Translations under genes and position numbers: made by a program
Source of the DNA: Schmidtea nova
Lineage: Eukaryota
Direction: 5' to 3'
Length of the DNA: 64,000 nt
Assembly: GCA_044892505.1 (NCBI GenBank)
Contig: CM097883.1
Coordinates: forward strand, 351,354,001-351,418,000
Shown: positions 1 to 64,000 of the stretch, in pieces
Position numbering within the stretch: position 1 is the stretch's first letter
Layout: every line of letters begins with the position of its first letter
Notes under the pieces: generated by a model
Seen by the model: the letters and a program-made list of their open reading frames with translations, nothing else
What the model was told of the DNA's origin: nothing
Databases searched by the model: none

Positions 1-761
1 GCGGCATTGTAATAATTAGATAGTTATCGTATATTGGTTCAGAAAATCGGTTGCCTTCCATTCTTGGTCAATGACTCTTTCCACCCCCAACGCCTCCGAA
101 ATCTCGAGAAGTGCAACTGAACACAGCCTTGTTGAATCTACATAAGTAATTGACTTTTATCTAAACGACAATGTGGTTCTTACCCTGTTAATTTATATTT
201 AGATATTAATTAATATTATGGAAATATTAAAAGCTAAATTTCAACTATTTTATATTTTTAAATATAGCTAATAACAACACTCAGGAAACCTATAGAGATA
301 GCCTGCGCAACACAATGGATTTCCGCCAAAAATCTCAATCTATTGTTTCTTTATATTTGTTACTTAAAATTTTCGTTTGGCTTGAATAGTATTCGATTAA
401 GAGAAAATTCCTCGTTTCCGCTAACTCAATTTCATTTACATGTCCCTTGTGCATGCATTATTATCTCCTATCGTTTAAGAAGACAATAAATTTTCTGTTT
501 GAAAAGCTAAACAATAGATTCGAAATTTTCATTCTAACAATGAACTTTTGGACTTGGATTTTAGCTGTAATTAACCCTTTGATTTTTGAACAATAGAATT
601 CCGTTCTAACTTTTAAACAAATGAATGTGGAATTTTCTAATAATAGAATTCCTGTGTTTGAATAGGTTAAATTTTATTTACTGGTTAATTCGAAAAAGTG
701 AATAACTACTGTAAATGACTTTTGCGCAGATAACGACGTGAACTAAGTATTATTTTATTAA

Positions 762-1005
762 CCCTTAATGACCTGAATTAATTTTATTTTAATTTAAAAA
801 TTTTTTTTTGGATAAATCTATTATTTTATTAATATTTAAGATTATTTTCCATATTATTAAATAACTGCTTATGTCGGCTCGACTGAGGTTTCATATACAT
901 GCGAAAACACTTCCCGGCACGATTCGCTTGCACAAACAAGTACAGTCTTGCAAATAAAAAGTTATTGCGCGGCGTTGCCATATGGCAACGCTAGGTTAAT
1001 ATGGG
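762..1005. mobile_element. piggyBac-type non-autonomous element (MITE)
   Basis: TTAA on both sides (758-761, 1006-1009). Ends are CCCTTAATGACCT and (rc) CCCATATTAACCT, 10/13 identical. A subterminal palindrome CGTTGCCATATGGCAACG is present. Confidence 0.55.
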
Positions 1006-3442
1006 TTAAGGTTCTATACTAGATTTTGTTTAAATTCTCCTGAACATTTTGCTAGACATTATAGATTATTTATATTTTATTCATATTGATCTACCATAAA
1101 CCTTGATATTACTATCCGACTCTCTGGGGATCGTAAATACGACGGTCATGTCGGAAAAATTCCTCGCTGCTACAAATTTATGTTAACACTTATCATTTAT
1201 TTAAATTTATCGCTCTTGTTCTCTCGAAAAACATTTAATTGTAACCTCTTATTGACCCCTTCAGTTTACTCAGAAAGTATTCAAATCAGTTTTAAATTTG
1301 CCGATGACTCGAGCCATCCGTCCCACTTGTTCCGGGACCGACGACTCGAGCCACCGAAGGTCAGCAACCAAGAAGGCCTCGATGAACTTGAACACCTTCA
1401 TTTTTATGAGTTGTAAAATATACACAACAATATTTCTAAAACGCAGAGAACGATCAGATATGAGGGGTTACCCAACAAAATTAGAAAACGAACAATGAAT
1501 TACTTGCATAAAATGTATTTGAATAACAGATTCCACGGATATTCCAGTACGATGCCTTTTATTTTATAACAATAAAGATTACAAGAGTATTGAATAATTG
1601 CAATTTTGAGTAAAGTTACAAGTTAGAAAACTTAAAGTTAAAAGTAAAGGTTACAGTTAAATTAAGTTAAATTAAGTTGGTTAAGTTGGCTGATCTTATA
1701 TTGTAATTTGATTGTTCTGTCAGCCGATCAAATTCTTTGCCGCCCCAAAATTGGTTGGAATGTTAAAATTTTATCCGATTAAATTGGATTGTTTTTCCAC
1801 CAATTATTTCCTTCCATTTTTATATTTGTCCAATTTATTTTTGGATTATTTTTCAATTTATTTTTATTTTATAAACTGAAAGGAGTCGGAGTCGATAAAA
1901 GAAAATATCGACTCCGGAGTCGGGGGTCAATCGTTTTCCAATCGACTCCCCATCCAAACTTTGGATTATAATTAATGTTGATGCGCATGTATATGCATGT
2001 TGTTGAGGAGGATTGAAAAGCTCAACAGAGTCTTCTGTAAAAATTGTGTCGGGACTGTTTGGGTGAATGTTATATAAGTGGATGTATGTGTGCGTGTGTA
2101 TCTTTTTTTTTACAATATCAGTAAACTAAAAATAAATAACGAATAAAACAAATTTTATTTGGTTAACAGCTACAATAAGATAAAAATACAGTACTCACTT
2201 AATAAGTAATAAACTTGACTATTATGGTTCGTTCAAGAATTCTTCAAAAACTTTTTTTTAATCCATAAATTTTATTTGTGTTTTTTTGTCCTTAACAATT
2301 TATATAGTTTTACTATAGAAATTGCCTTATTCATTTTTTAATTTTAATTTCAAATTATTTAATCCAGCATTATAATATTACAATTATTAAACACATCATT
2401 AATTGCAATATTATTACTACAATTAACAACACTCTTCTCGAGGTCACGCTCAGTGACACACATACAAGAAAAACAATACATAAAAAAGGGACATACCAAA
2501 GAGACAAAATAAAAATAAAATAAATCAAAGCAAGCACACGATTGGTCTGAATCCCCTCCCAAGTTTGTGGTCGCTTGATGTCGCATCGTGGCTTATTCTT
2601 CTCGATCGCTTTGCGAACGGAATACCAGAGCTTCACGGGAACCGGCGACGACATCGCCACACACGGTTCCAAAAACCCTTAACAAAGTTTTCGGGATGGA
2701 AACATGTTATAAATGAGATAAGTAATAATTATCATTTATTCAATACTGCAATGAATTCACAAGTGTTCGGATATAAAATGCTAACAATGCTAAAACCAAC
2801 TTAAGTTCAGTCAATATACCTGTCAGAATTATGGTATCTCTATATATTTCATACAGCTCCTTATATAATTATGTGATTTACCTGGCCAATCAGATTGCTG
2901 CCACCCAGTAAATTATAGACTTCGTTATTTTGGAATACCGATATGTAATTTGTTTATCATATCTCGGTAGTAATTAAATCAAGTAATTGTATTCTATTTA
3001 TTTTTGTTTTATTCTTGTATTTATCCCATTTTTCTCATTATGTCTTGTTATTCCAGCTCATTTCTTTGCTTGTATTAATAATGTATAATTTTTTCCATTT
3101 ACTTCCCGCTTTTAGTTTATAAATTAATTCCAGGGTTAAATAAATTAATAAATAAGTAACAAAATAAGTCTTTCCTGCAATAACAATTTTATTAAGTGAC
3201 TTATTTATTAAATTATTTAATAGTTAATGCTGCTACCAGGGAATTATCATTTTATAGTTCCGTGGTTTTATTTCTATTCTATATATTTTAATTTTCGTAT
3301 TTTATTTAATTTTCTCTCTTTTTTATTGTATTTCCGTTTTTCTTGCTTAGTTGTTACAGCCCAATATTTAGAATCTAAATTTTAGATGAATGTGAGACAG
3401 GAACAATCTATATCGATTTACACTCATTAGTTTATAGATGTA

Positions 3443-4367
3443 TTAATTTCTCATATATGGTATACTACTCCAATAATCAAGATAATTGGGCAGTTTATTA
3501 ATTCCCGTTAGAAAAATTATTCTTATGAATGAATTTTGAAAGACAAAATCAATGATATCATCAGATATAACTTGACGACAGATTTCATACGGTGATGGAT
3601 TTTGAATTTGTCGATTATTTGCACTTTTCTCGATAACGAAATTTGTTAAACGTAAGGGACGTAACACAGGGGGCAATCGCCTTTTCTGGTACATTTAATA
3701 AGATTTGATTTCAAATGCTTCCTTCCTCACCTCTTTCACTTCTTACAAAATTTCATAAACTGTAGTTTTACTTTGAATCTCTTCGACAAACTTTTGGCTC
3801 GTCTCTTTTTCAGCCCCGTTATTATACTTCATTGAAAGCATAATTGAGATAATTAAGTAAATATTATTGGGAATAATTATGACAATAACAATTAAATTGT
3901 CTCATTTTTAATGACGCTCAATTGGGTTTATCATTAATTATTTGCGCAATTATCCGGGTTTTTTTCATCGCTCGGACTTCCTATTGGCCTAGATTTCTCA
4001 TTCAGATGTTAATTAATTTAAATTAGTTTGCTTTTTCGTAATAACTTTTTGTAGAAACCCTTCATTAAGTCTATTACTATTTTCGGGTTCATCTTATGAT
4101 TTGGCGTTCAACCATACCCATTCCACCCGGACAGTATTAATTTTTTGCACTTCAATTATTAATGTTTACTGATTGTAATATGTTCTTTTTTGTACTAACC
4201 CCAAAAATTCTCTAATCATCTGGCTTTGTAATTTCATCTACTTCATTTTTTGAGTTAGAAATAATCATTGTTCTCAATTCATCAATGCTTGATTCAGGAT
4301 CTGAAGGTATTTCTTCAAAAATTAATGTTTTAATATCATCTTCAGATAACAATTTTCCCCTCTTCAT
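3443..4367 (-). pseudogene. probable piggyBac transposase N-terminal remnants
   Basis: Acidic start MKRGKLLSEDDIKTLIFEEIPSDPESS (ATG at 4367) and SPYEICRQVISDDIIDFV both resemble piggyBac N-termini. A TTAACCC-type end lies near 4810 on the minus strand. Heavily broken. Confidence 0.4.
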
Positions 4368-5099
4368 GTTTGCCACATTGAATCTAAAGGGAAAATAACT
4401 TTATAAGCGGCAAATAATACATTTATAAGTTTTTAAAATAAATTATAAAAAAATTACTAGTTAATTTTATTATTTTCAATAACTTACAGAGTGGGATACA
4501 CACAATCCCGTCACGTATTCAGCTTCAAAATTAGTATAAAACATCAAATAATGTTTTTTTATTATAAAATTTATTCACTCATAATAGATTATACGAAAAG
4601 AAACAACATATACTCTTATATAAGCAAAAATTTGTTGCGCGACACAATTCACTACAACAGTGTCAACAGCTTATTAATGCGTTTTGACTTGAATAAATTT
4701 TTATTTATTATGCGTTTACCGTCGATTCATAGCATTGCCAATTGTATGAACAACTTTAAATAAAATATAAAACTGTATGACTATGAATAACTTCAACTTT
4801 TCGAGTTGGGTTAAAATATATCTCACCATGCGTACAAAGCTAAGAAAAAAGGTGTGACAAATTTAAACACACTTAACTTCAAAGAGTTAAATGTGTCAAG
4901 TTTTTATTTGAGTAGACATCAGTAGGGATAGGCGGGTCCTTTCCGATAACTTGTCGCTTTCTGTCACTCTATGAAGTGGTTATTTCTTTTCGTTTTTAGT
5001 CAGTTTAGAGCGATGTTGTGGTGATAATGGCATTTCGGAATTGTTGTATTAAGTTGTCTAAGGAATTGTGTTGACCATGCTAGTAATTGGTAATAAATG

Positions 5100-6830
5100 T
5101 CGTTTGTATGTCATTATCATTGTTAGGTGAAACGGCATTGGAGTTTATCTTTGTATTTTCTTATGAGACATTTAAAAAGTGTATTATTCACTCTAGTATG
5201 AGCTTGTAAAATGTCATCCGATATGATGAATGCTGTTTTTAAATGACACAAATTTATATTTTGGGTTGTAACATCTATTATTACTTGAGCGTTATTCTCA
5301 TGGATACTTAATAATTTATATGGGGCTGAATATCTTGGTTTCAAATACAGATTCGACGTGTTACGAACATAAATATTTGTTGCTTGTTCAAAATTCTATA
5401 GAATATATAGTTTGTACTAGCTAGATGAAGAGAATTTTAGGTTACTGTCAATTGAGAGCAAATGGTTTCTTGTCATATCAAGTTCTTCTAGTATAGGAAT
5501 ATAAAATCTATCAATTGATTTAGTAAAGAAGTTGAAGAATCAAAGACCGATTGGAAAGGGGAAGTTCCAGTCGTTATGGACGGTGTGTTTCACCTGCTTA
5601 AAAGAACAAAAGGTAAGGCTTTTTTTCAGTTTTGTTTGAAAGAAAGCATTCCCAAGGATGTTTTCAGTGTAATCTTTTAAACAACCCATTAATCTGTGGG
5701 TGATACACCGTCGAACTCAGATGTCGGATACCAAGTTTTTCGGTGAATTTTTAAAAAAATTGCGATTTACATTGTTTTTCTGTCTGTAATTATAAACATT
5801 GGAATGTAATATCGATATATCCAGTCTTGTAGTTTCATTGGCTACTATTTCGCCAGAAATGTTTTTAGTTTTGAACCAACAAGTTTTGCGGTCGATTATT
5901 GTCAACAAATATGAAAATTCTCCATTAATGGGTAATCAACAAGATCGATGTGCGGAGTTTAAAACCTGTTTCCAGTAGGGTCTGGATATTGGTGTGTTGT
6001 TGACATCCAACACATTGGTTCACCCATAATTTAACATCATGTCTTGTGGCTGGCCAGACTGCATGCGAATGCAGAAAATTGAAAGTTGCGGAGGACCCTG
6101 GATGATGTAAATCATCTATGGAGTGCAAAACTTATTTACAGATTGATTTATATGAAATTGGTCTCAATATTACAGATTCATCTATAATTTTATATTTTTC
6201 GCCAAATATAGCTGTCTTCCGTAGGAAGTGGTCTTTTCGAAGTTTTTTTTAACAGGAATCCGGTTTATTTAAAATCGCATTGGCGCTTCGAGAAAAACAA
6301 TCTACAATTATATTTTCTTTGCCAACAATTTGACAAATTTTGCAGCAAAATTCTTAGATAAAACTTATCTGCTTTTCTTTCTATCAGTGGTTTGTGATCT
6401 GTATAAACCTCGAAAGAACAACTTTCAAGCAAGTGCTTAAAATGTTTTATAGACATAAATTCCTAGAAGTTCCCGATCAAAAAGCTAAGTAGTTATGTTG
6501 GGCCGAACAGAGTACTGAACAAATACTCTATGATTTCAGAGACTTCACCGTTTATTTGGCGAAGTTTTGAAACGTCAGTAGTTAATCTCAAAGGGGCGGA
6601 TTACCTGTGGATAGCGCAATCTTTGTATGTTTGTAATAGCTCTTTTTACATTGCATAAAGCTTCCAATGAGTTGTCGTTCAAATCAATTAAATAATTCTT
6701 TGGTTTAGAACAAAATATTGAAAAAGAAGCGAGAATTTAGGTACTTTTTGGATGAATCGGTGACAGTAATTAATAGTACCTAAAATAAGGAATTGCGTGA
6801 CTATTTTTGGAAGAGGACTATTTGCTATTG
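5100..6830 (-). mobile_element. degraded Ty3/Gypsy pol (end of RT, RNase H, integrase)
   Basis: LGTINYCHRFI (RT), FEVYTDHKPL (RNase H), HHPG...WP...CVGCQ (integrase zinc finger) and PRYSAPYK (GPY/F-like) occur in Gypsy order. Many stops and frameshifts. Confidence 0.8.
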
Positions 6831-6944
6831 TATTCAATCTTTTCCGTAAGTGGACGAATTGCATTACCTGAAATCATTTTCCTAGATGTGATGTAATAAA
6901 TAAATCACAATTTGAAGGACCGTGTAATTTATTTGTTTTAACAG

Positions 6945-7114
6945 CTGTATTCGTTGCTTTTTGTAATAACTTGAACTCTATCGACAACCAAATACGCCAA
7001 GTAGTAAACGGCTTCCAATTGGCCCATCATAGAAATATTAGATCCAGTCGTGGAAACTTCCACGAAAGCCTTGGTCATAGCAATTCCAATATCGTATATA
7101 GTCAAAGTAGTGGA
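6945..7114 (+). CDS. candidate host exon, product unknown
   Basis: ttttaacag acceptor, open frame VFVAFCNNLNSIDNQIRQVVNGFQLAHHRN..., gtatgt donor. No family recognised. Confidence 0.25.
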
Positions 7115-7782
7115 GTATGTATTTGTTATTACTTTGATCATTAAATCCCTTTGGCTATCAAAAACTGATGGGTCAGCTAGGCTATTGTAACTAACTTTAT
7201 TAAGAAAATCACTGACATTCTTTGTTTGAATAAAATGTGTTGAAGATCAAACAAATCAACCGGGATTTCTCAGCTTGTAAAGGAAAGGTTTCAGGTTCTG
7301 AAATATTTGACATCTTTTCTGGTTTTTCGTTTATTTAAACAAGCTTTATTTTTAATTTATTAATATAGATAATTTAATGAAATTTAATTATTGATAATTA
7401 TTGATAATTATTGATATATAAATTTAAATAAAATAATCTAACATAATGTTAGTAAGTATACTTATTAAAAATTTTACATTATTATAGGTATAATTATACC
7501 TGAATTATAGAACCAGCACACTAGGAAAAGAACTTCCTCTTAAAAATGGCTATTAATTTATATTGCATGTATGACTGTCTAAGTGCAATTTATGTGTCTC
7601 TGCATCTTTAGATCCAATAAGTATGTTGGATAGCAAAATNNNNNNNNNNNNNNNNNNNNNNNNNNNNNNNNNNNNNNNNNNNNNNNNNNNNNNNNNNNNN
7701 NNNNNNNNNNNNNNNNNNNNNNNNNNNNNNNNNNNNNNNNNNNNNNNNNNNNNNNNNNNNNNNNNNNNNNNNNATTCCTAGA

Positions 7783-8508
7783 AGTGAATTTGTATTACCA
7801 GTGAGAATATATTTTCACTAACGTTTCAGTGAATTTATATCCGAATACGTTTTCACCAGTGGAAATATATTTCTACTGGTGAAAATATAACTTCACTAGC
7901 AAGTTTTAGTGAATGTGTATTCTACCCTAACCTATAATTGAATGTCAGTTTGACAGTTTGACAGTTGCGTGTTTTTTTGTTTTCATTTAAAATACGCATC
8001 TAAGTAGATTAAGATATGGAAATGGATTCAATTCGAGTTATTTAACGGTCTAGTTATCAAAATAATTCTTATATTCGATGGAAATGCTCTTTCTGTGTTC
8101 TCAAAATTAGGACCTATCGGTCAACCGCACAGGTTATTTCTAGCCTGTAGACTACCCGAGTCAAAAGTTTAAATTTCACAGGAGATACAACAAGCTCAAT
8201 AAAACATTGAATGATATATTAATTTATTTTGAACTTACACATTAAATATAATTACATATTTAGAAAAATTAAAAAACTTTTAAAAACATTTGTCAGCTAG
8301 ATGAAAGAATACACTAAAAGTGACAGCTGGTAGGGCGACACATCGACACTTAAGGCCAAATATTTCCATGCGGCGAATTCTCGATTGTCAATGAATACAA
8401 ACTCACTAAATGTAACCAGTGAATTTGTATCTTCATTGTTAGATATACATTGTTAGATATACATTTCACCAGTGAAAATATATTCTCACTGGTAATATAA
8501 ATTCACTG
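7783..8508. mobile_element. MITE with ~37-bp terminal inverted repeats (Tc1/mariner-type CAGTG end)
   Basis: AGTGAATTTGTATTACCAGTGAGAATATATTTTCACT at 7783 is inverted at 8471-8507 and followed by G-TA. The left tip is slightly altered next to an N gap. Confidence 0.65.
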
Positions 8509-9094
8509 TAACACACACACACATATATATACATCTACATCTTTAGAACGTGTTGGGTTGATCGACATAACAGTTGATTCTATTTTCTTTCTCCCAGATT
8601 AGATAATCTTTTCCAATTTAAGATTTAACTCCAAAACATTACATTGTTATTAGTAGGTCCTGTTTCCGGACGTTTTCTCAACCCTAGATTTTGGGATTGG
8701 AAATTTATAAAATCCCAGATATTTTAGGGATCCGGGTATTTTTTAAATATTAAAAATTTTACATTATCATCAATTCATTATTTTTTTATAAGGAAAACAG
8801 AAAAACATAATAAAAACAAAAATTTCATAAATGTGTTCTTCAGACTGCTATAAATTTTTGAAATAAATTTTTAAAAAACACAAAACATCAATCGAGTAGT
8901 CTGATAGACCCACCAGTTAAAAATTAATGTTAACAAACAAAAAATTGGTAATTTATTTTTTGAAAGATTTACAGTAGCACTTAATAAATATTTAAAAAGT
9001 TCATAGAAATAATGTAGAAAAATTTATATTTTTCAGCTACTACAGTGGTTCTTTTGCAGCAGCGGATATCGATTGTAATATTATGTACATATAA

Positions 9095-10414
9095 CACTGC
9101 TCGACAAAAAAAATTTATAAAAGACATTTTCGCATAAACTCCCTAAATCGATGGTGCTGATCATGAATTTGATGATCATTTTTAATTATTAGCTCTAGTT
9201 TTTTTAAAGCAGTCATTTTTTAAAATTATTTTCATTATTTCAGTTATATTTTTTATTTGAATATTTAAGTTCTCAGCACCATTTCTAAATGAATGCGTTT
9301 TCAAATTGCGGTACGGGGACCCGGATTTCTAGTGCAATCTACCACCATATCCCTAATCAACCTCCCGTGATAGGGCATCCCATGTTAAGTTTTCATCTTG
9401 CCCGTTTGATTCGGTAAATCCATTTAAAGACACCAACAATTGTCCGCAAGCATCGAGGCATCCCATTGACCTTGATATATTTTCGAAAGTTTTCATGTCC
9501 TGGAGAGATCTCTCTCCATGTTCGTCACTAACTGCACCCATATTCATCGCCAAGTGAAAGTCAAAGAAGTGAATCTTGGGAGAATTTGTGCAACCAACGG
9601 CATGATACGATTAAAGAAGCTTTTGCATAAGTTTCACACCTCTAGTTGCCATGAAAACCTTGTACCACTTCCTTAAATACTTTCCACGCTGCAAGCTCCT
9701 TGTTGAGAAGAAGTTTGAAGTTGGAATCATGAATGTTTTGTCTAATCTGTGAACCAAAAAATTCTTTTATTTTCGTGTTGCTCAACTGCGAGAACTGGTC
9801 AAGAAAATATTGAAATCATTGTCCACCGCGATTTATCATCTAAATAAAATTATTTGTGTAGCCCAACCTAATGTGAAGAGGATGTAGCAAGATGTGTAAG
9901 CGCTATATGAGAAGTTCGAGCTGAACATTCTTACTATTAGGTGTGAGCTGACATCGTTGAGGCCAAACTGTCTTGCAGTAATGTTTTTGTTTGTTCCAAC
10001 TGTCCTATTCGTATAAGAAGCACAAAATTCTAGAAAGAAGTACGAATTGATCTATTAAAACAAACATTTTGGAAAATTCTAGAAAATACATGTAAATTAG
10101 ATATTTTAATTTTTTATGTATGTACGCGCTAATATTATATACCTTCTAACACTGCCTCCTAATGCCCTCTTGACAGGATTTGTTTTATGTCTCGTAAAAC
10201 TGTTCTGAAAAAAATGTATTAATACATTACAAGCTGACACTTACTAGGTATTTTAAATCCTTTTATACATGTAAATATACTTACTATCCTGTTAAAAAAC
10301 TGAGCTAATTTTAAAAAGATAGTTGTCAGATTCGTAATCAGCGCTATCGAAATACCCACAAACAGTAAAAAATGTTCATGTAACAGTGAAAAAGTTGAAA
10401 CTTGTCATGCAGTG
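9095..10414 (-). mobile_element. internally deleted Chapaev3-like DNA transposon
   Basis: TIRs are CACTGCTCGACAA and (rc) CACTGCATGACAA, with TAA on both flanks (9092-9094, 10415-10417). Transposase C-terminal motifs GSQIR...AWKVFKEVVQGF and KIHFF...NMGAVSDEHGER.LQD are present. Confidence 0.75.
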
Positions 10415-12751
10415 TAATTGTTACAAGCTGTAGCCGTAATATTTGCAGATGATTGCTTAATTATTACTCTATATTAACTTCGCGTTTGATTGATTGATTG
10501 TGCCATGCAAATTTTGAGACGGCAAATTAACTCACTTCTTGTGATAGGACCGATCTGAAATTTGGCAAGTAGATTCGATGTCGATAACACTGCATGCTAT
10601 CAAAATTTCAGATTGATCCGATCACGGAAAGTGGGTTAATTTAAAAAATATTGATATGTCAAATCTAATGTTATTTCCTTATTTAAATATAAATTCTTAT
10701 CTATTCATTAACTTCGGATTAAAGAGATAACGTAATTATATCTAAAATATGTTATATAAGTTTTAAGAAATATGTAAGCATTGAGAACGCTTATTGAAAT
10801 TTCAGTTTTGATAAAAATTAAGAGAGTGAAATACATATAGAGTTTTAAAACTATGTTTTACGGTTAAATTATGTCTATCTAATTTAAAGAGTTTGCAGAA
10901 TCAGCTTGAATATTTCGTGCACAACATTTTAGTTTTGAAAAATAACTTATATGGGTTCAACATTGGATAATAAGACGGTAGGAAAAGTAGATTGTATCTT
11001 GTTTGACTAACAAGCTCAAGGACTTACATTGTCCAAAATTAATCTCGCTTCTACAATATTATCTTCTAATTTTTTAAATAATTTGCCTAGAAATTCACAA
11101 AAATGTTTGAATTAACTGTAGAAAGCTAAATTATTTCATCAAATACTATTCCGTGAATATTTATCGCTACAATCAGGGAAACATGCCATCCTGTAACAGT
11201 TATTTAAATTACACGAGCCGGCATAATTATTTCTGATTATGCCTTTGATCATCAAATGTGGTTAAATCCATATCCATCAAAAAAAATTAATTGTTTCCAT
11301 GCTTCGGTGCATTTTGTGAAAAATATTAATGCATAAGTTTTTCGCTCCTCGAATAATTTGAATAATTTCGGCGATCAACTTCTAGTGAGGCACTTTTTAA
11401 TGTGATTCGGTGTTGCTTTTAATTCATTTCTAATGGAACTAATGCATAATTCGATATTTTCAGATTCTAGAATCTTCCTACGAATGTTTTTAAAGTTATG
11501 AATAGATTTTGTTTAAGTATTTGCTCAATTTTGTTTAATATGTCTGAAATTATTTTTTAACTTTTCTTTTACCACCTCGTTTTTTTCTAAAAGCACTCCA
11601 CCATTGTTATTATATTGATTTAGTTCTTTAATTAATTCCAGCGATTTCGGATGATTCATGATTCTTGTTTCTGAGTCATTTGGAATGTGAATCAGCACAG
11701 AAATGAGTCGTTTTCTTTAAAAGTTAATTTTCTACCAATATTTTTCATTCTGTATTTTGCTTTTCTTATTTAATGCACTAACAAAAAAGGCGCCTTTCAA
11801 ATAGCCCTAAAGATTCATCTTAGATCAAAATTAAAGTCTGGATTGCTTTTAGTATCATATTCGCATTCATCATCAGTCCAGTCTTTTTCCTTCATTTTGA
11901 TTTTCTGCTTCATCTTCTTGATTCAACCGTCCATCATTGCCTTTTTCTACACATATAAAATCTAACTACTTGTATCTGAGACATTTCTCCTGGTGCAAAA
12001 TCTGGATCACCAGCAAAGAAAGCCCATCATCTTCAAAAGTCACTTCAAAATTAATTTTTCAATTTTTTTCTCTTGCTAAAATTTAATTTTTATAATATTT
12101 AATTATAGATTTTTTGGTTGGTGCAAAAATAATGCTATTTTTGAATTTGTATAAGTATAATTCTATGATAAATATAATTGATAATAACCAAAATAAAAAG
12201 CTTATTTGTAGATTTATCGTTTATAATTATAAAATAATTTTTTTATTTACTTTTATTAATTAAAAAAAATATTTCAAATATCATTTTGGCCGAAATTATT
12301 TTCACAAATTTAAACTCGGACGTAGTAACTACAAATGCGCGTACACTCATCGGCAAGAAAGGTTGCCACCGCTAATGGTTCTTATTTTGATTATTAAAAT
12401 AAGTGTTTCAAAAAAAATTGCTTTAATTTTACACTAACCTAGTATAATTTTAAATTTCCATATAAATAAATATTTAATTTTTAATTCAATGATACTTTCA
12501 TTTCTAGCGACACTTTCTTATACTATATATATATATATATATATTTTAGTAATAATATGACGGCCAAATATGTTTTACTATCCTAGAGACATCCCCTATT
12601 TTTTGCCCAACACAAAGAACCAATGTCAAAACAACCAAATTTTGACATTTTTTTAATAAATAATGAAATTTTTTTATTTGTTAAATTAATTAAATATGTT
12701 AAATTAATAAAAATTTTTTAAAAATTAAAATTATTCTTTATTAATAACATA

Positions 12752-13210
12752 TTATATTGCAAATTGTTTTACATAGCTTTTGACAGTCTCGTTATATTCA
12801 TTAATATCGTTAATATATAAATTGGCTGCTTTAGTATTTAATGGGCTGTAAGGATTCGGATCGGCTAACAATGAAATAATTGATATTAAAACTTTGCTGA
12901 TATTTAAACAAGGTGCCCAGTTATCTTTTAGAATGTCTAAACAAATTCCGTTTTTATAAATATTTGGATGAAATATCTTTGTAAGAAATTCTATTCGAGG
13001 AGGTGAAAAAGGATATCTTTCTGGTAAATGTAGTTTCAATTTAAATAAACCCTCTTCAAATGGAGTATCAACAGGACCTTTAATTGTCGCATTCCATATG
13101 TAAATATTATTTTCTTCAGGAGCTGCACTGATTTTTATATCATTATCTGAACATTCTTTTAGCCATTTAATGTCGTTTTTAATTCTAATCATAAACTTGG
13201 AGTTGCTCAT
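12752..13210 (-). CDS. intronless ubiquitin-conjugating enzyme E2 (UBC fold), 152 aa
   Basis: Open ORF from ATG at 13210 with GPVDTPFEEGLF, YPFSPP, FHPN, catalytic Cys in ICLDIL, and W.P...I..VL.SI.SLL.DPN. It has one residue fewer than usual between HPN and the Cys. Confidence 0.92.
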   Translation of the reverse strand: MSNSKFMIRIKNDIKWLKECSDNDIKISAAPEENNIYIWNATIKGPVDTPFEEGLFKLKLHLPERYPFSPPRIEFLTKIFHPNIYKNGICLDILKDNWAPCLNISKVLISIISLLADPNPYSPLNTKAANLYINDINEYNETVKSYVKQFAI

Positions 13211-14673
13211 AACTAACACTAAATATTTTTAAATTGTTATGTTTTTTAAAATAAATAGTACTTAATTAATTAAATAATTTAATTTCGGTGATTTTCATTG
13301 GATTAAATTTTAAAATNNNNNNNNNNNNNNNNNNNNNNNNNNNNNNNNNNNNNNNNNNNNNNNNNNNNNNNNNNNNNNNNNNNNNNNNNNNNNNNNNNNN
13401 NNNNNNNNNNNNNNNNNNNNNNNNNNNNNNNNNNNNNNNNNNNNNNNNNNNNNNNNNNNNNNNNNNNNNNNNNNNNNNNNNNNNNNNNNNNNNNNATGAC
13501 TATAGATCAAAAAATTTTTTTTTTATAAACAACACAATATTTCGGCACAGCCTTTATNNNNNNNNNNNNNNNNNNNNNNNNNNNNNNNNNNNNNNNNNNN
13601 NNNNNNNNNNNNNNNNNNNNNNNNNNNNNNNNNNNNNNNNNNNNNNNNNNNNNNNNNNNNNNNNNNNNNNNNNNNNNNNNNNNNNNNNNNNNNNTGTGCC
13701 GAAATATTGTGTACTTATTTAAAGAAATTTTGATCTAGTCTTACCATTATGGAAATTATTGATATTAATATTAAAAAAGATCAAAGGTGAAACAAAAAGA
13801 AAATTATGATTATATATATACAGGGCCGGCCCGAGCTCTTATGGCGCCCTAGGCCAAGGGTGTAAATCTCGCCCCATAAGTTTTAACAAACAAAAAAAAG
13901 AATCAACTAAAAATTTTTTATTTTGTTATTATGATTGGCAATGCTATATATATATATATATATATTTGGGAAGGCGGTTGTTAAATTATTCTCTAGCAAA
14001 TAGTTTAGAATTGCAGTAGGAGAATCACAACAATCTGTAGACAAATGATTTTTGATGTATTAATTCGTCAAACAAATCCAAGCCGGAAATATCCTTTTGA
14101 TCACCGTCAGTTAGGAGAATACAATCAAATTTTGCATCTGTTCTATAGTCTTCCAGGAACACCATGCTCTTTGATAACAACGTTACTGCTTGGCTCAGGT
14201 TTAAACCAACTTCTTGAAATGCTTTGCTAGTTACAATTATATCAAACAAAATATCATACCATACAATTAAAGAGCAGATAAATTTCTATTTTTCAATATT
14301 TTGCAATATAGCTGTGGCTTCTGACTTGTTCCTCGCTGCTGTGACTGTGGTAACATTAGGTTGCCCATCCTCATTCATACAATCATACAGAGCCGCAATA
14401 ACTTCTTTGAGGTGATATCGTAGAGGCTTTAAAGCATCAATTCAACTGGCCCATCTAATTTCACTTAGACTTTTCAACGTAAAATTAGCTATATATTTTT
14501 TTTAATAAAGCCCAGCGTTGAGTTGACGATGAGAAAAAACATACAAATGCTGAATGATATCTGGTCGCGCCCGCTTTGTAAAATATTAAAAAAATTAATT
14601 AAATAAAAATAAAATAGTTAAAGGCGGGGCTTGATGGCTGTGAGAGATTGTGGGGCGAGCCTGGAAGTCTGAA

Positions 14674-14715
14674 GCCGGTAAACGGTATTATCGAAACCTA
14701 TATAAATCGTATATG
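14674..14715 (+). ncRNA. planarian-type spliced leader (SL) exon, probably a degenerate SL RNA gene copy
   Basis: GCCGGTAAACGGTATTATCGAAACCTATATAAATCGTATATG is 42 nt and ends in ATG as flatworm SLs do. It matches 37/42 of the Schmidtea SL-1 sequence as recalled (GCCGTTAGACGGTCTTATCGAAATCTATATAAATCTTATATG). It is followed by ATATGGCC rather than a GT donor. Confidence 0.8.
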
Positions 14716-14730
14716 ATATGGCCTGTGCAC

Positions 14731-15529
14731 CACAACATGGGCGGTGCGATTGCCATTCATTCTGCTGTTAAATCTGTGATACCTTCACTAGTCGGATTAG
14801 TTGTAATTAATGTTGTTGAAGGATTACATGACGAAATTACACAAGACGAAATTACACGAGACGAAATTACACGGGATGAAATTACACAAGACGAAATTAC
14901 ACTAAAAAATAGTAAAAAATAAAATTAAAAAAATAGTAATTATAACCCTAATAGACGATTAGAGTTTTTGTGGTCAATAGCTCATATTACTTAACATTAA
15001 ATGTTTGATTTCTATTTTTTTACTTTATCTCTCACTATTCATAAAATTAAGAATTATATTATCATTAAAGAGACAAACTAGTAATTTGAATATATTTATT
15101 AATTAATTATTAAATATTATAATTATTTTTTTATTTAAATTTATATTGATTTTTTTATTTAAATTTTTATTATTTTATTATTTAAAATTTTCAATATATT
15201 TAATGCTAAATTTAATACTTAACTTTTACTAATTTTTTAAAAACTTTTTATTAAAACTTTTTACTAATTTTTTTTAAACTTACTATTTTTTAGTGTAATT
15301 TCGTCTCAGTGTAATTTCATCTTGTGTAATTTCGTCTCAGTGTAATTTCATCTTGTGTAATTTCGTCTCGTGTAATTTCATCTTGTGTAATTTCGTCTCG
15401 TGTAATTTCGTCTTGTGTAATTTCGTCTTGTGTAATTTCGTCCTGACACATGTTGAAGGATCAGCACTCGGCGCATTATACAGTATGAATAATTATCTTC
15501 ACAGCAGACCGTGTGTTTTCAAATCACTA
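14731..15529 (+). pseudogene. PPME1: protein phosphatase methylesterase 1 (PME-1) fragment split by a MITE
   Basis: HNMGGAIAIHSAVKSVIPSLVGLVVINVVEG|SALGALYSMNNYLHSRPCVFKSL aligns with PME-1 GHSMGGAIAVH...DVVEGTAMDALNSMQNFLRGRPKTFKSL. The catalytic Ser position reads Asn. Confidence 0.85.
14824..15450. mobile_element. 627-bp foldback/MULE-type MITE with arrays of ~15-nt subterminal repeats
   Basis: TGTTGAAGGA is duplicated exactly (14814-14823, 15451-15460). Five copies of GACGAAATTACAC(A/G)(A/G) lie on the left and ten inverted copies on the right, around an AT-rich core. Confidence 0.9.
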
Positions 15530-16107
15530 TTTCATCAGCATCCCAACTCTTGGACTATAGACTTAATCGATTCCTTTAAGTGCTCATCAATTGTCTCCTG
15601 ATTTGTATTACAATTTCAACCGTGCGCCACAACCCCACAGTAACTAGAGAAGCTATCAAAACTGATTCTATTTGTGTGTAACATAAATATCCTATTAGTG
15701 ACAATTCAATTGCTGATTTTTAGGAACTGAATTTGTGATTAATTTAGAATTTAATATTTTTAAAAATTATGGGAATGAAATTTTAATTTTGGTAAATGTT
15801 TTTTTTGGAAAATTAGAAAAATTTGATATTTTGATTTAAAGTAGAAAACAAAGTTTTTTAAAGTAGTTGTTTAAAATTGTCATTTGTAATTTAGAGTTTG
15901 TGTAAGAATTTAAAAATGTATTTGTAATTTGGGCTTAATAATTTTAATTTAATTGGGATTTTAAATTTTGATGAGTGGAAAATAAATTGGATGGTTTATG
16001 ATTTATTGGGTTTTTCCATTTCTATCACAATATCAATAGACATAGAGATTTTTTATTCTGGATTTACGGATCTGAAGGAATCATTAATTTAATCAATTAT
16101 TGAGCAA

Positions 16108-16554
16108 TTGGGAAGTGATATTGAAGGGGCAGAATTATTGGATGTTTTGAATAGGTGCAACTATGAGCGTATGAACGAACTAGCTAGTCAATTGTTTGGT
16201 CATATTTCTATCCAGCCTGATAACAAGCAGCAGCTGATTTATGCGTTCCGCCAGGAGGTAAATGATGCTGCTGTTGATAATTGTGAAAGTGAAACAGTTC
16301 CCGTTAATGGGGTAGAGGAGAACATTTGTTTGTCTTCGGATGAGGAGGAAGACATTGGTGGTGATTCCCATTTGTCTTCGTCTGCGTTCTCGTTGGTGTA
16401 CACGGATGATGATAATGATGATGGCGCTGACAGAATCAGGAAGACGCGGATCAGTGACAATCCGGGGAAAGCAGTTATTGGATTGCTGAATGATGATGAT
16501 GATGATGACAATGATTCCGACATCGAAAAAATCAAAAGCGCCTGGCTGGATGAT
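16108..16554 (+). other. acidic ORF fragment of unknown origin at the 3' end of the insert
   Basis: About 150 open codons, higher in GC than the flanks and D/E-rich (SSDEEED, DDDDDDNDSD). No ATG start (TTG) and no family recognised. Confidence 0.4.
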
Positions 16555-19500
16555 ATGATATCAAAAAAGTTATACCTTCAACACAATAGCTGGCAGAATC
16601 ATTCACCACTAAATTTAAGAAATGTGCACTGCAAGGAACAAACAAATCTCTTGGGTTTAAATTAAGAATCCTACTTTGGACACCGCTATGTCGTCCGCGC
16701 ATATTGGAGCCGTTATCATAACTTTGACCTCTCATATTGGCCACTGACAAGTTATTTGACTCGAATACTTCTATAATCTTATCTGTAATTCCATCTCCGG
16801 AACTATTATCAATTTCAATGAAACTTAAGAAATGCTCATGCACCTCAATGTATTTTTCATCACCACTTGGACATACCGCTCGGACAATTAATGACATTTG
16901 CTCAATATGGGAAACATCTGGAGTACAATCAATGATTATTGAATAATATTTATTCAGTTTTATTAAGTTTGTAATATTTTCTTTGACTGCAGAATTTAAC
17001 AACGTAATCATTTCATTTTGAATTCTTTTTGAATTCTGCCCAAGTAATGTACGTGTAATTCTTTATTTTTTATTTGACATACGTGTTCTTTCAAGATTGG
17101 GTCGAATTTGGCTATAAGCTCCACAATTTTTAAGAAATTTCCATTGTTATCTTCATATAACTTATCAGTTGTTCCTCTCAAAGCAAGGTTCTGTGATTAT
17201 TTGTGATTTCAAATAATCTCTCCAATACATTTCGCCAACGTATTGTATTTTCATTCACGAGTTTTTTATTAAATGAGTCAATAGTTTTTCCTTCATTCAA
17301 TCTTCTGACCAAGTCATATTTGGGCCAATATTTTGCGGCCATTTCCCGATATCGGACAAATAGTCTTGGATACTTGGAACAACATCTAAAGAATTATATT
17401 CGGAATTTACCGTTTCCGAATGAGAATTTATGTCAAATGTGTCATCAATGCTATGATCTGATTCGAGATCAGGTTCTGGATTGGAACAATATTCTTCAAC
17501 GTCCAATGATTTCGATGAATTTATCAGATCTGAATCGGTGCAGGTAGACTCTGTCTCAATATGTTGGAGCTCATTTCCCGATTCTGAATCGTCACTTTAA
17601 CGATCAACATTTTCAGATTTAAAAAAAGTAGAAAACTTTTGACATTTTTGTATTTGATTTTCCTGCTCTGCTTTTCTTTTTCTACTTTGGTAGCCACTTA
17701 ATTTTTTTGGAGGCATTATTATGAGTTAAATATAAAGCCTAACAATGTAGAAAAACGAAAGATTAGAACGCTTATATTAAAACAAAGATTTATATCCTAT
17801 TATCTGTCTATAATTTATAGATATTCATTGATATTCATTCATCAATACGCACAACATACCTATTCTTTTTACCGCTGCAACTTCGATTGAATTTTCAAAA
17901 CACTGAACTTTAATTTTAATATCACTGACCACTTACTTTGAAAACTGCAACACTAAATATTATTTTAGAAGTTTAATACTTGTGTAGGTAGTGTTAAAAT
18001 AATATTTATGGTTGCTATGACTACCAACGGTATTTGTGATTAATACGCAGAATATTTTTAAAAATGTAATAATTTACTACTTATTTTAAATAAACGCAAT
18101 TTTTTTATTGCGTACCATAATTTTAATTTACTATTAAGTCTTATAAGCCCTAATATCTTGCGAAGGATTGATTTTATTGTTTTCATATATGGTGCCCCTA
18201 CCAGCCAAGCGACCCAAGCTATGGCCTTACTGGCTCGACTCTAGGGCCGGCCCTATATATATATATATAAAATTTTTAGAAGTACACGAATTTTTTTAAT
18301 TAAACATTATAAAAAAGAAAATTTTTAAATTAAATATAACTATTTCATATTCAAGGTTTATTATTATTTCAAATTTTTAAAAATCAGACGAAATTAAAAT
18401 ATTAAATATATTAAAATCATAAAAATATATTAAGTTGTTCACATTAACTATTTTACTATTACTGATAAAATATTTTTTGAAAAATGCTGTTCGAAAATTT
18501 GTATAAGTAGAGATTCCTAGATCAAGCCCAATATCATAGAGACCTCCCCCATTTTTTGACCAACACAAAGAATTTTCAAAAATCCATTAACCCATTTCAC
18601 ATTTTCTTAATAAATAATGAAAAATTTTTATCTATCTAAAATTGACTAAATAATCTAAATTTACAAAAAGCTAAATTTTTATCTATCTAAAATTGACTAA
18701 ATAATCTAAATTTACAAAAAGCTATTTTACATTCATATCGAAAATGCGACAACAATTTGTAGTTCTGGTATGACACTAGAAAAACGGAAATTATATATAC
18801 TCATTCATTTCTTGACGGTGTACTCAACAGGATTTTATTTGTAATACAGAAATTACCGTGCAAAACAGTGTATAAACGTCATTGTCAACTATAGGGTTAA
18901 AAATCAATAATTGTTGAAATATTTTCAATGTCCGTTTGGTCATAGAATTATATAAAAAATTATCGAATGATTTATTTTTCTTGGATACTGGATATTTTGA
19001 CTTATCTAAAATATACGGGAAGATATTTCTTTTTGAAAATTACTTTTACTTTCCTATAATATTATTATCATTAAAATTCTTCAATATTAAAATAAAATAC
19101 ATGAAATTTTATTTTTTGAACAAACTTTTAAGTGTCTTTGAATTAGTTTATTAATCAGTTTTTGTTTTTCTAGAAATATAAAAAAATTATCGAACTCCAA
19201 AAAGCCCAAACAATTTAATTTTAAACTTAATTTTCAATAACTTTTACTTTTTTTTACACTCATATTATTATTTGCGTAAAATACATACACATTTTAAATT
19301 ATAAATATATGTATAGATATTTACGTAGACTTTTAAACAAATAAGTAGAAAAGAAAGAAATTTTCCTGGTTTTGTTGGAATGTCTTTATTGAGGAAAAGA
19401 TGATAAATCGATTTGCTGTTGATAACTAAAGTGAATGCTGACTCGTTTCCATAGTTTCGAAAAATAGTATTTAAAAGTTAAAATACCTTTAAAAATCACA

Positions 19501-22318
19501 CCAGACGTTTTTTAGTTACCATTTGCTTTGTTAGGTTGAGTTTTGTGGAGGCGATTGCGCGATAAAGGATAGTATGATAGAGAGCTCACATATATATCAC
19601 TTAGCATTATTTTTCCAAGAGAAGATTGCATACTTCTTCTCAAAGGCTTTCCATAAAATTGTACGTTGTTTAATCCTGGGGTGAAGATTAATTAATTATT
19701 TTTTATAAAAAGTTTTTTGGGGTTTAATTTGTAAATTATGAAAAAAATTAATAAATTAAATTAAAAAAAATTTCATTATTAAATTTTGAGATTTCTTATT
19801 TAAATATTTAACAATTAAGATGAATTAAGTCAATGAATATTTTAATTAACATGATTGATAAAATTTTTACCCGTTGGATATATTTTCTACTCGTTTTGCA
19901 ATGTAAATACTAAAATTCCTAATAGCAATAAAAACTGATCATATAATGTAATAAAAATTGTATACCGTCTTATTATCATGAAAACATGAATTATGACATG
20001 AGTTCTATAAGTAAAGCTTATCAATGAAAACCAGTGCATATTTACGATTTGTATGATGAAAACAAAAACTTCTGTTCTTAAACCAATTTCAAGAATAGGA
20101 AAAAGATGATAAAGATTTTCCGAAGTACAAAGAAGCCATTTAAGTTCAATATAATCTTTGTTAAGATTGTAACAAAATTGTATGTGAGAATTAATTCATC
20201 CTATGATAGAGTTCTGTAAGATTATATGAAGTGGTCAGTGAAAGAAAGACGTATGAAAATGAATGAAAATTGACAACAGTTTTCGGTTATTAAACATTTG
20301 AACTTTTTGCTAGTATTCTTAACAAGTCTTATTAACAATTCAAATTGTTATATATGAAATATGGTAATCTTCCGCCGTATTTTGAAGTCACAAATTAACA
20401 ATTGTTTATCTATATTACAATAATCCCTCGTGACTTCTATATTGACCATTTATAAAGAGATAGACGTAATAAATTATTATAGTAGTCGTTTCTTATTTAT
20501 TTGATTTGTGTTTTCCGAAATTTTCTTTCGTGGCAATTGCGCCGTATTGAGATTGCGTCGTTTGGATGGAGTTGCGTTTTATCAGGTACTTCGTCATTTT
20601 TAAAAAAAAAGAGGTATGTGAATCGACAAAGTTTGTGTATTATTCTGTACACGAAAATTTAGATATTCACAGATTTTTAACCAAATTGACCGATAAATTA
20701 TAGCTATAGCCAATTTTATTTTATCAATTAAAATATACGAATTTCTGCTGTGAAAAAAATCTTTCTTTATAGTCTTTTCTTTTAAAGCAGCAACTGCTAC
20801 CTTTCCTTACTGGTTTAAAGGCACACTAAAATTAGGAAATTTTGAAATCTTATTTTTAACCTAGCTAAAATAAATCTAAACAAGGCTTGAGCAATCAGTG
20901 GCTCTAAGCAAAATTTCTTGATGTTAAAAAAATTTTGAAATTGATTTCGATGAACTATGCAGAATAATTGTAATAATAATATAGTACTATTTAAACTCTT
21001 CGTATTTATTAAAATTTTATTTTGTTATAGCCATTATTTTAATAATTTTGAAATTGATTCCATTTTGGTTTGAGTGTTCATAGGCCGGATTTCAACAGTC
21101 AAAAAATAATTCACCAAAATAATTTTTCTCTATTTTAATTAATCCATTAGAATTAATCCAATTCAGAGACATTAATTTCCGGAAATTTTTTTTTACCTGT
21201 TCTCAATACTTCAAATATTTACTTCTATTGCTTGGTTAGGCGATAGTAATTTTTTTTAACAATGAATTTCATAATATTTCTTGCATTTAAACCATATATC
21301 AAAATATTACTTCGTGTGTATAATTTTATCATAAATTTTGTCAACTTTATCATTATAAAATCTCCATAAATACCAAACATAAATTTTTACAAGCTTTTAA
21401 GGTAATTATTATGTTCAAATATTAAATAGTAATATTATATTTGTATGGAATTTTATGTAACTTTATATAAAGGGTAATTGTAATGTTTTGTTGATGAGAA
21501 GGTTTGTAGAACCCAACAGAGTCTCCTGTACAAATAACTGTGTCGGGACTGTTGGGGTGATTGCTATATAAATGGGTGAGTGTGTGCGTGCTTATGTTAT
21601 TATGCAGAAGTAACAAATAAATTATTAATAATAACCAATTTCATTAACTTTAAATAACCAATAAAATTTAACGTGTATCACGTATTCACAAAGGTTTTAA
21701 GCCTAAATATTTTGTTCTTCTAAAAATTATTTTCTTTGTCGTTTTTATCCAATCTTTTAAATTTCCATCCATTTCTTATAATTTTATTGTTTGGCAATTT
21801 GAGCCAGTCGTTATTTTTTTTAAACTTAATTTAAAATTAATTTCCCTATGATACAAATTATTATTTACAATATAAAAAGAATTAACAATCATAACTACGA
21901 TGGGGGGTCAATTTCCAAAAATCGAAGACAACTCAAACACAATCATCACAATAAAATAATTAAATAGTGATTTTTATCAAGCACAACAGTAATATTCGTC
22001 GATAAGAGATTTACTAGCCCAATTGCCAAAATTATGATCGTCAAAATATGATTTAAAGTGAATTTTTCCAGGATTAAAAGACATTTGTCAAGGTTTAAAT
22101 TTTTTAGAATAACTTGAAAATTATTCCAATTAAATATTTATTTTTAAATTTTACACTAAACCTAATTTAAATTATTATTTAAAAAACAAAATTAATAAAA
22201 GACAAATCAAATTTTAATTAATATTATTAGGATTTTCATCCTTTAAAACATTAGAATCAGTTTTACAACAATTTGAATTCATAACTTTTATTTCAGAAAA
22301 ATATAATTATCAAAATAA

Positions 22319-22860
22319 TGTTGGGCCAGGCAAATCAGCAATCATCTAAAATAAAAATAGAATCAATAAAATCAATAACATAAAAACAACAACAAAATAA
22401 ATTACTATCACTAAGTATTCAGCAATAAGCGGCAGAATCTAAAAGTAATAAAGCATAAATCAAAATAGACAATAACAATAAGAACTCACCCGGAATACCA
22501 ATAATTTGAAAATCTGACAAGGCGTGGGCGGATATCACCGAGAATCTAAAATAAAGCAAATAATAACAAAAGATTCACGCATGATTAAACAAACAACTTA
22601 CCGAATTAAATACACAGAGAAATCAGCGAGCATAAAAGATTGGCAATAAATGCACACATGCTCGATTCTGATTGGCTGGCCAGCAACATCATATAGTATA
22701 AATACTGAGGCAAAATCAGTATAAGGGTCACTTTTTATCAGAGTCAAATTTGAACTGTTATTAAACAGAATTGAACTCAGAATAACCTGTAATTGTGAAG
22801 CCAATAAAAGGTACGTAAGTAGATCGTTATTTTTTCTATTAAACCCTCATGCTAAAATCA
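22319..22860 (+). mobile_element. candidate solo LTR
   Basis: TG...CA ends with ATAA on both flanks. An inverted CCAAT (GATTGG) precedes TATAAATA (~22697), followed by AATAAA (22803). A 4-bp AT-rich TSD is weak evidence. Confidence 0.4.
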
Positions 22861-23136
22861 ATAAGTTTTGTCCCGAAGATCTAACGATCTGATGATTTGT
22901 GTTATGTTTAATACACGTTATAAACATCTCTGTTGTTTGAATCTATCTGTGAAAGTGTGAGTGCTGTAGGAGTGACGAGAATACCGTACTAGCTAGTGTC
23001 TACGTGATAAGGGTAGGGGTATCAATGGCAGTTGAGATTGACGTATTTGCTGCGCTGAGACGTCACGGTGGTTGATTCTTCAGATACGGGTGTTTCATTG
23101 CCTGAATGTAAATAAAAACTATTAAATATTTAAATA

Positions 23137-23730
23137 TTATACTTTTTCAGAAACATAAAATTTATATATATTTCCATTAAATTTGTGTATTTTGACTCTC
23201 CTCCTTATAGCTTCCATGATCGAGCTAGTGATGGTTTCAGGATAGAATAAATCCAAGTCATTGATGCAAAAAACTCGAGGAATGCCTTTTGGAATTGTTG
23301 CAACGCCATATTTGATGTTAATTGCATTCTCATATGCGCAGTCCACTAAGCACAGAAATTCATCTACGTGTGCGTTGTTGAAATAGAGGTCGTCAAACAC
23401 CAAGCCATCACACAAATCGATATTAGATGAGATTTTATTCAGACTCTGTATATGCTTTACATGCACCGGGTGTTTAAAGTGCGAGAGCGCAAAATTAGTT
23501 TTGCCTATACCACTCTCTCCAAAGAATATGTGTGACTTCCAATCAAACACATTTATATGATCTATAACAAATCCAGAGCCAAAATTCGGTAATGTTTCCT
23601 CTCCAAAAGCATTAATCAAACTTTCTACTATACTCTTTCTCTTAGTTAAGTAATGAAACGATTCAGAAGACTTTATAATATTTATTACTTCATTCAAAGT
23701 TTTAGCATCGAGTGCTTGTTTAAAATTGCA
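23137..23730 (-). other. rep: endogenous CRESS-DNA virus Rep fragment (oligomerisation region plus SF3 helicase)
   Basis: Open frame KQALDAKTLNEVINIIK... with Walker A GESGIGKT, Walker B LVFDD, NIKYG, motif C FCIN and arginine finger AIRRR. The HUH endonuclease domain is absent. Confidence 0.85.
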
Positions 23731-23829
23731 TCTTTAACAATATCACAATTATATTTACTAGGCTCTCCTATCTTCAGTTGGATTCCGTTGGCGACTCTGG
23801 ACTCTGGCTTGCAACAGTATTAATTTTTC

Positions 23830-25600
23830 ATTAAGTTTTTCCACATTTCTTTCGATTATTTTACCATTTTCATTTCTTAAGATGTATCGTCTATCATGCA
23901 CTTTCTCGTTCACTTTGTATGGACCTTCATATCTGTCCTGGCTTTTGTTGCGTGTTTCTAATTTTACTAACACTTCTCGTACAGTGATTTTTCTCCTTGT
24001 TTGTTCTTCTAGTTCTTCCTTTACCGGTATTTCTTTGGACCCGTACCATTTTTCCCTGCTAATCTTTTTTCCAAAAAACTATCTCTGCCGGGCTTTTCCC
24101 TGTTGTTTTTTGTTTGGTTGCATTTAATGTGAATTCGACTTCTGGTAATATCTCTGCCCAATCCGTCTTCCTTCTATCCTGTAGAGTAGCATTTATCAGC
24201 TCCCGTATTGTCCCGTATTGTCTTTCTATCTGACCGTTTGTTTGGTGATGGTATGGACTCGAAAAACATAATTTAATATCTAGCATCTTTGTAAAATCTC
24301 TCATCATTCCTGATTCAAACGCCTTTCCACAATCAACTCTTATCTCCTTTGGGCATCCAAATCTTAAAATCCACTTTTCTAAAATCGTTTTCTTTATTGT
24401 TTCCTCGTCTTGTTTTGTTATCGCTGTCAAAACTTGATACTTACTATGCTGGTCTATTATACCCAATATATACTTCTTACGTCCTTTTGTTTCTTTTAAC
24501 GGTCCACATATATCCACGAATATAATTTCGAACATTTCATTTGATTCTTGTTTATTTACTGGTTCTTTCGTTGTTATTGTTATAGCTTTGGTTTTTTGAC
24601 AAATCTCACAACTTCGAACAATTTCCTGAATCTGACTCCACAGGTGTTTTCCAACATATCTATCTTTCATATATTCGGCGATCTTCTTGACTCCCGCATG
24701 ACACAATAGTCTATGTATTTCCTTTATTGTTTCTCGTAACTCATTTTCAGGTATCATCGTTTTCTTTCGTACTTCTTCTTCTACAATTCCATGTTGGTTG
24801 TTGCTTCTCCCTTCTTCTCTGATCGAGTCTAGTAATCTGGTTTTTATCTTTCCTTTCTTAGCTTCTTCGTGGGCCATTTGACACTGAACACACATGTCAC
24901 ATTTAGTTCTCGACACCATGTCTGCATTTTGGTGATTAATACCCTTTCTGTATTCTACGCTTATATATAAACTGCTTAAATAATTGATCCATGTTTGGAA
25001 TTGTGTAGTAATCGGCTTCTTGGTTGTCATCATAAACGTGATTGCCTTGTGATCTGTCCTGAGCGTGAATCTTCTTCCGTAGAGATAGTGCTTAAAATGA
25101 ATGCAAAAATAATATACCGCCAATAGTTCCTTTCTTGTAATACAATATCCTTTCTCATGGCTCGTCATCGAGTGTGATCCATACGCAATTACTCTTTCCT
25201 TTCCATCTTTATCTCTTTGTGAAAGTAATGATCCGATGGTATCAAAACTAGCGTCAGTATCTAAAATGAACTCCTTTTCCAGATCCGGAAAACATAAGAT
25301 CGGCGCCGTCGTGAGTGCTAATTTCAATCCTTTCAAACACGCTATTCGTTCCTTCAGTCCATTCTAATTTTTTGTTACTTGGTCCGCTACATAATTGTTC
25401 TAACATCCTTGCCTTCTTTGCATACTCACTGATGAATCTTCTATAATAATAGCAAATACCTAAAAAGCTTAGGAGTTTCTTTACGCAATTTGGCTTCCCA
25501 AAGTTTTGTTTGGCCTGAATCTTAGATGGATCTGTCTGTACTCCTTCCTTGCTGATTATGTGTCCTAAGAATCTGATTTCTTTCTTTATTCTTTTGTCGA
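23830..25600 (-). mobile_element. Ty3/Gypsy pol fragment (end of RT, RNase H, integrase)
   Basis: FLGHIIS, LTTAPIL.FPD, ILDTDAS, ELLAV, LRTDHKA, H.LLCHAG...C.IC, FVDICGP, VDCGKAF, YHHQTNGQIER and RYEGPY. Few frameshifts; 5' part missing. Confidence 0.95.
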
Positions 25601-26190
25601 GAATATCCAAGTAAAGAATACTTCAAATCTTTGGCTAAGGTCAGAATAAAGCGCCGTTAAGTGTTGACAATAAGCAAATAAATCTTCATCTTTTTTTTGC
25701 AATTTTGAAAGATTTTGAAATTCAGAACATTCTCCTCTTCCCAAGTTTTGTTTGTATAGCAAAAGCTTTGCAACAAAGGCAGATATTACACTTTTAGTTT
25801 TGATTAAATTTAATGTGTCAACTTCTAGTTTCAAATTAGTCTCGTTAAATCTGGCAAATAGATCAGTCATATAAGCGATGCCATTTTTTGAGATAATTAA
25901 ATTGTGCCACAAATTATTGTCTTTACTCTCCAGGAATTCCAACACTGAATCAAAGAGCGAATAGAAGCGATCCAAACATACACTTTTAGATAACCAACGT
26001 ACTTCTGTGTTAAGTAGTAAACGATTAAAGTAATCATTATTTTCCAAAAAAAGTTGAGCAAATAATCTCTCATTTAAGGCATTCCTTTTTATTTTATTAA
26101 CTGCTCTAATGATATAATGTAGTGATTCATGCAAACGTTCACTAAGGTTTTTGCGACCAAATGATGTCGATGAATGACACAATTCTAGAA

Positions 26191-52539: not shown

Positions 52540-54015
52540 ATAAATACATTTGATATCTTGCAAGCTAGTTGTATGAGTCACTGATATCATCACTGTATCA
52601 CCACAAGTGTAAACAATGTTAAAGTTTGTAATGACATCCTATGGCGGTAAATAATGAAATAGATTCAAATTTCTGGAAAAGTTTAATAAATTCTATTGCA
52701 CAAGAATAAATGCTTTTATTGGTTCTGATATCCTAATTATTAGTCATTATTCCATTATTTGACTCATTTCTTCAGCTTTTTGTCACTTTCAATTCTTTTA
52801 TAAATTTAAAATTTTCCATAATTCAATAATCGTATTTTTGACATTTTCCAATAAACTTTGCAATACTACGGCATGGCTATTTAATTATAATTTTTTAGAC
52901 TCAAAATTTTAATTGTCAATGAAAAATTATATCTAAAGTCTCAACCAGCTCAACTTAGATTTTGGGCTTGTGATTACCAATTATTTGTGGTTTAACAAAG
53001 ATACCACTTTCTTAAGGAGCTTAGGAAAGAAGTCTTGTATTTACTTGAAGACCACCGACTCGAACGGTGACAAATTGTTTCACTAAATATATGTTGGTGA
53101 CATAAAGTATCTGGAAGTTCCACTGCGACTCAAAGCTTGAAAATTTTCCAACTCTGAGAAATTTATTCTGTCCCTGATATTACATCTTTATGTTCCTTGT
53201 CTAAGTTGCCCTCCAGGTTCTTAACACTGTCTCAATTATTGATAAATTTGAGCATCAAAAGTAAACTGGATTAGTGAGATAAATGCCATTTTGGTGTCAA
53301 AATCATTAATTTAAAATTTAGAAAAGCAGGGTGAATAAGTTTTAATTCTTCAATTCACTAGTATGGCAGTCATTTTTTTTATTAAATATACCATACAAAA
53401 AATTTTATTCATGATGTTATTTTTTAATATTATCTTTTAAAATAATTATTTTCTAAAGTAAAACATAAGGAATTTAAGTATGCTACACTAATTTTCTGCT
53501 GCTATTATTTGTATTATTATTTGTAATTTTTTGCTCTATTCATTTTGAAGTATTGGGTAATTTAAAAATTAAATTAGATAGTGTTTACTATAGTCTCACT
53601 GATTTAAAAGATTATCACAATAATTTATTCAAACAGATTCCTAAATATAAATATAATAGATTACTGCAGATATACTTATTATTGTAACAACTGTATATAA
53701 GAGAAAACAGGTAAATCCTTATTATCCTTTTTTTCGCTTAATTCTATTCAAGGTGTGTTAACTTCAAACAGAGATTGTTATGGTGAAATCGACCTTTTAT
53801 ATTTCGCCGTAAGCATTTCTTGACTAATAAATTTTTAAAATATTATTATTTTGAATATTTTAAGATAATTAAAAATTTGTTATTTAAATTGAATTTATAA
53901 TTATATGTTAATTTAAAGAGATGTGAAAACTATTTATTAGTTACATTTGTGTTGAATCTTGGTTGATTGAGCTAGTAGAATTGGTAGTTAGAGTTTTCCT
54001 AATACGTTTGTGGAA

Positions 54016-54019
<4 letters not shown>

Positions 54020-54078
<59 letters not shown>
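54020..54078. repeat. (TA)n microsatellite
   Basis: Pure TA tract. Shorter tracts occur at ~12524, ~13945, ~18254 and ~61225. Confidence 0.95.
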
Positions 54079-54081
<3 letters not shown>

Positions 54082-57000
54082 AAAAAATCAGTTCATTTCT
54101 TTGGAAATTTATTTTATTTGTACCGGATATTAGTGATCACGTAAACCTTATTTGCGTACAATTGATTCATATTCTGAATCTTTGCAATTAGAATTGGTGT
54201 CAAAGAGGTACTGGTGTATGAGTATAAAAATGTTATCATCAAAATTATAGAATCTAAATTCTTCGAAATGAAATAATTTCTTAAAATCTCAGGAGTTGGA
54301 ATAAATAGTTCTTTTTATTCTTCCATTTAAAATTCATATTAACTCTATTGAGCAGAAAGTTTATAAATATAGAATAAATATAAAATAGAGTTATAATTAT
54401 TAGGTTTTCTAAAATGAAGATTATAACAATGCAAATATTAAAAAGTGGAGCACTTTATTCAAAAGGCGAAAAGTTTCTTTAATCAATTTTAACAATCGAA
54501 GATGGCGTTTTCGAAGTCCATAATTAAATTTTAAATTCAATAATTATTAATAAAATTCACAAAATTTGAACTCTATTTTTTTGTCAGAGTATTTCAAACG
54601 ATAAAATAACAAAATAATTTTAATCAGATTGAAATGAGCAATAAAAATTAATTAATTTTCATTTTCCAAAATATTACATTTAATTAAATTCTTTGAACCA
54701 TAAAATTTGAATGGGAAAATAGAATAAAAATAAAAAATGATAGGAAAGAGTGCGAATTTCGGTGGGTCTAATACCCCTTTAACCACATTAAGCGGAAAAC
54801 GTTTTGTTCTTATTAAGCTATTTTTATAACTACTAATGCCAAAAATATAAGCGGGAAATAAATTCAAATTGTGTTTATTTACGAATTTGAATTAAATATT
54901 ATGTAGTTTGAAACTGAAGCAGCGGTGACCAGAGTGTGAAATGTATAAAATCCATGATAGATTAGTACCTCATAATAAATTCGTAACTCCATTAAAATAC
55001 AAAATAAGGGAAATTTAATTACAGCTTTAGATGAACAAATACTTTTAGAAATCCCGAAATATTGGCCACATGATGAAGGAATTTGTTTTATTTTAATGTT
55101 ATTTGTTTTTTGAGATAATTTTGTGAACAAAATTTTCTTTGATTTCGTCTCTGGCCCATGCCGCAGAGGAACTACGTCAAATTTATGCCTGAATTGATAA
55201 AAAATTTGCTAAATATAAAAAGAACGTAGTACCATCCAACTAAATGAACACCTCAAAATGGGAGATTACACTGATAACAGAAAATTGTTTTAGTTAAAAA
55301 TATAAAATCTTTGTCTCCAGCTCCTGGTGAGAAAACAGACGGACAAACTTGCTTTCTTTAAGTATTAAAGCGGCGAACCACTTCAATACAGTGAATACTA
55401 AGGAATGCTAAGCTTTCTCTGGCAACCAGAACCACTCACCGTCTTACCAACAAAACCGGGGTCACTAGTTTCGAAACGACTAAAGGCTTTAAAAGAAATT
55501 ATGCTAATAAATGATTTATAGAAAGAAATGCGGTTAACAACATTGAATTTTTGAGCTACTTGAATATCATTAATGGTGAATGTGGACTTCTAATTGAGCT
55601 TAATTTAGTTGATAATATATTTCTTAATGTTATTATTCTCGTTTTATTTCAATAAACACATAAGCACGTAAATTTTCTGTTTTAAATTTTTCAAGTTAAA
55701 AAAATTTAAAAAAATGTCTCTAAAGTCAAACATGCATTAAAATAATGATGTTTATGATTGGTTCGTTGATTTATAGGTGTTAGATTAGTTGAAAATATTT
55801 TATCGTGTCTAGTAAGATTTATTGATATTTTAAGTTAAGTGATATATTAATTCAACTTAAATAAATATTCATAGAAAACTATTTATTTATGTTCATTTTT
55901 TGACAGTTTATTGTTGTTATGTACTTTTCGTAATTTGAAACCAAGCTTGAATTGACATAATAATATAAATTACTCTGATTTATACTATTTTTTAAATACC
56001 ATTAAATCTATTTTGACAGTTTACTATGAAACTTATTTTGATGGACATTACATTTAAATTTGTTTTGGTTAATTGTTCAATTTAAGTCATTTTTACTTTG
56101 TATTGGCTATAATTCTAATTTTTACTTACCAAATTACCTAAAAATAAATTTTTACGCTTTTCGCCTATTTATAATTAGCCTGTAACCTATTTGTTTGCTT
56201 CACATTATGGTAAATTTTTTCTCTATTATATTCATTGACATCTGGGTTTTAGCTTATATAGAAAAATCTGAAAATTTTTTTCAATTTGATTTTAAGTTAC
56301 TAATATTATTTTCTGCTCGTAGTTATGGATCGTTTTAGGGAATTTTGATTACTTGTTGTGTGTCTGTGTCAACTTAGATTCTGTTAAATCGCTCTCGCTT
56401 TTTCCACTTCATCCTCTCTCCGCTACTCAAGTCTAAATTAATCTGCCCGGAAACCAGTGGCTTTCATCTTGATAATAATTTGGAGATTTATGTGATATTA
56501 TTGTCCTCACAGGTATTTCCTTTTCCTCTACATTGACTACTCTATCACGAAATCCTAAGATGTTCAAAAATGTAAAAAATGACCAATTTCAGTTTATTCA
56601 ACTTTACTGCGACAGTTCGTAAATCATGGTTTGGTTTTGATGGGAGACTTTCCCATTGATGTTACGGGTTAATCCATTTATAATAGTAACAATAAAAAGG
56701 GCGTCGTTGGAGAATTTCAAGTTTAAGGCGATTTTTAATTTATAATTCTAGAGAACATTTGCTTAATAAATTTTTCTTTTCGACTATTGATTCTTACATT
56801 TGTTTTGTGTGTCGCAATTTAATTACACAAGAAATTTTTATGCGAGGTAGTAAATGTCAATTTCTAACATTACTATATTTTCAAAGATTTACTAAAAATT
56901 CATCTAAAAATTTTATAATTGGTATTAAAGAGTTAACTTTTATGTAATTGTTACCAACTTATGTAACCTAGGTGAAATTCCCCCAAGTCAGGTAAATAGT

Positions 57001-58164
57001 TAACCAAAATATCAATCCCCCAAAGTAATATATTTAATTTTAGAGAACTTTGTAAAATTAAATTAAATTTTTTCGAGTCATGTAATTTGTCTCATAACTT
57101 AAGTTTTTATTTTTTTCAGTACGATAATTAAGCATATAGGGTGTTAACGAATAAAACGTTGACTTTTTTCATGAGTGCTATAACCAGTTTTATATGATTT
57201 TATTGAGTGAATTTTCTAATTTTATAAGTAGTATAATCAATCTATAGATTTAATAATTATCTTTTTTAATAAGATAACTAAGTATATAGGATGTTATTGA
57301 TTGAAATTATCGATTTGATGGTTTATATGAATGAATAAATTTCTATGTGAATTTTCTAAGTGAGGTGATTGATGAAGGCGATGTTATTGATTAAAAACGA
57401 TTTAGTGAATTGCAAATATGAATGTATGTATCGCTTCTTATTTTTAGGAGGGGTATTTTATGGAATAATGTATTTAATAAGATTTTATCGGTATTTTATA
57501 AAATAATAGTTTAATTTACAATCTATAATTTTTATGAAAGGGTTAGGATAAAATTGAATTTATAATTTATGAATTTTATAAGAGAATCAGGAAAAATTAA
57601 ATTTATTATTTTTGTAACAATGAATTTATTTTGGATTTGAATAATAGGTATCTTTTAGGTTTTCAGCGATGCATAATTTTGTGATTATGAAAATTTTATA
57701 TCTTTATTTTTTAAGTTTCGAATAAAATTAATTCAAATTTTTCTAAATAAATCATATATAAAAATTTGCGAATATAATTAATTAAGGATATCTAAACTAA
57801 AATTTTAATAAATAGTTTTTCGATTTAAAGTATACTCTAACTAAACTTTATAAAATAAAATAAAATCGTTTTTATAAATTACCACAAAGCTTTAGGTTTC
57901 ATAGTGTGAAAATCATTATAATTTCAATTACGTTTACGGTTTCCATTTATGTACTGAGTTCTCAGTACGACTAAAATGATTTCATGATTCCTCTTCTGAT
58001 AAGGTGAAGAAGATTTCTACATAAATGATATCGACTTCAAATATGTACATTTTTCTTATATCAATTGTTAGATTGTTGTTTTAATGAATGTGAATTAGTA
58101 TGAATTAGTTTTGTATTAATAGTAATAACTACTATAGTATAATGCAGATAACTTTTTTTTGAAC

Positions 58165-60611
58165 AACCTTGCTCTCGGCCAAGCCAATACTCCTCATATA
58201 GCCAGGTATGAGTTCTCTGCAAACTCTGTCATCCATAGTCTGTGTCCAATTCGTTTAGATCGATTGTCTTCCTCAATTGGTATTACAGAGTAATCAAGTA
58301 TCTGCTTGTAAGAGGATGCTGAGAAGTTCATGATCTTAGTAGACATTTCCTTATAGAGACTCGAGAATCTTCTTATTTGCAATAACTTTCTCAACTCAGC
58401 TTTAGATCAATCTGAATACTTTTTGATCATAAGACGGCTCTCGGTACCAGTCATTTGTAGGTTATTTATTACCTTCCACTCGATCATTTTATAAGTTGGT
58501 GGCTTGACACTAGTTGAGTTAAACTCTAGGATTGTGTATCCTAGAACAGTTTTTTTCTACTGTGCTCAGAGTTGTGAGTTTCAGCCTAGAATATGAGTAG
58601 TTAATTGAAAGAGATGAAGATTCATGAGTATATTTGTTTATTGACGACGTGAATTGTATAGGTACAAAACCTTCTCTTTTGCTCCATTTTTGACAGGTGG
58701 TTCAATCTAAGTAAATTGAGCTCGAGTGCCTACCATTGCTCTCTGTGAAACGTAATTCTTTATACAGCCCACACAATGGGTTCTGCATCCTCATTTGCGG
58801 TCTCAGATCTCTCATAGTCACAAAAGTGATGAAATCGTCAAGCATCCTTATTTCCACCTGCTCTTTATTGATGTTGACATTCCAGAAACCTACTCCTGTA
58901 TACTTTCCCTTGTGATACCTCTGGCTTGTGAAGAAGCCAACAATCGTGCAACTCTGACAATTCTCCAGGAGACCCATGGAGCACTCTCCCTCAACAAATT
59001 ATTTCATAAAAATGTACAAAATTCTTGAATCCTCATCTAAATCCAGAGTTTAGAGATCTAAAGTTTCAATGCAGAAGAGTGCTCTAAGAAGAGAGTCTTT
59101 ATAGCGGCCATTGAACTTTCATCTGGACATTTTGATAATCTCCACAATTTTGTTTTCAAGATTAAGAGTCTTTTAAGAGATATGTGCGGAGTAAAGACGT
59201 TGAAGGACTTGGGCTAATAACAATTTATAGTCGCCTTTGCAACTGTGCCAGTGATATCAATAGTTCTAGATTTTGAAACTATTGAGGAGAGGAAAGATTT
59301 CAGTCTGAAAGCATAGTGGAATGGGCTTTTGTTAAGAATGTCAGCAAAGGAATCAGATAACCAAAGAAAGAGTAATTTGTACTTAGCGAAGGCTGGTTCT
59401 TTCAATTTCGATCATCCTTGGATTGGTATGAAGAACTATTTTTCCTTGCTCAAAGCCAAGAGTGGAAAATTTGATACGACTGCTTCCCGTAACACTAACA
59501 GAAATAAAATCACTCTTTACTAGTTGTAGGTTGAATTGCACTAAGCTTTTAAAGAAAAATCTTTCTGGGAAAATTATTTTCTCGAAGTCTTCATCTAGCT
59601 CCGAGATTGTTACGGGAAAACTTTCAATAAGCTCAAGAAGAGTTAACTTTCTTTGTTCTGTCATCTCTCTTACTTCTGTGGAGGCTGTCGGGATTCTCTC
59701 TTTTGTTATATAACAGGATGTAGCATGGAGAATTGCTGGGCAAAAATAGTCCAGCGCCTCCATCATGGATAGCTGTGTATATCGATGTATAAAGTGACTA
59801 GAAGTTCTTCAGAGCTGAGTTGACTGCGAAAAGCCATTTCCGGATTTCTCTCAATTAAGGTTTGAGATCAGTCAATATCAATATCCAATCTATTCTTTTG
59901 AAATTTTTCTCTTTGTCCAACATACAGATTTACTTTTAGAAAGAGTGGGTCTTCTGAGTTCATACGCTTGAGATTTACTGCATGTTGCGCATTCAGAACA
60001 TCCCTCACTAAAGGATCACTAATACAAGAGTTGTACAATGCTAATCGGAAGCTTCCTATGCTAAATGTCAGAGGAGGTTCCAAAAATACTTCCCTAGAGA
60101 AGGATGTGGCTTCTTCTTCAAAGCAGATTAGAATCTGTTGAAGTAGTCGAAGTTGTTAATCAGCCCGAAAATAGGTATAATAAAGTAGACATTGCAGAAT
60201 GTCGCAAATATTTATGAATTTCAGACAGCAGCCATTCTTATTGAGTTGATGTCTTGAGTTAGAGTACTGATGAAGACAATCGTCGATCTTGATTTTCACT
60301 GTAGTGTTGATGAATGGCTTAGATGTACTTGATTGTAGATCTCAGGATAGTGTTCTTGCAAGTCAGCCGGAGTTGAACTCAAAAATTCCAGAGCTGGCTG
60401 CAATTGTGCTCTTTTCAGTAGAGGAACTTGCTGACCAATATCTCATACTTTGCTCTCTAGCAATTAAAAGGATTTTCGCATAATACAACTCCTTGACTAT
60501 TGTCTTCCTTCCAAGGCCCTCTATGTTGAAGGTAATTAAAATTGTGGAGTCGTCAGAAGATTGAATAATAGAATAGAATAATCGTTGAGAGATAAAGAAG
60601 GCAGTTTTCAT
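58165..60611 (-). pseudogene. L: endogenous Phenuiviridae-like (bunyavirus) L/RdRp fragment, ~2.4 kb
   Basis: Motif C QSSDDS, motif D TEKST and motif E FEFNS. Downstream blocks are collinear with phlebovirus L: GQREKFQ...NPE, LWLSDSFADILNKSPF...SKSRTIDITG and GFFTSQR...YTGVGFW. Many stops and frameshifts. Confidence 0.88.
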
Positions 60612-63600
60612 TATAATGAAAAGAATAATATGAATATAAAATCAATATGATGTTAAATTTAAATTGGAATGAATAACAATTAGTTTATCTGAAAATGATA
60701 CATAAGCATAAAATCTTGTGAATGAAGTCAAAATTAATATCAATATAAAATAATATAATTATTAAATGGTTGATACAACTACATACTAAAGGTGACCTAT
60801 GCCGACAATTTAATAAAAAGAAAAAGAAAATAAGATTAATATAAAATGAATTAATATAAAAAGCTGAGCCTTGGTTGACGAGCATGAACAGGTCAACCCA
60901 CGCTAACAATCAAAAGGCTTACATTCCAATACGATTGCCTGATTGAATTAATAAAATCAGAAAGGTTTTCGGCCAAAATCAAACGGAACAGTGGTTAGTG
61001 GTTTCGACTGTCGCTTGAGGCTGTGGTTTTAATGTGTTCGTGCTGATTCTCGTAAGTGATTTTCTTCTTTTGTGGAGGTCCGTCTCAAAAATAATTTGGC
61101 ATAAAATTCGGAAAATCTTTTCTTTGAACAAAATTTTTTTGGACAGTTTCACTTTATGAGTCTTTTAGCAGTTGGCTATGTGCAAATTCCGGCAAATTCT
61201 GATGAAATCCATTTTGATGGCGGTATATATATATATATATATATAGTTATCTTCTACTTTTATTTTTGTTGATGTATTAAAACAAATTGTTCTAGAAGGA
61301 ATTTTCCGATTTTTCAAAATTAATTTCAACAATTTTACGAAAAATTGAATTATTATTTTTGCATAAAATTTTAAATAAACACTAAATAATTTATTTTTGA
61401 TTTAAAATTTCATTTTTTAATCACAGTTTTTCCTAACTTAATTAATTTATCATAATTTCTAACTAAACCAATTTTCTTTCGTATTTTTTGAATTTTTACA
61501 CTGAACTTCGAAAATTTCCTCCCGAAAAGATGTTAATTTGTTTCTAATGTGCTTTTCTACGACACAATTGATGTTTTCACGTTACACATGTGTTTTCATG
61601 TATAGACTCAATGCGCTTGTTTGTTTCAATTTTTCAACGTGTTTTTAATCAATTATTTGATGTGTTCTGCTTTTACTGGGTTGTACTTGGTGTTTTGGGT
61701 TCAAAGAATTTCAAATCTACTTCTACATGTTGTAATACCGCGCCATTTAAACAAACCTCAGTTTTTGCCCAACATGTATTTGGAAGATTGCTAGCATATA
61801 CAACTTCGTATGAAATAAATTTTGGATTGATGGATCATTGCTTTTACGACCAATCAAACGTTTTGTATCGACTTCGGTGCTCAAAATAGAATAATAACGA
61901 AACGAACATGATCAGTTTAAAGCTTTATTTCTAAACAAAGTAATATTATTTAAACGATATTTAATTGTAATTTTCGTCATAATTTCAATTTTATTTTACT
62001 TATTTTTAAGCCGGCCATCAACATTAATTGTTATAGTATTGTTTTCAGGATGGATTTTTACTACCGTTATAACCGCAATATTGTTAAATAGTTTTGATCC
62101 TTTCTTTTTTCATTTGCCAGTATGACTTGAAATTCTGTGATTTTTATATTGTCATTTTTGAAAATGGGATTTATTTTGTAATTTTATCTTGGTTATCGAA
62201 TTGATAATGGATTCAACTATAAACAATCCTTAAATAAATATTTTAATTATCTCTGATATAGTGAGTACTGTTGTGATAATTTGAAGATTTTATTGCAGCC
62301 AATGAAGTGTGTTGATTTTTATTGGCTTTGATGTGAGTCCAATTAAATGGACATGTTTTATTGCTAATTGTATTCGTCCAATTTGGTTGTTTGGTTGTCT
62401 TTGTGTGAAGCTTTCATGGAATCTGGGGCAGAGGGATTTGTGTGTGTTCAAATTCATTGTGTGTGTATTTTTGTTGACTTGCTTTTGTAACTTAAAAGAT
62501 TGCGTGAGTTAGTTTTTGCTCTGATTGGGTCTTTTAAAAAAGAAGTGTCTTGAGGTGTGTGAGTTGAGTTAGAATTGAATTTTGAAATTAAAATAAATAA
62601 ATTTTTTACAGTCTCGATTTTGAATTGGATTTATTTTGCAAATTTTCTTTTGAATTGACAATATATTATAATAATGAGTCCTAACGGCGTTAATGGATAA
62701 TCAGCATCATTTAACGCCATATCAACAGGAGAAGTTGGTATTATGAACGAAGCTATTGTTGGATGGTCATAAAATATTCTGTCTAAATAAATATTATAAA
62801 ATATGACAGAATAAATAAAGAATATGTGTCAAGGAATAATTATCAAAATGCCAATTTGAATAGATGCCAATTTAACCAGATCGTCCAATTGGCCAAATAC
62901 CCAATTGTTCAGATTGAGTTGCATCATATGTGATTCAAACATTAATATTTTATTTGGCATTAATCGAATTTATATTTTATTTGATTTTATTTGACTTTAT
63001 TTGAATTGTATTATTTTTGTTTTTGGGACTCAATAATAAAAGTTAGATATATAAAATGGGATTTATCCTATCAAATAAGCTAAAGAAATAGTTTTGTTTT
63101 CTCTTGTTAAATAAAATTTTTATAGATTTAACAATTTGATTTAATAAATTAATAATTTTTATCAATAGTATAGATATTTACAAATTAAGCATAAAAAAGA
63201 AAAACTTACAGTTGGTCAAATCCGATAACGTTTATGCTCTTTGTTATCACAAATAATGAAAAACTGCTCACAATAAATAAATAAATTTTCTAAATTTAAA
63301 ATAAAATTTTGACATGAATGAATAAATTAACAGACTTGATACTTTTCAGTTTCTGTTCTCTGATTTTTGGAAATAGTCCATATAAATCTAAAACTCAAGA
63401 GGCAATATTGTAAGTGTGCTGGTATCCAAAATTTTAGTCAGCCCAAAAAATAGAGCTAATTTATCTAAGACTTTTTCAATAAAAAATCTTCATATAGTAA
63501 AAGTTGCAATGGATATAAACAACTAGTCAATGCAAAGACCACTGATGTAAGTGGTGTAACAAGCTCTAATCGTCCTGGAGAATATAAAGATTATTATTAC

Positions 63601-64000
63601 TGCCATTTCTTTCCTCATATTGACAAACCTTATAGAAATGGTAGTAAAGGTTGTAACAATTATAATTTATTGAATGAAAAATACTTGTTTCATTGCAACA
63701 ACAATTGATTCATTGATTCTCCTGTTAAAACAAAAGAATAAGATTAACCTAATTTCTAACTCGACAAGATCCTGCTGAATAATGAAATAAATAAAACATG
63801 TTTAAAAGAAAAACAAAAAATACTTCTTACACTAATTTTCTTTCAACATGATTGGTCGGATATTTTGTGCACCATGGGTTTTGTTGAGGTTCTGGTTGGT
63901 GTCGGAGTTGGTCGTCTACAATGAAAATAGAAAAAAATCAAAACTAACATGGCACATAAGTGACTTAAAAACAACAATAATCAATGGCACATAAATGCCT

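What the first reader, a model, noticed from the sequence alone, without database searches (positions are those of the whole stretch)
14562..16554. TSD-flanked 2-kb cassette headed by a spliced-leader gene-like module and carrying captured host sequence
Seen: the hAT transposase frame is split cleanly, with ATGATATC duplicated (or GCTG(A/G)ATGATAT, 12 bp with one mismatch). Inside, in order, are a 112-bp head with a GC-rich patch just upstream of a 42-nt SL, then ATATGGCCTGTGC, a mid-gene PME-1 fragment, a T/G-rich linker and an acidic ORF. Known: flatworm SLs end in AUG and supply a cap, and some non-LTR clades target SL genes. Inference: the upstream head, plus ATATGGCC (possibly a mutated GTACGGCC donor able to pair with the leader's 5' GCCG), suggest an SL RNA gene promoter and exon rather than a simple trans-spliced cDNA. 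This could be a non-autonomous element that uses an SL gene as promoter, cap and start codon and picks up gene fragments. I do not know of such an element being described.
Basis: partly seen in the sequence, partly recalled or inferred. Interest (0 to 1): 0.8.

Follow-up and report, generated by a model that had tools for sequence, protein, structure and literature searches.

The report
Retrotransposon harvesting spliced-leader mRNA ends
This 2-kb insert is a lone terminal repeat of a flatworm BEL/Pao retrotransposon family whose repeats carry the host's spliced leader followed by the intron-free front ends of dozens of different host mRNAs, likely because the shared leader lets the element's reverse transcriptase jump from any leader-capped mRNA back onto its own RNA.

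Summary
The insert is real, but it is neither an SL-gene cassette nor a one-off. It is a solo LTR of a BEL/Pao family with hundreds of copies. The family has TG...CA ends, a 5-bp target duplication, a tRNA-Met PBS and a PPT; 11 young LTR pairs are 99.7-100% identical, and one copy carries gag and pol.

Each LTR reads: constant 100-112-bp head, host spliced leader, variable cargo. The head does not match the upstream DNA of the true SL RNA genes tested. The cargo starts at the leader's last base and differs between copies (about 50 classes in 157 sites). In 8 of 8 parent genes found it starts at an AG acceptor, and introns are missing (Ciao1, SIKE, PME-1). Two host leader types occur, each matching an SL gene, and one gene was captured with both.

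The window's 'mutated donor' is the first 20 nt of a host mRNA.

Best reading (inferred; no RNA data): the leader serves as the R homology for minus-strand transfer, so any trans-spliced mRNA can donate its 5' end to the LTR. Nine literature searches found no description.

The parts
13821..14561 (-). Host hAT DNA transposon, part left of the insert (TIR CAGGGCCGGCCC at 13821)
14554..14561 (+). Left copy of the duplicated target ATGATATC (the family norm would be the last 5 bp)
14562..14673 (+). LTR head in the U3 position: starts TGGTCGCGCCC, follows the PPT in 3' LTRs; not an SL gene promoter
14674..14715 (+). Host spliced leader, type 1 (5 differences from SL gene L270); inferred start of R
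14716..14735 (+). First 20 nt of a host mRNA, starting exactly after the AG of gene L213 (G000:C2:105.73 Mb); LTR L212 holds a longer piece of the same gene
14736..14822 (+). PME-1 mRNA fragment, internal exon A (parent gene G000:C3:129.55-129.57 Mb)
14823..15450. Nested Mutator-like MITE: 15-bp subrepeats in long inverted arms, 9-bp duplication TGTTGAAGG; seen only in this copy among the 60 loci
15451..15528 (+). PME-1 mRNA fragment, exon B; the 2.1-kb parent intron is absent in family copies
15529..15700 (+). Further stretch shared with family copies, source not identified
15700..16090 (+). T/G-rich linker; a similar tract precedes the long ORF in most young LTRs; function untested
16093..16550 (+). 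Acidic ORF; in natural 5' LTR L060 this frame is in phase with the PBS-spanning frame that leads into gag in young copies; no homologue found
16551..16562 (+). Filler TGAT plus right copy of ATGATATC, in place of the family's terminal GTCAACCA and 5-bp duplication
16555..18255 (-). Host hAT DNA transposon, part right of the insert (DUF4371 frame, right TIR)

Best explanation
The insert is a solo LTR of a BEL/Pao retrotransposon family whose LTRs consist of a short constant head, the host spliced leader and a mosaic of intron-free host mRNA fragments, and the leader likely acts as the R homology that lets reverse transcriptase move from any trans-spliced host mRNA back onto the element's own RNA. 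Shown: the LTR anatomy, family membership, cargo starting at AG acceptors, lost introns, two leader types, and cargo swaps on near-identical backbones. Inferred steps: (1) the element's RNA begins at or near the leader and carries head plus leader again at its 3' end; (2) minus-strand synthesis primed by tRNA-Met copies the PBS-proximal part of the LTR and switches at a short homology to a co-packaged host mRNA; (3) it runs to that mRNA's leader and re-anneals through the shared leader to the 3' end of the element RNA; (4) both new LTRs then carry the new mRNA 5' end next to the leader, with older captures further down; (5) LTR-LTR recombination leaves solo LTRs like this one. The window's lineage took a PME-1 piece first, then the 20-nt start of gene L213, and later a MITE.
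For: Family and ends: 1086 first-look candidates for the head, 40 scored at 94-100%; TGGT...ACCA ends and 5-bp duplications. LTR element: 11 pairs 99.7-100% identical, PBS after the 5' copy and PPT before the 3' copy; the PBS matches tRNA-Met genes; L131 has DUF1759, zf-CCHC, protease, RVT_1, Peptidase_A17 (E 3.9e-47), integrase zinc finger and DUF5641; the window's subfamily sits beside PPT, PBS, gag and pol remains. Cargo: 866 exact leader-core matches; 29 of the first 30 carry the head and fall into 25 cargo clusters; 53 classes in 157 sites. 8 of 8 parents found have AG at the cargo start (UFL1 one T off). Introns absent for Ciao1 (61 bp), SIKE (58 bp) and PME-1. The leader travels with the mRNA: LTR L240 carries the type-2 leader of SL genes L268/L269 exactly; SIKE occurs with type 1 (2 copies) and type 2 (6 copies). 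Swaps: L138 and L141 are 99% identical beyond about 490 nt after the leader but differ before. 18 of 20 PPT-anchored pairs share the first 250 nt in both LTRs. Differences from the SL gene cluster in leader positions 1-14 (44, against 13 and 10, in 20 LTRs; not independent). The leader+intronless Ciao1 join is in contigs of 4 DNA-like runs of one study.
Against: No RNA data: the start and poly(A) site of the element's RNA, and trans-splicing of the parent genes, were not observed; R is placed by inference. Parents were not among the loci fetched for 2 of 10 leader-adjacent cargos tested (type-2 cargo L240, 15 of 19 hits fetched; PP2C, 30 of 40 scored of 100 candidates). Some copies have a leader cut short by apparent deletions (L227 class, L254, L264), and 1 of 39 has none (L252). 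Microhomology was inspected closely at only two junctions, with no null test. The copies are related, so counts are not independent events. Only one copy with near-complete pol coverage was seen; of 39 PPT-anchored loci, 3 had pol pieces within 7 kb upstream.
Confidence: 0.8

Rival explanations
1. Same element and cargo, but capture happens at DNA level: cDNA of a trans-spliced mRNA recombines with a genomic LTR through the leader on one side and a short homology on the other, and a later transposition round copies the change to both LTRs.
For: It predicts the same final sequence; leader homology of 19-42 nt is available.
Against: It predicts fresh elements with discordant LTRs. 11 of 11 young pairs and 18 of 20 PPT-anchored pairs agree; the two exceptions are short 88-94% partial heads 1.5 kb away.
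Confidence: 0.1
2. An LTR with a leader and a splice donor inserts upstream of host genes and is cis-spliced onto their trans-splice acceptors, as reported for ta-TRIM solo LTRs in Echinococcus; the chimeric RNA is then copied.
For: PMC4558846 (passages read) shows an LTR transcript cis-spliced to a trans-splice acceptor. Cargo does start at acceptors.
Against: No LTR with leader plus SL intron was found: of the 34 of 39 leader+GT hits fetched, 3 were true SL genes without the head and the rest had unrelated cargo; 6 of 8 hits were headless SL genes. Two leader types match two SL genes. None of the 8 parents has the head directly upstream.
Confidence: 0.04
3. One reading: a non-autonomous cassette built on an SL RNA gene promoter and exon, moved with an 8-bp duplication.
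For: The leader is near-perfect and ATGATATC is duplicated in this copy.
Against: The head is unlike SL gene upstream DNA and follows a PPT. The family duplication is 5 bp. ATATGGCC is a host exon start. The internal region is BEL/Pao.
Confidence: 0.02

Closest known systems
BEL/Pao LTR retrotransposons; planarian families placed in superfamily Flow (PMC3118150, passages and supplement tables seen)
   Same: LTRs, PBS, PPT, DUF1759 gag, zinc knuckle, protease, RT, Peptidase_A17, integrase, DUF5641; best homologues are BEL/Pao polyproteins at 42-52%.
   Different: The LTR holds the host leader and changing host mRNA 5' ends; a long ORF starts inside the LTR, reads through the PBS and carries an HSP90 piece and ubiquitin before gag. 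Superfamily not tested; the paper's sequence file was unreadable, so its planarian elements could not be checked for the leader.
LTR-mediated retroposition by template switching (PMC5131818, passages seen; Bs1 of maize as cited there)
   Same: Intron-free partial mRNAs, several genes chained, short homology at switch points, further rounds as non-autonomous elements.
   Different: There the retrocopy replaces internal ORF sequence between LTRs and needs two chance homologies. Here it sits inside the LTR, one end is fixed at the trans-splice site, and about 50 sources were seen in a small sample.
Leader-bearing retrocopies, and partial leaders near LTR/LINE repeats in parasitic flatworms (PMC12582326, passages and section 6 read)
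   Same: Genomic leader copies that are not SL genes, associated with retroelements (597 loci discarded there).
   Different: Read there as trans-spliced transposon transcripts that integrated; no LTR anatomy or host-gene capture was described in the part read.
SL-gene-targeting non-LTR elements (NeSL, SLACS/CZAR/CRE; recalled, no call)
   Same: A retroelement tied to the spliced leader.
   Different: Those insert into SL genes by target-primed reverse transcription. This family has LTRs and an integrase, and inserts at scattered sites.

Membership tests
BEL/Pao LTR retrotransposon | Paired direct LTRs with TG...CA ends | tested here: met
   11 pairs 99.7-100% identical; the window copy has the TG end but has lost the CA end
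BEL/Pao LTR retrotransposon | Short target duplication (about 5 bp; norm recalled) | tested here: met
   5 of 5 bases in L032, L034, L036, L038, L135, L136, L137, L256, L259; 4 of 5 in L049; 3 of 5 in L046, L058; no match in L141
BEL/Pao LTR retrotransposon | tRNA primer-binding site and polypurine tract | tested here: met
   PBS complementary to genomic tRNA-Met(CAT) genes; 166 exact PPT+head joins
BEL/Pao LTR retrotransposon | DUF1759/CCHC gag, then PR-RT-RH-IN with Peptidase_A17 and DUF5641 | tested here: met
   L131, in three separate frames in that copy; pol remains upstream of a window-subfamily LTR, L244
BEL/Pao superfamily Flow | Phylogenetic grouping with Flow families | not tested
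   No reference sequences obtained
SL RNA gene | Leader followed by GT donor, Sm-like U tract and 3' hairpins | tested here: not met
   True genes L109, L268-L273 have these; the window has a host exon start instead
SL RNA gene | Upstream region shared with SL genes | tested here: not met
   Only matches of 13 nt or less, nearly all AT-rich, to L109; head motif absent at gene types 1-3
LTR-mediated retrocopy (PMC5131818) | Intron-free mRNA origin | tested here: met
   Ciao1, SIKE, PME-1
LTR-mediated retrocopy (PMC5131818) | Microsimilarity at switch points | tested here: inconclusive
   6 nt at the Ciao1 3' junction; a CACA match at the L213/PME-1 junction; no null test
LTR-mediated retrocopy (PMC5131818) | Retrocopy replaces internal ORF sequence between the LTRs | tested here: not met
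   Leader-adjacent cargo is inside both LTRs; the internal HSP90 and ubiquitin pieces do fit this pattern
Non-autonomous hAT or other TIR element | Terminal inverted repeats with 8-bp duplication | tested here: not met
   Only TGGT/ACCA is inverted; the family duplication is 5 bp
LTR with the leader as R | RNA 5' end at the leader and leader repeated at the RNA 3' end | not testable with these tools
   No RNA holder listed; laid runs behaved as DNA

The most novel reading that the evidence does not exclude
A retrotransposon lineage has adopted the host spliced leader as its R sequence. Every trans-spliced mRNA then becomes a legal template for first-strand transfer, and the LTR becomes a continuously rewritten mosaic of host mRNA 5' ends, some translated through the PBS as N-terminal fusions to ubiquitin-Gag. 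This would be a programmed gene-capture and host-mimicry system, perhaps shared with related BEL elements elsewhere (P0002 and P0007 also have a host-like N-terminus, a PBS-like GSRA peptide and ubiquitin before gag).
Probability: 0.7. Interest if true: 0.92.

Novelty: new variant of a known kind. Interest (0 to 1): 0.84.

Why it matters
It would give LTR elements a general, fixed-end route to capture host genes in animals with trans-splicing, instead of rare double chance switches. The genome then stores a dated, base-exact record of which mRNAs were trans-spliced, and with which leader type, in the cells that pass on insertions. It makes testable whether host-like LTRs escape piRNA silencing or produce small RNAs against housekeeping genes (Ciao1, UFL1, SMC2, VPS45, PME-1). 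It is also a practical trap: in the sample examined nearly all genomic leader matches are LTRs, not SL genes, and their cargo mimics partial gene duplicates. It may explain the leader fragments near LTRs that were discarded in parasitic flatworms (PMC12582326).

Tried and rejected
Rfam scan of 14000-17000: three sub-threshold chance hits, no SL family. Pfam Abhydrolase_6 genome search did not locate the PME-1 parent; P0001 as query did. The 20-nt spacer is absent from 20 kb of the PME-1 gene. Acidic ORF: no Pfam hit, no homologue, Atlas scores 0.79 or lower, and only repeat-driven chance hits to bacterial Ig/PKD proteins. RNA: no RNA holder listed; the four runs laid cover introns and intergenic DNA, so they say nothing on expression. 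No match for the head in plasmids, or for the leader core in metagenome or viral contigs; these say nothing on other flatworms. A third leader type in the L227 class was first suspected, then dropped: no AG-preceded parent, and it looks like a deletion, as in L254. Trans-splicing of the element's own RNA at internal AGs: no case among the cargo starts compared. No earlier scan findings. PMC3994195 was not held.

Full report
OBSERVATION. The insert lies in a hAT transposase (DUF4371). Eleven of 11 other hAT copies fetched read through the site uninterrupted, so 14562-16554 is an insertion and ATGATATC is duplicated. The head, 42-nt leader, PME-1 piece, T/G-rich linker and acidic ORF are there. 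It has 15-bp subrepeats in inverted arms, belongs to a young family (104 candidates, 40 scored at 98-100%) and makes 9-bp duplications, which is Mutator-like by recalled rule. That the leader is of planarian type is recalled; what the calls show is that it matches this genome's own SL RNA genes.

IT IS A FAMILY OF LTRs. The head gave 1086 first-look candidates (40 scored, 94-100%) and the acidic end 150. Copies start TGGT and end ACCA. Where flanks are not microsatellite, 5-bp duplications are perfect in 9 copies, partial in 3 and absent in 1. The window copy lacks the last 8 bases and has a flank-like filler, which explains its atypical 8/12-bp repeat. In the window's own subfamily L020 and L048 follow a polypurine tract, L060 precedes a PBS, L061 holds two copies around ubiquitin and gag frames, and L244 lies downstream of pol remains. 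Of 14 stretches fetched around same-strand leader pairs, 11 are LTR-internal-LTR elements with 99.7-100% identical LTRs; one is a tandem duplication and two were extension stretches. The PBS is complementary to genomic tRNA-Met genes (ARAGORN called tRNA-Met in 1 of 2 loci scanned), and 166 exact PPT+head joins exist. L131 encodes the BEL/Pao domain set in three frames, and its closest database relatives are BEL/Pao polyproteins. Most copies lack pol: 3 of 39 PPT-anchored loci had pol pieces within 7 kb.

THE HEAD IS NOT AN SL PROMOTER. A leader+GT search gave 39 hits, of which 34 were fetched. Three are true SL genes with GT donor, U tract and hairpins, and no head (L109). A second search found types 2 and 3, also headless. 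The head matches L109 only by runs of 13 nt or less.

THE CARGO IS THE 5' END OF TRANS-SPLICED mRNA. The type-1 leader core has 866 exact matches. Of the first 30, 29 carry the head, and the sequence diverges right after the leader's ATG into 25 clusters (two pairs of clusters share their first 15-17 nt). Over all loci then held, 157 sites gave 53 classes, one being the SL genes and at least two deletion derivatives. Pfam recognised 8 of 24 cargo ORFs scanned (UFL1, SMC, SIKE, MIB_HERC2, Sec1, LEM, FKBP, alpha/beta hydrolase), plus WD40 for the Ciao1-like cargo. The gene names Ciao1, SMC2, VPS45, PP2C and PME-1 are recalled likenesses. Parents were sought for 10 leader-adjacent cargos and found for 8; all 8 have AG immediately before the cargo start (UFL1 differs by one T in a run). 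Introns are missing from the LTR copies of Ciao1 (61 bp), SIKE (58 bp) and PME-1 (2.1 and 4.4 kb; the second seen in the longer copy L182). The leader+intronless Ciao1 join is also in contigs of four DNA-like runs from one study, so it is unlikely to be an assembly error, though those runs may not be independent of the assembly.

THE WINDOW'S OWN HISTORY. The 20 nt after the leader are the exact start of host gene L213 after its AG, and LTR L212 holds about 200 nt of that gene. The PME-1 piece follows at a CACA match. LTR L182 carries the same join with about 800 nt of spliced PME-1, so the window's subfamily is a shortened descendant. In natural copy L060 the acidic frame is in phase with the PBS-spanning frame that runs into ubiquitin and gag in young copies.

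MECHANISM. Three observations point to a jump at the leader during reverse transcription. First, the leader type follows the cargo: L240 carries the type-2 leader exactly, all 15 fetched copies of that cargo have a type-2-like leader, and SIKE appears with both types behind the same head. Second, cargo is swapped on near-identical backbones: L138 and L141 are 99% identical beyond about 490 nt, and L133 combines the L141 cargo with the L128 backbone. Third, both LTRs of an element carry the same cargo (11 of 11; 18 of 20). Differences from the SL gene concentrate in the first third of the leader (44, against 13 and 10, in 20 related LTRs selected with a filter on the 3' part), as expected if the crossover falls early in the leader; this is weak support. 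By established retroelement biology, minus-strand strong-stop DNA needs homology (R) to reach the RNA 3' end. A leader placed at the U3 border supplies that homology to every trans-spliced mRNA. The RNA start, the poly(A) site and co-packaging are inferred, not seen.

AGAINST AND OPEN. No RNA run was available. Two parents were not found. Leader-truncated copies exist. Junction homology was not tested against a null. DNA-level recombination with cDNA would give the same end product. Range beyond this genome is untested; P0002 and P0007 are only a hint.

LITERATURE. Nine full-text searches found no description of a leader inside an LTR or of leader-mediated capture; most subscription papers, RepBase and Dfam were not searchable. 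Seen: PMC5131818 (passages), template-switch retrocopies between LTRs; PMC12582326 (passages, section 6), 597 discarded partial-leader loci near LTR/LINE repeats; PMC4558846 (passages), an LTR cis-spliced to a trans-splice acceptor; PMC11410931 (passages), no occurrence of 'spliced leader' or 'trans-splic' in the main text; PMC3118150 (passages, supplement tables), planarian Flow families, whose sequence file S1 could not be read and may hold related elements.

VERDICT. A member of BEL/Pao and a variant of LTR-mediated retroposition, with an LTR design I could not find described: head, host leader, mosaic of mRNA 5' ends. The anatomy is shown; the leader-as-R mechanism is about 0.8 likely. Interest 0.84.

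Noticed in passing
L128, L130, L131, L133, L135, L136, L138, L141: ORFs of 611-1578 codons begin inside the 5' LTR, read through the PBS (GSRAW peptide) and run into gag-region sequence. The five scanned all carry an HSP90 fragment and ubiquitin; FHA or FKBP pieces occur in the LTR part. There are 15-29 upstream ATGs between leader and first Met, so the T/G linker may help translation or processing.
   Followed up: partly
P0002, P0006, P0007: Unnamed BEL/Pao polyproteins, 47-52% identical to the L131 pol, also carry ubiquitin before gag; P0002 and P0007 show a PBS-like IGSRA peptide after host-like sequence.
   Followed up: partly
flanks of many copies: Insertions sit very often in (TAA)n or (TA)n microsatellites; not tested against background.
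   Followed up: no
head/leader border, window 14659-14673 and many loci: A GCC(T)G(G)AA unit occurs in one or two copies just before the leader, giving heads of about 100-112 bp, as slippage at the jump site would.
   Followed up: no
L251 leader: Four A-to-G changes (plus one T-to-G) in the leader, ADAR-like.
   Followed up: no
G000:C2:408.59, 409.01 and 411.65 Mb (L109, L268-L273): Six SL RNA genes of three leader types found; types 1 and 2 were seen in LTRs, type 3 not in the loci held.
   Followed up: partly
G000:C1:510.09 Mb onward: tRNA-Met genes in a 458-bp tandem array; 1034 exact matches to the tRNA 3' motif genome-wide.
   Followed up: no
window 12752-13228 (-): Intron-free ORF of 158 codons resembling a ubiquitin-conjugating E2 (recalled resemblance, not scanned).
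   Followed up: no
G000:C1:139.08-139.11 Mb: Six PPT+head joins at 5.3-kb spacing: a tandem array of the element.
   Followed up: no
L063, L132: ORFs resembling Polinton/adintovirus capsid, ATPase and DNA polymerase genes (recalled resemblance, not scanned).
   Followed up: no

Follow-up and report, generated by a model that had tools for sequence, protein, structure and literature searches.

We found that an open reading frame (ORF) lying beside a Ty3/Gypsy retrotransposon copy encodes a CRESS-type Rep SF3 helicase. The ORF is located in a 64,000-nucleotide stretch of DNA, referred to here in its entirety as the window. The Rep gene is cut at its 5′ end, frameshifted and without a usable start codon, and is preserved no better than the Gypsy copy that it adjoins. 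Sequence-based trees place it with PEVE Rep, from a virus-like element of planarians. We consider it probable that the gene is a dead, one-off endogenous viral element that DNA repair or a deletion brought into contact with a truncated Gypsy copy.

The Rep ORF and its protein class

The initial annotation of this DNA had described an uninterrupted ORF of about 197 codons with all SF3 helicase motifs, and both the ORF and the motifs proved real. A stop-free frame of 198 codons is present at 23137–23733 on the minus strand, and at this base composition the chance of a stop-free run of that length is about 1e-7 per given frame. This main frame of the Rep remnant comprises oligomerisation helices and a complete SF3 helicase, with Walker A (GESGIGKT) at residues 72–79, Walker B (FDD) at 113–115, motif C (CIN) at 156–158 and AIRRR, with the arginine finger present, at 175–179. 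NIKYG and ALDAKTLNEVINII are also found in the frame. The CRESS Rep motif set was taken from PMC5923481. In an alignment of the query with 35 relatives (A1, 36 rows), the columns of G72, G77, K78, T79, D114, D115, N158, R178 and R179 were invariant or nearly so, and the predicted structure had a pLDDT of 92.5. The sole in-frame ATG is codon 173 of 198.

Assignment of the product to the CRESS Rep helicases, as the initial annotation had it, was borne out by both sequence and fold. A phmmer search of 1.84 billion representatives returned 1119 hits at E ≤ 0.001; the best four were 39–45% identical to the query, and the best 150 of the 1119 matches were 104–532 aa long. The nearest Atlas clusters were viral and mostly Cressdnaviricota (0.97). 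Among the 50 matches listed in a BFVD fold search, the named entries were all viral Rep or replication proteins: the top folds were Reps of unclassified CRESS viruses, PEVE Rep ranked eighth (E 2.6e-17) and the first geminivirus came at rank 20, with 19% identity. In the PDB fold search, papillomavirus E1 and PCV2 Rep came top, with cellular AAA+ folds appearing only from rank 22 down. A direct Pfam search of the ORF gave only AAA_24 (E 0.16), and direct single-sequence searches of phages, PDB sequences and IMG/VR gave no match. A cellular, Helitron or Polinton helicase was also considered and was rejected, as the sequence, Atlas and fold matches were CRESS Reps.

The description of the protein as gemini/genomo-like held only in part. 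Like the Reps of Geminiviridae and Genomoviridae, it has the NxKYG motif, and its central domain resembles Gemini_AL1_M (PF08283) in 12 of the 36 A1 rows. Unlike them, it showed PF00799 in 0 of 36 rows and the circo/nano-type Viral_Rep domain (PF02407) in 18 of 36, and geminivirus and genomovirus fold matches came only at ranks 20–24 (E about 1e-9). When the top 30 hits were scanned, PF00799 was seen in one, P0033, which falls outside the query's clade.

A frameshift within the Rep gene

The roughly 100 bp that separate the ORF from the end of the integrase are Rep DNA in another frame. This upstream piece of the remnant (23734–23822, minus strand) encodes HUH motif III (YCCK) and a linker, and was recovered by profile search, blastp and tblastn. 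With a profile built from 33 relatives, the query left out, the motif III peptide came top of 2690 window peptides (E 4.5e-6; runner-up 1.6). Its best blastp match was PEVE Rep (E 9e-4), and tblastn of PEVE Rep linked both pieces. A profile search of the window peptides for HUH motifs I and II gave no hit (best E 1.2); these motifs are cut off at the Gypsy junction. The HUH nuclease, previously reported as lacking, is therefore absent as regards motifs I and II and present, out of frame, as regards motif III.

We placed the frame break between about 23760 and 23733. The motif III tyrosine lies about 100 codons from Walker A, compared with 98–111 in six relatives; both pieces therefore belong to a single gene, interrupted by a frameshift. 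An intron as the source of the break was ruled out, as this spacing leaves no room for one. Thus 'uninterrupted' is true of the 198-codon frame and not of the gene.

It had also been suggested that the frame was intact among decayed neighbours and, being intact, recently inserted. Neither view survived comparison with the Gypsy copy. The Rep remnant has one frame break in about 228 codons and the Gypsy copy two in about 590; the Gypsy copy has a stop-free frame of 434 codons, against 198 for Rep, and four N-free frames in the window exceed 198 codons. The absence of stops bounds neutral divergence at below about 0.145 for Rep, which is weaker than the bound of below 0.043 for the neighbouring pol frame. 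Rep and pol are about equally decayed, and the age of Rep is only loosely bounded.

Relationship to PEVE and PIVE

In a tree of 154 of the 156 candidate rows, the query, PEVE Rep and seven unnamed Reps formed a nine-row clade (SH 0.984). This group was defined after that tree and before a tree of 37 hand-picked rows, in which the PEVE-containing clade had support of 99/95 under a mixture model. In an LG tree of 55 rows (a 47-row clade and eight outgroups), support for the nine-row set was weak (8.1/58), and an 11-row set holding the query and PEVE reached 98.9/99. The nearest relatives of the query in the mixture-model tree were P0003, P0004 and P0006 (95/87), with PEVE on a long branch. When IMG/VR was scanned with alignments, PEVE came first among the loci both times (33% identity). 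Among the search hits from which the trees were built, the query grouped with PEVE Rep (99/95), not with the gemini- or genomoviruses to which the initial annotation had likened it.

The likeness to PEVE has its limits. The two Reps share a clade in three trees, yet they are only about 33% identical, and the unnamed Logan/ENA Reps P0003–P0006 are closer to the query, at 39–45%. PEVE is the one named member of the clade, which otherwise consists of unnamed metagenomic Reps (P0003–P0006, P0065, P0139 and P0274). The large segment of PEVE ends in inverted repeats of 243 nt and carries further ORFs; these ORFs have no match near the Rep described here, and no long inverted repeat was found in 21900–24100. 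As the PEVE segment has such inverted ends, the donor was not necessarily a circular virus of the usual type.

According to Liu et al. (2011, PMC3198968), PIVE is an integrated PEVE-related element in Schmidtea mediterranea, and PEVE itself was not found integrated. PIVE_3p adjoins PEVE Rep in the tree text of that paper's supplement, a machine-read listing rather than a topology. PIVE differs from our Rep, when compared by its description there, in being a repeated element, whereas ours is a lone broken fragment.

Annotated Reps of the PEVE clade (L001 at 3291–3908 and 3800–4618, plus strand; P0003, P0004 and P0006) start no earlier than motif II, and in PEVE a stretch resembling motif I lies upstream, in a different frame; Rep in this clade may be spliced. 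A metagenome contig, L021, carries a PEVE-like Rep over two frames (133–624 and 548–1105, plus strand), split elsewhere than in the query. It could be another endogenous copy, or the result of sequencing error.

The Gypsy copy and the junction

The Rep abuts a truncated Ty3/Gypsy pol at 23831–25594 on the minus strand, which contains the end of the reverse transcriptase (RT), RNase H, the integrase and an SH3-like tail (Pfam RT_RNaseH, rve, Integrase_H2C2 and SH3_Tf2-1) and has two frame breaks. This copy is a 1.8 kb internal piece. It is cut at 25594, where other copies continue (loose ends in three runs), its 5′ part is replaced by a hAT-like fragment, and no 3′ UTR, purine tract or LTR was seen at 23831–25594.

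As first described, the Rep is oriented like the Gypsy pol and starts within about 100 bp of the integrase end, where integrase homology stops near 23831–23835. Because this gap is itself Rep motif III and linker, the viral DNA touches Gypsy directly; it starts at motif III and meets the Gypsy copy near 23822–23835. The junction (23820–23845, minus strand) contains a short imperfect tandem repeat of two AAAAA(C)TTAA units.

Copy number of Rep and of the Gypsy family

We compared contigs of four public runs with 21400–26600 of the window at 80% likeness. Two of the runs, X1 and X3, are two samples from one study of organism A, and may include the source of the assembly. Rep was covered in X1 by one 919-nt contig (22956–23854) and in X3 by two (22920–23301 and 23272–23865), all with 0 differences and 0 gaps, so the frame break exists in those runs too. 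The Rep contigs of both runs were unbranched and without variants. The junction-crossing X3 contig (record 9, 23272–23865) has 30–34 letters on the Gypsy side, which is at the 31-letter limit of the method.

Depth was 14–19 over Rep (23140–23661) and 8–38 over the low-copy flank at 21748–22095. The bins on either side of the junction had depths of 33–37 (23662–23835) and 1,281–2,954 (23836–24009), and from Gypsy to Rep the depth falls about 100–200-fold. From that bin onward, the summed Gypsy depth in X1 and X3 was 1,281–8,208, a summed depth not being equivalent to a copy number. Together, the depth step and the unbranched Rep contigs show the Gypsy family to be abundant, diverse and not carrying Rep. 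Rep is apparently single-copy, although contigs drop rare variants, so a rare second copy could escape. Capture of Rep into the Gypsy family, as initially proposed, thus failed on the fall in depth at the junction, as far as the contigs show.

Run X9, from organism C, had a depth of 10.9–36.6 over 22966–23313 and 23488–23835 at 80% likeness. No contig piece was among those listed for these bins, and the cover may come from an element that is orthologous or otherwise related, or from chance matches of AT-rich DNA. X6 (organism B) had no cover over 22444–23661 and X9 none over bin 23314–23487, and such uncovered parts are uninformative.

DNA beyond the Rep stop codon

Past the Rep stop is a low-copy stretch (22950–23136), which may be either viral or host DNA, with no match to a capsid or to a Rep tail. 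It is followed by a repeat at 22096–22965 (plus strand; borders to bin resolution) that is present at high copy in organism A, with a depth of 750–3500 in X1 and X3. A motif scan of this repeat found TATAAA at 22697 and AATAAA at 22803 on the plus strand, which suggests an LTR-like unit facing the plus direction, opposite to Gypsy. On the minus strand, 22250–23136 is free of purine runs of at least 10 letters and of A runs of at least 7.

Comparison of 21400–23140 with 18 loci, for a capsid or other gene, gave only one chance hit (E 0.054), and comparison of 22850–23140 with 29 loci gave no match; no PEVE gene other than Rep was found near the locus. The nonanucleotide origin pattern had 15 matches against 13.7 expected, with none between 20977 and 27805 and none within 2 kb of Rep. 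Rfam gave 0 matches. We also considered whether the post-stop DNA was a C-terminal tail of Rep, and rejected this, since 1035 of 2000 shuffles scored equally high.

Other features of the window

The window is AT-rich (12–39% GC per 2 kb) and repeat-dense, with six assembly gaps. A frame at 39550–40101 (plus strand) had no Pfam hit and was read by Atlas as an RNase T/DEDD exonuclease (0.91). It lies 4.6 kb past a Gypsy-like integrase tail, read from motifs, at 34197–34964 (plus strand). Giant Gypsy lineages with a 3′–5′ exonuclease exist.

A ubiquitin-conjugating E2 gene at 12752–13228 (minus strand) adjoins assembly gaps and consists of one unbroken frame. Its best match, which is unnamed, is 77% identical and all others are at most 58% identical; the gene is possibly a retrocopy. 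A short LTR-like repeat occurs in two copies (21489–21639 and 1998–2144) that are 76% identical, and is abundant in the runs of organisms A and C. At 14826–15445 a 15-bp unit forms inverted arrays separated by about 430 bp, which are perhaps the ends of a foldback-type element.

Origin of the Rep remnant

The Rep is most likely the endogenous trace of an ssDNA virus. The initial proposal of a past ssDNA virus infection was right. The explanation we favour would begin with an ssDNA virus or virus-like element, related to PEVE, replicating in a germ-line (or stem) cell nucleus of the host. A piece of its Rep, from motif III to just past the stop, would have become attached to one copy of an abundant Gypsy family, at that copy's broken 3′ end. 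This could have happened when end-joining repaired a double-strand break, with loss of the Gypsy 3′ end, or later, when a deletion removed the DNA between two neighbouring insertions. The joined piece would then have taken one frameshift and would make no Rep. We infer the repair or deletion mechanism, the fixation in the germ line, the lack of function and a planarian-like host, which the lineage makes plausible.

An unlikely alternative is a one-off capture, in which the Gypsy RT, while copying its own RNA, jumped to a viral Rep mRNA, and the hybrid cDNA integrated once; the insertion may now feed antiviral piRNAs, as has been proposed for RNA-virus endogenous viral elements (EVEs) in Aedes. 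The shared strand and the direct junction at the integrase end are also expected of such a chimera, and to that extent count against repair or deletion; the short repeat at the junction likewise favours capture, and the equal decay of Rep and pol fits co-insertion. There is a precedent in Aedes, where EVEs are enriched beside Ty3/gypsy elements in the same orientation and template switching has been proposed (10.1101/127498). The Aedes cases, however, resemble ours only in having a viral fragment beside Ty3/gypsy in the same orientation: they derive from RNA viruses and lie in piRNA clusters (10.1101/127498), whereas the Rep comes from a DNA virus and is without the signs of a completed LTR hybrid. 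Capture would also be expected to leave a poly(A), a purine tract or a same-strand 3′ LTR signal after Rep, and none was seen there; the flanking repeat instead appears, from its TATA and AATAAA motifs, to face the opposite way. A DNA virus that replicates in the nucleus needs no RT for integration. In a window so repeat-dense a repeat neighbour is the norm, and shared orientation, having a 50% prior, is a matter of even odds. We regard as quite improbable a more elaborate version, in which the hybrid made by the Gypsy RT with mRNA from a PEVE-related ssDNA virus is copied in antisense from the facing LTR-like repeat and yields piRNAs against that virus, possibly in a related species too.

It is hardly credible that the Rep helicase has become a 3′ module of some Gypsy family or subfamily and is spread by it. 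Gypsy elements with additional ORFs usually have them after the integrase, which is where Rep sits, and the intact helicase motifs and the pLDDT of 92.5 would suit a working module. The depth step at the junction speaks against it, as do the one or two unbranched, variant-free contigs over Rep, the missing start codon and the frameshift just upstream; as weak evidence, no Rep fusion of 924–2635 aa was scored among 3721 candidates, relatives being 104–532 aa among the best 150 of 1119. Nor did we find a Gypsy family bearing a CRESS Rep in listings of the open literature. An assembly artefact, in which a free virus in the sample was joined to a repeat, is very unlikely: Rep does lie between two high-copy repeats in a gapped scaffold of short-read type (six N runs), and the bridging contig is borderline in length, but two samples carry Rep letter for letter at similar, host-like depth, one contig spans the junction, and a replicating virus would not miss motifs I and II or have a frameshift after motif III. 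We see only a very slight chance that the helicase has been kept and is expressed, which would require splicing to an upstream exon or a viral-gene intron at the break. Its catalytic motifs are all intact over 198 stop-free codons, and the annotated starts of several relatives seem to lack motif I, a hint that Reps of the clade are spliced. Against expression, the motif III–Walker A spacing is already about 100 codons (98–111 in six relatives), with no intron room, the upstream DNA is broken pol, and a frame evolving neutrally would be expected to stay free of stops until it had diverged by about 14%.

Comparison with known endogenous Reps and implications

Liu et al. (2011, PMC3198968) report 302 Rep-like and 3 capsid-like endogenous sequences from 35 eukaryotes; many are fragmentary, and several lie within transposons. 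CRESS EVEs are described from invertebrates, parasitic flatworms and protists, and have been used as host markers (PMC6186406, PMC10269781 and PMC9615429), and Rep chimerism is described as widespread (PMC6668415). Our Rep resembles the endogenous CRESS Rep fragments presented by Liu et al. (2011, PMC3198968), Rosario et al. (2018, PMC6186406) and Kinsella et al. (2022, PMC9615429) in being Rep-only, truncated, frameshifted, at low copy and within a transposon. It does not differ from the endogenous fragments of eukaryotes in kind, and its lineage is unclassified. As PIVE integration and Rep fragments within transposons had already been reported (PMC3198968), the finding is of little surprise.

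As a gene, the Rep remnant is a broken fossil without importance. It would have greater importance only if small-RNA data showed Rep serving antiviral defence; were the RT-capture and piRNA reading true, a retrotransposon would have built, in a planarian-like host, an immune memory of a DNA virus. The remnant is of use as a host marker: with the species of the genome known, it would tie the PEVE clade to a host and add to it a lineage only 33% identical to PEVE.

Follow-up and report, generated by a model that had tools for sequence, protein, structure and literature searches.

The 64,000-nucleotide stretch of the Schmidtea nova genome analysed here (the window) contains a non-retroviral endogenous viral element (EVE): a piece of a bunyaviral L (RNA-dependent RNA polymerase) gene that has RNA-virus homology, is flanked by host DNA, and is disrupted by stops and frameshifts. 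It appears to belong to a lineage whose closest known member is Tricladiphe virus, a virus of another triclad, and it interrupts a long terminal repeat (LTR) that probably derives from a Burro-type giant Gypsy retrotransposon. The finding adds a planarian to the hosts of negative-strand RNA virus fossils and connects these fossils with a triclad virus that is still living.

A decayed L gene and its nearest virus

The viral features all lie on the minus strand:

58213..60610 (-): decayed bunyaviral L (RdRp) gene fragment, by tblastn and frameshift-aware alignment
60549..60557 (-): motif C, SDD, from the sequence and aligned to the SDD of solved L proteins
60405..60416 (-): motif D region, EKST, from the sequence and aligned to solved L proteins and Tricladiphe L
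60369..60380 (-): motif E, EFNS, from the sequence and aligned to solved L proteins and Tricladiphe L

A sequence-only reading of this DNA had described a degraded minus-strand L copy at 58165-60611 with SDD, EKST, and EFNS in order, and our analysis bears out its central claim: the motifs are ordered at these coordinates in a single minus-strand frame. Its extent holds for 58213-60610 and fails for the last 48 bases (58165-58212), which are host LTR and not virus. Its start, given as about 15 codons before SDD, is of the right order of size; the viral part begins about 18 codons ahead of that motif. Motifs A and B, reported missing, and the N-terminal endonuclease were found neither in the fragment nor in the next 10 kb upstream, and MMQG (which we take to mark the motif B region; residue 1099 of Tricladiphe L) is absent from the 64-kb window. 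These missing parts lower the case for a working polymerase, not the case for derivation from L.

Tricladiphe L carries the same words as the fragment, with SDD at residue 1144, EKST at 1192, and EFNS at 1204. The fragment corresponds to approximately residues 1125-1970 of this 2077-residue protein, about 40% of the L gene, presumably the end of the palm followed by the thumb and C-terminal regions; it includes no segment terminus. Its far end, where the last 20-50 bases align weakly, probably lies near residue 1970, as placed through a sister copy elsewhere in the genome. In a tblastn search, Tricladiphe L matched the window in four collinear high-scoring segment pairs (HSPs) over residues 1141-1842; the first pair has a combined E of 1e-42 and the second pair one of 2e-26. 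The best scored 115 bits, against 18.9 bits for the reversed region and at most 23.5 bits for other 2.6-kb tiles of window positions 1-57,200; the similarity to L is not due to chance. In a frameshift-aware alignment the fragment is 39% identical (190/484) to Tricladiphe L. Against copies from elsewhere in the genome, identity is 64% (205/322) for 60607-59632 and 50% (170/338) for 59255-58235. The GC content is about 0.37 in the viral part versus about 0.2 in the flanks.

Domain searches of the broken copy gave weak matches or none. The single-frame read-through (P0001) scored 14.2 bits with the Pfam family Bunya_RdRp (PF04196; E 0.015), below the cut-off of 25, and the window frame matched solved L proteins at E 7e-4; all ten stop-to-stop fragments were without a viral Pfam family. 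The sister copy (84.2 bits) and Tricladiphe L (103.3 bits) both exceed the same cut-off.

Nine stops and ten frameshifts are distributed along the whole fragment, and no stop-free stretch in the viral sense exceeds 141 codons, so the locus cannot today encode a working polymerase. It is most likely decaying neutrally; service as a source of small RNAs is possible. That it is a co-opted host gene still making protein is exceedingly improbable: the short stop-free stretches refute a full product, motifs A and B are missing, and the breaks spare no part of the fragment. Nothing at this locus favors co-option, the nearest hint being open frames of 200-480 codons at some nucleocapsid-like places elsewhere in the genome. 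Neutral change of 7-9% (range 3-16%) would account for the nine stops. The 5′ half of the LTR lies 7.1-9.6% away from three subfamily-A copies, so the two apparent ages agree roughly.

The reading's claim that the sequence is endogenised is upheld by its position on a 456-Mb contig with host LTR on both sides. Further support comes from four public runs (three samples, one study), possibly the assembly's own source and not independent of it. In three of the four, one contig spans from 58183 to 60664 or 60705 with 0-1 other letters, at depths of 13.8, 32.9, and 18.7 versus 12, 34.2, and 16.2 for the flank contig; the fragment is present in all three samples with 0-1 other letters. Reads spanning both junctions had been proposed as a check: the 5′ junction is passed by 53-94 letters (three of four runs), whereas coverage reaches 30 letters beyond the 3′ junction, a single letter too few for the bridging rule applied. 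None of the RNA runs is listed as holding the stretch, and this was not counted as evidence. An assembly artefact or contamination with viral RNA draws on that missing letter and on the single study, whose library type is not on record. It is nevertheless very improbable, because nine stops and ten frameshifts are impossible in a replicating virus, depth is even and like that of the flank across four runs and three samples, a defined LTR segment is precisely replaced, and 17 other L-derived places lie on three large contigs.

The sister copy, a natural frame of 411 codons, matches Bunya_RdRp at E 1e-23 and solved L proteins at E 6e-24. Among 1.84 billion representative proteins its best match is a 2077-residue protein (45% identity, E 1e-97), followed by one at 33% (E 8e-56); the other matches of at least 700 residues among the top 15 reach at most 35%. 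The best match is DAZ87940.1, the L protein of Tricladiphe virus, an unassigned member of Bunyavirales from the triclad Procotyla fluviatilis in which L is segment 1 (PMC9241645, in the part consulted). The tBLASTn check attached to the sequence-only reading thus returns bunyaviral L proteins with Tricladiphe L on top.

Phylogeny with a flatworm-associated virus, also called for there, agrees. In the finished tree (32 rows and 291 columns, no outgroup; 5 of 9 other EVE rows and 26 of 51 database rows taken), the window and five other genomic copies form one clade (support 100/99), which is sister to Tricladiphe virus (100/99). Named phenuivirids (Hunter Island virus, Wuhan Insect virus 1, and Hangzhou phenuivirus 3) form a separate clade, the deeper forks being without resolution in this tree without an outgroup. 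A quick tree of 61 rows, which was unfinished and from which 2 of 11 EVE rows were dropped for having fewer than 90 residues, agrees with it. Nesting within Phlebovirus was not seen in either tree. Best match and supported sister group together point to a Tricladiphe-like lineage, and a phenui-like affinity fits the evidence. The downstream blocks that the earlier reading had called phlebovirus-specific are indeed collinear with L; the label is too narrow, since the sister is Tricladiphe virus, outside the named-phenuivirid clade. Its past, flatworm-infecting phenui-like lineage likewise stands as phenui-like and with a triclad sister virus, but is not only past, Tricladiphe virus being a living member. 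Five short unnamed database proteins (P0017, P0033, P0075, P0111, and P0119) are 40-53% identical in the palm to Tricladiphe L and the genomic copies, and are equally near to both.

The solved L proteins (PDB 7eei, 9qtb, 6y6k, and 8as6), which we take to be those of Rift Valley fever virus and SFTS virus, align collinearly through motifs C-E and beyond; these phlebo-/bandavirus proteins are far more distant from the fragment than Tricladiphe virus is. Tricladiphe L was described from a transcriptome as an exogenous, intact 2077-residue gene (PMC9241645, part consulted), whereas the window copy is integrated and broken; it has the same motif words, but is a distinct, more derived relative.

In the consulted part of PMC9241645, the viruses reported there are stated as not found in flatworm genomes, and the part of PMC4384744 consulted had already placed a Procotyla virus within arthropod-associated diversity. 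The EVEs of ticks and Daphnia treated in that part of PMC4384744 are similar in being partial, disrupted L and N copies, often inside transposons and from repeated independent integrations; that screen covered arthropod genomes, whereas the present host is a planarian and the element a probable Burro-type LTR. No earlier report of bunyaviral EVEs in planarians was found in the literature searched (subscription journals and some supplements were outside its scope): the words "viral," "virus," and "endogenous" are all absent from the main text of PMC11410931, and the consulted part of PMC6085071 contains no such report. Non-retroviral EVEs and LTR-mediated capture were already known; the planarian host group appears to be new.

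The surrounding LTR

The LTR flanks, and the many other viral copies in the genome, had escaped the earlier reading. The following features surround the viral fragment:

60607..61774 (-): 5′ portion of a putative Burro-type LTR (subfamily A), running from the TG terminus as far as the virus; 84-87% identical to copies L060-L062
60607..60610 (-): 4-base overlap where the LTR meets the virus on the 5′ side, matching LTR and viral copies alike; possible microsimilarity
56910..58212 (-): 3′ portion of the LTR, from subfamily B of the family; the LTR sequence picks up here after a gap of about 142 bases

The host repeat on one side starts exactly at 58212 and that on the other side ends at 60607; the two are collinear parts of a single LTR family, and the viral coding strand is the sense strand of the element. 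LTR copies without virus have 138-147 bases at the position of the virus in 19 of the 20 subfamily-A-like copies examined; the core motif is missing from the remaining one. The 4-base overlap is too short to exclude chance in AT-rich DNA.

The two halves differ in subfamily. The 5′ flank matches three A copies at 266-279 of 300 positions versus at most 176 for B copies (a fourth A copy, with a deletion there, matches at 186), and the 3′ flank matches six B copies at 210-238 of 300 versus 190-199 for A. The best sibling of the 3′ half is 71-80% identical, with none close, and this half may be older than the 5′ half. It fades near 56910 without an LTR end, so that the window's own LTR copy has a TG start only, and neither an LTR end motif nor a target duplication was found around the chimera in the 64-kb window. 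No clear virus-free mosaic of an A-type 5′ and a B-type 3′ part was found among 19 copies with the core, of which 14 are plainly A-type and 5 ambiguous; the best of them matches the window's 3′ flank at 182 of 250 positions, versus 197 for a B copy.

This conserved core of about 190 bases contains an antisense frame of 61-66 codons, without a Pfam match, and a hairpin-like inverted repeat (e.g., L046:5477-5749 (-)); 2838 first-look candidates for it were counted in the genome. Both viral junctions lie at or in the core, which is partly deleted at the window junction. Just outside the LTR start, 61790-61890 (-) has no Pfam match and presumably resembles an N-terminal segment of Hsp70. Of 11 short frames around the locus, 10 had no Pfam match and one had a weak one.

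The assignment to a Burro-type giant Gypsy element draws on other copies of the family, whose paired TG...CA repeats and internal domains suggest it. The same LTR terminus opens a 99%-identical pair of direct repeats 48 kb apart, a 99.7% pair of 4142 bases 11.7 kb apart, and solo LTRs; the copies end in CA, and 4-base target duplications were found in three of four elements checked, the fourth (L049) being ambiguous. The internal region encodes a retroviral-type aspartyl protease and ankyrin, RING-TRAF-MATH, and BIR-RING domains, and the Burro list in the consulted part of a review comprises protease, ankyrin, MATH/TRAF, BIR, RING, and coiled-coil frames (PMC6431247). Over parts of their length, the window's subfamilies resemble the young paired family at 71-77%, and the A-type copies L060 and L061 come after the same internal junction as in that family; this partial likeness, the shared terminus, and the common junction tie the young pairs to the window LTR. 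Reverse transcriptase and integrase of the family were not located in the stretches examined, nor was a second LTR upstream within 40 kb of L061 or 30 kb of L060. With the published Burro/GYPSM1 elements the family has in common the domain set, long LTRs, and thousands of candidates, a likeness that rests on description rather than sequence comparison (PMC6431247, part consulted); that part does not mention capture of RNA viruses by Burro.

Other identities for the flank were considered and rejected: a tRNA-derived SINE (no tRNAs in five loci), a structured RNA (no Rfam match on the repeat in two loci), and a Polinton terminal repeat (both orientations occur beside the same Polinton genes). 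Two core pairs were rejected as LTR pairs, one being a 14-kb tandem duplication and the other surrounding a Polinton. Polinton/Maverick-like elements, with frames for a protein-primed DNA polymerase, an A32-type ATPase, an integrase, and a capsid-like protein, lie repeatedly beside or inside Burro-type elements (L075-L076, L096-L097, L107, and L111-L112), and the two kinds of element have a secreted-type accessory frame in common.

Origin of the insertion

These viruses have no DNA stage; a host reverse transcriptase would therefore have made the DNA, as the sequence-only reading had supposed, and the evidence is compatible with this. Retrotransposons are known to make DNA copies of RNA viruses in insects (PMC5198996, part consulted). 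The likeliest origin of the fragment, to which we give about even odds, is a double template switch during retrotransposon reverse transcription. The enzyme, copying the LTR of a subfamily-B RNA, would have jumped to plus-sense viral RNA (mRNA or antigenome), landing near its 3′ end; it would have copied 2.4 kb of viral RNA towards the 5′ end and then jumped onto a subfamily-A RNA at a nearly matching LTR position. The chimera would have been integrated in a cell feeding the germ line, and the element body and the far end of the LTR would have been lost later.

A hallmark of template switching is a partial RNA copy set within a discontinuous LTR element (PMC5131818, part consulted), and here the insert replaces part of a discontinuous, same-sense LTR element. 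The cases of LTR-mediated retroposition described there are alike in having a partial RNA copy, no poly(A), and part of the element replaced; unlike them, the present case involves a captured viral RNA, two subfamilies, switch points in the LTR, and microsimilarity of at most 4 bases. The microsimilarity comprises the 4 bases at the 5′ junction. Intact junction anatomy together with hundreds of empty-site LTR copies points to one host element as the likely maker.

Several observations weigh against a template switch. Co-packaging of two subfamilies must be assumed because the halves come from different ones, and a later deletion must be assumed for the lost LTR end and target duplication. The 3′ half is without a close sibling and may be the older of the two; microsimilarity amounts to 4 bases at the one junction where it could be assessed; the switch points fall within the LTR, unlike in Drosophila, where internal reading frames were replaced (PMC5131818, part consulted); and the arrangement was not seen at the other 17 L places in the stretches examined.

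Because the halves differ in subfamily, the far end is lost, and the microsimilarity is short, we retain a less likely explanation, which we nonetheless take seriously: a double-strand break or deletion brought an upstream A-type LTR next to a downstream B-type one, and free viral cDNA from any host reverse transcriptase was ligated in during repair, with the LTRs as landing site and not maker. The apparent difference in age between the halves, the missing LTR end and target duplication, the lack of LTR flanks at most other L and N places, and the LINE-like and gypsy remnants in the window would all fit such a patch. It accounts less readily for breakpoints that lie about 142 bases apart in a 4-5-kb LTR, collinear and in the viral sense, as two unrelated breaks would seldom do, or for landing in LTR matches that make up 0.9% of 195 kb of comparison DNA (stretches not chosen at random).

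A secondary move is improbable. In this scenario an older EVE, after transcription or duplication, entered the LTR by capture or recombination, and a host transcript or host DNA, rather than a live virus, served as template. With at least 18 L places in the genome, among them duplicates and tandem arrays, sources for such a copy do exist, but no parent was identified: in DNA the nearest copies reach 62-75% identity (a floor, the best candidates having been scored), and they occupy separate branches of the tree, the pattern that independent captures from a changing virus would leave.

Other viral sequences and features of the window

A DNA search of the genome itself (1.25 Gb, 283 contigs; counts are floors) identified related L copies 64-75% identical to the fragment. 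Grouped with the matches from further searches, these give no fewer than 18 L-derived places at least 50 kb apart, the window included, some being duplicates. All 17 other places match Tricladiphe L in tblastn. Five of these (four independent) have an LTR match within about 0.5 kb, compared with 7 of 180 1-kb bins of non-random DNA, and an LTR sandwich of the window's type occurs at none of the 17 in the stretches examined. Two tandem L arrays were found: one at G000:C2:93.64-93.73 Mb with units of 1697 bases and of 1711-1759 bases, the second size occurring about 19 times (97-99% alike), and one at G000:C1:610.30-610.32 Mb with seven matches in a 4443-base period (99.9%). They could be recent amplifications or partly an assembly effect.

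The genome also has 16 matches above cut-off to the Tenui/Phlebo nucleocapsid family (Tenui_N, PF05733; L023-L027 and L118-L127), in two groups approximately 35-50% identical to each other; all six frames rechecked were confirmed. Six of 15 loci examined have open frames of 201-476 codons from the first Met, and one open frame is 486 codons long. These long frames are candidates for young insertions or co-option, and the nucleocapsid-like sequences may be linked to the window's L.

The range of identity among the L copies (62-75% in DNA) indicates that viruses of a Tricladiphe-like lineage do enter germ-line-feeding cells of flatworms, and that they have entered them more than once. Planarians have RNAi and PIWI proteins, and small-RNA data for them exist, so the question of EVE-derived piRNAs outside arthropods is directly testable in these animals. 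A speculative, and on present evidence doubtful, extension is that the copies form a heritable archive of flatworm-specific bunyaviruses, written by Burro through template switching, amplified in tandem, and read as PIWI-bound small RNAs in neoblasts. If true, such an archive would be a mosquito-type EVE-piRNA antiviral memory outside arthropods, in adult stem cells.

Elsewhere in the window, a 198-codon frame (23137-23733 (-)) resembles the helicase half of the Rep protein of CRESS-DNA viruses; it has no Pfam or PDB match, and its Atlas features score 0.97 against clusters mostly of Cressdnaviricota. It is likely a second, unrelated viral fossil. An intronless frame for a ubiquitin-conjugating enzyme (12752-13228 (-); PF00179, E 1e-45) is possibly a retrocopy or an element-borne gene. 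By their appearance, we take 50332-51521 (-) to be the end of an R2-type LINE, 24059-28068 (-) a gypsy pol beside pieces of a hAT-type transposase, 16532-17062 (-) a second hAT piece, and 42978-43980 (+) a mariner transposase. A host gene resembling IRF2BP was uninformative on taxonomy: its best matches are rotifer proteins at 32%, and no flatworm is named among the 120 listed of 628 matches. A planarian host is nevertheless suggested by the Burro-type elements, by the triclad sister virus, and by one match to mir-753, presumably a planarian microRNA family, that exceeds the Rfam gathering score.
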